A stretch of 64,000 bases of DNA from an uncultured Candidatus Binatia bacterium (lineage in GTDB: Bacteria > Desulfobacterota > Binatia > UBA9968 > CAXXLF01). The position numbers and the translations under genes are program-made. Within the stretch, counting starts at the first letter, position 1. Each line of letters starts with the position of its first letter. A model generated the notes under the pieces. That model had not been told where the DNA came from and did no database searches. It worked only from the letters and a program-made list of their open reading frames with translations. The DNA lies in assembly GCA_965218425.1 (NCBI GenBank), contig OZ244621.1:3168001-3232000 (forward strand). The letters run 5' to 3'. Of this stretch, positions 1 to 64,000 are shown piece by piece.

Positions 1-132
1 GTGGCACGGGTCGAACCTTATGGGTTTTTAATTATCCTGGTGCTACTGATGAGCCATCTACTGGACGCCGTTCTATTCCCAATGGTCCGATTTGTGGATC
101 TGTTTCTCAGGTTGATGGTTGGATTGGCATAG
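1..132 (+). CDS. C-terminal end of a probable site-2 protease (M50) family membrane protein (partial)
   Basis: Frame 1 reads VARVEPYGFLIILVLL...GLA* (TAG 130-132). The EPYGF-hydrophobic tail and the position upstream of trpS are typical of this family. Confidence 0.6.
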   Translation: MARVEPYGFLIILVLLMSHLLDAVLFPMVRFVDLFLRLMVGLA

Positions 133-143
133 GTCATAGGAAA

Positions 144-1121
144 ATGGATACGATCGTAAGCGGCACACGTCCCACAGGGTCCCTCCATTTGGGTCACCTT
201 CATGGCGCCCTGTTAAACTGGTTGCAGTTACAGGACAAGTACCGGTGTTTTTTTTTCGTCGCCGATTGGCATGCCCTCACCACCGATTATCTCTCTCCTC
301 AGGGCGTCAAGGCCAATACGGTAGAAATGGTGTTGGACTGGTTGTCCGTTGGTTTAGATCCAAAGCAATCCGTCCTATTTCGCCAGTCCGATATCAAGGA
401 GCACAGCGAGCTTCATCTTTTGCTCTCTATGATTACGCCCGTTCCTTGGTTGGAGCGTAATCCTACCTACAAGGAGCAGATGCGAGAGATGGAAGGTCGG
501 GACCTTTCCACATACGGGTTCTTGGGGTATCCGGTTTTGCAGGCGGCTGATATTATTATGTACAAGGCCAACAAGGTTCCGGTGGGTGTCGACCAGGCGC
601 CCCATGTTGAGCTCACCCGTGAAATCGTCCGCCGGTTTAATCAGGTCTATGGACCCGTTTTTCCGGAACCGGAGGTCCTTTTGACAAAGACTCAGAGGCT
701 ACCCGGTCTGGATGGACGTAAGATGAGTAAAAGTTACAATAACGCCGTCTTTCTTTCGGATCCCCCCAAGGAGATCGATAAAAAGCTGAGTCGCATGATC
801 ACCGATCCCGCACGGATGAGAAGGAACGATCCAGGTGATCCTGAAAAGTGTCCTGCCTTTGAGCTTCACAAAGTTTACTCCACGCCCCAGGAAATCGAAG
901 AGGTGTCTCGAGGGTGCCGTACGGCGAAGATCGGTTGCCTGGATTGCAAAAAGATCATGATCAAGCACGTCATCTCGCAGTTGGAACCGTTCCAGGAAAA
1001 GAGGTCGGATTATGCAGGCCGGCCGGGCTATGTGGATGATGTACTAGCCGAGGGGAATCAAACCGCAAAAAAAGTGGCAGTTAAAACCATGGAAGAAGTA
1101 AGGGATGCACTCTCTCTGTGA
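144..1121 (+). CDS. trpS: Tryptophan--tRNA ligase
   Basis: SGTRPTGSLHLGH (HIGH motif), YPVLQAADI, VPVGVDQ and KMSKS. Confidence 0.98.
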   Translation: MDTIVSGTRPTGSLHLGHLHGALLNWLQLQDKYRCFFFVADWHALTTDYLSPQGVKANTVEMVLDWLSVGLDPKQSVLFRQSDIKEHSELHLLLSMITPVPWLERNPTYKEQMREMEGRDLSTYGFLGYPVLQAADIIMYKANKVPVGVDQAPHVELTREIVRRFNQVYGPVFPEPEVLLTKTQRLPGLDGRKMSKSYNNAVFLSDPPKEIDKKLSRMITDPARMRRNDPGDPEKCPAFELHKVYSTPQEIEEVSRGCRTAKIGCLDCKKIMIKHVISQLEPFQEKRSDYAGRPGYVDDVLAEGNQTAKKVAVKTMEEVRDALSL

Positions 1122-1152
1122 CGGTCAGACCTCTAAGGGGGGAAGACAAGCC

Positions 1153-1926
1153 ATGCCCATGAATGTTCAACTGGAAGTCTATGAGGGGCCACTGGACCTC
1201 CTGCTTCATCTAATAAAGAAGAGTGAAGTTAGCATTGGAGATATCCCCATTGCACCGATTACCCAGCAATACCTGGAGACGCTGGAGGTCATGCGAAGCC
1301 TAAATCTGGATATTGCCGGTGAGTTTCTGATCATGGCGTCCACGCTGATCCATATCAAATCGCGGATGTTGCTCCCTCCTGAAGAGGGGGACGAAGACGA
1401 AGATGACGGGGGAGATCCAAGAGAGGAGCTGGTTCGAAGGCTACTGGAGTATCAGAAGTACAAAGAGGCTTCGGAGGAGCTGGCAAACCGTGAGTTATTA
1501 AATCGCGATGTTTTCACCCGGTCATCGGAGGTGGCGACGGACGTTGAGCCGGAGGCGTTGGTGAAGGTCTCCCTTTTCGACCTGATCGCGGCATTTCGCC
1601 GGGTCCTGGAGAGCTTGCCCGAAGAGGGCGTTCACCAGGTAACAGTGGAGGAGATCTCGGTTCGCGAAAAAATGAGTTTCATCCTGGACGTATTGCATCG
1701 CAACACAAAAGTGGTATTCCATTCCCTCTTTGAGGACGCAACCTCGAGAATCCAGGTGGTGGTCACTTTCCTGGCACTGCTGGAGCTTATAAAGATGCGG
1801 GCCATCTCGGTCTCTCAGGAAGAACGTTTGGGCCCCATCATGGTGGAAGAGGCGGCGTCCTTTGATGATACGGAGGAAAAGGTGGCCGGAGAGGAAACGG
1901 AAGGGGAAAATGGCCATGGAACGTGA
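1153..1926 (+). CDS. scpA: Segregation and condensation protein A
   Basis: YEGPLDLLLHLI, DPREELVRRLLEY and TFLALLEL. Start set at ATG 1153. Confidence 0.95.
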   Translation: MPMNVQLEVYEGPLDLLLHLIKKSEVSIGDIPIAPITQQYLETLEVMRSLNLDIAGEFLIMASTLIHIKSRMLLPPEEGDEDEDDGGDPREELVRRLLEYQKYKEASEELANRELLNRDVFTRSSEVATDVEPEALVKVSLFDLIAAFRRVLESLPEEGVHQVTVEEISVREKMSFILDVLHRNTKVVFHSLFEDATSRIQVVVTFLALLELIKMRAISVSQEERLGPIMVEEAASFDDTEEKVAGEETEGENGHGT

Positions 1927-2515
1927 GAGATTGAAGTCTGTTATTGAGAGCCTCCTGTTTGTATCTGACGCGACACTCAATCTGGACCGGTTAAGCGCAG
2001 CCATTGAAGGAGTTGAGAAGAAAGAGATCCTTTCCGCCCTTCAGGATCTCCAGTCCGATTATGCGACTCAGGATCGGGGAATCCGTGTGGTTGAGGTGGG
2101 AGGAGGATACCAGCTAAGGACTCCAAAGGAGAACGCGGATTGGATTCGGACATTGCTTCGGTCAAAAGCGGCAAGGATGAGTAAGCCCACCTTGGAAACC
2201 CTTGCCATCGTTGCTTACAAGCAACCCATCACCCGGGGTGAGATCGAGCACATCCGTGGGGTCAGTGTCGATGGGATTATCGCAACACTTTTGGAAAGGC
2301 AGTGGATCCGTATCGTGGGGCGTAAAGACATTCCCGGAAAGCCCTTTCTCTACGGCACCACACGAGAATTCTTGGAACTGTTCAACCTCAAGGACTTGAC
2401 CGGATTGCCGACTCTTAGGGAGCTAGAAGAGATTGCCCAACCCGAGATCCCCGAGCAGAATATCCTACCGGTAGAAGAGTCAGAAGTAGACAGCAACGAA
2501 ACCAGTAACCAATAG
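1910..2515 (+). CDS. scpB: SMC-Scp complex subunit ScpB
   Basis: IESLLF, GGYQLRT, LETLAIVAYKQPITRGEIEHIRGV and LYGTTREFL; overlaps scpA. Confidence 0.96.
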   Translation: MAMERERLKSVIESLLFVSDATLNLDRLSAAIEGVEKKEILSALQDLQSDYATQDRGIRVVEVGGGYQLRTPKENADWIRTLLRSKAARMSKPTLETLAIVAYKQPITRGEIEHIRGVSVDGIIATLLERQWIRIVGRKDIPGKPFLYGTTREFLELFNLKDLTGLPTLRELEEIAQPEIPEQNILPVEESEVDSNETSNQ

Positions 2516-2584
2516 TCAATATTCGGTAAGAGATAGTGAATCGTGATGAAAAAAACGGTTCACCCTGTGTCAGTGACTGATGCC

Positions 2585-3334
2585 ATGGAGCGTCTGCAGA
2601 AAATCATTGCCCGCGCCGGTTTCGCTTCTAGACGGGAAGCCGAGGGGTGGATCCTCGAGGGGCGAGTGACGGTTAACGGCACAGTGGTTCACAAACTCGG
2701 CACCGTCGCTGATCCGAAAAAGGATAAAGTAAAAGTCGATGGCAGGCTTGTTCTTCTATCGCAGAAGCGCTTTTACTTCTCATTTCATAAGCCGGTGAAG
2801 ATGATAACTTCCATGGGGGATCCAAAGGGCCGTGCCAACTTAGGAGACTGGTTGAAACCCCTTGGAAAAGACAGGCGGGTGTTTCCTGCGGGACGATTGG
2901 ACTACAATTCCTCCGGCCTTCTTCTTCTAACGAACCATGGTGAGCTGGCTTACCGGTTAAGCCACCCCCGCTATGAGGTGAAAAAGGTATACGAAGTCAA
3001 AGTCAATGGTGTGCCCACAGAGCGAGATCTCAAACGATTGCGAGCTGGCATCTCCCTCCAGGAAGGGGTCACTTCCCCTGCCACGGTACGAATCCTGAAG
3101 CGGTTGAGAAAGAAAAGCTGGTTAGAAATAGAGCTCCACGAGGGGCGGTATAGGGAGGTCCGGCGAATGTTTGAGGCCTTGGGCTACACCGTGGAAAAAT
3201 TGGTGCGAACCCGATTTGGTCCCATCCGGCTGGGCTCGCTATCGGTGGGTAAGCTCCATCCTCTCACATCCCGGGAAGTCGAATCGCTGCAAAGGGCGGT
3301 GGGCCTTTACACCAAACACGAGTCCCGCTCTTGA
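2585..3334 (+). CDS. rluB: rRNA pseudouridine synthase (RluB/RsuA family)
   Basis: MERLQKIIARAG S4 domain, GRLDYNSSGLLLLTN and EGRYREVRRMF; trpS-scpAB-rluB synteny. Confidence 0.9.
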   Translation: MERLQKIIARAGFASRREAEGWILEGRVTVNGTVVHKLGTVADPKKDKVKVDGRLVLLSQKRFYFSFHKPVKMITSMGDPKGRANLGDWLKPLGKDRRVFPAGRLDYNSSGLLLLTNHGELAYRLSHPRYEVKKVYEVKVNGVPTERDLKRLRAGISLQEGVTSPATVRILKRLRKKSWLEIELHEGRYREVRRMFEALGYTVEKLVRTRFGPIRLGSLSVGKLHPLTSREVESLQRAVGLYTKHESRS

Positions 3335-3382
3335 GCACGGAACACTTTTTCGGATTCCCAATCAGGAATTCTCGATCTAGGA

Positions 3383-3692
3383 TTAGTCCTCTTCCTCGCT
3401 TTTAGGCTTTTTCTTGCCCTCCATCCAGGACCAGAGTTGCACGGGAATGCTCACATCGACAAGGAGAGGACCCAAGCAAAAACGGTGGTATCGGGTGCGG
3501 GGCACGCCACCAAGGCCAGGCAACCAGACAGGCCAGGTATGACGGGAAGGGAACAGGTGCCACGGAGGGTTTGTTTGGCTCCGGCGTCCGTGAACCACAC
3601 CGCATTGAGCACGATCCCCACACAGCCGGCACCGCCAGAATAAGAAAGACAATCCAGCGGATAATATCACTCGTTTCTATTAGTATATTCAT
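3383..3692 (-). pseudogene. Small membrane-protein gene broken by several frameshifts
   Basis: Hydrophobic segments continue across three frames: WIVFLILAVPAVWG / IVLNAVWF...VIPGLSGCLALVACP...FAWV / PLLVDVSIPVQLWSW. Confidence 0.45.
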
Positions 3693-3761
3693 CGGAATTT
3701 CCTAAGTTAACGCTCAATAGCCCTATTCTGGTCTCGCCAGGGTGCCCCCAGTGAAAATTCT

Positions 3762-3944
3762 AATTTCGAAGCACGAAATCCTAAACAAATCCAAAATCTC
3801 AAATCAATAATTCTCAAAACAGTTTACGAGTCTTCTGGCGTTGCTCTCAAGGACGAAAAGCGGAGCGTTTACGGTAGACTGGTTGATGCTTTTGTTTTGC
3901 ATTTTGGTGATTCGAATTTGTTTCGAATTTCGGATATCGAGATT
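3762..3944. repeat. Imperfect inverted repeat of short-period units (empty cassette)
   Basis: Left arm AATTTCGAAGCACGAAATCCTAAACAAATCCAAA (from 3762) matches the reverse complement of the right arm, AATCTCGATATCCGAAATTCGAAACAAATTCGAA (ending 3944). Confidence 0.8.
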
Positions 3945-4014
3945 GTTGTTTTTATTCATACTTGGCGTCCTTTGCGTCCTTGCGCGAGTCATTTTTTCAT
4001 GCTTGCGTGGGACG

Positions 4015-4488
4015 TTAGATATATCTCCACTCGCTAAACATCGCCGCCTGCCCGCAGTATTCGCCAGCCTCATTGATCAGGTTCCATACCGTTGCCTTTT
4101 CGATCATGAACCTTCGCCCATTTGCGGATATCCGCACACCCTGGTAATCATCGATAAATCCATGAACCGTAACTTCAGCTAGCAAGCGTTTGCGTTCCTC
4201 CTGCGTCGAGGGTTCGGCTGTTTGTCGTGACGGCATTGACGTGAATTTCTCCCAGGACACTTCCCAGAGATTCAGGGCGGTCTGATTCCCATAGTTTAGA
4301 ATGGGATTCTCAGAGGTGTCGTGGGACGCCACGGCAAAGGGAGCATAAAACAGCTCTCGGGCCTGTTGTTCCGCAGTTTCTATCTCTTCCATGATGTCAC
4401 GGCCGGTCCAGTGCTTAAAACTCCGAAGCAGCGGGTCAACGTGGTTCTTCAAGTAGTGATTCTCTATGCTTGGCCTGGGAAAGCCCAT
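4015..4488 (-). CDS. MEKHLA domain (PAS-like) protein
   Basis: APFAVASH, PILNYGNQTALNLWE, MPSRQTAE, GFIDDYQGVRIS..GRRF..ATVWNL and GQAAMF. Confidence 0.9.
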   Translation of the reverse strand: MGFPRPSIENHYLKNHVDPLLRSFKHWTGRDIMEEIETAEQQARELFYAPFAVASHDTSENPILNYGNQTALNLWEVSWEKFTSMPSRQTAEPSTQEERKRLLAEVTVHGFIDDYQGVRISANGRRFMIEKATVWNLINEAGEYCGQAAMFSEWRYI

Positions 4489-4515
4489 GATTCGCAGCAA
4501 TCAAGCCGAAACCGC

Positions 4516-4875
4516 TCAGCCCATCATGTTGAAAAAGAGTTGTCTGGTTTTATGGCGTCGGTCTATTTTGGCTCGACCCATTGCTACCAGGACATAGAGG
4601 ACATTCAAGGCTTCCAGAGAGGATCCCACGAGCTTTGGATTTCGCGATCGTTTGTACAGGGATTGAGCGGTCACGCCCTGCTTTCCTTTGGTGAGACGCC
4701 CAACGTATTTGACGGCGTCAAGATCCACTGCGTTGAAATAGCCGGCCTTCGGTTTTGAACGGGAAAAGGAAAAAACAAGGAAGAGCTTGGGTCCTTCAAA
4801 GACGTAATAGGCCTGTTTTTGGCCTTGTACCTTGCCTCTTAAGGACAATCCGGAGCTTAGGCTTTTGATGTTCAT
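4516..4875 (-). CDS. Hypothetical basic protein
   Basis: 119-aa ORF with a GGAGG RBS before ATG 4875; no recognised motif. Confidence 0.65.
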   Translation of the reverse strand: MNIKSLSSGLSLRGKVQGQKQAYYVFEGPKLFLVFSFSRSKPKAGYFNAVDLDAVKYVGRLTKGKQGVTAQSLYKRSRNPKLVGSSLEALNVLYVLVAMGRAKIDRRHKTRQLFFNMMG

Positions 4876-4919
4876 AGGTCCTCCTGTGGGGTCGCTGACG
4901 CGGTTCGGTGGTAATCTCG

Positions 4920-5317
4920 TTACCCTCTCTGCAAGTACTTCCGCCAAGGGGTCCAGTAGTAAGACTCCCACCCTTTGTTTACGCCGTTATAGTCTTGGCC
5001 GGGGACATCCAGATGGAGCAGGTCGATTCGTCCCTCGTTCCCTTGAGGGGTAAAGCATAGAGGATCAAGGTGGAATCAGGATCTTCAGGTTTGAAGGCTA
5101 TTGACCTCCAAGATTGCACGATGGGACTTGGTTTGGTGACGGCGGGGATCTGGCCTGATAGTTTCCCTTCGAAGGCGTGAAATTCAGAACCCGGTCCCTC
5201 GGCGATGGTCACGGGCGCACCGGTAATAGCGCCGTGGACTCGGGGATCTAGATAGGATTGAAAGAGTTGGTCCGCCGGGGCTGGAAGAACCACACTTTGA
5301 CGAATCACGTTCCGCAT
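4920..5317 (-). pseudogene. SRPBCC/AHSA1 domain protein, frameshifted near 5060
   Basis: The N-part reads IRQSVVLPAP..IVQSWRS..DSTLIL. The shifted frame continues FTPQGNEGRIDLLHLDVP..VNKGWESYYWTPWRKYL*. Confidence 0.85.
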
Positions 5318-5469
5318 GGTTGGGCTCCCGTTTAGGTTCTATGATAGAGCAGTAGTCCGCTCTGTATCCACATTAAGAGAGATTCAGAGATATAGGAATG
5401 ATATCACTTTTCTTGGTCCGAGGCACCCTCGGATTACGGCCAGCCGCCGGTTCGGATGGCGATGCCTGT

Positions 5470-5870
5470 CATGCGGATTCCTCTCAATCATGGGCTCAAG
5501 CAAGTGCGATTGCTGTCCTGCCCCCGTGGGCTTTAGCCTTGACCATGACTCGATGTTTTTCATCCACCACTGCCAATCCGTTGTAGCCCTGAACCACTGC
5601 GTGGTTCGTCCACATCTTGGCGCTTTGGGGATCGGTGGTGTTGCTCTTGGGCTCGGTAGCACTGGAGCCGATGTTGTTGAGGCTGGAGTTCGGAAAACTC
5701 TTAATCTTCCCAATCTTGCGCTTGCAGGGGGCCGGTTTCTCGTCCTGTCCTGCGGCCCCTGGGACTCAGCTTCTCCTTGGCGTCTCTACCCCGATGACCG
5801 GCTACTTCCGTTGCTTGTTCCGTAGCTCATCATTGCTAATCAGACCTTTGTCCGAGTTTTGCTCAAGAAC
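5470..5870 (-). mobile_element. IS1182-family transposase remnant
   Basis: Minus-strand KSNTTDPQSAKMWTNHAVVQGYNGLAVVDEKHRVMVKAKAHG, then frameshifted GQQSHLLEPMIE, matching the IS1182 TD.....M....QGYN block. Stops and frameshifts are present. Confidence 0.75.
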
Positions 5871-5968
5871 AAGCGCATGCAAGCCCCAAAGGCCGCCAAG
5901 AACGCAGACCTCTGGGGCTTGAAATGGTTGGGTGAGTTAGGAGCTTTAGGCTTTGGGCTTAAGCTGAT

Positions 5969-7468
5969 TTAATCCTGGATGTCCAGTCGGGTTATGGGAA
6001 AACGGAGTTTTCGCAGGGCCTTTTGCTCGATCTGGCGAATACGTTCGCGCGTGATGGAGAACTTTTCTCCCAATTCTTCCAGGGTGTAATTTCGAGCTTG
6101 GCCGATTCCGAAACGAAAACGGAGCACGGTTTCCTCACGTGGAGTCAGCGTGGCAAGAGCCTTCTTCACCTGCATGTAAAGATTGGATTTTAAAGTCGCT
6201 TCCATGGGATTTGGAATGATCTTGTCCTCCACGAAATCCCCCAAACGACTTTCACCGTCATCTCCAATGGGAGTTTCCAAAGACACCGGCTCCCTGGCAA
6301 TCCTGGTGAGTTTGCGGATCTCCTCTTTGGAGACATCCATCTCAGTGGCGATTTCCTCGGGTAAAGGATCTCGGCCAAGTTTTCGGTGCAAGGAGCGATG
6401 AGTCCGGATCAGCTTGTTCCTGGTCTCGATCATGTGGACCGGGATACGAATGGTAGGCGCCGAATCAATGATGCCCCGGGTAATGGCCTGGCGAATCCAC
6501 CACCCCGCGTAGGTGGAAAATCGGTATCCCAGCCGGTAATCGAACTTCTCGGCTGCCCGCATGAGACCTACGTTCCCCTCCTGAATGAGGTCCAGGAACT
6601 GTAACCCGCGGTTTCCATATTTCTTTGCAAGACTTACCACTAGGCGTAAATTGGCCTCAACCAGTCCCTTTCTGGCAGAGCTGGTTTTGGTTTCCGCTTG
6701 CAGTATGGAGCCCACCTGACGTTGTAGCTCATCAGGTGGCAGCATTGTCTGGGCCTCAATTTGCCGCATCTTCAAAAGCAGGATTTCCTGCTCCTTTATT
6801 TGACGCGGTTTGGCTTCAACTCTTTGCTTCAGCTCGTTTAGGTGCGCAGCGAAAGTCTTTAACTGATCTGCGATATCCTCGATGCGGGACCTTGAGAGCC
6901 GGAGATCCGTTAAAACGGTTTTGATCTCTTGGCTTTTCTGGCTGATTTGTTTATCGAGATGAGTTCTTCTCTTTTTGGAAATGCGTTTCTTTGCCAGTTC
7001 GGAATCGATTTGGTCATAAGACCTGGCCAACCGGCGAAGCTTCATAATCCCATCGAGAAAGCGTTTCCGATCCTTCCCGTTTTCTCTGTACTCCTCTTCA
7101 CCGTCCGGTCCCGTCAACACATCGCTCAGTCCCAGTTCATTGTTTTTGATCTTGTTACCCACTTCAAGGGCGTAAGGCAAAGCAAGGGGAGTGGAGAGGA
7201 CTTTCTCCATAAATTCCGTTTGGCCCTCCTCCATTTGTTTGCCCAGCTTGACTTCCTGTTCTCTGGTGAGTAGGGGAATGGAGGAGATATCGCGGAAATA
7301 CATTCCAACGGGGTCAGTGCTCTTTTCCAAACTTTCCGGTTCGGATTTGGTTTCTTCCTCGAGCTCCTGGTCAACTTCCTCGGGAAGGAGGAGGTCATGC
7401 CCCTCCTCTATCTCTTCCATTGCGATATTTTCCGTCTCGTTTACTGGTTCGGTTAAGAACTTATCCAT
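5969..7468 (-). CDS. RpoD/SigA-family sigma-70 factor (paralog lacking region 1.1, with non-conserved region)
   Basis: Region 1.2 [21 protein letters not shown], region 2 [33 protein letters not shown], region 4 [15 protein letters not shown]. Confidence 0.92.
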
Positions 7469-7749
7469 TGGCTACACCTCTGCTGCAGTTAAAAAGAGCG
7501 GTTCGTCCTTCTCTTTCAACAGGCTCGGTAGCCTGTGGTACCAGTGGTTATAATTCAAAGTGCACAGAAAGAAACTCACAAGCCGGATACCGCTGCAGCA
7601 CAGGCCGGTCTTTGAATCCTTTCGTGCAACTCACCTAAAGAGGTAGCTGGCAGCTAAAACGAGTTCTTGGAACTCATAGGGGCGTTAAAGTGACCCCGTA
7701 TGCTTCTTAGAGGAAGGTAACCCCTAATAATGACTGTTATTAATAGAAA

Positions 7750-7778
7750 TAATTTATACAAAATTTTTCGAATGTCAA
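7750..7778 (-). promoter_or_regulatory. Putative sigma-70 promoter of the sigma-factor gene
   Basis: Minus strand TTGACA-N16-TAAATT in an AT-rich patch about 290 nt upstream of ATG 7468. Confidence 0.5.
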
Positions 7779-8066
7779 TATACAATCGTCATATCCACCA
7801 TTCGACACCCATGACCAAAAAACCTTTATATATTAAAGCTTTACGGGTTAGCAGCGACGGGGCTGTGCCCCCACTCATTTCAACAAGCCGCTCGGGCCTA
7901 CCCCCCTGACCCCGGCTCGAGGGGGATTCCGCTAGGTTGGACCCAGTTTGGGTTCCCCCATCCGGCTTGATTCGGAAGGTAAAAGCTCTGCCCTTCGGAG
8001 TTGGTTTTGAAACAGGGGCTTCCCATTTTTCTTGAAAGTGATACCTTTTTCGGAAATGAAGGTGCT

Positions 8067-8969
8067 ATGTTTTTCGTAAGTGTCATTATTCCCACCCATA
8101 ATCGCTGGCCAATGGTTGGCGAGGCCATCGAGTCTGTCATTAAACAGAGCTACAAGGATTTTGAAGTTATCGTGGTGGATGATGGATCGGATGATGAGAG
8201 TTTGAAGGGAATGGAAAAATTTGGTTCAAGCTTAAGCGTGCTGGTTCAGTCTAGACGAGGTGTGGCAGCGGCACGGAACTTCGGGGTGCGCCATTCCCGT
8301 GGAGCTTACCTGAGTTTTCTGGATTCTGATGACCTGTGGCAGCGCCATAAGCTCGAGAGGCAGGTTGCTTTCATGAAAGCGAATCCGGAGGTTCAGATTT
8401 GCCAGACGGAGGAAGTCTGGATTCGTAATGGTGTTAAGGTGAACCCCAAGAAAAGACATCAAAAACCGTCGGGTGACATCTTTCGTGCCAGCCTGGAACT
8501 CTGTCTAGTGAGTCCCTCCAGTGTAATGATGAAACGGGAACTGTATGAGCGAATGGACGGATTCGACGAATCCTTCGAAGTCTGTGAGGACTACGATCTG
8601 TGGCTTCGCATCGCTGTGGACACTCCGGTGTCGCTCATCCCCGAGCCCCTGGTTGTCAAAAGGGGAGGGCATAATGACCAGTTGTCACAGTCTACCTGGG
8701 GTCTAGATCGTTTTCGTGTGCAGTCAATAGAAAAACTCATTCGCTCGGGGCTGCGAGGAGAAAAAGGGCAGTGGGCCCTTGAGACTCTGGCCATGAAGGT
8801 GGCTGTGCTGGCCAAGGGTGCTCGGAAGAGAGGGTATGAAAGCGAGGCGAAAAAATATGAAGTCATTCTGGGAGAATTGACTGAGGAGATGGGGAATGAC
8901 AAATCAAGCGATTCTCGAATACGGAAAAGAGAGAGGAATACGAAACCAGACTCTCCAACGTTGGCTTGA
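8067..8969 (+). CDS. Glycosyltransferase family 2
   Basis: VSVIIPTHNR, VVDDGSDD, FLDSDDLW and EDYDLWLR. Confidence 0.93.
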   Translation: MFFVSVIIPTHNRWPMVGEAIESVIKQSYKDFEVIVVDDGSDDESLKGMEKFGSSLSVLVQSRRGVAAARNFGVRHSRGAYLSFLDSDDLWQRHKLERQVAFMKANPEVQICQTEEVWIRNGVKVNPKKRHQKPSGDIFRASLELCLVSPSSVMMKRELYERMDGFDESFEVCEDYDLWLRIAVDTPVSLIPEPLVVKRGGHNDQLSQSTWGLDRFRVQSIEKLIRSGLRGEKGQWALETLAMKVAVLAKGARKRGYESEAKKYEVILGELTEEMGNDKSSDSRIRKRERNTKPDSPTLA

Positions 8970-9444
8970 CTTATCCGAGTCCGATCAGTTGGCCCTACTG
9001 GACCTGGCAAACGGACTGAGGGTCGGTGAGAATCATTTGCGGGATCTTTTGGACTGGGCAGAGGAAATCTCCCTAAGGGACGGTTTGAGCCTTTGTGGAT
9101 TGATCAAGGGAGAGAACATTGAACCCATTTGGTCGGATCCACGATTGGGTCGAGGGGACAAACTCAGGCGGATCAAGGAGGAAATGCGTCGCCTACGGTT
9201 TCCACGCCTGGTACGGATGGAGAGGGAAATTCAAAAGAGAATTCGAGCCCTGGGACTCGGCTCGCAAATCCAGTTTTCGGTTCCACCGGGTCTGGAGGGC
9301 GGGACCCTCACGGTCCATCTGTCGGCCGCCGATGAAGCAGATATGAGAAAGCTTCATGAAGAGCTGGGGAAGCTCTTGGAAAGGTCAGAGATGAAGGACA
9401 TATTTGAGTATCTCAGCGGGCGAGCTGTGGAAGAGTCAGGTTAA
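8896..9444 (+). CDS. Conserved hypothetical protein (helical, ParB C-terminal-like), coupled to the SPL-like gene
   Basis: 182-aa ORF overlapping GT2, with LRFPRL..FSVPPGLEGG. Family assignment is tentative. Confidence 0.6.
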   Translation: MTNQAILEYGKERGIRNQTLQRWLDLSESDQLALLDLANGLRVGENHLRDLLDWAEEISLRDGLSLCGLIKGENIEPIWSDPRLGRGDKLRRIKEEMRRLRFPRLVRMEREIQKRIRALGLGSQIQFSVPPGLEGGTLTVHLSAADEADMRKLHEELGKLLERSEMKDIFEYLSGRAVEESG

Positions 9445-9491
9445 GACAGTTATTAGGTTCCGTGGAGGAATGCGGGAGGTGAGTTAATCCC

Positions 9492-10586
9492 ATGAAAAAT
9501 TATCAACCCCAGGAAGTCATCGTCGAGGCTAGTGTAGGACACGGGTCTATATACAAAAACTTGAAGCATAACCTGCCGGATATTCCCTTTACCTTCGTGG
9601 AGGATCCGCAGACTTACCTGTCCCAACTACAATCCTCAGGGGATCCCGTGGGAACGGGCAAAAAGCGGCTGCTGTTGACCCGCCACAGGGGTGATTTCCT
9701 CAAGAAGTGTCCCGGCACCGAGGGTGCGGTATGTTGCAATTATTTTGTGGTTAACTTCGCCAGTAATTGTCCCATGGATTGTAGTTACTGTTATCTTCAG
9801 GATTACCTGGCGCACAATTCTGCTCTCAAGGTATTTGGCAATGTGGAGGATTTGTTGGGAGAGGCCCGTGAGCTTTTTAGCCGCCAACGAGGTTTCTTCT
9901 TCCGCGTGGGTACCGGTGAAATTACCGATAGCCTTGCCCTAGACCCTTATATTGGATTTTCTGAACAGATCGTGCCCTTTTTCGCGGAGCAACCCAACGC
10001 CTTTCTGGAACTCAAGACAAAGAGCAACTGTGTGGAGAACTTGCTGCATTTGGATCCCAAAGAGAGAGTGGTGGTTTCGTGGTCCATGAACCCTCAAAGA
10101 ATCATTCAACAGGAAGAACATCTTACGGCGTCCTTTGAGGAGAGACTGGCGGCTGCCTGTGATTGCCAACAGGCCGGGTATAAGTTGGGGTTCCACCTGG
10201 ATCCCATCATTGAATACACCGGTTGGGAGGAAGACTATCGAGAGATGGTGGAAAGGATTTTTACGGTTCTGGACTATCGGAGAATCGCCTGGGTGAGTAT
10301 GGGTGTCCTGCGTAACACTCCTAATCTGAAACGGATCATGCGCCAGAGGTTCCCCTCCACCCGGCTCCTGTCCGGAGAACAGGTCCTGTGTCCTGATGGT
10401 AAGATGCGTTATTTTCACCCCTTACGGGTTAACATCTATCGCAAGATGCTCCAGTGGATTCGGAATGTTTCGCCCACTGTGTTTGTTTATCTCTGCATGG
10501 AGTCGAGGGAGGTGTGGGAACAGGTGTTTGGCTTTTCCCCAAGTTGTGAAAAAGAATTGGGAAATCAAATGATCCCACGTGAGTAG
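9492..10586 (+). CDS. Spore photoproduct lyase-like radical SAM protein
   Basis: CPMDCSYCYLQ radical SAM motif, GTGEITDSLA, LELKTKS, VVSWSMNP, GFHLDPII, GKMRYF and YLCMES. Confidence 0.88.
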   Translation: MKNYQPQEVIVEASVGHGSIYKNLKHNLPDIPFTFVEDPQTYLSQLQSSGDPVGTGKKRLLLTRHRGDFLKKCPGTEGAVCCNYFVVNFASNCPMDCSYCYLQDYLAHNSALKVFGNVEDLLGEARELFSRQRGFFFRVGTGEITDSLALDPYIGFSEQIVPFFAEQPNAFLELKTKSNCVENLLHLDPKERVVVSWSMNPQRIIQQEEHLTASFEERLAAACDCQQAGYKLGFHLDPIIEYTGWEEDYREMVERIFTVLDYRRIAWVSMGVLRNTPNLKRIMRQRFPSTRLLSGEQVLCPDGKMRYFHPLRVNIYRKMLQWIRNVSPTVFVYLCMESREVWEQVFGFSPSCEKELGNQMIPRE

Positions 10587-10587
10587 C

Positions 10588-10850
10588 GTTAATGGTTATT
10601 CGTTGAATCGTGTTATATATGAGTTCGTTAGTCGGTATTCCAACGGTTCTGGCCACAGCTCAATCTGAACGTTCCCGTACCCGTGCTCCACAGAACTCGC
10701 CCCTCGGACGCCTTTTATGGCCTCTTAATTATGAACTCATTAATCTATTGAGACCAGGTGACAATGTGCGTGATACGGGCAAGGCAACGGTTAACGGAAA
10801 TGTGAGTGGCGAATTTTGAATAACAAATAATGACTATACGAATCACGAGT
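10588..10850. repeat. Short-period imperfect inverted-repeat cassette (empty) between the SPL gene and secA
   Basis: Left arm CGTTAATGGTTATTCGTTGAATCGTG; right arm GAATAACAAATAATGACTATACGAATCACG. Same unit family as 14368-14949. Confidence 0.6.
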
Positions 10851-10896
10851 TGAAGGCTTGTAGTAAACACGCGGAAACGGTATTTTAAATTGAGTT

Positions 10897-13800
10897 ATGA
10901 TTGGTTTGATTAGAAAGATCGTCGGGACGAAGAACGACCGGGAATTGAAACGAATTCATCCCCGGGTGGAGCGGATCCGTAGCCTGGAGCCCTCCTTCGA
11001 AAAATTGACCAACGCCGAGCTCACGGCCAAGACCGACGAATTTAAACGGCGGCTGGGTGATGGGGCCGCTCTGGATGACCTTCTCCCTGAGGCCTTCGCG
11101 GCGGTGCGCGAGTCCTCCCGACGAACCATCGGTTTACGACACTTCGACGTCCAGATGATTGGTGGTGTGGTGCTCCATGAGGGGAAAATCGCTGAGATGA
11201 AAACCGGCGAGGGTAAAACTCTGATGGCGACACTGCCTTTTTACTTGAATGCCCTGGAAGGGAAAGGGGTTCACCTCATCACCGTCAACGACTACTTGGC
11301 TCGTCGGGATGTGCAGTGGATGGGGCCCGTTTACCATCTCCTGGGGCTTTCCGTGGCCTCCATCGTTCATGACTCAAGTTACGTCTTCGACCCCACCTAT
11401 CTGACCAAGGATTACCGCTATCTGAACCTTCGCCCCGTCTCGCGCAAGGAGGCCTACCTCGCCGATGTTACCTACGGAACCAATAACGAGTTCGGCTTCG
11501 ACTATCTGCGGGACAACATGAAATTTTCCTTGGACGAGTACGTGCAGCGAGACCTGAACTTTGCCGTGGTGGACGAGGTGGATAATATCTTGGTGGACGA
11601 GGCGAGGACTCCCCTGATTATTTCAGGTCCTGCGGAGGAATCCACGGATAAGTACTACACCATCGATCGGATTATACCCAAGCTCCAGCGAGGGGCTGTC
11701 ATTCAAGGGGACCCATCCCAAGAGAACCGTGCCGCCATTGAAGCCCAGGGGGACTATACCGTTGATGAGAAGAGCCGCACTTCCACGTTGACGGAGACGG
11801 GTATGGCGAAGGTGGAACGCCTCCTGGGTATCCATAACCTCTACGACCCTAGGCACATCGATACGCTTCACCACGTCAATCAGGCGCTGAAAGCTCACAG
11901 TCTTTTTAAGCGCGATGTGGATTACGTTGTCAAAGAGAGTGAAGTGATCATCGTGGACGAGTTTACCGGGAGGCTCATGCCGGGACGACGGTGGTCGGAC
12001 GGGCTCCACCAGGCAGTTGAGGCCAAGGAAAGGGTACGCATTCGCGAAGAGAACCAGACCCTGGCCACTATTACGATTCAAAACTACTTTCGCATGTACA
12101 AGAAGCTGGCCGGGATGACCGGCACCGCGGACACGGAAGCCCCGGAGTTCAAGAAAATATACAAGCTGGACGTCACAGTGGTTCCTACCCATAGGAACAT
12201 GGTTCGAACGGATTACGCGGACGTGGTCTATCGGACCGACAAGGAAAAGTTCGAGGCCGTGGTTGAAGAGATCGCGGATTGCCACGGGAGAGGGCAACCG
12301 GTTCTCGTGGGCACAGTATCGGTGGAGAAGTCGGAGCTATTGTCACGGATGCTCAAGAAAAATGACGTTAAGCATAACGTGCTCAACGCCGTGAATCACG
12401 AAGCCGAGGCATCCATCATTGCGCAGGCCGGCAGATTTGGCACCGTCACCATTGCAACGAATATGGCGGGACGGGGTACGGATATTTTATTGGGCGGCAA
12501 TCCGGAATTTTTGGCCCGCACTGATATGGAAAATGAGTGGATGAGCCGCGCGGCGAAACTCCCCTTTGAGGGCACCAAGCGCTATGAGGACGCCTTGAGG
12601 GAACTCAGAGAAAAATATGAAGAGGACGTGCGGCGGGCCGAGAAACGTTACCGGGAGGAAGGGGAGACTTTCGAGCGCCAAAGAAGCGAGGCTCTAAAGG
12701 CGTCCACCGACATCCATCGCCGTATTCAAGGGCTTTCTCCGTTCCGGGAGTTTCGACGTGAGTATGAAGAGGTTTCCACCACCGAATTGATCGATGCCCT
12801 GCATTCCCAGCGACACCTTCCCGATCGCTACCTGGAAGTAAAGACCAACTTGGAGAGTTCGATTTTGGAGTCCGCAGGCACGGAGAACTCCAGCGTCCGG
12901 CAGGGCTTTGAAGAGGCCCGTGGGGATTTGAGCAAATATTTGGACCAGTGGCAGGACTCCGATGGCGGCAGGCACAACCTGATGGAAGTTGTGGATGAGA
13001 AGAGACGCGCCTACGAAGAGCTGCTGGATGAGTATGAGTTCGCGGTGGCAAAGGCCGTTCTATCAAAGGGTGAGCACGCGGGGATGGTGAAAGAGTACGA
13101 GGAGGCGCGTCAGGCATTTGACCAAGCAGAGATTCACTGCGAAGAGGTGCGGGGTCCTTACGAGGAAGCCGTTCGACGGGCTCAGGAGAACTACGAGTCC
13201 AAGCGGCAAGAGTATGCGCAGGCAGTGGAAAAGATTCGTGAGGACTTGGAAAAGGCTCCTGATACCTACCGCCAGCGCTACGGGGAAATCCTGGAAAGTT
13301 ATACTAAGGTCTGTGCAGAAGAAAGGGAACAGGTTATCAAGGCTGGGGGGGTCCATATCATAGGGACGGAGCGGCATGAAAGCAGGCGGATTGACAATCA
13401 GCTCCGTGGTCGTGCCGGCCGTCAGGGAGATCCGGGTTCCTCCCGATTCTTCCTGTCTTTGGAAGATGATCTCATGCGCATCTTTGGGGCGGAACGGATC
13501 CAGAAGATCATGACCCGTTTGGGGATGGAAGAGGGGGTTCCCATCGAACATGGATTGGTCACCCGGGCCATCGAGAACGCTCAGAAAAAGGTTGAGGCCC
13601 ACAACTTCGATATCAGGAAGCATCTCTTAGAGTACGATGACGTCATGAACAAGCAGCGTGAGGTCATCTATACGCAGAGAAAAGAAGTCCTCAGGGGGGA
13701 GAATCTGAAGGAAGAAATTCTGGCCATGGCCGACGGCCTGGCTCAGGAAACTTGCAATCGTTACGCTGATTCTCAGCTCCCTGCCGCTGAATGGGACTTC

Positions 13801-14367
13801 AAAGGGCTTTCCGAATCTCTGTTTCACCAGTTCAACTTCCGGTTTCAGCTAAATCCCGACGAGCTGGAGAATCTGACGCCTGAGGACCTCGAGGAAAAGG
13901 CTTTGGATCAGGTTAACAAGTGCTACGAAGCGAAAGAGCGGAACATAAGTCCAGATCTGCTTCGACAACTGGAAAAGATTATCATGCTCCAGACCATCGA
14001 TAGCCTCTGGAAAGATCACCTCCTGGCCATGGACCATTTGAAGGAGGGAATCGGACTGAGGGGCTACGGACAGAAGAATCCGTTGCAGGAGTATCAGAAA
14101 GAAGCGTTTGGGATGTTTGAGGAAATGGTGCAAACCATCCAGCAGGATATGGTTCAGAAACTCTATACCATCGAAGTGGCTCATGAGGAGGCCTTGGAGG
14201 AGATGGAGGCCCAGCGCCGTCCAAAGCGGATGGTATTGAGTCACGGCGATGGAGAAGAAGGGCCGGCCCGGGTGGCAACCGTCAAGCGCGAAGGGGGCAA
14301 GGTGGGTCGAAATGATCCCTGTCCTTGCGGTAGCGGGAAAAAATATAAAAGATGCCACGGCCGGTAA
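10897..14367 (+). CDS. secA: Preprotein translocase subunit SecA with a large helical insertion
   Basis: [59 protein letters not shown] and C-terminal [18 protein letters not shown]. Confidence 0.98.
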
Positions 14368-14949
14368 TTTCGTTAACCGTTATTGGTTGTTCGTGAATCG
14401 GAGTTGAAACGAAAGCAATTAAGCGAGAAGCGATTGCTTAAATAGACAAATGAGCGAATAAACGAAAAAGTGAATGGACGAGTCAAGCGGGCCACGCGGT
14501 ATAGCAGCGTTTGAAGATTTGGATGTTTGGAAATTTTCGGTTGAGATACGACAGGACATTTCCCGTCTCATTAAATCCTTTCCCAGTGAGGAGAAATCCT
14601 ACCTTGCCGATCAGATGATCCGTGCGTCCCGTTCAGTGACCGCCAATATCGCTGAAAGTTTTGGTGGATTTCACGTTCAAGAAAGCGTTCGGTTTTGTCG
14701 CCAGGCAAGAGGGTCCCGTTGCGAGTTGATCGATCCTCTGCATGTCGCGATGGAGGAGGGCTATTTATCAAAGGATAAATTTGAAAAGCTGGGGGCGGAT
14801 GTGTTAAGGGCCGCAAAAATCTTGAAGGGCTTTATCAGATACCTGTCCAACAATAAGCAAAAGCAACTTGACGAGTAACTATTGCTCGAACTATAGATTC
14901 AACAATTAGAGGAATGCCCGAATAACGAATTACGAATATACGAGTAACC
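14368..14949. repeat. Short-period repeat arms flanking the four-helix-bundle gene
   Basis: Left arm TTCGTTAACCGTTATTGGTTGTTCGTGAATCG; right arm GAATAAC-GAATTAC-GAATATAC-GAGTAAC just before argJ. Confidence 0.7.
14474..14878 (+). CDS. Four helix bundle protein (23S rRNA-IVP / TIGR02436-like)
   Basis: FEDLDVW, FPSEEK, DQMIRASRSVTANIAE and ARGS..E...EGYL. Confidence 0.9.
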   Translation: MDESSGPRGIAAFEDLDVWKFSVEIRQDISRLIKSFPSEEKSYLADQMIRASRSVTANIAESFGGFHVQESVRFCRQARGSRCELIDPLHVAMEEGYLSKDKFEKLGADVLRAAKILKGFIRYLSNNKQKQLDE

Positions 14950-16134
14950 ATGATCATTAAAGTTCCCGGGTTTCGCTTCGCAGGCGTGAAATGCGGTATC
15001 AAAAAAAGCAAGAAACGAGACTTGGCGCTCATTTGTTCTGAGCGTCCCGCCACTGCCGCTGCAATCTTTACCACCAATAGAATCAAAGCCGCTGCGGTCC
15101 TAACCGGCATGAAGAAGATCAGGTCGGGTAAGATCCAAGCTGTGGTCATCAATAGCGGCAATGCCAACGCTTGCACCGGGACCAGGGGCAACCGGGACGC
15201 CGAAGAAGTCTGTGGGCTGGTTGCCGCTCGCCTATCCATCCCGTCGGGACTCGTCTTTCCGTCATCCACCGGTATGGTTGGTGTCCCCCTTCCCATGGGA
15301 AAGGTGAGAAAGGGGGTTTACCAGGCAGCGACTCAGCTCTCGCCGGAGTCCTTTTCTCAAGCCGCCGAGGCCATCCTCACCACGGATCGTTTCGCCAAGA
15401 CGTCCGTTGGGAGCTGCCGTTTGCGGGGAAAAAGGGTGGTTGTGGCCGGCATGGCAAAAGGTGCAGGGATGATTGCCCCAAACATGGCCACCATGCTGGC
15501 CTATGTCTTCACCAACGCTGCGGTGGAACTGTCTTCTCTTAAGGGTATGTTGGCGCGCGTAGCGGGCGGGACCTTTAATTCTGTCACCGTGGACGGGGAT
15601 ATGAGCACCAATGATACGGTTCTCTTTCTCGCAAACGGATTTGCCCAGAACCGTCCCGTCAAAAAAGGAAGCCAGGACGAAAAGACTCTGGAACGGGTGG
15701 TTTTTAAGGTCATGAAGGATCTGGCGCTGAAATTGGTGCAGGATGCGGAGGGAGGTACCAAGGTGGCTGAGGTCCGAGTGGAAGGGGCCCGTTCCGCGGA
15801 GGAGGCCAAGCAAGTCGCCTTTTCAGTGGCCAATTCCAATCTCGTAAAGACTGCGTTCTTTGGCGAGGATCCAAACCTCGGCCGGATCATGGTTGCGATC
15901 GGATACGCGGGCGTGCCCATCCGTCCCGAAAGGATCAGTGTGTCCCTAGGGGGAATCCGGGTGGTGCAGAGAGGAGTGGTTGCAACCGCTTCTGAGCGGA
16001 AGGCGGCCCCTGTCATGCGCCGACCTTCATTTAAAGTGAAGATCAATCTCGGGCAGGGGAAAAAATCGGCTTCGGTATGGACCTCTGATTTGAGTTACCA
16101 ATATGTGCGAATCAACTCGGCTTATCGGACCTAA
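14950..16134 (+). CDS. argJ: Bifunctional glutamate N-acetyltransferase / amino-acid acetyltransferase
   Basis: NSGNANACTG, TTDRFAK, KGAGMIAPNMATML, VDGDMSTND and YVRINSAYRT. Confidence 0.97.
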   Translation: MIIKVPGFRFAGVKCGIKKSKKRDLALICSERPATAAAIFTTNRIKAAAVLTGMKKIRSGKIQAVVINSGNANACTGTRGNRDAEEVCGLVAARLSIPSGLVFPSSTGMVGVPLPMGKVRKGVYQAATQLSPESFSQAAEAILTTDRFAKTSVGSCRLRGKRVVVAGMAKGAGMIAPNMATMLAYVFTNAAVELSSLKGMLARVAGGTFNSVTVDGDMSTNDTVLFLANGFAQNRPVKKGSQDEKTLERVVFKVMKDLALKLVQDAEGGTKVAEVRVEGARSAEEAKQVAFSVANSNLVKTAFFGEDPNLGRIMVAIGYAGVPIRPERISVSLGGIRVVQRGVVATASERKAAPVMRRPSFKVKINLGQGKKSASVWTSDLSYQYVRINSAYRT

Positions 16135-16137
16135 TAT

Positions 16138-16232
16138 AGCCGTCAACGGTAAGCTATCAGCGATCGGCTAGAGTTAGTAATCCGGAGCGGCGGTTATAAT
16201 CGGCTGTATGGATTTTGCTGAAAGCTGAATGC
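16138..16232. repeat. GCTATCA/GCTGAAA heptamer inverted cassette between convergent argJ and gatB
   Basis: Left arm ...AAGCTATCAGCGATCGGCT; right arm GCTGAAAGCTGAATGCT. Confidence 0.6.
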
Positions 16233-16233
16233 T

Positions 16234-17676
16234 TTAGGATTGGATTTTCTTTCGCAGGATTTCATTGACCATTTGCGGGTTTGCCTTGCCCTTGGTGGCT
16301 TTCATCACCTGACCCACCAAAAAGCCAAACACCTTATCCTTGCCCGCCCGGTAATCAGCCACCTGTTGCGAGTGGGCCGCCAGCACTTGATCCACGTCTT
16401 TTTCGATGCTCCCCAGGTCGGATACCTGCTCGAGACCTTTTTCTTTGACCAACTTTTCGGGAGATACCTGCTTGTCCAACATCTCGTCAAAAAGAGTTTT
16501 GGCGATCTTGCCGCTGATCTTGCCCTGATCAATCATACGGACCATCTCTCCCACATGCTCGGCGCGCACCGGCCACGAGGCAATCCGGAGATTCTCGTCG
16601 AGCTTTCGTTCCTTGATGACGCGAAAGAGATCACCAACGATCCAGTGGCCGATTGCCTTGGGGTTGGCATGGACCCTTGCCGCAGCCTCATAATAGTCGG
16701 CGATGTCCTTGCGGCTGGTAAGAAGTTCCGCATCATAGGTGGGGAGACCGTATTCGGCCATGAACCGATGCTTGCGTACATTCGGAAGCTCGGGCATGTT
16801 GCTTCTAATCTCCTGAATCCAGGACTCGTCGATGACCAGAGGAAGTAAGTCTGGATCCGGGAAGTAGCGGTAGTCGTGAGCGTGTTCCTTGGAGCGCATG
16901 GAGCGGGTCGCCCCACGGTCTTCGTCCCAAAGACGGGTTTCCTGAACCACTCGTCCCCCTTCGGATAGCACTTGCTCCTGTCGTTGGATCTCATACTCCA
17001 GGGCTTTTTCTACGGCCTTGAAGGAGTTCATGTTTTTCACTTCTGCTTTGGTGCCAAGCTTCTTGCTCCCTTTCGGCCGGATGGACACGTTGGCATCGCA
17101 ACGAAAGCTTCCCTCCTCCATATTCCCATCACATACCTCGAGGTATTGCAGGGTTGCCCTCAGGCTCCGTAGGTATTGTCCCGCTTCCTCGGCGCTGGTC
17201 ATGTCCGGTTCGCTAACGATTTCCATGAGGGGTACTCCCGCCCGATTGAGATCCACCAGGCTGTGGTCACTCTTCGGGTCGTGAATATTCTTTCCAGCGT
17301 CCTCTTCCATGTGGATCCGTGTCAGTCGAACCCTTTTTTCTCCGCCGTTCATCTTGAGGTCGATGTAGCCGTTAATGCAAAGGGGCAGCTCGTACTGGCT
17401 GATTTGGTAGCCTTTGGGAAGGTCGGGATAGAAGTAATTTTTTCTAGCCCACCGGCTGGAGCGAGCGATTTCGCAGTGGGTGGCAATCCCCGCCCGGATC
17501 GCAAACTCAACAACCTTTTTGTTTAGAACCGGCAGGACCCCGGGAAATCCCATGCATACGGGGCAGGTATTCTGATTAGGCTTGTCCCCGAAACGGGCGG
17601 AGCAGCCGCAGAAGATCTTGGACTCCGTTAACATCTGGGCGTGGACTTCGAGTCCAATCCTAGGTTCGTAGTTCAC
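16234..17676 (-). CDS. gatB: Asp/Glu-tRNA amidotransferase subunit B
   Basis: IGLEVHAQ, RKNYFYPDLPKGYQISQ, MEEDAGK, DYRYFPDPDL and GFLVGQVMK. Confidence 0.98.
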   Translation of the reverse strand: MNYEPRIGLEVHAQMLTESKIFCGCSARFGDKPNQNTCPVCMGFPGVLPVLNKKVVEFAIRAGIATHCEIARSSRWARKNYFYPDLPKGYQISQYELPLCINGYIDLKMNGGEKRVRLTRIHMEEDAGKNIHDPKSDHSLVDLNRAGVPLMEIVSEPDMTSAEEAGQYLRSLRATLQYLEVCDGNMEEGSFRCDANVSIRPKGSKKLGTKAEVKNMNSFKAVEKALEYEIQRQEQVLSEGGRVVQETRLWDEDRGATRSMRSKEHAHDYRYFPDPDLLPLVIDESWIQEIRSNMPELPNVRKHRFMAEYGLPTYDAELLTSRKDIADYYEAAARVHANPKAIGHWIVGDLFRVIKERKLDENLRIASWPVRAEHVGEMVRMIDQGKISGKIAKTLFDEMLDKQVSPEKLVKEKGLEQVSDLGSIEKDVDQVLAAHSQQVADYRAGKDKVFGFLVGQVMKATKGKANPQMVNEILRKKIQS

Positions 17677-17680
17677 GGTG

Positions 17681-18457
17681 TTATTTCTTTTCTGACGCCG
17701 ATAACCCGTCGATTGCCTGCTTGAACTGGGGATAGGGTTGAGCGCCTCTTAGCATTTTAACGGCCTTTACCTTTGAAGGGTCTGACTCGGTATATCCCAA
17801 TAAAAATGTCGGCGTGCCCCTAATCCCTGCGTTTACCGCCGCTGCGATGTCTTTACGGATTTCCTTCACGTACTTTCCTCTATCCAGACAACCCTCAAAT
17901 GCCGAAAGGTTTAGGCCAATAGATTTCGCGTAGGCGGAAAGGTCCTCTCGGCGCATTTTTCTCTGGTTGGCAAAGAGTTTATTATGCATTTCCCAGTATT
18001 TCCCCTGGTCTCCGGCACAGTTGGCCGCCTCATGGGCTTTAAAGGCCTGTTTGTGGATGGATTCCAGGGGGAGGTCGGCAAAGACGTATTTAAGCTTGCC
18101 TGTCTTAATGTAATCCCGTTCGATCTGGGGCAACGTCACACGGGCGTGCCGGGCGCAGTAGGGTCACTGATAATCGGAGAAGTCGATGAGGGTCAGCTTG
18201 GCGTTCAATTCTCCCTTATACGGATCATTGCCGACGTCGACAACCGTGGGTTGAAAGGCGCCGGAGGTTCGCCGCCCGCCCCTCATGGCCTTTTTGAGAG
18301 TCTCGAGTTCCCTCTGAAGATTCTCCTGGTTCTTTTTAATGCTTTCGAGCTCTTTTCTGATGGCTTCCAGGTCGGTCTGGGATTGAGTCACTGCGATCTG
18401 GGAACCGAAAAGGAGCAAACCCACTGCCAAAAACAAAGCCAGGCTGTTTTTAATCAT
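17681..18457 (-). CDS. DsbA/thioredoxin-fold oxidoreductase, probable selenoprotein (UPYC; in-frame TGA at 18166-18164)
   Basis: The two track ORFs (18164..18457 and 17681..18139) are in frame and join as LIDFSDYQ-TGA-PYCARH. A signal peptide and the cis-Pro GTPTF are present. Confidence 0.88.
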
Positions 18458-18510
18458 CTTAACTATAAAAATACCAGGTGGCGGCTAACCACGCAACGGA
18501 TGATTGGGGG

Positions 18511-19968
18511 TTAGAGAGACGGCTTTTTCTTGTGCCAGTCCGTGGCTTGCTCGTAGGCGTAGGCGACACGTAGTACTGTGGCCTCGTCCAGAGGTTTCCC
18601 GATGATTTGCAGTCCGATGGGGAGTCCTTTTGAGTCGAAACCGCAAGGCATGGAAAGGCCTGGAAGCCCTGCCAGGTTCAGCGAGTTGGTGAAGATATCC
18701 GATAGATACATCTGGAGCGGATCTTCGGTTTTCTCGCCAATTTTGAATGCAGTGGTTGGGGCGGTGGGGGCAACGATTACGTCACATGTTTTAAAGGCTT
18801 CGTCGAAGTCGTTCTTGATTAGCCGTCTAACTTTCTGCGCCTTCAGATAATAGGCGTCGTAGTAGCCGGCGGACAGGGAATAGGTTCCGAGCATGATCCG
18901 CCTCTTCACCTCTGGTCCGAAGCCGATTTCCCTGCTCTTAAAGTAGGTCTCGGTGAGGTTCTTTGCCTGCTGGCGAAAGCCGTATTTCATCCCATCGTAT
19001 CGCGCAAGGTTTGAGCTCGCTTCTGCTGTGGCAATGAGATAATAAACGGCTACAGCGTATTCTGTGTGGGGCAACGACACCTCCACCGTCTCAACACCGA
19101 TCTTCTCCATTACGCGGATAGCGTCCCTTACCGCCTTTTCAACCTCCGGCTGGGTTCCAGAGATGAAGTACTCCTTGGGGATCCCCACCTTTAATCCCTT
19201 CGCTTTCTTTTTTAGAGCCGACGAGTAGGACGGGACAGGGGAGTCCAGGGAGGTGGAGTCCGAAAGGTCGTAGCCCGCAATGGCCTCCAACATCAATGCG
19301 CAGTCGGTTACATCTTTGGTCAGAGGTCCCACTTGATCCAGAGACGAGGCAAAGGCGATAACGCCAAAGCGGCTCACCCGCCCATAGGTGGGCTTGAGCC
19401 CCACAATACCGCAGCAGGCCGCCGGCTGGCGGATGGACCCGCCGGTGTCGGTGCCCAGGGCCGCGATGCACTCGTCGGCTGCCACCGCAGCCGCCGATCC
19501 ACCGGAGGAGCCACCTGGCACGCAGTCCAGATTCCAAGGATTTCGTGTGATTGCGTAGGCCGAATTTTCGTTGGATGAGCCCATGGCGAACTCATCCATA
19601 TTGGTTTTCCCTAGAGTCACAGTCCCGGCCTCTTGCATTTTTCTAACCACAGTCCCGTCGTAAGGCGGAACAAAGTTACTCAGGATCTTCGACGCGCAGG
19701 TGGTGAGAACCCCTTTAGTCAGGAAGATGTCCTTGATGGCGACAGGGATGCCTAACAAGGGCGAATGGGAATCCTTGCGCCTCAGTTGCTTGTCGGCTTT
19801 CTTTGCCTCTTCCAGGGCCCTCTCCCCACAGAGGGTTATATAGGAATGGACTTTTTCGTCGACGCGGGCGATTCTTTCTAAGGTGGATTCCGTTAACTCC
19901 ACCGAAGAGACTTCTTTCTTCTTAAGCTTTTCTTGCAGTTCGTGGATGGTGAGGGAATGAAGATTCAT
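18511..19968 (-). CDS. gatA: Asp/Glu-tRNA amidotransferase subunit A
   Basis: [33 protein letters not shown] and SAGYYDAYY. Confidence 0.98.
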
Positions 19969-20252
19969 TCAATGATCTTGGGAACCTTGAAAAAGTTTTC
20001 TTCTCGCTCGGGAGCATTGGATAAAAGGGGATCGACGGCCGGTTTGTTGGTGACTCGATCGTCACGAAAGGCGTTGACGATATCTCCCACATGGGCGAGA
20101 GGCTCCACTTGATCCGTGTCCAACTGGTTTAACTTCTCGATGTAATGAAGGACATTATCCAGCTGCCGGGCCAACAGTCCTTCTTCTTCCTCTGTGAGTT
20201 CCATCCGCGCCAGGGTTGCCACATTCTTCACGTCTTCCCGTGTGAGACTCAT
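19965..20252 (-). CDS. gatC: Asp/Glu-tRNA amidotransferase subunit C
   Basis: [28 protein letters not shown]; overlaps the gatA start. Confidence 0.95.
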
Positions 20253-20299
20253 ATGATTTTTATTAACATAGCCCAGGAACGAAGTGCAAATTAGCAAAT

Positions 20300-20455
20300 T
20301 TAGCTATCAGTCATCAGCTTTCAGCCATAAGCCAGGCAACGGGGGTCAACCGCAACAATGCCGTAGGCAAGGCGGATCAATGGGCATATTTTCATAGGAC
20401 CCATCAAAACAAGAGTAGAAGCGCAGGGCTGACGAGCAGGAGATGACAGCTAACT
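20300..20455. repeat. Heptamer inverted cassette between divergent gatC and rnhB
   Basis: Left arm GCTATCA-GTCATCA-GCTTTCA-GCCATAA; right arm GCTGACGAGC...GATGACAGCTA. Confidence 0.6.
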
Positions 20456-20513
20456 GGGCAATCGTATTATTTTATTTACAGCTCTGCTTGCTTTGGGATA
20501 AATTTGGATTTCT

Positions 20514-21329
20514 ATGAATGGTCGGCAGGGATCGCTCACGCCAGGACTGGCGCCTGGAGTGCAACAGGGTGAGTTGGAGGAGGAAGGGTTCTCACTCGGG
20601 TTCAAGTACGTAGCCGGTCTGGATGAGGTGGGTAGAGGTCCCCTGGCAGGACCGGTCGTGGCAGCGGCTGTCATTTTCCCGCGTGGGTTCGTTCATCCAG
20701 ACATCACGGACTCCAAGCTTCTAACCCCGAAGAAGCGAGAGGCGTTGGTCCCTTTGATTCAGGAAAGCGCCCTGGCCTGGGGAGTGGGTTCGGCCGAACC
20801 CCATGAGATTGACCGGATCAACATTTTGCAGGCGAGCCTTTTGGCCATGGCCCGTGCCCTTCTACAAATGGTGTTGGAACCGGACTATCTCTTAATAGAC
20901 GGTATCCACACGATCCCTCATTCGTATCTTGTCCCATCGGCGGCCGGTGATTCCCAAATCTCAAAGGCAAATCGCAGGTCTCCAATGAGCAGGGCATCGA
21001 GTAAACAAAGCATGACGATGAGGGCGCCATGCCAAAAGACGGTGAAACACGGCGACGGGCTCTGTCTTTCCATCGCCGCGGCCTCAATCCTAGCGAAAGT
21101 AACGCGCGACGGGTTAATGGCCGAATATGACCTTCACTACCCCGAGTACGGTTTCGCAGGGCACAAGGGCTATGGTTGTGCCTCGCACCTGCGCGCGATA
21201 CAACAATACGGGCCGTCTCCCATACATCGTAAAAGCTTCAGGCCGGTTCGAGAGAGCCTGGTGCCACAGCGGTCTGACCGGCAGTCAACACTCTCCTTAG
21301 ATCCCTCTAGGAAAACCACTAAAGACTAA
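20514..21329 (+). CDS. rnhB: Ribonuclease HII
   Basis: GLDEVGRGPLAGPVV, DSKLL, SIAAASILAKVTRD, HKGY and HRKSF. Confidence 0.96.
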   Translation: MNGRQGSLTPGLAPGVQQGELEEEGFSLGFKYVAGLDEVGRGPLAGPVVAAAVIFPRGFVHPDITDSKLLTPKKREALVPLIQESALAWGVGSAEPHEIDRINILQASLLAMARALLQMVLEPDYLLIDGIHTIPHSYLVPSAAGDSQISKANRRSPMSRASSKQSMTMRAPCQKTVKHGDGLCLSIAAASILAKVTRDGLMAEYDLHYPEYGFAGHKGYGCASHLRAIQQYGPSPIHRKSFRPVRESLVPQRSDRQSTLSLDPSRKTTKD

Positions 21330-21341
21330 TCCGTACTGAAT

Positions 21342-21707
21342 ATGGAAGGACAGAAACAGATTCTGGGGAGAGAAGGGGAAGGGATTGCGGAGCGCTATCT
21401 TAAAAAACAAGGGTTCAAGCTACTGGAGCGGAACTACCGTTGTCCCGTGGGGGAATTGGACCTGGTGGCCCTGGACCGTAAGGTTCTAGTTTTCGTGGAG
21501 GTTAAGACCCGAATCAGCGACAGCTCGGGGGCACCCTTGGAGGCGGTGGATCGGCGCAAGCAGCGGCAGATCATAAAAACGGCCCTCTATTTTCTCAGTC
21601 AAAAACGGCTCCACGATCGAGACGCCAGGTTCGATGTCATTGGCGTCTCCATGGAGGGGGGAAAGCCTGTGGTGGAGCATATTCGGAATGCATTTGAAGT
21701 TGGTTAA
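21342..21707 (+). CDS. yraN: YraN family (UPF0102) protein
   Basis: GEGIAERYL, ERNYRC..GELDLVA, FVEVKTR, RFDVI and HIRNAF. Confidence 0.93.
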   Translation: MEGQKQILGREGEGIAERYLKKQGFKLLERNYRCPVGELDLVALDRKVLVFVEVKTRISDSSGAPLEAVDRRKQRQIIKTALYFLSQKRLHDRDARFDVIGVSMEGGKPVVEHIRNAFEVG

Positions 21708-21902
21708 TCGTTGAGCCGTTGCCGATTACTTCCTAGCCAGTTGCCTCAATTTCCTTGTTCCTAAAAAGTTTTTGGCATCACATTCGGTTCTCGCATTGGA
21801 ATGGGTCCTAATCTGACATTCGCAATTATGCGAATAACGATTTACTATGAGATGAACGAGCGGCCAATATGCCATTGGCGAATATACGAATGAACGATTA
21901 AC
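21703..21902. repeat. Short-period inverted cassette (empty) between yraN and serS
   Basis: GTTAATCGTT (21703-21712) and AACGATTAAC (21893-21902) are perfect reverse complements. The right arm has CGAATATA-CGAATGAA-CGATTAA units. Confidence 0.7.
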
Positions 21903-21911
21903 GAGTAGGAC

Positions 21912-23180
21912 ATGTTAGACGCGAAACTCTTGCGCGAGCAATTGGACCTGGTGAAGGAACGCGTCGGATCCAGAGGCGCGACTTTCAATTGGGAAGAGTT
22001 GACGGAAGTGGACCGAAGGCGTAGGAGGATCCTCGCTGAAACGGAAAAGCTCAAAGAAAAGAAGAACCGATTGTCCGGGGAGATCGGCAAAATCAAGAAA
22101 TCGGGTGGGGATGCCGGTACGCTTATGGCTGAGAACGAGGGGCTTTCGAATGCCATTCGCAAACTGGCAAGGCCTTTGGCGGAGATCGAAAAACGGTTTG
22201 AGGATCTCATGCTCGTGGTACCCAATGTGCCCCATGAATCCGTTCCCAGGGGAGCCGATGCGCGAGACAATCCGGAGGTCAGGCGGTGGGGTGATCCGCC
22301 GAAAATAGAATTTAAGCCGAAAAACCATTGGGAAATCGGAGAGGAACTGGAAATCCTCGACTTTACTCGTGCGGCAAAAATTACAGGTGCCCGGTTTGCC
22401 CTCTACCGGGGCCAAGGCGCCCAACTGGAGCGGGCCTTGATCAATTTCATGCTCGATTTTCACATCCAGCGAGGCTACACAGAAGTCATTCCTCCCTTTC
22501 TGGTAAATCGGGATTCGGTACTCGGGACGGCTCAGCTTCCCAAGTTCGAGGCCGAACTGTTTCGAACACTGGACCCCGAGCTGTATTTGATTCCGACTGC
22601 TGAAGTGCCTCTGACAAACATCCATCGCGGGGAGATTTTAAGCAAGCAGGACCTGCCCATCTGCTCGGTTGCCTACACTCCGTGTTTCCGAAGAGAAGCG
22701 GGATCCTATGGCCAGGACGTACGGGGGCTGATTCGTCTGCATCAGTTCAACAAGGTGGAGTTAGTAAAAATCACCGAGCAACAAACGTCCTACGACGAAC
22801 TGGAAAAGTTAACCGCCGATGCGGAGGAAATCCTCCGGCAACTGGGTCTGCACTATCGCGTGGTGGAACTCTGCACGGGAGATCTGGGCTTTGCCGCAGC
22901 AAAGACCTACGATCTCGAGGTCTGGCTGCCGGGGCAGGAGACCTTTCGAGAAATCAGTTCCTGCTCCAACTTTGAAGACTTTCAGGCGCGACGTGCCGGC
23001 ATCCGCTTTCGTTCGGATAAGAAGGCAAGACCGGCTTTTGTGCACACCCTCAACGGCTCAGGATTGGCGGTGGGAAGGACTTTGGTGGCGGTCTTGGAAA
23101 ACTACCAGCAGAAAGATGGAAGCGTCACGGTTCCGGAGGTCCTTCGCCCCTATATAATGGGTCTCAAACAAATCGGCTGA
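21912..23180 (+). CDS. serS: Serine--tRNA ligase
   Basis: PTAEVP, FRREAGS, HQFNKVE, EISSCSN and [11 protein letters not shown]. Confidence 0.98.
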
Positions 23181-23238
23181 CCTGTTCTTTTAATTCCCTC
23201 GTTGATCTACTTTCCCGGCGGTTTCAACCAGGCCTCGG

Positions 23239-23775
23239 CTAATGGGTCATCAGAGATAGCTCGATATCGATATTCTCCTCCCTTTCTACTTCGGCGAAGC
23301 GTGCTTTCAACTCATTGATATTGATGGTGGTGGGAACTGCAATCTGGGCTTCCAACCGAAAGATGGGCGTGCCGCTAACAGGCGCGGCATAGGTTTTGGT
23401 TTCCATGGATTCAATGTTGATGGCAAGACGGCTCAGAATGCTGCTTAGTTTGTGAACCACGCCAGGGTGGTCCATTAAAGAAGCCGTTAGCCGATAGGGG
23501 AGGGAGGCTTCCGGGATCCTCTTGCCGGCGGGTGTCTTGATTGAAATGTTGAGTCCCGTCTGCTCTGCCAGCTTTTCATACCGGTCGCCTATTTCTCTCA
23601 GGTCATCGCCTGCGCCGGAAATTAGAGCGATCAGTGCAAACTCGCCGCAGAATACCGCCATTTTACTATCTTCAATATTGCAGCGGCGCTGTGCGATGAA
23701 TTCCGAGATCTTTTCCACTAGACCGATCCGATCCGGCCCCACGGCAGTCAAGATGCGGTTATCTTTTTCCACCAT
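23239..23775 (-). CDS. Tandem ACT-domain protein (GcvR-like)
   Basis: LTAVGPDRIGLV..CNIEDSKM and DHPGVVHKLS..INIESMET. Confidence 0.88.
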   Translation of the reverse strand: MVEKDNRILTAVGPDRIGLVEKISEFIAQRRCNIEDSKMAVFCGEFALIALISGAGDDLREIGDRYEKLAEQTGLNISIKTPAGKRIPEASLPYRLTASLMDHPGVVHKLSSILSRLAINIESMETKTYAAPVSGTPIFRLEAQIAVPTTININELKARFAEVEREENIDIELSLMTH

Positions 23776-24003
23776 AATGGCAACCTCCAATTTGACTGTG
23801 CCCGAACCAATACACAACGTCGTTATTAAGTTTTTAATTAACTCAATTTTCTGGTGATTTACGGAAATTCGTCGCTATTGACATGAGCGCTCTGTTTTAC
23901 TAAAAGCCCGGGCTGGCTTTAGGTGAAATCCTATCCCATATTCCCTATGCCTTCCAGCACCTTTTGATGGTCCAACAGGGATGAGCCCTTGAGAGCATGT
24001 AAT

Positions 24004-24384
24004 ATGCTGAAAAGACTATGCAAAATTTTCACCTTTGCGGGAGCAATGGGTTTGACCCTGTTAAGGGTGCAGTCGAACGGGCTGGCTGTCCCTAGCCAAT
24101 TCGCAAAACCCCGGACCCAGGATCGGGGTGCGGTCCAAGGTCTCCTTGACGAGGCAAGGCCCTATTATCGCAAGGGAAAATACGCTGAGGCGAAGCCCTT
24201 GTTGAGGCAGGCCCTTTCCATCCGGGAGAAATCCCTTGGGTCTGAGCACCCAGCGGTTGCGCGGAGCCTCAACGGTCTGGCGGTGATTTACTTTCTCCAG
24301 GGCGGGTACGTCGAAGCCGAACCTCTGGTGAAGCGGGCCAAGGCCATCAAAGCCAAGCACGCCCAAAAATCGCCAACCAAGTAA
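24004..24384 (+). CDS. Short exported tetratricopeptide-repeat protein
   Basis: GKYAEAKPLLRQALSIREKSLGSEHPAVARSLNGLA (kinesin-light-chain-type TPR). Confidence 0.8.
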   Translation: MLKRLCKIFTFAGAMGLTLLRVQSNGLAVPSQFAKPRTQDRGAVQGLLDEARPYYRKGKYAEAKPLLRQALSIREKSLGSEHPAVARSLNGLAVIYFLQGGYVEAEPLVKRAKAIKAKHAQKSPTK

Positions 24385-24398
24385 GCCATAGCTTAAAC

Positions 24399-24721
24399 GT
24401 GGCTCGATTCAAATTGTTGACCCGTTTGAAGGCCGCGGGAAAAATCTAAAGCGAGAAATCCAGGTCTATCGACTGGTGCTGAAGGATCATCGGACACCTA
24501 GGCTCGCGAAGATGCTTCTCGGGCTTGCCATAGGCTATGCGGTTTTACCCTTCGATATCATTGCGGATTTCATTCCGGTCATCGGCCATTTGGACGATCT
24601 CATCATTGTGCCCGCCCTGATCATTGCAGCGTTAAAGATGATTCCCAGCGAGGTGTTGGAGAATTGCAAGGTCAAGGTCAATTCTCCTGCTGAAGAGTAT
24701 CAGAAAAGATCCGGGTCTTGA
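24399..24721 (+). pseudogene. YkvA/DUF1232 family membrane protein, frameshifted near 24440
   Basis: [17 protein letters not shown]...[20 protein letters not shown]; the 5' part is out of frame. Confidence 0.75.
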
Positions 24722-24798
24722 CTCTTGGGTGTCCGTTAGTCGTCCTGGCATTTGAAATCAATTTGACGAAGAGATAATATCTCAATTTTCTTAGCGCT

Positions 24799-25287
24799 AT
24801 GTGTTTTCAAATCATCGACCCAAGACTCCGGCGTAATATCCGTCCTATCTTTTTCAGTCTTTGCTAGCTTTTATATCTTTGCTCCTGCTGCTCTGGCTAG
24901 AGGGCGCTTATCTGGTGAGAACCGTCATTATTGCTGCCATTGGTTCCACCGGATTCGTTCTCTTTGCCCCCCTCACAGCGCTAATGCAGCCCCGCGCCGC
25001 GTGGTTGGCGGTCATTTGATTGGTCTAGTTATCGGATGCGCCCTCGCATTGTTTAACGCCACCTCGGGAGTCCAACGGCTCCTTTACAATGTCCCGTTCC
25101 TCTTCGATGTGGAGGCGGCGCTAGCGGTGGGCCTACTGACACAGAACACGCCCCAGCGGCAGGTGCGGCACTGGCCATGGTGGTCCAGGGTTTTAGCGGG
25201 TCATTGGTTTTCTTCGTTGCTGGCAGTGTAATCGCACTTGCCCCGATTCACGGACTGCTGCGTCCTTACCTCCGTGATCTTCTGTAG
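24799..25287 (+). pseudogene. HPP family membrane protein, multiply frameshifted
   Basis: Pieces AAIGSTGFVLFA / PHSANAAPRRVVGGHLIG / TEHAPAAGAALA...LRPYLRDLL* lie in different frames. Confidence 0.8.
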
Positions 25288-25413
25288 TTCCTCGGGCCCA
25301 TTAACGTCAATGTGCTGGCTTCGTTCAAGTTTGAATGTCGATGCCATTGAAGTCCGTGGGAACGAGATATATGGAGGAAGATCTGGGTTAAAACGGCTGG
25401 CTCGTACGCTCTC

Positions 25414-25443
25414 TTGACACGGGCAAATGCCGACATATATGCT
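25414..25443 (+). promoter_or_regulatory. Putative sigma-70 promoter of the cupin/UbiD locus
   Basis: TTGACA-N18-TATGCT, 20 nt before ATG 25464. Confidence 0.5.
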
Positions 25444-25463
25444 TCGCCCATAAGGGGGATGCA

Positions 25464-26516
25464 ATGTCGTCTAACGATCTAATTCAAGAACTCAATCGAG
25501 AGGTTCGAGAGAAAAACATGGAAGGGCTCTGGGACGAGGCCTGGGAAGCAAGTGCCAGTGTCCTGACAAAGGATCCCAAGACCCTGGTTTTGCCATGCCT
25601 TTGGAAATGGGACGATATCTACAGAAATATCCAGAAAGCGGGAGACCTTGTTGGACTGGAGGGTAAGGTTGAGAGGCGTACTCTACGATTACTGAATCCC
25701 GGATTGAAAAATCTTGACGGGGCAAGAAGGGCAACCACTCATACGATTCACATGTCGGTTCAGCTTTTAAAGCCGGGCGAGCTGGCAGGGAGCCATCGGC
25801 ATAATTTTGCTGCGTTTCGTTTCGTGATCAAGGGGAAGGGAGCGTACACAGTGGTGGAGGGTGAGAAGTTTGTCATGGAGGAGGGGGACTTGATTCTCAA
25901 TCCACCCATGACCTGGCATGGTCACGGCAATGAAGCCGGCCCCATGGTTTGGTTGGACGGTCTCGATTATCCGTTATTGAATTCGCTTCAGGTCATCACA
26001 TGGGAACCGTTCCCAGGTGACTTTCAACCCATCAAGAAGTCGTCTGAACATTCCATACACAGGGTTGGGATGGTTCGGCCCGTGTGGGGGGATCAGGCTT
26101 CCGGCCCGCTGTGTTACAAGTGGAAAGATACCTATCAGACCTTGAAGAATCTTATGGATACTGAGGGGAGTCCTTTTGATGGTATCGCATTAGAGTACGT
26201 AAACCCCATGACTGGGGGACACACGTTCCCCACCGTCGCTTGCTGGAATCAAATGCTGAGACCGGGAGAGGTGACCAAGACCCATCGACATAACAGCAGT
26301 ACGGTTTATCATGCCTTTAGGGGGAGCGGCACCACCATTATTGATGGGAAGGGATTTGATTGGGAGACAGGGGACTGTTTTGTGGTTCCACTGTGGAGCT
26401 GGCATTCTCATCAGAATCGCTCGAAGGATCAAGAAGCGATCCTCTTCTCCATGAATGACAAGCCGGTAATGGATGCCTTGAAGTTGTATCGGGAGGAGCC
26501 GGGAGAAGGAGCGTGA
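25464..26516 (+). CDS. Gentisate 1,2-dioxygenase-like bicupin
   Basis: LWKWDD, ERRTLRLLNPG, SHRH..AFRFV, WHGH, WLDGLDYP, YVNPMTGG, THRH and WHSH. Confidence 0.88.
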   Translation: MSSNDLIQELNREVREKNMEGLWDEAWEASASVLTKDPKTLVLPCLWKWDDIYRNIQKAGDLVGLEGKVERRTLRLLNPGLKNLDGARRATTHTIHMSVQLLKPGELAGSHRHNFAAFRFVIKGKGAYTVVEGEKFVMEEGDLILNPPMTWHGHGNEAGPMVWLDGLDYPLLNSLQVITWEPFPGDFQPIKKSSEHSIHRVGMVRPVWGDQASGPLCYKWKDTYQTLKNLMDTEGSPFDGIALEYVNPMTGGHTFPTVACWNQMLRPGEVTKTHRHNSSTVYHAFRGSGTTIIDGKGFDWETGDCFVVPLWSWHSHQNRSKDQEAILFSMNDKPVMDALKLYREEPGEGA

Positions 26517-26536
26517 GTTGAGGTGGAGGAGGATTG

Positions 26537-27577
26537 ATGGCATTTTCAGGTCCGGTTTCTAGTGACAGACTTTACCTTGAGCAGGTTCGCTACGGGAAGG
26601 AAGAGCAGAAACGCCGCAAGGAGGGTCCGGTCTTCGTATCTGGTGAAGAGGCTTTTCGGGTGCTGGAAAACGCCAATGGCGTTTACCTTGTGGATCCCCG
26701 AATGGGGTTCAACAATCGAACCCATCGGCTGTTCATCAGTAAGCACCTTCCATCTGAAGCCGAAGAGGGGCAGATGTGGAAGACATTGGGACATCGGCAC
26801 ACGGTGGAAGCGGTGATTCACTGGTTAGCGGGAGAGGGCTACAGTATCATCGATGGGAAGCGTTACGATTGGGAGGCGGGTGACTTCATTTGCGTGCCTA
26901 TGTTCGCCTGGCATCGCCACATCAACACCGGCAACACGCCGGCACTCCATATTGCATCCACAACAGGCCCCCTCTCCATGGAAATCGGGCAGGCCGTCTA
27001 TGAGGACGAACGCTATCCGGAATACTGGATCTATGCCCAACAGGGTGAGGACGCGTTACGTACGCTGCTTCCGGGGGGAGACGCAAGTACGGTGGGCAAT
27101 GCGGTGGGGCGCGAGGCTGATGGCGAGGCAGGCCGGCTCTATGCCGAGCAGGTGGCTTTTGCTTCTACGGAAGAGCAAAAACGTAGAAACAGCAAAGTGC
27201 TGGTGAAGTTGAGCGGGCTTCGTTTCGAGCCTACTGCCATGGGTGCTGTGGCCTACGTGGTGGACAGTCGTATAGGATTTTATGTTAAAGAGCTTGCAAC
27301 GCTAGTGGCCGAGATTCCCAAGGGCAAGCACTCTGGAGCACATCGGCACTTTTATGATGAAATCGACCACGTCTTATCAGGGTCCGGTCATTGCGTTGTG
27401 GATGATAAGAACTATGACATAAAGAAGGGTGACACCCTGGCGATTCCCGTCTTTGCGTGGCACCAGTACTTTAACACCGCAGAGGTGCCGCTTCGGATCC
27501 TGGCCCACAGCACTCGTACCTTGATGGAAAACCTGGGATTCTCTCTCACCCATCAGGGCGAAGTGGCCGACTATTAG
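26537..27577 (+). CDS. Second bicupin (cupin_2 x2) protein
   Basis: GHRHTVEA..G.GYS..PMFAWHRH and AHRHFYDE..G.G..PVFAWHQY. Confidence 0.85.
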   Translation: MAFSGPVSSDRLYLEQVRYGKEEQKRRKEGPVFVSGEEAFRVLENANGVYLVDPRMGFNNRTHRLFISKHLPSEAEEGQMWKTLGHRHTVEAVIHWLAGEGYSIIDGKRYDWEAGDFICVPMFAWHRHINTGNTPALHIASTTGPLSMEIGQAVYEDERYPEYWIYAQQGEDALRTLLPGGDASTVGNAVGREADGEAGRLYAEQVAFASTEEQKRRNSKVLVKLSGLRFEPTAMGAVAYVVDSRIGFYVKELATLVAEIPKGKHSGAHRHFYDEIDHVLSGSGHCVVDDKNYDIKKGDTLAIPVFAWHQYFNTAEVPLRILAHSTRTLMENLGFSLTHQGEVADY

Positions 27578-27779
27578 TGTCGCCGCAACAAGCCTGCAGC
27601 ATTCCATTTAAGGGATTTCCCGTTTTGGCCTTGCATTTGTCGTCTTCATGACTCGACGACTCCACCACCGGCCTTTCATGAGGCAATCGAAAGATCACCG
27701 GTGGTATTGGTTGCTCAAGCCGTGAACGCGATCGTCGGAGCGGTAGGATTCATGATCGGTTCAAAAGAAAGGAATCTCC

Positions 27780-29399
27780 ATGGAGTATTTCAAAGACGTG
27801 CGTGAGCATATCGAGGCACTTGGGGCAGAGGGTCTATTGGTTCGGGTCGATCAAGCGATCAACAAGGACACCGAACTGCATCCCCTCGTGCGGCTTCAAT
27901 TCCGCGGCCTTGGGGAAGCCCAACGGAGAGCATTCCTGTTCACCAATGTCAGTGACGTGGCGGGTCGCCATTTCCGTATCCCTGTAAGCGTCGGTCATCT
28001 GGCCGCATCTCGTCGGATTTATGCGTTTGGAATGCGGTGCGCTCCCGACCGGATAGCCCAAAAATGGACCGAAGCGCTGCAAAACACCATAGAGCCGGTG
28101 TGCTTGGATGAGGGAAGCGTCCACGAAGAGGTCTATATGGGCAAAGATTTGGATGATCCTTCCAGGGGGGTCGAGAAATTCCCGATACCCATCTCGACTC
28201 CGGGATTCGACGCGGGGCCCTACATCAGCGCGGGGCACTGGGTTACGAAGGACCCTGACACCGGTATTCGGAATATCGGGACCTACCGAGGAATGGTTAA
28301 ATCTCGAACCCGTCTAGGGATGAATGCCGGTGACAAGCAGCACATTACACGGCACTGGAACAAATGGCAGAGGCTCGGCAAGCCCATGCCCGTTGCCATC
28401 GTCATGGGCGCTCCCCCGAATGTTTCCTATACTTCCGTTGTAAAGATCCCGTACGGCCTAGACGACTATGCGGTGGCTGGGGGCTTGGCTGGAGAGCCCG
28501 TTCAGTTGGTCAAAGCCAAAACGGTGGAAATTGAGGTGCCGGCAAATGCTGAGATTGTCATTGAAGGTTTTTTGAGTACGGAATTCCTGGAGCCCGAGGC
28601 TCCCTTTGGGGAGTACACGGGCTATATGGACCCCCAGCAAATGAACCCTTTTTTTGAGATCACTTGTATCACACACCGCAAAAACCCGTATCTTGTTACG
28701 ATGCTCAGCCAGTTTCCGCCGTCCGAATCCAGCAAGATACGAGCGGTGGGAAGCGAGGGGAACGCGATTTCGTATTTGCGTGGCTTGGGCTTTGAATGCG
28801 TCAGGGATGTTGCCTTCAACGAAGCCAGCGGGAGTTGGGGAATGTGCTGCATCCAGGTGAGCAACCCGAAAAAGGGGGAGGCTTCTCAGATTCTGGAGGC
28901 GTGCGGTGGTTCGTCTGTCATTGGGAGCAAAATAGTCGTCCTAGTGGACGACGATATTGACCCTAGGGATACCGAATCCATCGTCTGGGCCATGAGCTAT
29001 CGGATGCAACCTCACCGTGATACCAAGATCATGCTAACTGATTTATTTATCCCCGATTGGTCCATGTTTCCTCCGGGCGCCGGCGATGCAGGCGGCTTTT
29101 ACGCCGACTCGGAAATGAAAACTTCAAAGTTGCTGATTGACGCCACCCGTAAGTGGCCCTATCCGCCCGTGTCGCTGCCGTCAAAGTCCATCATGGAAAC
29201 GGCAGTTTCTATTTGGAAGGAACTTGGCTTGCCGTCCCTACAACTTCGTACCCCATGGTACGGTTACGAGCTCGGATGGTGGTCCGATGTGGAACGGGAG
29301 GCCGGAAAGCTTGCGGTCCAGGGCCGGTACTTGGAGACCGGTGAAAAAATGCAGCAGGGCCGTGTGCCTGCACTCGCGAGCCACGGCAAAAAAGATTAA
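27780..29399 (+). CDS. UbiD family (prFMN-dependent) decarboxylase/carboxylase
   Basis: RNIGTYR, AEIVIEG, EAPFGEYTGY, VDDDIDP and IDATRK. Confidence 0.93.
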   Translation: MEYFKDVREHIEALGAEGLLVRVDQAINKDTELHPLVRLQFRGLGEAQRRAFLFTNVSDVAGRHFRIPVSVGHLAASRRIYAFGMRCAPDRIAQKWTEALQNTIEPVCLDEGSVHEEVYMGKDLDDPSRGVEKFPIPISTPGFDAGPYISAGHWVTKDPDTGIRNIGTYRGMVKSRTRLGMNAGDKQHITRHWNKWQRLGKPMPVAIVMGAPPNVSYTSVVKIPYGLDDYAVAGGLAGEPVQLVKAKTVEIEVPANAEIVIEGFLSTEFLEPEAPFGEYTGYMDPQQMNPFFEITCITHRKNPYLVTMLSQFPPSESSKIRAVGSEGNAISYLRGLGFECVRDVAFNEASGSWGMCCIQVSNPKKGEASQILEACGGSSVIGSKIVVLVDDDIDPRDTESIVWAMSYRMQPHRDTKIMLTDLFIPDWSMFPPGAGDAGGFYADSEMKTSKLLIDATRKWPYPPVSLPSKSIMETAVSIWKELGLPSLQLRTPWYGYELGWWSDVEREAGKLAVQGRYLETGEKMQQGRVPALASHGKKD

Positions 29400-29428
29400 G
29401 CTATTGATCCTCGTATAATATAATGACA

Positions 29429-29960
29429 TCAGAAAAGGCTGGACTGTTTCCAGAAGGCGGTAACGAGACGAGGCCTGCGGCGCATTCGGCAAAGGGCGCG
29501 ACGAGCATGGTGGCTGAGTTGAGCGAAGTCCTTGGCACAGAAGTTGGGCAGTTCATGATGCTTCCAGTATCCCCAGAGGTATTCGACGGGATTCAGTTCC
29601 GGTGCATAGGCCGGCAACCGTTCCAGCACCAACGCGCCTTCGGTAGCGGCAACAAAGTCCCGAACCAACCGGCTCCGGTGGCTGGGCAGTCCGTCCCACA
29701 CTACCAGCAGCGGCCCGGAAACATGACGCATCAAGTGCTTCAGGAATTCGATGATCTGGGGGCTCTTGATGGCTCCCGGATACACTCGAAAGTACAAGCG
29801 CCACCAGGTGACTCCGGCGATGGCCGACAGACTCTTCCAGTTGAAGTGATATTGCAGCACTGGCGTCTGTCCTCGGGGCGACCACGTACGATACCGATTC
29901 GGCCGCTCGCTCAGCCCGCTTTCGTCCACGAACACTATGGTTCGCCCCTCGTTTCGGGCT
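29429..29960 (-). CDS. IS630 transposase, DDE part (orfB, reached by -1 frameshift)
   Basis: FVDESG, VWDG and PAYAPELNPVE catalytic triad. Confidence 0.9.
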
Positions 29961-30438
29961 TTTTTTTAATCTCCGGCCAGCGCTTCTTCTTCCACTGCCG
30001 GATCGCCTCTTCATCTCGTTCCAAGGCACGTCCCGTCGGCCGCTGGCAACTCCACCCCAACTGCCGCAATATCCGCCAAACATGGCCCGGATGGTATGTG
30101 ACTCCGCAGGCTTCCCCAATCAAGTGGGCCACTCGCCTTGCGGTCCACAGGCTCGTGTCGTACCCCAGCGCTTCGGGTCCCCGTTTCAAACCGCCCTCGA
30201 TCTTCTTCAGATCCGCCGGGCTCAGTCGCGGCTTGCGTCCGGCACGCCCCGCCTGCTTGAGCCCGGCTCTGCCGCTCTCGGCCAACTGCCGCGCCCATCG
30301 ATTCACCGACTGGCGGCGCACTCCCACCCAACGCGCCACCTCCGCCTCCGACAGCCCTCGCTTCAACAGCCTCCCCGCCTCCATCCACCGCCGCTCCAAT
30401 GCTTCAAAGTCCCGTCGCACTCCAAGTGGGTTTCCCAT
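29935..30438 (-). CDS. IS630 transposase, N-terminal HTH part (orfA)
   Basis: HTH AEVARWVGVRRQSVNRW, WTARRVA and GWSCQRP; an A8 slippery run at 29960-29967. Confidence 0.9.
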   Translation of the reverse strand: MGNPLGVRRDFEALERRWMEAGRLLKRGLSEAEVARWVGVRRQSVNRWARQLAESGRAGLKQAGRAGRKPRLSPADLKKIEGGLKRGPEALGYDTSLWTARRVAHLIGEACGVTYHPGHVWRILRQLGWSCQRPTGRALERDEEAIRQWKKKRWPEIKKKPETRGEP

Positions 30439-31056
30439 ACCACCACTATACATTAAGTTCTTATCCAATGTCATTATATTATGCGGTTCTCAATAAGTCG
30501 ACATACTTTGGAATGAATAGCGGTGTTAGGCTTGACAATCAGGATGTCAACGAGGTGTTAACAAGAGGCCGTCGGAATCCCTGCCTAGTGTCCATAGTAG
30601 CCTTGACTTGGGCCATCAAATAAAAATCAATTCCATCTCAGTACCACCTTGGCCTGCCGGAGCCCATCTTTCAGCACCTGTGCAGATGTCGCCATTGGTT
30701 GATCAAGAACTGGACCAATGGTGCGTAAAACAGGCAAATTCCTGTGCGTAGAGGAAACGACAGCATTACGATTTGAAGTTCCCAGTGGCTGGACTACGTT
30801 TGTGATAGTTGCTGTACCGTTATTGGGAGTACTCACACGAATTTTTTGTTGAAAACTATTTATAATGTTATTGGACAACTCCACTGTTGTAGTTGAGCCA
30901 AATGATGTTGACAAGCGATTGAGAGGTGATATAGGTACGGCTCCGTGATAGCTACAAAGTTAATGCTTTAATGGTCATAGGTTCTCAAAAATAGTCAAGG
31001 AGAGTATCGCTATGCCTGTTATCGACGCAGATGGACATATACTTGAGCAGGAGGAA

Positions 31057-32712
31057 ATGGAAGCCATGAGAAAAAAACCAACCAAGCTTAAAAAAAACCG
31101 ATATTTCCGTTTAGGTCAGCTCGTTACCTTCATCAGTCTACTGTTCACCCTCATACTGTTTCAGAGCGCATGGAGCCAATCCGGCTCGTCTCGCTCCAAG
31201 ACCATTACCGTCGGTCTGAGTACGCTGGGGGGTGAGGATATTCGGCCTTGGATGATTGCTGCGCCTGTGTTAACACCGCTAGCCAATATCTACGAGTTTC
31301 TCCTACATAGAAATCCCAAAACCAGGGCCTTGGAGCCAGGCCTCGCTGAGCGCTGGAAAGCAAGTCCGGATGGCCGCTCTATCACCTTCTTCCTCCGCAG
31401 GGGGGTCCAGTTTCATAAAAGCATGGGGGAGATGACGGCCCATGACGTAGCCTTTTCATTTGACCAGTTTATGCAACCCAAGGCACGCTCAAGTATATCG
31501 AGGGAACTGCGCCGCGTGGTGGACTCGCATAAAGCGGTGGACGACTATACATTTCAGCTACGCCTGAAGAAAAAGCGCACCGCTGACTTTCTGGGAAATT
31601 TTTCTGATGTCCCTCCCCGCCTAACAATCCTTTCCCGCAAATACTTTGAGAAGGTAGGCGAAAAACAAGCTGTCTCACACCCGGTCGGGACTGGACCCTT
31701 TCGCTTCGTGAGGCGACTGGCCGGGGAGGAGATGAGGTTGGAGGCCTTGCCCGAGCACTGGCGCAAGACCGCGCCCTTTGGGACGTTGGTTTTAAAGCAG
31801 GTGCCGGAGCCCTCCACTCGAATTGCCATGCTGCGCACCGGGGCAGCCGATATCATCGAGCTACCCATCGAATTTAAAGAGGATATTCGCAAGGCTGGTC
31901 AGGAGGTGATTGTGAATCCGGACATTGCCCTTGTCTACGTGCAATTTGGAGGGCAGGTCTTGCCAGGCCACAAGAACTACCGGCCCGACCACCCATGGGT
32001 GGGACCTTCGGAGCGGGCCAAGAAGGTTCGTCAGGCTTTAACCATGGCCATTGATCACCAGGAGATTCTCGATACGATCCTAAATGGAGTTGGGACGCGG
32101 GGTGCTGTTCCCTTCTTTTTCCCGGGAGAGCCTTGGACCGACCCCGGGTGGAAGCCCTCCTCATATGATCCTGAAAAGGCCAAGCGGCTGTTGGCGCAGG
32201 CGGGATACCCGAATGGTTTTGAGGTAGAGCTACGTCTGGTTCCACTGGCGGGGCGTCCGGAATTACCGGAGATTGGCAAGGCAGTGGCCCTATACTGGGA
32301 GCAGATCGGCATGAAAGTCAAGCAGGTGCCCATGGACTGGGGGAGGATGGTGCCTGACATCAGGAAGCGCAATATGGTTGGAGTGGTTTGGGTCTACGCG
32401 GGGGTTCGGTATGATGAGCCGGTCTTTGGCCTGAAGATTTTCGGTCTCAGCCGTTCCCCCTGGAGCTTCATTGCAGAGGACAAGACCTTTGACAAGCTCA
32501 TTGACAAGGCTCTGACCGAACTTGATGATCAGAAGCGGCTTGCCATTCAACGGAAGCTAGGCAAGTATATGTACGATCAGCACTTCACGGCGACCATAGG
32601 TACCATGAGCGCCGTCTTTGGCGTTTCCCGGGTGATCAAGCGATGGCCGCTGGTTCAGGGTTATCCTTATCCTCTCAATTATGAGTACTTGGAGCTAGGA
32701 AGCACGAAATGA
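31057..32712 (+). CDS. ABC transporter substrate-binding protein, family 5 (DppA/OppA-like)
   Basis: LEPGLAERW..TFFLRRGVQFH, PVGTGPF, VRQALTMAID and KAKRLLAQAGYPNGF. AGGAGG RBS before ATG 31057; the ORF extends upstream to 31012. Confidence 0.92.
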   Translation: MEAMRKKPTKLKKNRYFRLGQLVTFISLLFTLILFQSAWSQSGSSRSKTITVGLSTLGGEDIRPWMIAAPVLTPLANIYEFLLHRNPKTRALEPGLAERWKASPDGRSITFFLRRGVQFHKSMGEMTAHDVAFSFDQFMQPKARSSISRELRRVVDSHKAVDDYTFQLRLKKKRTADFLGNFSDVPPRLTILSRKYFEKVGEKQAVSHPVGTGPFRFVRRLAGEEMRLEALPEHWRKTAPFGTLVLKQVPEPSTRIAMLRTGAADIIELPIEFKEDIRKAGQEVIVNPDIALVYVQFGGQVLPGHKNYRPDHPWVGPSERAKKVRQALTMAIDHQEILDTILNGVGTRGAVPFFFPGEPWTDPGWKPSSYDPEKAKRLLAQAGYPNGFEVELRLVPLAGRPELPEIGKAVALYWEQIGMKVKQVPMDWGRMVPDIRKRNMVGVVWVYAGVRYDEPVFGLKIFGLSRSPWSFIAEDKTFDKLIDKALTELDDQKRLAIQRKLGKYMYDQHFTATIGTMSAVFGVSRVIKRWPLVQGYPYPLNYEYLELGSTK

Positions 32713-33626
32713 GCGGCTTTCTCCTTTTCAGGCTGACACAGAGCTTGCTTTCGATCCTAGCCGTCTTGACCCTGGTCTTCTTCCTGGTGCGTGCGAGCGG
32801 GGACCCACTTGAGCTTCTGGTTCCTCCCGAGGCCGACGAGAAAGACCGGGAGGAAATTGCTGCCTCTTTGGGATTTGATGCACCACTCCCCATTCAATTC
32901 GTGCGCTATATGGCTCAAACTCTCCGAGGAGATTTGGGAGAGTCCCTGTTCAGTGGCCGACCTGTCATGACAGAGATCCTCCAGCGTCTTCCTGCCACCT
33001 TACAGCTTGGAGGTGCGGGCATCCTGATAAGCCTTCTAGTGGCCCTCCCGCTGGGCGTGTACTCGGCAGTGCATCGAGGCCGACCGCTCGATTGGATTGG
33101 GCGGGGGTTTGCCTTTCTAGGACAGTCTTCTCCCAGCTTTTGGGTTGGGATCATATTGATCCAGTTGTTTGCAGTGGTCCTGGGTTGGTTTCCGGCCGGG
33201 GGACGAGGAGGTTTGTGGCATCTTGTCCTACCGTCCTTCACCATGGGTTGGTTCGTCAGCGCCGGGATCCTGCGGATGACCCGCTCGAGCATGCTGGAGG
33301 TCCTGGGGAGTGAATATGTGAAGTTGGCCAGAAGCAAAGGCCTCAACGAATCCGTTGTGGTATGGAAGCATGCCTTTAAGAACGCGTTGCTGCCGATCAT
33401 GACATTTTCATCCATGCTCTTCGTTATCATGTTGACAGGCAGCATCGTAACAGAGACGGTTTTCGCCTGGCCCGGCGTCGGACGCCTGATCTTCGATGCT
33501 ATTTACAACCGGGACTATCCTCTGGTACAAGGCTGCGTTTTATTGCTGAGCGTGCTTTATATTGTAGCTAACTTCTTTGTGGATATAATGTATGCCTGTG
33601 TCAATCCCAAGATCCGATACCAGTGA
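32709..33626 (+). CDS. ABC transporter permease (DppB-like)
   Basis: GDLGES, RLPATLQL, TRSSMLEVL..YVKLARSKG, ETVFAWPGVG and RDYPLVQG. Confidence 0.94.
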   Translation: MSGFLLFRLTQSLLSILAVLTLVFFLVRASGDPLELLVPPEADEKDREEIAASLGFDAPLPIQFVRYMAQTLRGDLGESLFSGRPVMTEILQRLPATLQLGGAGILISLLVALPLGVYSAVHRGRPLDWIGRGFAFLGQSSPSFWVGIILIQLFAVVLGWFPAGGRGGLWHLVLPSFTMGWFVSAGILRMTRSSMLEVLGSEYVKLARSKGLNESVVVWKHAFKNALLPIMTFSSMLFVIMLTGSIVTETVFAWPGVGRLIFDAIYNRDYPLVQGCVLLLSVLYIVANFFVDIMYACVNPKIRYQ

Positions 33627-34533
33627 TTCGGCGGTAGCTGGTGCGACTGTTGCGACACGAGAGCTCACTGCGATCCTGGTAGAGAAGGGCCCTAGCTGGC
33701 GGTGCGGTACTCTCCTCATGCCCGGTCTCCCCATCACTTTAATCGCTCTACTTTTTACTGTGGCGATTTTTGCCCCTTGGATAGCGCCCCATTCACCCTA
33801 CAAAGGGGGCCTGCGATACCGCCTTACACCGCCGGCCTGGATGGAAGGAGGCTCTATTGCTCACCCTCTGGGGACGGATCGTTTAGGGAGGGATCTTTTG
33901 AGCCGTATTATTCATGGAAGCCGGTTCTCGCTAAGCGTCTCACTGATTGCCATCTTGCTGTCCGGGTCTGTGGGTACAGTCATTGGGTTGGTCTCGGGCT
34001 ATAAGGGGGGTTGGGTGGATGCCTTTCTCATGCGCTTAGTTGATGTTTTTCTGTCCCTTCCTCCTCTTTTGGTTGCCATTGTGATGGCTGTGACCCTGGG
34101 ACCGAGCTTTCGCAATGTAGTTGCGGTGCTCTCAATACTACTTTGGCTCCGCTACGCGCGGCAGATACGGGGCGAGACCCTTAGCGTTCGGGAGCAGGAC
34201 TTTGTTGCGCTGGCACGTGTGGCTGGCGCGTCGGGCTCACGGATCCTGTTCCTGCACATCTTTCCAAACGTGCTCCCTTCACTTCTTGTTTTGCTTACCT
34301 GGCAGGTGGGTTTTGTAATTATTTTGGAGGCAACGCTCAGCTTCCTCGGCGTTGGCATTCCACCGCCCCACCCTTCCTGGGGACTTATCGTTGCAGAAAG
34401 CCGTGATCTCATAGCCAAGGCGTGGTGGCTTCCTCTTTTCCCTGGAGTGGCTATATTGCTCACCGTGTTTTCCTTTAACCTGTTGGGTGATTGGCTTCGG
34501 GATCGTCTCGACCCGATGCTCCAGAACCTATAA
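33592..34533 (+). CDS. ABC transporter permease (DppC-like)
   Basis: HPLGTDRLGRDLLSR, LSFLGVG..PSWG and NLLGDWLRD. Start is uncertain. Confidence 0.93.
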   Translation: MPVSIPRSDTSDSAVAGATVATRELTAILVEKGPSWRCGTLLMPGLPITLIALLFTVAIFAPWIAPHSPYKGGLRYRLTPPAWMEGGSIAHPLGTDRLGRDLLSRIIHGSRFSLSVSLIAILLSGSVGTVIGLVSGYKGGWVDAFLMRLVDVFLSLPPLLVAIVMAVTLGPSFRNVVAVLSILLWLRYARQIRGETLSVREQDFVALARVAGASGSRILFLHIFPNVLPSLLVLLTWQVGFVIILEATLSFLGVGIPPPHPSWGLIVAESRDLIAKAWWLPLFPGVAILLTVFSFNLLGDWLRDRLDPMLQNL

Positions 34534-34547
34534 GACCGGGAAACTCA

Positions 34548-35531
34548 ATGGGAAGTTCCCTCCTTGATGTTAGAGATCTGCAGACGCTCCTTACTACAAG
34601 ACGGGGAACGGCCACTGTAGTTGATCGGGTGAGTTTCACTATCCGTGAGGGAGAGACCCTTGGTCTGGTAGGAGAATCGGGGAGTGGCAAATCCATGACT
34701 TGCCTCTCCATCATCCGTCTGCTTCCGGACCCTATAGCGCAGATCGCGGGGGGCCAAGTGCTGTTCGAGGGGCAGGATCTTCTCAAGATGACTCGCCGGG
34801 AACTACGTCGCATCCGCGGGGGAAAGATTTCCCTAATTCTCCAAGATCCCCTCAGCTCGCTCAATCCAGCCTTTACCATTGGACATCAGGTGGCGGAATC
34901 TGTACGGCTTCACCGTCGCCTGACTCGAGCTCCCTTGTGGAATCGGGTGTTTGAGGTCCTCGCCCACCTTAGAATCCCGTCTCCCTCTCTCCGGGCTAAG
35001 CACTATCCCCACCAGCTAAGCGGAGGGATGCGCCAGCGTGTTGTGGGTGCCATCGCTCTGTCATGCGAGCCTCGTCTGCTCATTGCCGATGAGCCCACCA
35101 CCTCTCTCGATGTAACTATTCAGGCCCAGTACCTGGATCTACTTCGGGAGATCCAGCAGGCCACGGGCCTAGCCATTCTCTTTGTGACCCACGACTTCGG
35201 CATCGTTGCCAGGCTGTGTGATCGGGTTGCCGTTATGTACGCTGGGAAGATCGTAGAAGAGGCGCCCGTTCGGGACCTCTTCACCCACACTTCCCATCCC
35301 TACACGGAGGCTCTGCTGCGCTCCGTGCCTCCGCTAAAGAAGACCCCGACGGAGCTTTCTTCCATCGCTGGCCAGCCACCCAGTTTACACGAACTCCCTT
35401 CTGGATGTGCTTTTTCACCGCGCTGCCCATATGTCATGGCGCGCTGCCACCAAGAAGTACCGCCCTTTTTCACCATTACACCATCCCACCGAGCAAGCTG
35501 TTGGCGGCTGGCGGCTGATTCCAATGCTTGA
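34548..35531 (+). CDS. ABC transporter ATP-binding protein (DppD-like)
   Basis: [22 protein letters not shown] and a C-terminal Cys motif. Confidence 0.95.
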
Positions 35532-36498
35532 GGTGGTTGGTCTCCGTAAGGAGTTTCGCGCTTCCAGTGGTGTATTGTTTGCACACCATCAGGGCTGGGT
35601 CCGGGCGGTAGATGGTGTCTCATTCAACATTAACCGTGGGGAGACCTTCGGCCTGGTTGGAGAATCGGGCTGCGGCAAAACAACCACGGCGCGTCTGATT
35701 CTTCGGCTTGAGGTGCCTACTGCAGGAACCATACGCTTTCAAGGACAAGAGATTACCTCCCTTTCCCGTCCCGAACTGGTTTCCTTCCGGCGCTCAGTTC
35801 AGGCTGTATTCCAGGATCCCTGGAGTTCCCTGAACCCTCGCATGCGCGTTGGCTCCATCATCGCCGAACCCATGCAGATCAATCTGAATCTCTCAGGTCA
35901 CACAATCCGAGAGCGGGTGGGCGCACTTCTGAACCGTGTTGGCCTTAACCCTGATGATGCCTCGCGTTACCCGCACCAGTTCAGTGGCGGCCAGCGCCAG
36001 CGGATTGTTTTGGCCCGTGCCCTGGGGCCTCAACCCCAGCTTATTATCCTTGATGAGCCGGTCTCGGCGCTGGACGTCTCAGTGCGGGCGCAGATTATGA
36101 ACCTATTGAAGTCTCTGCAGAGTACAGACTCACTCAGCTACCTCCTCATCGCTCATCACCTCTCGACGGTCCGCTATCTGTGCCACAGAGTCGGCGTCAT
36201 GTACCTTGGACGGCTGGTGGAAGTCGCGGGTACTGAGACTCTCTTTGAGGAACCTCTGCATCCTTACACTCAAGGGCTTCTCGCTGCGGCCTTGCCGGTT
36301 GACCCGGATATGGCACAAGAACAGCCCATACCTGCCGGCGAGATTCCATCACCGATGGCTCCACCGCCGGGCTGTCACTATCACCCCCGTTGCCCCTTCG
36401 CCTTTGAGCTATGCCGGCGCATGGAGCCATCTCTGCAAGAAGTCAAGCCTGGCCACCGAGTGGCTTGCCACCTTTACAATCTACCGGACAAATGCTGA
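35524..36498 (+). CDS. ABC transporter ATP-binding protein (DppF-like)
   Basis: [24 protein letters not shown] and [12 protein letters not shown]. Confidence 0.95.
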
Positions 36499-36499
36499 C

Positions 36500-36760
36500 G
36501 ATCCGCGCGGTAGGACATGAGCCCACCTGCCTTCACAAATCCACTCGGAGCATATATCGTAGACAGCCGTCTCTTGGCCGTGAACTCAATGATCCGTGAT
36601 CGATGATCTAGGGATGAACGCGGAATGTGCAACCAAAAGTGTATCAGGGGTCTCCTGGATGATGGCAGAGAAGGCGCTCTCAAGACCGTCCCACACATCC
36701 AGGGGTTGAATCTGAACACCCAAAGCCTGTCGTGCGGCCTCGATTTTTTTCATCCCATGT
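36500..36760 (-). pseudogene. Fragment of an ABC_sub_bind (Trp/Tyr-type) substrate-binding protein
   Basis: Minus-strand IEAARQALGVQIQPLDV..LESAFSAI / HRSRIIEFTAKRRL..FVKAGGLMSY, frameshifted and truncated at both ends. Confidence 0.7.
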
Positions 36761-36846
36761 TCTATCTAGTTGATATTCGGTTCAGAGGATAGCCGCACAA
36801 GAGATTCCTGGAAACGCCTCTTTGAGTAGCTCTATGACGCCCTCAC

Positions 36847-37460
36847 CTATTGTTTCTTTCTTTTTTCCGCGTCTCTTACTGCCTCGTTAAACACCTTGAG
36901 CACAGGTCTCATGGAGATCCGTTGCCAATTCTCAGTATTTATATACTTGACACCCTTCTGAGGCAGCCGTGAAGGCATGATGATGTCTTTCGGGATGTCG
37001 ATCCGGCGCGAATTTGTTGAACCGCCTCCTACCGATTGCAGCGCGATCTGTCCCTCGCGTGAGAGTACCCAGTTGATGAAGACCTTCGCCGCGTTAGGGT
37101 GGCGCGGCCTATTGACAAGGCTTATACCGCCCCCGCTGACAATCAACCCCGCCCCTTCTTTCATCAATCCAAAGCCTTGTACCGGAAGTCCCTGAGCTTT
37201 GCCTGTTTGTATCCGCGTGTGGTTACAGAAAATGCAAATCGGGTATTTGCCGGTGGCAAGCCAATCTATTCCCTGTCGTTGATCGCGGAAAAGGGTGATA
37301 TCCATTTCGCCGAACAGACGCCGGATGAATTTAGGGCCCAATTGAGGACTGTAATAGAACATTCTCATGGTAACGCTGCCTGGGCCTGGGGATCGGATAT
37401 CTCGCGCCGACATTTTCCCTTTCAGTTCGGGACGGAGAAAATCCCAGAAGGATCGAAAGT
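36847..37460 (-). pseudogene. C-terminal half of an extracellular solute-binding protein (Fe3+/thiamine-type)
   Basis: SFWDFLRPELKGK..DWLATGKY..HPNAAKVFINWVLSREGQ; the N-terminal half and signal peptide are missing. Confidence 0.75.
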
Positions 37461-37992
37461 CCTTTTACCCAGGACGCAACTCAAGAGCTAATTCATAGCG
37501 TCTTGAGGCAGTTGGGTTGTTCAGGGGCGGATGATCACATCACCTCCAACAAGCTCTGCTCCAGCTATTGGCACAAACGTGCGTCCATCAAATATTACCC
37601 CTTTCCTTCCAGGGCCATGCTGAAGGTATCCTGGGCCGCTGCCCCCCCGTCAGCCGCCTCCACTTTGAACTGATATACGGCGTTCTCGACGATCTTCTCA
37701 TTCACCGTCGTAATGGACCAGGCTTGTTCAATTATGGTGACGCGGTTGTTGACCACCTTCATAGGCGTCAAGTCCACTCGGGCCGTGCTCACAACCGCAT
37801 AATTTCTTCAAATGGCCCGGGAATTCATCACTTCCATGTCGGATCTGGTCATACGATACCTGTGAGAAGTGGTCTGTAGACGAATCTCACGGACCAAATC
37901 ATAAAGGAAGTCTTTGAAAAATGTTCATAAGGTGTTTACATGAGAAGGAGGCCGAATCTAGGGAACCGGCTAAGTCTATGAATTTGCAGTGA

Positions 37993-38082
37993 GGAGGGGT
38001 GGGTGAGCGGTTTAAACCACCGGTCTTGAAAACCGGCGACCATTTGCGTGGTCCGCGAGTTCGAATCTCGCCCCCTCCGCCA
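37993..38082 (+). tRNA. tRNA-Ser (anticodon TGA)
   Basis: Acceptor stem GGAGGGG/CCCCTCC, anticodon arm CCGGT-CT TGA AA-ACCGG, long variable arm, GTTCGAAT T-loop, G discriminator and encoded CCA. Confidence 0.97.
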
Positions 38083-38194
38083 ATTTGTCTGTCCCACCAA
38101 AAAACCACGTGCCGGCAGGAATTCCCCTCCACCCCACCGTATCCAGGTAGAACTCTATTCTTGTCCTCGAAGGGGAGGTGGGCCCACAGAGAAT

Positions 38195-38440
38195 TTACTC
38201 CACACATGGATGAATCATATGATTTAGGAAGAGACGGCTCGGTGTGTGCGGTAGGAGGTTACTCGAATTGTTTCTAACCTGTTCAAAGGCTTTGAGCAGA
38301 TCCGTGGAAATAACGATCCCGCAGACTTGGTCGCCATCATCCACCACAGGTAAGCAGTTTATTCGGCGCGTAAGAATTTCCTCTACAGCGACTGAGAGAG
38401 GGGGATTGCGTTTTACTTTCACTACATTTTGCGTCATCAC
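38195..38440 (-). pseudogene. Single CBS-domain fragment
   Basis: VMTQNVVKV..RRINCLPVVDDGDQVCGIVISTDLL; no partner domain or N-terminus. Confidence 0.65.
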
Positions 38441-38536
38441 TTAGCTAGGGTATAAAGGTCGAGGAAAGATTCAATTAGAATGGTTTACATTCCAGATTTT
38501 ATGAGGGAAAATAGCCCTTGGAAATACTTTTTCGTG

Positions 38537-38941
38537 ATGGAAACGCTTTACCAAAAAATCGGCGGCGAGGACAAGCTGAAGCAGATCATCGACACATTTA
38601 TCGAACGGGTCTTCGATGACAGGATGATTGGTTTCTTCTTTCGCAACGTCGACAAGGCGCGGATCAAGGAAATGGAGTATCAATTGACTGCAAAATTCCT
38701 GGGTGCCGAGATTGAGTATAAAGGAATGCCCCTTGATGAGGTCCACGCAAAGCACCCCATTATGGGAGGGCAGTTCATGCGCAGGTTGCAAATATTGCGT
38801 GAAACCCTCGAGTTTTACAAGGTCCCTGATGAAGTTCGTGACGCCTGGCTCTCACACACCGAAGGACTCCGACCACTGATTACCCAAGACGCTGGCTCAG
38901 ATTGTGATCCCCAGCAGGCAAGAAAAAGAATACTCGGGTAG
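38537..38941 (+). CDS. Group 1 truncated hemoglobin
   Basis: TLYQKIGG, FIERVFDD.MIGFFF, FLGA..YKGMPLDEVH. Confidence 0.88.
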   Translation: METLYQKIGGEDKLKQIIDTFIERVFDDRMIGFFFRNVDKARIKEMEYQLTAKFLGAEIEYKGMPLDEVHAKHPIMGGQFMRRLQILRETLEFYKVPDEVRDAWLSHTEGLRPLITQDAGSDCDPQQARKRILG

Positions 38942-39034
38942 AGATCAAACGGCGGTTCCTGTAGGAGAGTCTCCTCACATTTTTGTGGTAAGTCCTATCC
39001 CCACTCCTCTTCTCCGGCGAAATCTTTCATTCCT

Positions 39035-40333
39035 ATGACGGTGATGAACCCCTCTGGACACAGTCGGCTGATATCAGTCTTTAGGGTGCTGTTCAGTAGC
39101 CGCATGATTGTGGCGCTCCTCATGGGATTTTCCTGTGGCTTGCCTTTGTTGTTAACTATTTCCGTACTACAGGCCTGGATGAAAGATGAGGGGGTTGATC
39201 TGAGCGTCATAGGGTTGATGGCCCTGGTGGGGCTTCCGTATACCCTCAAGTTTCTCTGGGCGCCGGTTTTGGATCGTTTTACCTTGTCTTTGTTGGGGCG
39301 GCCACTTCTGGGTCGTCGAAGGGGCTGGCTGTTGGTGATTCAGACTGCATTAATGCTCTCCATCTCAGGTTTGGGCTTCACCCGTCCCTTGGAAAGCCCA
39401 TGGATGGTAGCTTTTGTGGCCTTTCTCGTAACCTTTTTCAGCGCCAGCCAGGATATTGTGGTGGACGCCTACCGTCGAGAGGACCTTGCAGACGAGGAAC
39501 TGGGGCTCGGCTCATCGCTTTACGTCAATGGCTACCGTGTGGGTATGTTAGTGGCCTCGGGGGGCGGGCTGATCCTGGCCGATCAAATATCTTTTACATG
39601 GGTGTATCAGATTATGGCCGCGGGGATGCTGGTGGGAATCGTCACAACGCTACTCGCCCACGAACCCCAAGTTGCTCAAGGCACGCCTCGATCAATGAAA
39701 GAGGCGGTGATTGCCCCCTTTGCGGATTACTTTGCACGCAAAGAGGCATGGGTCATCCTTGCCTTCATTTTGCTCTACAAAATCGGTGACACCATGGCGA
39801 GCGCCATGACCATACCTTTCTATCTTGATATCGGTTTTTCGAAAACCGAGATCGGTACCGTGGTTAAGCTTTTTGGATTTTGGGCAACCATCGCCGGCAG
39901 TGTCCTGGGCGGCCTCATGATGTTGTCCCTTGGCATCTACCGGTCCCTCTGGGTATTTGGCTTTCTTCAGACCATATCCACGGCTGGTTTTGTTATTCTA
40001 GCTCAACTGGGTTACAACCTGCTGGGTCTGGCCGGTGTGATCGCCTTCGAAAATCTAAGTGGTGGGATGGGGACCTCGGCCTATGTGGCCTTTATGGCGA
40101 GCCTCACCAACAAGAAATTCACCGCCACCCAGTATGCATTGCTCACTGGACTGATGGGTGTGCCTAGGGTGCTGGCATCCGCACCCACGGGATACCTTGC
40201 CGAGATCATGGGATGGAAAGGGTTTTTCACTCTCTGTACGCTTATCGCCATCCCTGGGCTGTTGCTGCTGCTGCGCCTTTCTCACATGCATGCGGATGGT
40301 CGAGACACCGGCCGTGCTGTGGAATCCGCATAG
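39035..40333 (+). CDS. ampG: AmpG family muropeptide MFS transporter
   Basis: GFSCGLP, PYTLKFLWAP.LD, GRRRGW, SASQDIVVDAYR and ATQYAL. Confidence 0.93.
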   Translation: MTVMNPSGHSRLISVFRVLFSSRMIVALLMGFSCGLPLLLTISVLQAWMKDEGVDLSVIGLMALVGLPYTLKFLWAPVLDRFTLSLLGRPLLGRRRGWLLVIQTALMLSISGLGFTRPLESPWMVAFVAFLVTFFSASQDIVVDAYRREDLADEELGLGSSLYVNGYRVGMLVASGGGLILADQISFTWVYQIMAAGMLVGIVTTLLAHEPQVAQGTPRSMKEAVIAPFADYFARKEAWVILAFILLYKIGDTMASAMTIPFYLDIGFSKTEIGTVVKLFGFWATIAGSVLGGLMMLSLGIYRSLWVFGFLQTISTAGFVILAQLGYNLLGLAGVIAFENLSGGMGTSAYVAFMASLTNKKFTATQYALLTGLMGVPRVLASAPTGYLAEIMGWKGFFTLCTLIAIPGLLLLLRLSHMHADGRDTGRAVESA

Positions 40334-40432
40334 AAACCGACCCTGGGATTTTTTTGGCCTCGTTTTGCATTTCGTGTGTGGATTCGTAACCCAGTCAGTT
40401 TCACTTTGCTACTACAGTGTGGAGTCGTAACC

Positions 40433-40462
40433 TTGACAACCTCCACCTTTGGAACCTATACT
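40433..40462 (+). promoter_or_regulatory. Putative sigma-70 promoter
   Basis: TTGACA-N18-TATACT upstream of 40532. Confidence 0.55.
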
Positions 40463-40531
40463 CCCCTGCAGTTTTAATTTTTGCTAGTGCCATCATGGAG
40501 AGCAAGGGTCCATCCCTAGGAGGTCAGAATT

Positions 40532-41329
40532 ATGCCGAATCCCTTACCGGATCTGGAGCTCGGAAAGAAAATGAGAGAGCAGGAGGCCAAGGAGTACGTG
40601 GACGTGCTCTATCAGAACATGCATGAGCGCTGGGAGCAAAAGGTCAACCAGGGTAATTTCATGCGTGAGGTTATCGCCGGATCCCTACCCATGGAAGGCA
40701 TTCGCCTCTTCTGGCAGAACTGGTCCTACTATGTGTTCGAAGTCAACAACATCATCGCATCCACCTATCAAAAGCACATCGGGTTTTTCAAAAGACATCC
40801 GGACCTCCTGGCAAGTTTTAGCGCGAAGGTCGCTGATGAGTATATTTACCCCCGTCCCCCGGGACATGTCCTTCTGGTATTGGAACAGGGGAAGGTCTTC
40901 GGACTAACCGAGGAAGACATGATCGCCTGCGAGATGATGGCGGATTGCAGGGGAATTCTTGAGTTCAAACGGGGGCTCCTGCACGAGGGAACGATCCTGG
41001 AATGGTGGTCTTCCGTGGCCACGGAAGAGCCCATTGGCCATTGGGCCGGGAAGTGGAAAGAGTCGCTAACCAAACGGTATGGTTTGCCCCTGGCTCAGGC
41101 GAAATATTTTCAGACCCATGAGGAAGCCGATCTCGAGGAACATGAGGGTGTTTTGGGCCATGGTGATTTCAATCGAGCCGTATTGCAGCGTTTGCTTCAA
41201 ACCGGAATGGTTGACTTGAGGCCCGGTTTCTCGCCGCAGTACGTGGTTGATGTCTCCGTTGATTTTTACGGCCTTTTCTTTGAGGGTGTCTACCAAGCGG
41301 TGAAAGAGAAAAAAGTAGTTGCCGCGTAA
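40532..41329 (+). CDS. Heme-oxygenase-like fold protein (TenA/PqqC/CADD-like)
   Basis: All-helical protein with ADEY...GH, ATEE and YFQTHEEADLEEH..GH, resembling PqqC/CADD metal ligands. Confidence 0.7.
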   Translation: MPNPLPDLELGKKMREQEAKEYVDVLYQNMHERWEQKVNQGNFMREVIAGSLPMEGIRLFWQNWSYYVFEVNNIIASTYQKHIGFFKRHPDLLASFSAKVADEYIYPRPPGHVLLVLEQGKVFGLTEEDMIACEMMADCRGILEFKRGLLHEGTILEWWSSVATEEPIGHWAGKWKESLTKRYGLPLAQAKYFQTHEEADLEEHEGVLGHGDFNRAVLQRLLQTGMVDLRPGFSPQYVVDVSVDFYGLFFEGVYQAVKEKKVVAA

Positions 41330-41453
41330 CGCTGTTAACGGGTGAGGCGTCGACGAGACAAGGGCACTACTGCACGCGAGGATTATCCGGCTGGCGGACC
41401 CGTGAATCTGCCCATGATCGGTTGGTGCATAGGGCTCATCAGAGGGTGTGTCC

Positions 41454-44156
41454 TTAGGTCGAACCCTTCAAGAGTAGTTGGCGCAGCACGAATTCCAGGA
41501 TGCCCCCGTTACCGTAGTAATCCAGCTCCGCCGGTGTATCGATACGGCAGGTGACTTTAAATTCCTTAACTTTTCCGTCATCGCTCTGCGCATTAACCGA
41601 TAGTTCTTTTCCCACCTTGAGTCCATCCTGAATTCCCGTGATCTCATAGGTCTCGAACCCCGTGAGACCGAGGGATGCGGCGTTTTCTCCCCCCTTGAAC
41701 TGCAATGGAAGAATTCCCATGCCGATCAGATTGCTGCGGTGGATTCTCTCGTAGCTCTCTACGATGGCGGCTGTGACCCCCAGTAGTCGCGGTCCCTTTG
41801 CCGCCCAGTCCCGCGAGGAACCGGACCCATATTCCTTCCCGGCAATCACAATGAGCGGAACTCCCTCTTTTTGGTACTGCATTGCGGCATCGTAAATGAA
41901 CATCTGTTTTTTCTCCGGGAGGTGGACCGTCCAACCGCCTTCGATGCCGGGAGCCAACTGGTTTTTGAGGCGTACATTGGCGAAGGTGCCCCGCACCATC
42001 ACCTCATGGTTTCCCCTTCGCGCGCCATAGGAGTTGAAGTCCTTGGGTTGAACTCCGTGATCTTTAAAATATCGGGCTGCGGGTCCGTCCTTCTCAATGG
42101 ATCCAGCCGGAGAGATGTGGTCAGTGGTGATGGAGTCGCCCAGTAGGGCCAGGGTACGGGCCCCTTTGATGTCCTGCGGCGCCCTCGGCTCCCGGGGTAA
42201 GTCAATAAAGTAGGGTGCCTCCCGCACATAGGTTGAATGTGCATCCCAGGAAAATATCGTGCCCTGAGGGACGGGCAGTTCCTTCCAGGTTCTGTCTCCT
42301 TCAAATACTTCAGCATATTGCTTTTTGAACATGTCAGACTGGAGGGAGGTTTGAATGGTCTCCTGAACCTCCTGTGGGGTGGGCCAAATGTCTTTTAAGA
42401 ACACAGGGCCACCCTTTGAATCCTTTCCCAGCGGGTCTTTGTAGAGGTCCAGGTCCATACTTCCGGCCAGGGCATAGGCCACCACAAGGGGAGGGGAGGC
42501 TAGATAGTTGGCTCTCACCCTCGGATGAATTCGTCCTTCAAAGTTACGATTGCCGGACACCACCGATACCGCCACCAGGTCACCCTCCTGAACGGCGGCA
42601 TCGACGGACTCGGGTAGGGGTCCGCTGTTACCGATGCACGTGGTGCATCCGTAACCCACGAGAAAAAAACCGAGTTCTTCCAGGTAGCGGATGAGACCGG
42701 TCTCCTTGAGATAATCCGTCACCACTTTCGATCCCGGTGCGAGGCTGGTTTTGACCCAGGGCTTCGCCTTGAGACCTCGTTCCACCGCCTTCTTGGCCAG
42801 CAGCCCGGCGCCAATCATGACGGATGGGTTGGATGTGTTCGTGCAGCTGGTGATGGCGGAGATGACCACGGAACCATGACCGAGGTCGAATTTGTCTCCG
42901 TTGGATGCTACGGGGACGCTGTGAGTCGGGTTACTGCTCTTCAGCATACCGGGAAGAGATTCCTGAAAGGCCTGCTTGGCTCGGGAAAGGGGCACCCGGT
43001 CCTGAGGCCTCTTTGGCCCCGCCAGGCTCGGTTCCACAGTGGCGAGATCCAATTCCAGGCTGTCACTGAAAATCGGGTCTGGGGTGGAATCGGTTCGGAA
43101 AAGCCCCTGTTCTTTGCAATAGGCCTCGGCCAGTTGGATCAGTTCCGGATCACGGCTCGTGAACTTGAGGTATTTCAAGGTCTCGTCGTCCACTGGGAAA
43201 AACCCAATGGTGGCCCCGTACTCCGGACACATGTTCCCGATGGTAGCCCGGTCCGCCAGGCTGAGGTTGGAAAGGCCAGGACCGTAGAACTCCACAAACT
43301 TTTCCACAACGCCTTTCTTACGGAGCATCTGGGTTACTGTAAGGACGAGATCCGTGGCGGTGGCTCCCTCGGGCATTCGTCCATGGAGCTTGAAACCGAT
43401 CACCTGGGGAATCAGCATGATGAATGGTTGCCCCAGCATGGCCGCTTCCGCCTCAATTCCTCCTACGCCCCAGCCCACAACGCCCAGTCCGTTGATCATG
43501 GTGGTATGGGAGTCAGTGCCGACGAGGGTGTCGGGATACGCAACGTCTTTTCCGTCCTGGTTCGCCCTAAAGACCACCTGACCTAGATACTCCAGGTTGA
43601 TCTGATGAACGATTCCCGTATCCGGCGGGACCACCCGGAAGTTATGAAATCCCTTTTGCGCCCACCGCAAGAAGGCGTAGCGTTCACCGTTTCTCTCCAA
43701 CTCGAGTTGAGCGTTGTGTTGGAAAGCCTGTGCAGAGCCGAATTGATCCACCTGAACGGAGTGATCAATAATCAAGTCCACCGGTTGAAGGGGATTGATG
43801 AGGTCCGGTTTGCCTCCCATCCGCTCCATGGCGTTTCTCATGGCGGCCAGATCAACGATGGCCGGGATTCCCGTAAAGTCCTGCATGAGCACTCGAGCCG
43901 GCATAAACGCAATTTCCTTGTCCTGCTTGGCTGTGGGGTTCCAGCCCGCGAGGGTCTCTATATCGTTCTTTGTGACGAGTTTACCGTCCTCTAAGCGCAA
44001 CAGGTTTTCCAGCAGAACTCTGATGGAGACGGGCAGTCGGGAGACGTTTTTAATACCAGCCTTATCGAGACTGTCCAGGCGAAAAATGTCGTAGTTTCGA
44101 TTGCCAACCTTGAGGGTTGAACGAGCGCCAAAACTATTTAAATTGCTGTTTGCCAT
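41454..44156 (-). CDS. acnA: Aconitate hydratase A
   Basis: [37 protein letters not shown] and [12 protein letters not shown]. Confidence 0.98.
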
Positions 44157-44347
44157 TGCACATCTCCCGAAGAAAATATTTCAATTTTCTGAAGGTTCAA
44201 TCGTCGTTGCTATTAATACAACAAGGGCCACCGCATCACAAGGTGCGCCAAGACCGATTTTCCTTCCCTAAGGAATGACGTCGTAATCCGCGGAAGTGCT
44301 AATTCATTGGTTGAATTGACTTCAAGAAGTGTGTTTTCTGGCCGGGG

Positions 44348-45550
44348 CTAGATCACTTTGTCTCGTCGCAGGTCGCCAATGGTCTTGGAATCGTAACCCA
44401 GTTCCTTCAGGATCTCCTCGCTATCCTCGCCCAGGTCAGGAATCCGGTCGTAGCGGGCTGGACTGTCCGTTAAACGTAGCGGGGTGCCGATGACGGGGAC
44501 GGGACCCACAGGGGACTCTACTTCGCGAATGAGCTTGCGGGCCAGCACTTGAGGATGGGCAAGAACCTGTGCGATGCCTCGAACCTCTCCGTGGGGAAGC
44601 TGGGCTTTCTTGAGACGCTCCAACCATTCGCCATGGTCCCGCTCAAGAAATGCCGCTTCGATGGTCTCTTCCAGCACGGCGCGGTTTTGCCTTCTCTTCT
44701 CAACCGTCGAAAAACGTTCGTCGGAGAGGAGATCCGGGCGTTCTATCACCTCACGGCAGAAAATCTGCCAGTCCTGAGGGGTCGCCACGGCTAGATTCAC
44801 GTACTGGCCGTTTTTGGCAAGGTAAGGTCCGTAGGGTGTCACGTAGTGGTGGCGCATTCCCACGCGCTCGGGTTCCTCCCCCTGGTGCCAGTAGTGATGC
44901 GGAAAATATCCGAGCCATGAGATCAAGGACTCGAACATGGAGATATCCACGGCCTGCCCACGTCCAGTTCTCTCCCGCTGCAGCAAGGCAAGAGAGATGC
45001 CTAGCGCCGCATACATGCCTGCCGCGATGTCCACAATGGCGATGCTCGCCTTGGCTGGTTTGTCCGGGTAACCGGTGGTTGCGATCAGCCCCCCTTCGCC
45101 TTGGATCAACAGGTCGTAGGCCTTGACGTCGCGATAGGGGCCATCCTGCCCGTAACCGGAGAGGGAACAATAGATCAACCTCGGGTTTAAGGCTGAAAGT
45201 TCTTCGTAGCCCAGACCCACCCGCTCCGCCACTCCGGGGGAGGCATTTTCGAAGAAGACATCGGTTTTTTTCACCAGGTCATGAACCACTGCCTGACCTT
45301 TGGTCTGCTTTACGTCTACGGTAAGGCTTCGTTTGTTGCGATTGAGCCACACGTAGCCGGAGGAAAGACCCCTGACGGCGCTGTCCCAATGACGAATCAG
45401 GTCCCCCGTGCCGGGCTTTTCTATTTTGATGACCTCGGCTCCCATGTCGCCCAAGAGCAGCGTGCAGAAGGGACCGGAGAGAACCTGTTCAAACGCGACA
45501 ACGCGGATCCCGGAAAGAGCTGCCTCGGCAGCGGGCTTACTTGGACTCAC
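44348..45550 (-). CDS. Class III CoA-transferase (CaiB/BaiF)
   Basis: GPFCTLLLGDMGAEVIKIE, NRNKRSL, SGYGQDGPY and AYDLLIQ. Confidence 0.93.
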   Translation of the reverse strand: MSPSKPAAEAALSGIRVVAFEQVLSGPFCTLLLGDMGAEVIKIEKPGTGDLIRHWDSAVRGLSSGYVWLNRNKRSLTVDVKQTKGQAVVHDLVKKTDVFFENASPGVAERVGLGYEELSALNPRLIYCSLSGYGQDGPYRDVKAYDLLIQGEGGLIATTGYPDKPAKASIAIVDIAAGMYAALGISLALLQRERTGRGQAVDISMFESLISWLGYFPHHYWHQGEEPERVGMRHHYVTPYGPYLAKNGQYVNLAVATPQDWQIFCREVIERPDLLSDERFSTVEKRRQNRAVLEETIEAAFLERDHGEWLERLKKAQLPHGEVRGIAQVLAHPQVLARKLIREVESPVGPVPVIGTPLRLTDSPARYDRIPDLGEDSEEILKELGYDSKTIGDLRRDKVI

Positions 45551-46046
45551 TCTTAACCTCCGGGAAGAGATCCCGTTTAGGGGCGTGGGCACGCTTCCAG
45601 ACCATGACCGAGCGAGAATAGTCGATCACCACCGTACCATCCTGCTTGATGCCACGGGTTCGGACCTTGATGATTCCCCATTGCGGCTTCGATTTTGACT
45701 CTCGCTTGTCCAGGACTTCGGATTCCGAGTAAACCGTATCCCCCGCGAATACCGGGTTGGGTAGCTTGATCTCATCCCAGCCAAGGGCGAAACCGTTCTC
45801 ACTCACGTCGGCGACTCCCAGGCCCGCGACGATGGCCAGGGTGAGTGCGCTGTTGACCAGACACTTTCCAAACTCAGTCTGCTTACCGTACTCGTTGTTG
45901 AAGTGTATTTGATTTGTGTTGTTGGTGAGCAAAGTAAACGAGATATTGTCGGCTTCCGTAATGGTGCGTCCCAGGCGACAGCGGTAAACGTCACCCACTT
46001 CGAAGTCCTCGAAAAAACGGCCTTCCCAGCCAGGTTTCACGGCCAT
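45537..46046 (-). CDS. MaoC family dehydratase (itaconyl/mesaconyl-CoA hydratase-like)
   Basis: GRFFEDFEVG, RTITEADN..TNNTNQIH and PVFAGDT. Confidence 0.9.
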   Translation of the reverse strand: MAVKPGWEGRFFEDFEVGDVYRCRLGRTITEADNISFTLLTNNTNQIHFNNEYGKQTEFGKCLVNSALTLAIVAGLGVADVSENGFALGWDEIKLPNPVFAGDTVYSESEVLDKRESKSKPQWGIIKVRTRGIKQDGTVVIDYSRSVMVWKRAHAPKRDLFPEVKSESK

Positions 46047-46176
46047 GATCGGTTCCTCCCCGTCGAGTTTATCGTATCATACAATGAGGAATGAAAAGTG
46101 CAAAGCATGGAGAAAATTGAATTTTGCATTTCCATGCCTGGCCGATATACTACGCACAGTGGTTTAGGAGAAATTC

Positions 46177-47337
46177 ATGGACTTCAATTTGACCCAGGAC
46201 CAGATGCAGATTCAGGAAGAGATCCGCAAGGTTTGCCATGAGTTTCCTGATTCCTACTGGCGCGAGCTGGATGGCAAGGGAGAATATCCGGACTCCTTTG
46301 TGCGCAAGCTCACCGAGCTGGGATGGCTTGCGGCCCTGATTCCCGAGGAGTTTGGCGGAAGCAATCTGGGCATAACAGAGGCGAGCATCATACTGGAGGA
46401 AATCAATCGCTCGGGTGGAAACTCTACCGCTTGCCACGCCCAGATGTACACTATGGGAACCCTTCTCAAACATGGGAGCCAGGAACAAAAGAAACGCTAT
46501 CTGCCGAAGATCGCTCGCGGCGAATTGCGCCTTCAGGCCTTCGCGGTCACCGAACCCGACGCAGGCTCTGAAACCACCCGAATTCAAACCCGGGCGGAGC
46601 GCAAAGGTGAACATTATCTCATATCCGGCCAAAAGATTTTTATCTCTCGTGTGCGCCAATCCGACTTGATGCTTCTTTTAGCCCGCACCACTCCCTATGA
46701 TGACTTGGAAGACAAAACACGGGGGCTGTCGGTTTTTATCGTAGACCTCGCTGAGGCGGAAGGTAGTCTGGAGGTGAAGCCCCTGGACCTCATGATCAAC
46801 CACCACACCAATGTTCTCTTCTTTGATGGACTCAAGGTCCCGGCGAAAAACCTCGTGGGTAAGGAGGGGATGGGTTTTCGTTACATCATCGACGGGTGGA
46901 ATGCGGAGCGTATTTTGGTGGCTTCGGAAGCCATCGGTGACGGTCGCTGGTTTATCCAACGGGCGGCCAAGTACGCCACGGAGCGTGAGGTCTTCGGCCG
47001 GGCCATTGGTTCCAATCAGGGAATTCAGTTTCCCATCGCCCAGGCCTACTCCCGCATCGAAGCCGCCAATCTCGTGCGCTTTCAGGCGGCCACGAAGTTC
47101 GACCGGAAGGAAAAGTGCGGGGCCGAGGCCAACATGGCAAAACTATTGGCCTCAGAGGCTTCCTGGGAATCAGCCAACATCTGTCTTACCACCCATGGGG
47201 GGTACGGGCTGTCAGTGGATTACGACGTGGAGCGAAAATTCCGAGAGACGCGATTGCTCACCATTGCCCCCGTGAGTAATAATCTGGTGCTTGCCTACCT
47301 GGGGCAACATGTATTGGGAATGCCGAAGTCGTATTGA
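46177..47337 (+). CDS. Acyl-CoA dehydrogenase
   Basis: IPEEFGG, AVTEPDAGS, GQKIFIS, NAERI and HGGYG. Confidence 0.95.
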   Translation: MDFNLTQDQMQIQEEIRKVCHEFPDSYWRELDGKGEYPDSFVRKLTELGWLAALIPEEFGGSNLGITEASIILEEINRSGGNSTACHAQMYTMGTLLKHGSQEQKKRYLPKIARGELRLQAFAVTEPDAGSETTRIQTRAERKGEHYLISGQKIFISRVRQSDLMLLLARTTPYDDLEDKTRGLSVFIVDLAEAEGSLEVKPLDLMINHHTNVLFFDGLKVPAKNLVGKEGMGFRYIIDGWNAERILVASEAIGDGRWFIQRAAKYATEREVFGRAIGSNQGIQFPIAQAYSRIEAANLVRFQAATKFDRKEKCGAEANMAKLLASEASWESANICLTTHGGYGLSVDYDVERKFRETRLLTIAPVSNNLVLAYLGQHVLGMPKSY

Positions 47338-47400
47338 GCGACAGGGACCGAGATAGGGAGAGAGACGGAGAAGCGGACAAGGACTGCACAGGAGAAACAC

Positions 47401-48291
47401 GTGGACCTTAAACGTTCCTGGATGTTTGTGCCGGGTCACCGGCAGCGCATGATTGATAAGTCAATGGGGCTCGGCACTGATGCAATCATGTTGGATATCG
47501 AAGACGGCGTGGCTCCGAGCGAAAAAGACACCGCCCGTAAACTGATCGGCGAGGCCTTGGGGCGTGAACACTCTCCCGATTCCCCCACGCGTTTCGTTCG
47601 CATCAATGCCATTGGACATGAGCGTATGGATTCGGATCTGGAAGCGGTCCTTCGGCCCGGGCTGGACGGTTTGGTTCTCCCCAAGGTGGAGACGTCACAG
47701 GAGGTGCTCCAAGTGGATGGCATCGTCACCGAGCGAGAAACTTCACTCGGGATGGAGCGCGGGATAGTTCGGTTCCTCATAGCAATCGAAAGTCCCAAGG
47801 GGCTGCTCAACGCAGCCGCCATTGTCTCATGTTCCTCCCGGGTCATGGGGTTGATGTTCGGCGCGGAGGACTTCAGCCGGGAAATGGGGCTTCCCCTGGT
47901 GCGTGAAGGAGAGGCGCAGGATTTGATCTACGCGCGGTCGGCCATGGTCACGGCTGCCGCATCGGCCCATGTGCAGGTGGTGGACGGGGTTTGGGTGGAC
48001 CTTAACAACGCGGACGGTCTATGGGGATTCGCCCGGCAGTCACGGCGACTGGGATTCACCGGCATGTCGTTGATTCACCCATCCCAGATCGATCCCATTA
48101 ACGGTGTCTTCAGCCCGACTCAGGAAGAGACGGATTACGCCCGGAAGGTAATCAAGGCCTACGATGAAGCCGTAGCTAGAGGGGACGGTTCCGTTTCCTT
48201 CGGCGGCCAACTTTTGGACCGCCCCATTGTGGAGCGGGCCCGTCGCACCCTAGTGCTGGCCAAGGCCCTGGGGATTGGGACAAGAACATGA
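47401..48291 (+). CDS. CitE/HpcH family CoA-ester lyase (citramalyl-CoA lyase-like)
   Basis: RSWMFVPG, LDIEDGV, VRIN, LPKVE, IESPKG, FGAED and IHPSQI. Confidence 0.92.
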   Translation: MDLKRSWMFVPGHRQRMIDKSMGLGTDAIMLDIEDGVAPSEKDTARKLIGEALGREHSPDSPTRFVRINAIGHERMDSDLEAVLRPGLDGLVLPKVETSQEVLQVDGIVTERETSLGMERGIVRFLIAIESPKGLLNAAAIVSCSSRVMGLMFGAEDFSREMGLPLVREGEAQDLIYARSAMVTAAASAHVQVVDGVWVDLNNADGLWGFARQSRRLGFTGMSLIHPSQIDPINGVFSPTQEETDYARKVIKAYDEAVARGDGSVSFGGQLLDRPIVERARRTLVLAKALGIGTRT

Positions 48292-48353
48292 GCCGATAAG
48301 CAGGGTCTTTGGTATAGTTAGTCGCAGCCAGCCCGGAAACAGCGATAATCCGC

Positions 48354-51251
48354 ATGGCACAGATCCCCGCAGAAGTCCTGACCCTGGTTGAACGATTCGA
48401 CAGGAACCGGGAAGCCTACCAGAACCAAGCCTATAATGAGACGCAATTGCGTCAGGAATTCATCAATCCATTATTTGAGGCTTTGGGTTGGGATGTTGCA
48501 AATAAATCCGGCTATGCCGAGGCATACAAAGAAGTCATCCATGAAGATGCAATCAAGATCGGCGGGGCGACCAAGGCGCCGGATTATTGTTTCAGAATTG
48601 GCGGGGCACGGAAATTCTTCGTTGAAGCCAAGAAGCCATCAGTCTCCATCAAAGAGAATGTCAGTCCTGCATATCAGCTCCGCCGTTACGCATGGAGCGC
48701 AAAGCTCCCTCTTTCCATTTTGACAGACTTTGAAGAGTTCGCTGTTTACGACTGTCGTTTACTCCCAAAGCCTTCGGACAAACCGAGTATGGGTAGAATC
48801 CTGTACTTGACCTATAACGATTACGCGGACCGTTGGGACGAAATTGAGACGGTTTTTTCACGGGACGCCATACTTAAAGGGTCATTCGACAAGTACGCTG
48901 AGTCCAGCAAGGGCAAGAGAGGGACCGCAGAGGTAGACAAGGCTTTCCTGAAGGAAATCGAGGCATGGCGTGAGGCTCTGGCTCGTAATCTGGCGCTCCG
49001 GAATCCGAAGCTAAGCGTACGGGATCTTAATTTTTCCGTTCAACGCACTATCGACCGGGTCATCTTCCTCCGCATGTGTGAAGATCGAGGTATCGAGATT
49101 TACGGCGAGCTCCGGAGTCTTCTAAACGGCGAAAATACCTACAAGCGATTGCAATACGTTTATGGACTCGCGGACGACAAGTACAATTCAGGCCTGTTTC
49201 ATTTCAAGGAAGAGAAAGGTAGGAGTGAAGAGCCTGACAAGTTGTCCCTTGCCCTAAAGATTGATGACAAGATTCTGAAAGACATCATACGCCGGCTCTA
49301 TTATCCTGAGAGTCCTTATGAGTTTTCCGTTCTGAGCGCCGATATCCTCGGGAACGTCTACGAGCAGTTTCTGGGCAAGGTCATCCGGCTGACCTCGGGC
49401 CACCGTGCCGTTGTGGAGGAAAAGCCCGAGGTCAAAAAAGCCGGAGGCGTCTATTACACTCCCACTTATATTGTCGATTACATTGTAAACAGCACCGTCG
49501 GAAAACTTTGCGAGGACAAGAACCCAAAGCAGCTAGAAAAGCTTAAAATCCTCGACCCTGCCTGCGGGTCGGGCTCCTTTCTCATAGGCGCCTATAGATA
49601 CCTTCTGGACTACCACCGAGATTGGTATGTCAGTAATATCCCCCTGAAGCACACGAAGCAAATTTACCAGGGTCGCGGCGGCCAATGGAACCTTACTACC
49701 CAAGAAAAGAAGCGAATTCTGCTTAACAACATCTATGGAGTTGACATCGATAGCCAGGCAGTGGAGGTCACTAAGCTCAGCCTCCTGTTAAAAGTGTTGG
49801 AGGGTGAGAGTGAAGAGACGATAAACAAGCAGCTCAAGATCTGGCGCGAACGCGCCCTCCCTGACCTTGGCCATAACATCAAATGCGGCAACTCCCTCAT
49901 CGGTCCGGAGTATTATGAGAGGCAACAGGCAAATCTGTTTAATGACGAGGAAACTCATCGAGTGAACGCCTTCAATTGGATAGCCGAATTTCCGGAAATT
50001 ATGAAGGCCGGTGGGTTTGATGTGGTGATGGGGAACCCCCCGTACGTATTTGGACGTGACTGGCAGGCCCTTAACATCGGGGATGATGTTAAAGCTTACC
50101 TTGGCGATAAGTATAAAAGTTCGCCGTACCAACTTGATTTGTTTTCCATTTTTATGGAGAAAGCGTGTCAGCTCTGCCGACGTTCAGGATATGTCGGTCA
50201 AATTGTGCCGAACGTGTGGCTTACAAACACCTACTCTTCGACCACACGTGCATTTATTTTAGCCCAAGCAAACAACCTGACAATTACGACGCCGCCATCA
50301 AACGTTTTTCACGGCCTAACAGTTGATACAGTAGTTTATACTTTTCAGAGGACAGATCGACCTGGAAACACGTTTACGATTAATGCAATGCGCAATGGTA
50401 ACCTCGTTGAAATTGCCGATTGTAATAGGAAGCAATACATCGACGGGCATCGCCCAATATCAATGTCTCTCGACCAAGCAAGCGCTGACTTAACTCATCG
50501 GCTTAAAAAAGGTAACTTAGAAGTTCAAGATTTTGCCTTAGTCACGCGAGGAGTCCATCCATACCGAACCGGAGGCTATGGACAAACCGCCTTTGGCATA
50601 GGGCCACAGATAATCCGTGACGTTAGGGAACGTCCTTATCACAGCAAATCTAAACAAAAAGGATATCGACCCTTCATTTATGGACGTGATTTACAGCGAT
50701 TTTCGCCGCCAAAGGCGACTGAGTTTTTAAAATACGGTCCATGGCTTGCTGAGCCGAGACAAGCTGACTTCTTTCAAGGTGAGCGTGTTTACTCTCGAAA
50801 AATTCTGGGTGACCGGTTAGTGGTGACCATCGAAGTTACAGATTCTATTGCAGACCAACAAGTATACATTGCTCGGCCTAAATCAGGTGATGTTGGTGCA
50901 TACTATCTTGGCGGAGTTCTCGGCAGCCGAGTCATAGCCTTCTTTATACGAGGATACTATGACGAGGTGAATGATGCATTTCCACAAGTTAAGGTGACTC
51001 AGCTAAAGTCGCTTCCAATACCCGCTATCAATAGTTCCGAAAAGAAGATGATGCATGACCACATCTGCGAGCTTGTAAGGCGCATGGTCGGCATGAATAA
51101 GCAGTTTTCTGCTGCAAAGAATCCGAACGACAAAACGCGCCTTCAGCGTGAGATCGACACCGCTGATCGCCAAATTGACCAACTCGTGTACGAACTTTAT
51201 GGGCTGACAGAAGAGGAAATCAAGATTGTAAAGGAGGCCAATAGCTCATAA
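48354..51251 (+). CDS. Type IIG fused restriction endonuclease / N6-adenine methyltransferase
   Basis: N-terminal PDY..FVEAKK nuclease, GVYYTP, DPACGSG and NPPY, plus a TaqI-like C-terminus ending IDQLVYELYGL. Confidence 0.92.
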   Translation: MAQIPAEVLTLVERFDRNREAYQNQAYNETQLRQEFINPLFEALGWDVANKSGYAEAYKEVIHEDAIKIGGATKAPDYCFRIGGARKFFVEAKKPSVSIKENVSPAYQLRRYAWSAKLPLSILTDFEEFAVYDCRLLPKPSDKPSMGRILYLTYNDYADRWDEIETVFSRDAILKGSFDKYAESSKGKRGTAEVDKAFLKEIEAWREALARNLALRNPKLSVRDLNFSVQRTIDRVIFLRMCEDRGIEIYGELRSLLNGENTYKRLQYVYGLADDKYNSGLFHFKEEKGRSEEPDKLSLALKIDDKILKDIIRRLYYPESPYEFSVLSADILGNVYEQFLGKVIRLTSGHRAVVEEKPEVKKAGGVYYTPTYIVDYIVNSTVGKLCEDKNPKQLEKLKILDPACGSGSFLIGAYRYLLDYHRDWYVSNIPLKHTKQIYQGRGGQWNLTTQEKKRILLNNIYGVDIDSQAVEVTKLSLLLKVLEGESEETINKQLKIWRERALPDLGHNIKCGNSLIGPEYYERQQANLFNDEETHRVNAFNWIAEFPEIMKAGGFDVVMGNPPYVFGRDWQALNIGDDVKAYLGDKYKSSPYQLDLFSIFMEKACQLCRRSGYVGQIVPNVWLTNTYSSTTRAFILAQANNLTITTPPSNVFHGLTVDTVVYTFQRTDRPGNTFTINAMRNGNLVEIADCNRKQYIDGHRPISMSLDQASADLTHRLKKGNLEVQDFALVTRGVHPYRTGGYGQTAFGIGPQIIRDVRERPYHSKSKQKGYRPFIYGRDLQRFSPPKATEFLKYGPWLAEPRQADFFQGERVYSRKILGDRLVVTIEVTDSIADQQVYIARPKSGDVGAYYLGGVLGSRVIAFFIRGYYDEVNDAFPQVKVTQLKSLPIPAINSSEKKMMHDHICELVRRMVGMNKQFSAAKNPNDKTRLQREIDTADRQIDQLVYELYGLTEEEIKIVKEANSS

Positions 51252-51461
51252 GAATTGTTACAGGAAGTGAGAAAGATTCTATTGAATGCTGACTCATCGT
51301 GGTTCTGGAATGGCTATGGTGAGAATACGAAACGGCTGAGATTTTCTGTTGATAAGCTCTGATGTATCACACCGATCTTCTTGGCGGAAATCCGATCGGC
51401 ATAGCTCTGTCGAGAATAGAGATAGGGGTGGCTAATTTCAAGGACTGAAGAGGAGCGACAT

Positions 51462-51596
51462 ATGAATTGGGGGACTATCGCTGCAATCGTGATGAGCATT
51501 GTCGCGTTAGGAATATCTCTCCGTAGGATTCTTAGTGAGAATCCGACTAGGGAGGGCCTGATAATCGAAACCGAATCTAAGGTGTGTTTACACTAA
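51462..51596 (+). pseudogene. Membrane-anchored ORF truncated by IS5
   Basis: GAGGAG RBS, then MNWGTIAAIVMSIVALGISL...; the frame runs into the IS5 left end and stops. Confidence 0.5.
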
Positions 51597-52394
51597 GTAG
51601 AATTTTTATGGTGTGCTTAGGTGTATGGGAATCACCGAGGCGCAGTCCCAACGAATCTCACACAGTCTTCCGCGGTAGTGGGACAATGTTAGTCTTTCCG
51701 ACTTACAAGTGCTCAACGCGTTGTTGTGCGTAGCTGAGCATGGGTGCAAGTGGCACGGACTGCCGAAGCGTTTTGACAACTGGCACACTATCTACACCCG
51801 TATGAATCGCTGGTCCAAGAACGGCGTGTTGAATCACGTCTTTGAGCAGTTGCAGCGCGAGCATATCGTGCGGATCAAAATCGAGGGGTCAAACTGGACT
51901 CGACCACCGTCAAGGTGCATCCGGACGGCACCGGCGCTTTAAAAAAACGGACCGCAGGCCATGGGAAAATCCCGGGGAGGGTGGACTACCAAGATTCATA
52001 AGGTTGCCGCGGATGCTCGAACGGCGATAACCTTTGCTCTCTTGCCGGGCCAAGCCTCCAATGCGGTCCAAGGCCGCGAACTTCCGGGCAGCATCGGATC
52101 GCTGCTGGCACCATTGTATCTCATCATGGACCGTGCCTATCAAGGACAATAAGACTCTCCAACTGGCTCCAGACTCCGGCTTCCTCCCGGTGGTTCCGCC
52201 CAAAAGCACCCGCCTGCAGCCCTGGCGGTACGACAAGGCCATGTACCGCAAGCGCAACGAGATGGAGAGGCTCTTCCGCAGACTCAAAGGCTTCCGCCGC
52301 ATCTTCTCCCGCTTCGATAAACTCGACGTCGTTTTTCTCGCTTTCCTCACCTTCGCTCTGACCGTCGAGGCCTTCCGATAATGTTAACACGCCC
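51580..52394 (+). mobile_element. IS5-family element with a decayed transposase
   Basis: Ends AGGTGTGTTTACA / TGTTAACACGCCC with TA on both sides (CTAG site). Motifs GCKWHGLP..WHTIYTRMNRW, GKSRGGWTTKIH, MDRAY and RLKGFRRIFSRFDK, with an internal TAG and frameshifts. Confidence 0.9.
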
Positions 52395-52396
52395 TA

Positions 52397-52697
52397 GCTG
52401 GAAGGCTGGCTAACAGGGTCCAATTGACCACGGACGGCCACAGGTCTTATCGCGGAAAGGAACAACTTGACCATGCGTATGAGCATGAGGCGATTTACTG
52501 GGCTCACAAACGCTTTCAGCAAAAAACTGGACAACCTACAAGACGCCGTGGCACTGTATTTCATGTATTACAATTTCTGCTGTATCCATAAGACCTTGAA
52601 GGTGACACCCGCGATGGAAGCTGGAGTCTCTGACCATGTATGGGGGATTGGGGAGATTATAGATTTGTTGGACGTGGCCGAAAAGAACGCGGCCTAA
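52397..52697 (+). mobile_element. IS1-like DDE transposase C-terminal remnant
   Basis: RLANRVQLTTDGH, an internal deletion, then ERNNLTMRMSMRRFT.LTNAFSKK..YNFC..HKTL.VTPAMEAG. Confidence 0.8.
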
Positions 52698-52719
52698 TAG
52701 TTTGGTTGTGAGTTAGAGA

Positions 52720-52825
52720 CTAAAAACACTGAAGCCGGTCCTTTTGGGAACCGGCTTCGCACCCTACCCCGCAGGATAGGGGAGATTACCAGACTCACTA
52801 TCTCAGATAGGTACAACGTTGTCAA
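52720..52825 (-). ncRNA. Candidate small RNA with its own promoter and terminator
   Basis: TTGACA(52825-52820)-N17-GATAGT, then two hairpins and TTTTT. Confidence 0.5.
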
Positions 52826-52839
52826 GGGATGATTATTGA

Positions 52840-53476
52840 AAAACCTGTGTAACGGACCAACAGCATCTGTTAATTCTGTCTTCTTTTCATCGGTAAAACG
52901 TACAATAGAGACGTAATCATTCAGTTTGATAGTCTGGACCTCTGTTTCAAAATTGTAGATTGGTGCGTAAGTGGGACCAGTAGATGCTTTTCCCTGCCAG
53001 ATCTTGATGTATTCATCCAGGCAGGTCAAAACCTGCCGCTTTGAAAAATGAATACGGCTATACCCCCTGATCAAATGACGTATTGGATCAATGAGTTCAA
53101 AAATTATACGAGGCCGAAGCTGCTCGAAGCTCGGGTTCTTTACTTCTGACAGTTTAATTTCGGATGCGAGACCAGATTCAAAGAACGCCTTTGCGCAATT
53201 CTGTGAGTCCGTTTCCTGAAACACATCATCATCCGAAGAAGTGGGAATGAACATCTCATACGCTACAACATACTGGGGGACAACAGCCCCATTGCCACCA
53301 CCAAACAGAAAACTATTCACCAGGAATTCTCTGGAGCCGTTTTCCTTGTGTCGCTGGCCTATCGCTTTGAGAATGAGTTTCGAAAACTTCAAATATTGTG
53401 TTTTGAAATTCTCGAGTTCTAGTGAAATACCCATTTTTTGGTTCATGCTGCTCATTTTGTCCCTAACCTCTCCCAT
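52840..53476 (-). pseudogene. Truncated low-GC gene resembling the N-terminal region of ApeA-like HEPN proteins
   Basis: YAPIYNF..IKLNDYVSIVRFTDEKK-type segment. The frame runs on into non-coding hairpin DNA and has no RxxxxH motif. Confidence 0.4.
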
Positions 53477-53746
53477 TACTTGACCGACTTGACTGAAGTG
53501 TTAGCCAGATCCAGAACGGATGTGGCATCATGTGTGGCCGTAACTGGTAATTCCAGATACCACTCATGCGTTACATGCTGATTATAAGTCTTTTTCCCAA
53601 GTGCCGCGGGGCAACGTGGCTACTTCCAGCAGCAACCGGTGCACAAATGCCTGGGAAAGGAAATTGCTAAACTTCGGTAACAGACATTGTCTATACAGGG
53701 ATCATCGCCATGAGACTGGAAACCACATCACACCCTATTTTACTGA

Positions 53747-53775
53747 TTGACAGGAGCGTTCTTAATAGATATAAT
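53747..53775 (+). promoter_or_regulatory. Perfect consensus sigma-70 promoter
   Basis: TTGACA-N17-TATAAT. Confidence 0.85.
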
Positions 53776-53781
53776 ATACTT

Positions 53782-53875
53782 AACCTGATTTAGCTGATCG
53801 GGAATTGAGGTCTTTCCATTAACAAGATGAAAGATTCACAAAATAAAACGGGTGGCCTTTGGGCTGCCCTTTTTT
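53782..53875 (+). ncRNA. Candidate ~95-nt small RNA
   Basis: Lies between the consensus promoter and an intrinsic terminator, has two internal hairpins and no credible ORF. Confidence 0.55.
53850..53875 (+). terminator. Rho-independent terminator
   Basis: GGGTGGCC-TTTG-GGCTGCCC stem-loop followed by TTTTTT. Confidence 0.8.
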
Positions 53876-54227
53876 ATCGTTCATATGATCCAACGAACAA
53901 CACCATGTGTCTCCCATCCAAGCATGGGCTGGGAAAATTGGTGACACCTCCGCCTCTACACAGAGGTATCGGAAAGCAACAGGCGAAACAAGCTCTTGTC
54001 TAAAACCCATCGGAGAGGACTAAGATACATCGGTCGGCGGGATCTGGAAAGCTACGCAAACGGCTTGAAGAGATCGAGGTACATATTCTCAACCGGCAAA
54101 CGTGGCCTTGACCCCTTGCCATCATGCGGCAAGGGATTAAACCGCTCCGGAGCCTGCTGCGTGTCATTGGGGGCCGGAAGACCGCTACCGCTATGCGGAC
54201 GCGCGTGGACGGCAGGAGGATAACGAT

Positions 54228-55073
54228 ATGCGCAAGTCGTTGACGCTGTCGCTGGCCTTAGGGACGGCGTTCTGTCTGGTGAGCAACGGCGTTGGCGCGG
54301 CGCCCGCGGCCGACCCGTGGCCACGGTGGCAGGAACACGACCCTGGCAGCACACGGGCCGTCGACCATTCGCGGTGGCAGGCGTTTCTGAAGAAGTACAT
54401 GGTGGAGACCCATCCTTCCGGGGTCAATCGGGTCCGCTACGGTGACGTCACCGCGAATGACAGAGCCGCACTGGCCGGCTACGTCGCTCGGCTGCAGGAA
54501 GCGCCCATATCGACCTATAACCGCAGCTCACAGAAGGCCTACTGGATCAATCTCTACAACGCCCTGACGGTCAAGGTCGTACTGGAGCATTTTCCGGTGG
54601 GATCCATCAAGGACATCAGCTTGTCCTCCGGTTTCTTCTCAGGGATCTTTGGCGGCGGCCCCTGGCGGGCGAAGCTGGCCGCCGTGGAGGGCGAAGGCTT
54701 GTCTTTGGACGACATCGAACATCGAATCCTGCGCCCGATCTGGCGCGATAATCGAGTCCATTACGCCGTCTGCTGCGCGAGCGTCGGCTGCCCGAACCTG
54801 CAGCCGGAGGCCTTTACGGCGCAAAACCTGGAGCGGCTTCTGACCCACGGCACGCGGGCGTATGTCAACCACCCGAGAGGCGTCTCGCTCCTGAATGGGC
54901 GGCTGCGTGTGTCGAGCATCTATGACTGGTTTCAGCAGGACTTCGGCGGGAGCAGGCGGGCCGTTGTGCAACATCTACGAGATTACGCGAACTCGGGGTT
55001 GCGGGAAAAGCTCGACGGCTATGACGGTAAGCTCGACTATCACTACGACTGGAGCCTGAACGGCCCCCGTTAG
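54228..55073 (+). CDS. DUF547 domain exported protein
   Basis: Signal peptide, AYWINLYNA, LSLDDIEHRILR, RVHYAVCCASVGCP and YDWSLN. Confidence 0.92.
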   Translation: MRKSLTLSLALGTAFCLVSNGVGAAPAADPWPRWQEHDPGSTRAVDHSRWQAFLKKYMVETHPSGVNRVRYGDVTANDRAALAGYVARLQEAPISTYNRSSQKAYWINLYNALTVKVVLEHFPVGSIKDISLSSGFFSGIFGGGPWRAKLAAVEGEGLSLDDIEHRILRPIWRDNRVHYAVCCASVGCPNLQPEAFTAQNLERLLTHGTRAYVNHPRGVSLLNGRLRVSSIYDWFQQDFGGSRRAVVQHLRDYANSGLREKLDGYDGKLDYHYDWSLNGPR

Positions 55074-55126
55074 CGAGACGAGCCGGGAACCTGAAGCGAA
55101 CGGAGCGACTGGAGGAAACGTCGTTT

Positions 55127-55825
55127 ATGAGTCAACGGATCGTCAAAATAGCACTGGTGGTTCTCGTAGCGGCCCTGGTGGCCGGCTTTTTCATCTTCGA
55201 TCTCGGCAGGTACTTCGACCTGGAATTCATAAAAGCTCAGCGGGATGCTTATCAAAGCTACTACGAGCAACGTCCGTCCATTGCCATACTGGCCTACGCC
55301 GCCATCTATATTGCGGTGACGTCGCTTTCGCTTCCAGGCGCCGCGATCCTGACGCTCCTCGGGGGGGCCCTGTTCGGAGTGGTTACCGGCACCGTCGTCG
55401 TTTCATTCTGCAGTACCATCGGCGCGACGGTTTCGTTCCTGGTGGCCCGCTTCCTTTTGCGGGACGCCATTCAGAGCAAGTTCGGAGACAGACTGGAGAC
55501 CATCAACAACGGGATCGCCAAGGAAGGCATATTCTATCTCTTTACCATGCGATTGATTCCGGTGATCCCCTTTTTCGTAATCAATCTCGTGATGGGACTG
55601 ACGCCCATCCGTACGGCGCAATTCTTCTTCGTCAGCCAGCTCGGAATGTTTCCGGGAACGATCGTCTACGTCAACGCCGGGACCCAACTGGTCCAGATCG
55701 ATTCTCTGGCCGGCATCCTTTCACCCCAGCTCATCTTTTCCTTCGTCTTGCTCGGGCTGTTTCCGCTCATCGCAAAAAAATTCGTCGCGCTCGTCAACAG
55801 GAGGAAAAATGCAAAGACGCCGTAG
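55127..55825 (+). CDS. TVP38/TMEM64 (VTT/SNARE-associated) membrane protein
   Basis: SLPGAAILTLLGGALFG, RLIPVIPFFVIN and SQLGMFPGT. Confidence 0.92.
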   Translation: MSQRIVKIALVVLVAALVAGFFIFDLGRYFDLEFIKAQRDAYQSYYEQRPSIAILAYAAIYIAVTSLSLPGAAILTLLGGALFGVVTGTVVVSFCSTIGATVSFLVARFLLRDAIQSKFGDRLETINNGIAKEGIFYLFTMRLIPVIPFFVINLVMGLTPIRTAQFFFVSQLGMFPGTIVYVNAGTQLVQIDSLAGILSPQLIFSFVLLGLFPLIAKKFVALVNRRKNAKTP

Positions 55826-55911
55826 AATACCCGAGAACCGGACGCGCCGCCATTGCCGCGAGGGTCTCCTCACGACGCCGTGCTATTTGGAAAGACTGGG
55901 GGAACGGACTT

Positions 55912-57438
55912 ATGCGTAATATTCCACAGTTGTGGCCGCAGGACGAATACAACGGGGTGCTCGCATCGAACACCCATCCGGCGGATTGGACCAATCCCAC
56001 ACCGGCCGACCGCTACAACCTGGTGGTCATAGGCGCTGGGACGGCCGGTTTGGTCACCGCAGCGGGCGCCGCCGGGTTGGGCGCAAAGGTCGCTTTGATC
56101 GAACGCCACTTTCTCGGAGGAGATTGTCTGAACGTCGGATGTGTCCCGTCCAAGTGCATGATTCGCTCTTCCAGAGTGATTGCGGATATGCGCGAGGCAA
56201 CGCAGTTCGGAATACGCCGGCCGGAAGCGGTCGGGGCGGATTTCGGTGCGGTCATGGAGCGCATGCGCAAAATTCGCTCGCACATCAGCCACCACGATTC
56301 GGTGAAACGCTTTGCCGACCTGGGAATCGACGTGTTCCTCGGAGACGCCCGGTTCTCCGGCCCGGATACCGTGGACGTGGACGGCCAGGCCGTGCGCTTC
56401 AAGAAGGCCGTCATTGCCACCGGGGCCCGGGCCGATCAACCCCGCCCGCCAATCAAGGGTCTCGCGGAAACCGGCTACGTCACCAATGAGACCGTTTTTT
56501 CACTGACCGAACGCCCCGAACGGCTCGCCGTTGTCGGGGCCGGTCCCATCGGCTGTGAATTGGCGCAAACCTTCGAGCGTCTGGGTTGCGAGGTGGTCCT
56601 TTTTCACAGCGGGGGCCACATCCTGAACCGTGAAGACGCCGATGCCGCGGCCATCGTCCAGCAACAATTCCTCCAGGAGGACATCCGGCTGGTTCTTGGA
56701 AGCGAGATCAAGCGGGCAGCAAAAGAAAACGGCCGGAAGGTGCTTTATTTCGAGTCTGCCGGACGGGAAGATTCGGTGGCCGTGGACGAAATACTGGTGG
56801 GGGCTGGTCGTGCTCCAAACGTCGACGGCCTGAACCTCGAGGCCGTGGGAGTCCAATACGACAACCGACGCGGTGTCGTGGTCAATGACTACCTGCAAAC
56901 CACCAACCCGCGAATCTTCGCCGGCGGTGATATCTGCATGGACTGGAAATTCACCCATGCAGCCGATGCGGCCGCCCGCATCATCATTCAGAACGCCCTG
57001 TTCTACAAGAGCAGGAAGCTGAGCTCCCTCATCATGCCCTGGGCCACCTACACGGACCCGGAGATCGCTCATGTCGGGATGTACGAGCATGACGCTCAAA
57101 GTCAAGGGATTGCCATCGATACCTACGTGCGGGAGCTCAAGGAGGTAGACCGGGCCCTGGCGGACGGCGAAGAAAAGGGGTTTGTCAAAATCCACGTCAA
57201 AAAGGGCACCGACAAGATCGTCGGAGGAACCATCGTGGCTCGTCATGCCGGAGAGATGATCAGCGAGATCACCCTGGCCATGGCGGGAAACGTTGGCCTT
57301 GGGACGATTGCCAATGTGGTCCACCCCTATCCCACGCAAGCGGAAGCCATCAAGCAGACCGGGGATGCGTACAACCGAACCCGGCTGACGCCCCTGGTGA
57401 AGAGGCTGTTCCAACGCTGGCTGGCTTGGAACCGCTGA
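55912..57438 (+). CDS. Mercuric reductase-like pyridine nucleotide-disulfide oxidoreductase
   Basis: GAGTAG, GGDCLNVGCVPSK, GAGPIGCE and HPYPT; no C-terminal CC pair. Confidence 0.88.
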   Translation: MRNIPQLWPQDEYNGVLASNTHPADWTNPTPADRYNLVVIGAGTAGLVTAAGAAGLGAKVALIERHFLGGDCLNVGCVPSKCMIRSSRVIADMREATQFGIRRPEAVGADFGAVMERMRKIRSHISHHDSVKRFADLGIDVFLGDARFSGPDTVDVDGQAVRFKKAVIATGARADQPRPPIKGLAETGYVTNETVFSLTERPERLAVVGAGPIGCELAQTFERLGCEVVLFHSGGHILNREDADAAAIVQQQFLQEDIRLVLGSEIKRAAKENGRKVLYFESAGREDSVAVDEILVGAGRAPNVDGLNLEAVGVQYDNRRGVVVNDYLQTTNPRIFAGGDICMDWKFTHAADAAARIIIQNALFYKSRKLSSLIMPWATYTDPEIAHVGMYEHDAQSQGIAIDTYVRELKEVDRALADGEEKGFVKIHVKKGTDKIVGGTIVARHAGEMISEITLAMAGNVGLGTIANVVHPYPTQAEAIKQTGDAYNRTRLTPLVKRLFQRWLAWNR

Positions 57439-57699
57439 GGATGTCCATCCGAAGTCGCCGGCCTGGTCGCGTCACGGCGTGCCGGCGGCTCGCTGCCTGT
57501 CGATAGCAGACTTCCGCGCCCTGCCAGCGCAAACGGATCGCCCCCCAAGCCCCATTCCTCGTAACCGCTGTCCCCATGCGCTAATAGCCCCCGACCCTGT
57601 ATCTCCGCCTTCAATCCCGACGCCGCAGTAGGGGTCACTAGGTTTTTCGGTTAACGCAATATTTCAATAGCGATAACTTGGCCGTAGCGAGGTCCACCA

Positions 57700-57780
57700 A
57701 CGTCACGTCCACCGCGGATCGAGTGCCCAGGTGCCTACTACCACATCATGAGCCGCGGAAGGGTGCGCCAGGGGGTGAAA
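57700..57780 (+). mobile_element. N-terminal remnant of a RAYT/IS200-like Y1 transposase
   Basis: (ACG)SRPPRIECPGAYYHIMSRG matches the MARPLRIEYPGAxYHVxSRG start; the rest is missing. Confidence 0.65.
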
Positions 57781-58224
57781 GAGAAGAACTTTATTTCTAA
57801 GTGGATTAGTCTTGCCTCACGTGATGATTTGCTGGGGTATAGAGAAACAGCAAATGTCCATTTGATTCCGTCAACGTCGGTTGCACTTTCAGAATTCCTT
57901 ATAGAGTGGCAAGCTTCAAAGATGACAAACTGAAGCTCTCAGGTTATCGGAAAAGAGTCCGCGGTAGCTTTGGCGAAGTGATTTTGCGAGACCTCTGCAT
58001 AACACTATAATTTGAAGGGATTGGTCGACAGAAGGGTTTAGGGGAAGGGTTTTCTCGGGCTGTTGCTGTGCAAGGGCTTTGTTTGGGTGGATTTCAGGCT
58101 GTTCAGGCCTGATTTTCCAATATCCGGGCGCACTTATTCCCCATATGCCGCCTCCCGCAGACCATAAAGACGCAGGAACTTGGCGTCATGGAGGCGTTCC
58201 GGTTTTGTTAGCCGGCCTAATGGT

Positions 58225-58959
58225 TCAGTCTCGTGGGCCAGTCCTGATGTTCAGGCGACCGTCCTTTAGATTGACCAGCTGCCCCGAGACCTCCATGCCA
58301 GCCTCGGCTGCCAACAGGAAACGGTCGCCCATATCTGCGGGGGACTTCATGCGCCTGCGCGCTTCCTCGGGTGCATCCTCCGTGGCGAAGGGACCTTCCG
58401 GGGCCACGATGACAACGCATATATTGGACTCGTGAACCTCATCGGCTACCATGCGGGTAAAACTACGGATGGCCTCCTTCGTGACCACGTAGGCGCAAGC
58501 CCCGGGTTCGCTCCCACCGCCGTGGACGTTTAGGATATGCCCGGACCGCCGTTTTTCCATATAGGGGATTACATGTTTCGTGCAGAGAAAGGTGCCACCC
58601 AAAGTGGTTTGGATGGCTCTTTCCCAAAATGTTTTTTCCATGTCACGGATCAAAGCCCACTTTGGCACTCCCCAATTAAAGTGGGGGACGATTGCCGCGT
58701 TATTGACTAGAACATCAATCTGTCCAAAGCGGCTGGCCACTTGAGCGATGAACTCGCGGACTTCGTCTTCGTTTCTGACGTCCACCCTGGCGCTCAGCGC
58801 GCCCGAGGTCATGCCCTCAAGCTCCTTGCCTGTTTGTTCCAGTCGGGCGGTGTCGATGTCGGCGATGGCCACCTTGGCGCCTGCCTTGGCAAACCCATGG
58901 GCGATATAGCGGCCGATGCCTTTGGCTCCCCCCGTTACTATGGTTACCTGTCCTTGCAT
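58225..58959 (-). CDS. SDR family oxidoreductase (copy 3)
   Basis: TGGAKGIG, VNNAA and YVVTK. Confidence 0.9.
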   Translation of the reverse strand: MQGQVTIVTGGAKGIGRYIAHGFAKAGAKVAIADIDTARLEQTGKELEGMTSGALSARVDVRNEDEVREFIAQVASRFGQIDVLVNNAAIVPHFNWGVPKWALIRDMEKTFWERAIQTTLGGTFLCTKHVIPYMEKRRSGHILNVHGGGSEPGACAYVVTKEAIRSFTRMVADEVHESNICVVIVAPEGPFATEDAPEEARRRMKSPADMGDRFLLAAEAGMEVSGQLVNLKDGRLNIRTGPRD

Positions 58960-59006
58960 TTTGTCCTCCCTTTCCTGGTCAGAGGGGGTCTCAATTGCCC
59001 GCGTAT

Positions 59007-59732
59007 TTAGGGTTCCCTGACCTTCAAACTGCCGTCCGTAAACGTGAGCAGTTTCCCTGACATCTCCATGTCGGCCTGGGCAGCCAGGTTGAAGCGATTG
59101 CCCAACGATTCCAATCCCGGGAGTCGCTTGCGCGCTTCCTCCGGCGCGTACTCCGTGGCCACTGCGCCCTCCGGGGCATGAGCCACCACGCAAATGTTCG
59201 CCTCCCGTACCTCCTCGGCCACCATACGAGTAAAGGCGCGAATGGCCTCCTTCGAGACGACATAGGCACAGGCACCGATGTCACGCCCGCCGCCGAACAG
59301 GTTCACGATATGCCCGGATCGCCGCTTTTCCATGTAAGGGATTACGTGTTTGGTGCAGAGGAAGGTGCCGCCCAGGTTGGTCTCGATAACCCGGTCCCAG
59401 AAGCTTTTGTCCATGTCTCGAATGGCAGCCCACTTCGGTACTCCCCAACTAAAGTGAGGAACTAAAGCTGCACAATTGACCAGGACGTCGATCTGCCCGA
59501 AGCGGCTGGCCACTTGATCGATATACCCACGGACCTCGTTTTCACTCCTGACATCGACTCTGGCACTCATCGCCTGGGATGTCATGCCATCCAGCTCCTT
59601 TTGCGTCCGTGCCAATAGCTCCGTGTCGATGTCGGCGATGGCCACCTTGGCGCCCGCCTTGGCGAATCCATGGGCGATATAGCGCCCGATGCCCCTGGCA
59701 CCGCCGGTCACTATGGTTGCTTTGTCTCGCAT
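59007..59732 (-). CDS. SDR family oxidoreductase (copy 2)
   Basis: TGGARGIG and YVVSK. Confidence 0.9.
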   Translation of the reverse strand: MRDKATIVTGGARGIGRYIAHGFAKAGAKVAIADIDTELLARTQKELDGMTSQAMSARVDVRSENEVRGYIDQVASRFGQIDVLVNCAALVPHFSWGVPKWAAIRDMDKSFWDRVIETNLGGTFLCTKHVIPYMEKRRSGHIVNLFGGGRDIGACAYVVSKEAIRAFTRMVAEEVREANICVVAHAPEGAVATEYAPEEARKRLPGLESLGNRFNLAAQADMEMSGKLLTFTDGSLKVREP

Positions 59733-59752
59733 TTTGTTTGTCCTCCCAAAAA

Positions 59753-60481
59753 CTACCAAGGGTCAATTATGTTCAAGCGCCCATCCTTTAGGTTCACCAG
59801 TTTCCCTGACATCTCCATGCCGGCCTGTGCGGCCAAGACGAACCGATTGCCCAGGGATTCCACCCCCGGAACCTGCTTGCGTGCCTCCTGCGGGGAATAG
59901 TCGAAGGAGACTGAATGCTCGGGTGATACGGTGACAACGCATATGTTGTCTTCGCGCACCTCTTCAGCCACCATACGGCTAAAGGTCCGTACGGCTTCTT
60001 TGGTAACCACGTAGGCGCAGGCCCCGATATTTCCCCCGCCACCGTGCATGTTCACGATATGACCCGATTTGCGTTTTTCCATGTAGGGAATCACGTGTTT
60101 GGTGCACAGAAACACGCCCCCTAGATTGGTCTGGATGACCCGGTCCCAGAAGGATTTCTCCATGTCCCTTATGACGGGCCATTTGGGCACACCCCAACTG
60201 AAGTGGGGAACGATTCCCGCACAGGTGACCAAGATGTCGATCTGGCTGAAGCGATCGGCAGCACGGGCCATAAGATCCTTTACTTCGTTCTCATTGGTTA
60301 TATCGGCCTTAACACTGAAAGAATCCGAGGTCATGCCCTCCAGCTCCTTTTGCGTCCGTGCCAATAGCTCCGTGTCGATGTCGGCGATGGCTATCCGAAC
60401 ACCTTCCCTGGCTAACCCCTGGGCAATGTAGCGCCCTACTCCTTTGGCCCCGCCGGTTACCACGGCTGCTTGTCCGCGCAT
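59753..60481 (-). CDS. SDR family oxidoreductase (copy 1)
   Basis: TGGAKGVG and YVVTK. Confidence 0.9.
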   Translation of the reverse strand: MRGQAAVVTGGAKGVGRYIAQGLAREGVRIAIADIDTELLARTQKELEGMTSDSFSVKADITNENEVKDLMARAADRFSQIDILVTCAGIVPHFSWGVPKWPVIRDMEKSFWDRVIQTNLGGVFLCTKHVIPYMEKRKSGHIVNMHGGGGNIGACAYVVTKEAVRTFSRMVAEEVREDNICVVTVSPEHSVSFDYSPQEARKQVPGVESLGNRFVLAAQAGMEMSGKLVNLKDGRLNIIDPW

Positions 60482-60523
60482 ATTATCTTCCTTTCCTGTT
60501 CCTCACCGCCTCAGGTTTCGTCC

Positions 60524-61585
60524 TCATAAGGCGTAGAGCCGCTTTGCGTTGTCGTACAGAATCTTGTCGATGATATCGGGTGCCACAGTGCCCTTGGTTC
60601 TAAGATTGCGCAACGCCTTGAGCTCAGCGGAGGTGTCGTTGTGTCCGTAGTCTGAGCCGATGACGATGTTATCCTCACCCGCACACTCGAGAATATTGGG
60701 CAGGTCGTCGGCAGTCTGGCATGCCACGAACATGCGGTTCTCTTTCAACAGGTCGGCCCCGGGCCATCGGATGCCGCGTTTGCGAAACCGAATCTCCAAG
60801 TCATTCATTGCGTATGGTATCCACTGTGCGCTGACTTCTATGAATCCCCATCTGAGATCCGGGAACATGGCGGGGACTTGTTTCATAATCAGGTCATGGA
60901 AGGCCCCCACCACCGGGAGTTTGAAGGTGGAAAAGCCTGAATCCTGGCCGAAGATCTCGTGCATGGCAAAGCTTCCTGAGGTGGCATGAACACAGGCGGG
61001 CATATCGAGCTTCTCGGCCTCTTGGTAAAGCGGGAAGAAGTAGGGGGTAGAGAGACGGCGATCGCTCTCCACACCATGCAACATGAAGGCGCAGGCGCCG
61101 TGCTCCTTTGCCCAGCGCAGCTCCTCGAGGGATTTGTCCATACTCAATAGGGGAAGGACGGCCGCCCATCGGAGGCGTCCCTTCCCTTTCCGCCAGATAT
61201 CTCCCATCCAACGGTTGTAGCTCCGGTGCAGGGCCACCTCCACCTCGGGCCGGCGGGTCAGCGGGCTCAACAGGCTTGGGTAGAGGACGTGGATGTCGAC
61301 ACCCAATTCGTCCATGTGGGCAAGGCGCGCCTCGATGTCCGAAGCCTCCCGGGCCCCCGGTGACATCTCGTTGCTCACGAAACCGGACTGCTTGGAATAA
61401 ACCCTACCGTCGATGATCCAAAACTCCTGGATCTCACGAGCAGTCCCTGTGAACCCCGTAAGGCTTACGGCGCGGCCGTGTTTCGGAACCACAACTACCG
61501 GCCTGAAGGCCTGTTCTTCTTCCGCTATAAAATCCCAGGTGTGCTCGTTTTCTATCACATGGGCATCGGCATCGATGATCTGCAT
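60524..61585 (-). CDS. Amidohydrolase family 2 protein
   Basis: IIDADAHVIE, RLAHMDELGVD..LYPS, YNRW, CVH and GSDYGH. Confidence 0.92.
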   Translation of the reverse strand: MQIIDADAHVIENEHTWDFIAEEEQAFRPVVVVPKHGRAVSLTGFTGTAREIQEFWIIDGRVYSKQSGFVSNEMSPGAREASDIEARLAHMDELGVDIHVLYPSLLSPLTRRPEVEVALHRSYNRWMGDIWRKGKGRLRWAAVLPLLSMDKSLEELRWAKEHGACAFMLHGVESDRRLSTPYFFPLYQEAEKLDMPACVHATSGSFAMHEIFGQDSGFSTFKLPVVGAFHDLIMKQVPAMFPDLRWGFIEVSAQWIPYAMNDLEIRFRKRGIRWPGADLLKENRMFVACQTADDLPNILECAGEDNIVIGSDYGHNDTSAELKALRNLRTKGTVAPDIIDKILYDNAKRLYAL

Positions 61586-61701
61586 AGGTAGAGGCCCTCC
61601 CTGTCACTTTAGTGTGAGTTAACCCCTATGCAATACCGATATTTCTGTTAGAATGTCAATGGGTATAAGGTAGGCGAAGCCATAGGAGACATGGGACCAT
61701 C

Positions 61702-62514
61702 ATGGCACAACCATTGGACAATATTCGTTGGTTCACGGCGGCAAATCCGGGACCCATGACCCTTGAGGGAACGAACCAATACGTTCTGGGTCGTGACGCC
61801 ACCACTGTGATTGACGTGGCGCTGCCCTCGTCGGGGAACATTGATGGCATCCTTGAAAAGGTGGAAGCCATGGGCGCGAAGAAAGTGGAGCGTATCCTTA
61901 TTACCCATATCCATCGAGATCACTGCGGAGGGGCCCTGGCGTTAAAAAAGAGGTGCGGAGCGAAACTGGGTATCTCTAAGACCCGTGCGGGGCACCTGGG
62001 AGGAGAAGACTTTCAATACGGGGAGGGAGACCGGATCCCCTATGACGGTGGCGAGCTCAGTGTGGTGCACACACCGGGTCATGAGTCAGGGCACTGTTGC
62101 TTCTATGAGAGTCGCCAGGAGGTTCTTTTTACCGGAGATCACATCCTTGGTCGGGGGACCGCAGTCATCGGCCCTCCCGATGGTGACATGGCTCACTATA
62201 TGCAATCCCTCGAAAAGCTTTTGGACCTAAAAATTCAAGTGTTACTACCCGGTCATGGCCCCCATATGGACGATCCCTATGGGAAAATACGAGAGTATAT
62301 CGAGCATCGTCGGATGCGCGAACAACAGATACTTGGGTGCATGAAAGACGGGCGTTACACCGTTGATTCCATGGTGGAGGACATTTACCAGAAGCTCACT
62401 CCCGTGCTCATCCCTGTGGCGGGTCGCTCCGTGGAGGCCCACTTAATAAAACTGGTCCGGGAAAAGAGGATTGTCCAGCAGGGCAATGAATATTTCCTGA
62501 GACCAGCTCCCTGA
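61702..62514 (+). CDS. MBL-fold metallo-hydrolase (LACTB2-like)
   Basis: ANPGPMTLEGTNQY, THIHRDH, HTPGH, FTGDH and PGHG. Confidence 0.92.
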   Translation: MAQPLDNIRWFTAANPGPMTLEGTNQYVLGRDATTVIDVALPSSGNIDGILEKVEAMGAKKVERILITHIHRDHCGGALALKKRCGAKLGISKTRAGHLGGEDFQYGEGDRIPYDGGELSVVHTPGHESGHCCFYESRQEVLFTGDHILGRGTAVIGPPDGDMAHYMQSLEKLLDLKIQVLLPGHGPHMDDPYGKIREYIEHRRMREQQILGCMKDGRYTVDSMVEDIYQKLTPVLIPVAGRSVEAHLIKLVREKRIVQQGNEYFLRPAP

Positions 62515-62529
62515 CCGCCGCCGATCTAA

Positions 62530-63315
62530 TCAATCTTCCATGATGATGGTGGGGATTCCTTCCCTCGCCAGCCGGCGGGCCTGGTCCTGCGCTGCGCGGC
62601 GCTTGGAAAAGGTGCCCGTTTGAACTCTATAGTAAATGGAGTCGTTGCTCCGGAATAGCACGATGGTGACGGGTTTGGCCCAAGGATAGTTCTTATTTAA
62701 CCAACCCTTCAGTTCCAAGGCATTTTCTACTTGAACGAAGGATCCTAGTTGCAACGTATAATCGAGATTCGCACGAATCATCCGAATTCTGTGAATACCT
62801 CGTTCCACCAATTCAATTTTTACAGGGATCGTCCCTGGTTCCACCATCCCCAGGGCATTGGCGGCAGCATAGGAAAGGTCAATGATCCTTCCCTTCATGA
62901 ATGGGCCACGGTCATTAATGGTGACCTCAACCGATCTGCCGGTTTCCAGGTTAGTGACCATGACATGGCTACCCAAGGGCAGGGTTTGGTGAGCTGCAGT
63001 GAGTTCAAACTGATTATAAATGACGCCACTTGCGGTGGGCAGGCCGTGAAATCCAGGACCGTACCAGGAAGCGATGCCGGTTTGACTGGCACCTCCTGGA
63101 ATGGCATGTGGACCGGGCAACTCAACCTTTGCGGGAGGTAGTGAGCAAGCGAGGAGAAAAGGGAGGAGAACTGCGGGGAACCTTCCCAATCTCCAAGCTG
63201 TGGCCCGAACTTTTGAGCGTTGATACGATGAAAGAATTGGCTGGAGCATTAAAGCGCTTATTATACAAGATTGGACCTCCGGATGGAAGATCATTTGGGG
63301 ATGGAGGCGGACCAT
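62530..63315 (-). CDS. rlpA: Septal ring lytic transglycosylase RlpA with SPOR domain (start uncertain)
   Basis: Lipobox LLAC, ASWYGPGFHG, TAAH.TLP, INDRGPF, IDLSYAAA and SPOR LQLGSF. Confidence 0.92.
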   Translation of the reverse strand: MVRLHPQMIFHPEVQSCIISALMLQPILSSYQRSKVRATAWRLGRFPAVLLPFLLACSLPPAKVELPGPHAIPGGASQTGIASWYGPGFHGLPTASGVIYNQFELTAAHQTLPLGSHVMVTNLETGRSVEVTINDRGPFMKGRIIDLSYAAANALGMVEPGTIPVKIELVERGIHRIRMIRANLDYTLQLGSFVQVENALELKGWLNKNYPWAKPVTIVLFRSNDSIYYRVQTGTFSKRRAAQDQARRLAREGIPTIIMED

Positions 63316-63410
63316 TTACCCACGACCCATATTATGTTAAGAAGAGGGTGCTGTAATTCCTCACCCTAAGCCTGCTACTCTGATGAGTATTATTGAGAGA
63401 GGTTTCGGTT

Positions 63411-64000
63411 ATGTCAGGCCATTCTAAATGGAGTTCCATCAAGCATAAAAAAGCCGCCAAGGATGCCAAACGTGGAAAACTCTTTACCAAGCTTATCAAG
63501 GAGGTCACGGTGGCAGCCCGTATGGGTGGCGGCGACATCGATAGCAACCCCCGACTGCGCACTGCTGTACTAACCGCGAAGGCGGCCAGTATGCCTACGG
63601 AAAACATCGATCGTGCCATTAAGAAGGGCACGGGGGAACTGGAATCGGTTACCTATGAGGAGGTTAGCTACGAAGGCTACGGTCCGGGGGGAGCGGCCAT
63701 GATGGTCCACGTGCTCACGGACAATAAAAACCGAACCGTCTCGGAGATCCGACGTCTGTTCACGAAATACGGTGGCAATATGGGGGAGAGCGGATGTGTG
63801 GCCTGGATGTTCGACAGGAAGGCCTTGATCACTGTGGATAAGACCCGGATCGAAGAGGAACGTTTAATGGATGTGGCTTTGGATGGCGGAGCCGAGGATG
63901 TGCGCGAAGAAGACGGCCATTTTGAGATTGTCGCTCAACCTGAAGACCTTGAGAAACTAAGGGAACGCCTGGACCGAGAGAAAGTTCCCATGGTAACGGC
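63411..64000 (+). CDS. yebC: YebC/PmpR family protein (runs off the window)
   Basis: [27 protein letters not shown] and TDNKNRT. Confidence 0.95.

Follow-up and report, generated by a model that had tools for sequence, protein, structure and literature searches.

The window analysed here is a 64,000-nucleotide stretch from the genome of an uncultured Candidatus Binatia bacterium (G000). Between gatA and gatB, it contains a single frame of 259 codons whose only stops are a TGA at codon 98 (18166-18164) and the terminal TAA (Table 1). An earlier note had joined two ORFs (18164-18457 and 17681-18139) into this frame as FSDYQ-TGA-PYC, assigned the TGA to the first Cys position of the thioredoxin motif and described both halves as otherwise intact. 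These statements held: no other internal stop was found, alignment with PDB sequences of solved DsbA-type proteins put the TGA opposite the first Cys of their CxxC motif, and the hydrophobic leader, the heptad helix and the GTP motif are all present.

Table 1. Features of the selenoprotein locus (positions in the window).
Feature	Position	Strand	Evidence
gatB, GTG start 4 nt past the selenoprotein TAA	16234..17676	-	TIGR00133, 596 bits vs 315
Complete selenoprotein gene of the Thioredoxin_4/DsbA fold, 258 aa, residue 98 being U	17681..18457	-	PF13462, 107.8 bits vs cut-off 23.2, residues 76-234
G-T-P cis-proline loop, residues 214-216	17810..17818	-	T and P in 111/111, G in 105/111 homologs
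C147 and C190, predicted second (structural) disulfide, helical insert	17888..18019	-	Invariant, 111/111
Candidate SECIS hairpin in conserved register, loop CGUGU (18142-18138) 21 nt past the UGA	18129..18150	-	Alignment of relatives
Active-site motif U-P-Y-C	18155..18166	-	Column Cys in 110/111 full-length homologs
In-frame TGA, predicted selenocysteine 98	18164..18166	-	TGA column conserved in relatives
Predicted oligomerisation stalk, coiled-coil helix with heptads (residues 29-59)	18281..18373	-	Heptads conserved among homologs
Residues 1-24, predicted to be a cleavable signal peptide without Cys, cut likely at A-V-T/Q	18386..18457	-	Sequence and hydropathy
gatA, upstream neighbour, 53 nt gap	18511..19968	-	TIGR00132, 657 bits vs 481
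gatC, overlaps the gatA start	19965..20252	-	TIGR00135, 94.9 bits vs 47.1

The read-through product consists of a hydrophobic leader, a heptad helix, a linker and a Thioredoxin_4 domain, in that order. The best 15-residue hydropathy of the leader is 2.25, starting at residue 5, and orthologs have similar leaders. Since no Cys precedes residue 98, the leader is not of the lipoprotein type, and a lipobox pattern was found in 1 of 111 homologs. In these near-full-length homologs, a set in which the length window and the ranking of the search favour coil-bearing rows, heptad positions 30, 33, 37, 40, 47, 51, 54, 57 and 58 are hydrophobic in 95-100% and Q44 is present in 107. C147 and C190 align at or beside two Cys of Wolbachia alpha-DsbA1. 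The AlphaFold model has a pLDDT of 86.4 overall and of 94-98 over residues 71-250, with a weakly modelled leader and coil; the heptad segment is modelled as a helix at a pLDDT of about 55-71. In protein databases, the gene and at least eight close clusters are present only as C-terminal halves of 152-161 aa without the active site. The gene is real and intact, and public gene calls have mis-split it at the TGA. Reading it through thus fixes a systematic annotation error, by which the subfamily is stored as C-terminal halves devoid of their active site.

The genome, which is 97% complete, encodes the machinery for selenocysteine (Sec) that the earlier note had proposed to look for. selA, selB and selD score above curated cut-offs and are clustered with a 95-nt tRNA-Sec gene (76.5 bits vs a cut-off of 47), and selD itself has an in-frame TGA. 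One selB was found above cut-off, and tRNA-Sec is the only one of 49 tRNAs with a UCA anticodon. Contigs of four runs from three studies cover the TGA with zero differing letters, so neither TGC nor TGT occurs at this site among them; these are contigs rather than raw reads, and one run is possibly the source of the assembly. Furthermore, comparison with the same-genus genome G001 gives a dN/dS of 0.10 before and 0.071 after the TGA, and comparison with G002, which is near saturation, gives 0.067 before and 0.098 after it. Comparisons of G003 with this genome and with G002 were left out as saturated (pS above 0.75). Both halves of the gene are under purifying selection, and the elevated dN/dS downstream of the TGA that would have spoken against recoding was not observed (0.07-0.10).

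In a set of 40 relatives, TGA occupies the same column in the best homologs, those of G001 (88%), G002 (61%) and G003 (58%), so that four of the five genomes of the family have TGA there. G002 has two TGA copies, and the remaining 164 alignment rows have TGC or TGT. A search of 251 genomes of the class gave eight matches at 1e-45 and one further genome with TGA, G054. The column was thus found to hold TGA in G001-G003 and G054 and Cys in the others, the comparison by which the recoding had been proposed to be checked. At least 120 metagenomic stretches, retrieved with a pattern requiring TGA, gave at least 121 matches with TGA. In the first contig scan, one of six patterns contained Cys, so absent TGA rows weigh little there. 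selA and selB were not found in G005 and G021, both of which have Cys and no hairpin core. Conversely, Cys occurs together with selB in G031 and with selA in G242; possession of Sec machinery does not force Sec at this column.

A quick version of the tree was built from Sec rows with scores of at least 300, the first 60 of the full-length proteins in the database and 14 loci, giving 49 Sec and 66 Cys rows. On this tree the Sec/Cys label changes eight times, at least three of these changes being forced by well-supported branches. Judged from these sequences, the subfamily is widespread and has undergone several Sec/Cys switches. Sec and Cys sister copies provide natural pairs in which to ask what selenium contributes to an enzyme outside the cytoplasm.

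Several individual copies stand out. The Cys copy of G242 (L289), whose SECIS is still perfect, groups as sister (SH-aLRT 97) to the TGA copy of G054 (L290); it likely represents a recent change from Sec to Cys, in a genome that still has selA. The second G002 copy (L058:6271-7119), on a long branch, combines the active-site TGA with another one within the coiled coil. No SECIS in the family is more stable than that of this copy (-11.9), which includes a two-sided change; this copy is probably decaying. Two metagenomic loci encode two catalytic domains each. Tandem active sites, both with TGA, are present in L205, and in L224 the downstream frame matches Thioredoxin_4 twice.

The hairpin GCAC[GCCC]GUGU had been put forward as a weak SECIS candidate. 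It is indeed present, with its loop 18 nt after the UGA, but it is not the hairpin in conserved register. Its stability is -2.2 kcal/mol, a value equalled or exceeded at 28% of 3000 random TGA sites of this genome and thus no better than chance, its stem is complete in 2 of the 23 closest Sec copies, and 237 of 500 shuffles reach its pairing. The alignment instead points to a different, overlapping hairpin as the true SECIS, with its loop at +21. Hairpins were scored by a published geometry (PMC13188914), and the loop CGUGU at +21 has the geometry that this source describes for bacterial SECIS elements. The sequence of this hairpin in the closest group is ACGUC[CGUGA]GACGU, and its loop lies 21 nt past the UGA. 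All 23 closest Sec copies, for which protein score was the sole selection criterion, keep its four-pair core intact, compared to 5 of 159 Cys copies. In a 33-row alignment, two pairs show two-sided changes, and none of 500 shuffles attains the pairing observed; 28 of these rows were picked by motif, which biases the alignment towards the conserved structure. More broadly, a hairpin of -3 kcal/mol or better was found in 109 of 117 distinct metagenomic TGA copies among the matches listed, in 23 of 159 Cys copies and at 21.5% of random TGA sites; the rows compared are related, so that these counts are not independent and the P value was given no weight.

The hairpin of this genome is an interrupted stem of seven pairs, in which a C18144·A18136 mismatch, linked to a Val-to-Ala codon change, breaks a U-A core pair in this genome only (1 of the 33 aligned rows), while the lower stem and the loop G are intact. 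Its stability is -4.6 to -5.7 kcal/mol, compared to -9.3 in G001. A fold of -7.7 kcal/mol was discarded, since it forced the C·A pair. The published bSECIS model uses an MFE of -7.5 kcal/mol or lower, which some genes fail (PMC13188914); the hairpin of this genome is weaker than this value, and the stretch folded here may differ from that of the published program. Given this weakness, it is the family rather than this hairpin alone that carries the case for Sec, and this genome may have less readthrough than its relatives. Taken together, the Sec machinery, the conservation of TGA at a Cys column, purifying selection on both halves and a SECIS that tracks the TGA across the family strongly support Sec recoding, as the earlier note had suggested, and the in-frame UGA is very likely decoded as selenocysteine.

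Outside this group, distant Sec subgroups (L169-L288) have different hairpin sequences at fixed spacings of about 17-19, 21-23, 28-29 and 34 nt, which suggests separate SECIS origins within one protein superfamily. A genome-wide scan for a TGA followed by a hairpin proved too noisy to serve as a selenoproteome, with 760 of 16313 sites passing.

Two other explanations of the internal TGA were considered. A special tRNA could decode the UGA as Cys (or Trp), or the TGA could be an assembly error or a plain nonsense mutation. The 164 rows with Cys in the TGA column would fit such a reading, and UGA-Cys systems are known in some bacteria. However, the sole UCA-anticodon tRNA here is the 95-nt tRNA-Sec, in a genome with selB above cut-off, and the TGA is common to independent genomes and matches the contigs of three studies. 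We therefore regard decoding as Cys, which the earlier note had entertained, or an error at this site, as highly improbable. Alternatively, the family might use Sec while the SECIS decays in this lineage, leaving a gene that is poorly read through or heading for loss. A C·A mismatch unique among 33 rows and the loss of stability relative to G001 would agree with decay, and the second G002 copy, with its additional TGA in the coil and its long branch, shows that copies can decay. Against this, dN/dS downstream of the TGA is 0.07 relative to G001, no further stop has appeared, and the lower stem and the loop G are intact. Furthermore, other probable selenoprotein genes of this genome have modest hairpins too (-4.2 to -7.5 in the same scan), and decay thus appears improbable compared to a functional selenoprotein gene.

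Selenoproteins with a UxxC motif have been catalogued since 2005 as 'DsbG-like' (COG1651, PF13462) and 'DsbA-like' (COG2761, PF01323) (PMC1088965, PMC1794560, PMC9312934, PMC13188914), and thioredoxin-fold selenoproteins are described as largely uncharacterised (PMC13188914). The assignment to a known UxxC kind made in the earlier note was correct, but the protein belongs with the PF13462 DsbG-like proteins rather than with DsbA-like form 1 of COG2761 (PMC1088965). It has the PF13462 domain and a UGA at the first position of the xxxC motif aligned to Cys, by which PMC9312934 defines DsbG-like selenoproteins. It shares with them a PF13462 score far above cut-off, UxxC, an in-gene SECIS and the Sec machinery, and differs in its soluble-type leader and conserved coiled coil, with no NCBIfam model of its own at cut-off. 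The best NCBIfam match (E 1.3e-37) is NF041057, the Rcas_1661 thioredoxin-like (seleno)lipoprotein, which has the same fold and UxxC; the best E among 112 aligned members is 8.7e-44. However, this match reaches 129.7 bits vs a cut-off of 190 and covers residues 79-250 only, and the leader of our protein has no Cys. The 'DsbA-like form 1' proteins (COG2761/FrnE, PF01323) share UxxC and the DsbA fold but form another subfamily. The coiled-coil, non-lipoprotein variant is new, the UxxC kind itself having been known since 2005, and represents an expected extension of that family. Our literature searches found no work joining selenocysteine, DsbA and ScsC, although supplements of selenoproteome surveys may list members, and nothing on selenocysteine in Binatia or on insertions within gatCAB.

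The best fold matches of the model are BdbD (Z 22.9, rmsd 2.0, 178 residues) and Wolbachia alpha-DsbA2 (Z 21.9), which are tied within 1, followed by Chlamydia DsbA, alpha-DsbA1 and TsdA, and by ScsC proteins (Z 19.7-20.6). The ScsC structure 5idr (Z 20.6, rmsd 3.8) aligns over 205 residues in model range 24-256, N-terminal helix included, and the chains that align into this helix are those of multi-domain ScsC. Class II DsbA proteins (B. subtilis BdbD, Wolbachia alpha-DsbA1, C. diphtheriae TsdA) are the most similar in sequence and fold of the catalytic domain, and alpha-DsbA1 likewise has a second Cys pair; they differ in being Cys-based, and their solved chains align from model residue 64-69 onwards and not over the coil. 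The trimeric PmScsC, CcScsC and alpha-DsbA2 (Z 19.7-21.9) share a leader, an N-terminal helix, a flexible linker, a DsbA-like domain, a CPYC-type motif (CcScsC) and GT-cisPro. They differ in having Cys in place of Sec, in sequence (20-24% identity) and in lacking the extra invariant Cys pair; in addition, no ScsB/DsbD alpha domain was found here.

DsbA classes are treated in PMC8405906. Isomerases share GTcP, CcScsC has CPYC, CXXC motifs overlap with those of oxidases, and the presence of at least 50 oligomerising N-terminal residues best separates the two types (PMC6450060); ScsC trimerises via N-terminal helices and depends on ScsB (PMC8900818). Our protein has UPYC and GTP, Z scores of about 20-22 to ScsC and alpha-DsbA2, and mature residues ~25-75 preceding the domain as a helix with conserved heptads. 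Because the xPYC motif, GT-cisPro and the extension of at least 50 residues match the marks of isomerases in PMC6450060, we lean slightly towards a predicted ScsC-like oligomeric disulfide isomerase/reductase over an oxidase. Several observations speak against an isomerase: the usual reducing partner, an ScsB/DsbD N-terminal domain, was not found, the protein is the only Thioredoxin_4 match in the genome by profile search, the top folds include monomeric enzymes of DsbA type, and a Cys homolog without the coil adjoins VKOR in G021. Whether it constitutes a Sec-type ScsC-like oligomeric isomerase, a kind of enzyme that we did not find in print, is a question on which we stand evenly balanced.

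As to redox partners, a search of the genome (97% complete) found CcdA (245 aa) and a VKOR with a fused C-terminal CPHC domain (L294:1423-2298, G000:C1 about 1807533), and did not find DsbB or the N-terminal domain of DsbD/ScsB (PF11412). Immediately before the VKOR-CPHC gene is one that, by eye, resembles SCO. In G021, a coil-less Cys homolog lies directly before a VKOR gene.

The gap between the selenoprotein stop and gatB is 4-7 nt in G000-G003, the four family genomes in which the region is assembled, and in the metagenomic contig L182, which groups with the family; the upstream junction varies, and in G004 gatB is cut by the end of the contig. The gene is absent at the 26 gatB loci of the two other families, where the end of gatA lies within ~130 nt of gatB in 10, further away in 2 and not within 1.5 kb in 14. 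The presence of the gene in relatives, which the earlier note had singled out for checking, is thus confirmed before gatB in the family but not beyond it. A gene for a TctA-type transporter in G002 and asnS in G003 are inserted between gatA and the selenoprotein gene, indicating that the gatA-gatB junction collects insertions. Furthermore, the genome encodes GlnRS and, by a 59.5% match to G003 asnS, AsnRS, which means that translation in this organism need not depend on gatCAB. The idea of an unusual site within an essential gatCAB unit is therefore weak: the position is limited to one family, gatA is close to gatB in only 10 of 26 other loci, and both synthetases are present. Co-transcription is likely, as predicted from gene spacing. 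A scan for promoters and terminators gave 3 and 4 sites vs 2.7 and 7.1 expected by chance, and a weak terminator-like hairpin between gatA and the selenoprotein gene (18492-18478) was not counted as evidence. A Pfam scan of 61 ORFs, drawn from 145 neighbour ORFs and four other loci, found no neighbour common across the subfamily. The position before gatB is likely incidental.

Two further features of these regions were noted. In G005 and G011 (L144, L145), an ORF of ~140 aa, HEPN-like by eye, replaces gatA directly before gatB. Within the window, a four-helix bundle protein (TIGR02436) is encoded at 14474-14878 between secA and the next gene, with no match there in G001 and G002.

Both the function and the position of the gene allow other readings. 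With the same Sec recoding and export, the protein could be a DsbA-type dithiol oxidase, or a bifunctional enzyme, re-oxidised by VKOR. Its closest folds include BdbD, Wolbachia alpha-DsbA1 and Chlamydia DsbA; moreover, it is the sole Thioredoxin_4 match of a genome in which VKOR is present and neither DsbB nor DsbD_N was found, and the G021 homolog adjoins VKOR. However, the VKOR of this genome already has a CPHC domain fused to it, and the G021 homolog lacks the coil found in all 111 near-full-length homologs (a search that favours such rows). Chemically, a selenolate as the attacking group should favour reduction. N-terminal oligomerisation also marks isomerases (PMC6450060), and an oxidase is, on these grounds, a serious but rather unlikely alternative.

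The position might also be functional, with translation of gatB coupled to ribosomes that read the UGA and selenium supply tuning GatCAB. The gap of 4-7 nt, which G000-G003 and L182 share despite a variable upstream junction, would agree with such coupling, as would the near-zero anti-SD pairing of gatB (-0.3 kcal/mol, in the weakest tenth of the genome). Yet gatB is equally without SD in many relatives lacking the gene, so that the SD analysis does not single out the family. gatB lies in the locus of only 1 of the 121 metagenomic Sec matches listed, many of these contigs being short. The genome encodes GlnRS and AsnRS, and there is no evident physiological link. We consider coupling quite improbable, and give equally little credence to a selenium-dependent switch in which GatB would be made only by ribosomes reading the UGA as Sec, with SECIS strength tuning its output.

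The account that best explains the locus as a whole, a predicted exported Sec enzyme of ScsC-like isomerase type at an incidental site before gatB, is one that we judge to have about an even chance of being right in full. SelB would almost certainly bind the CGUGU-loop hairpin and deliver Sec-tRNA. The C·A mismatch probably reduces readthrough, in which case some ribosomes would stop and release a 97-residue fragment made of leader and coil. The full product would very probably be exported, with cleavage of the leader near residue 24. From there, and with only slightly more confidence than doubt, we propose that the heptad helix would join two or three catalytic domains, that the selenolate of U98 would attack wrong or oxidised disulfides of envelope proteins and C101 would resolve the mixed bond, and that CcdA or another membrane carrier would re-reduce the enzyme, the VKOR-thioredoxin fusion acting in oxidation. 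The gene itself probably rides along in the gatC-gatA-gatB region as a family-level insertion that would have no functional link to its neighbours.

Other selenoprotein candidates were observed in the same genome. A DUF411 gene (PF04214, 81.9 bits) is present at G000:C1:4453868 (+) and C1:3295591 (-) (L298), the copies being identical over the printed stretches. Both are exported-looking; their TGA falls within a U-G-C-C motif and is followed at +21 by a hairpin of -6.1 kcal/mol. DUF411 (PF04214) is absent from the main text of the 2026 selenoproteome review and may represent an uncatalogued selenoprotein family. Two genes of the AhpC/TSA family also have a TGA and SECIS-like hairpins, one at C1:998663 (+) with UPYC (L295) and one at C1:3707210 (-) with UPFC and a signal-like leader (L296). 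Finally, a FrnE/DsbA form 1 gene at G000:C1:4075993 (-) (L297), which matches PF01323 with 116 bits vs 26.9 for PF13462, carries UPWC and an eight-pair hairpin at +20.
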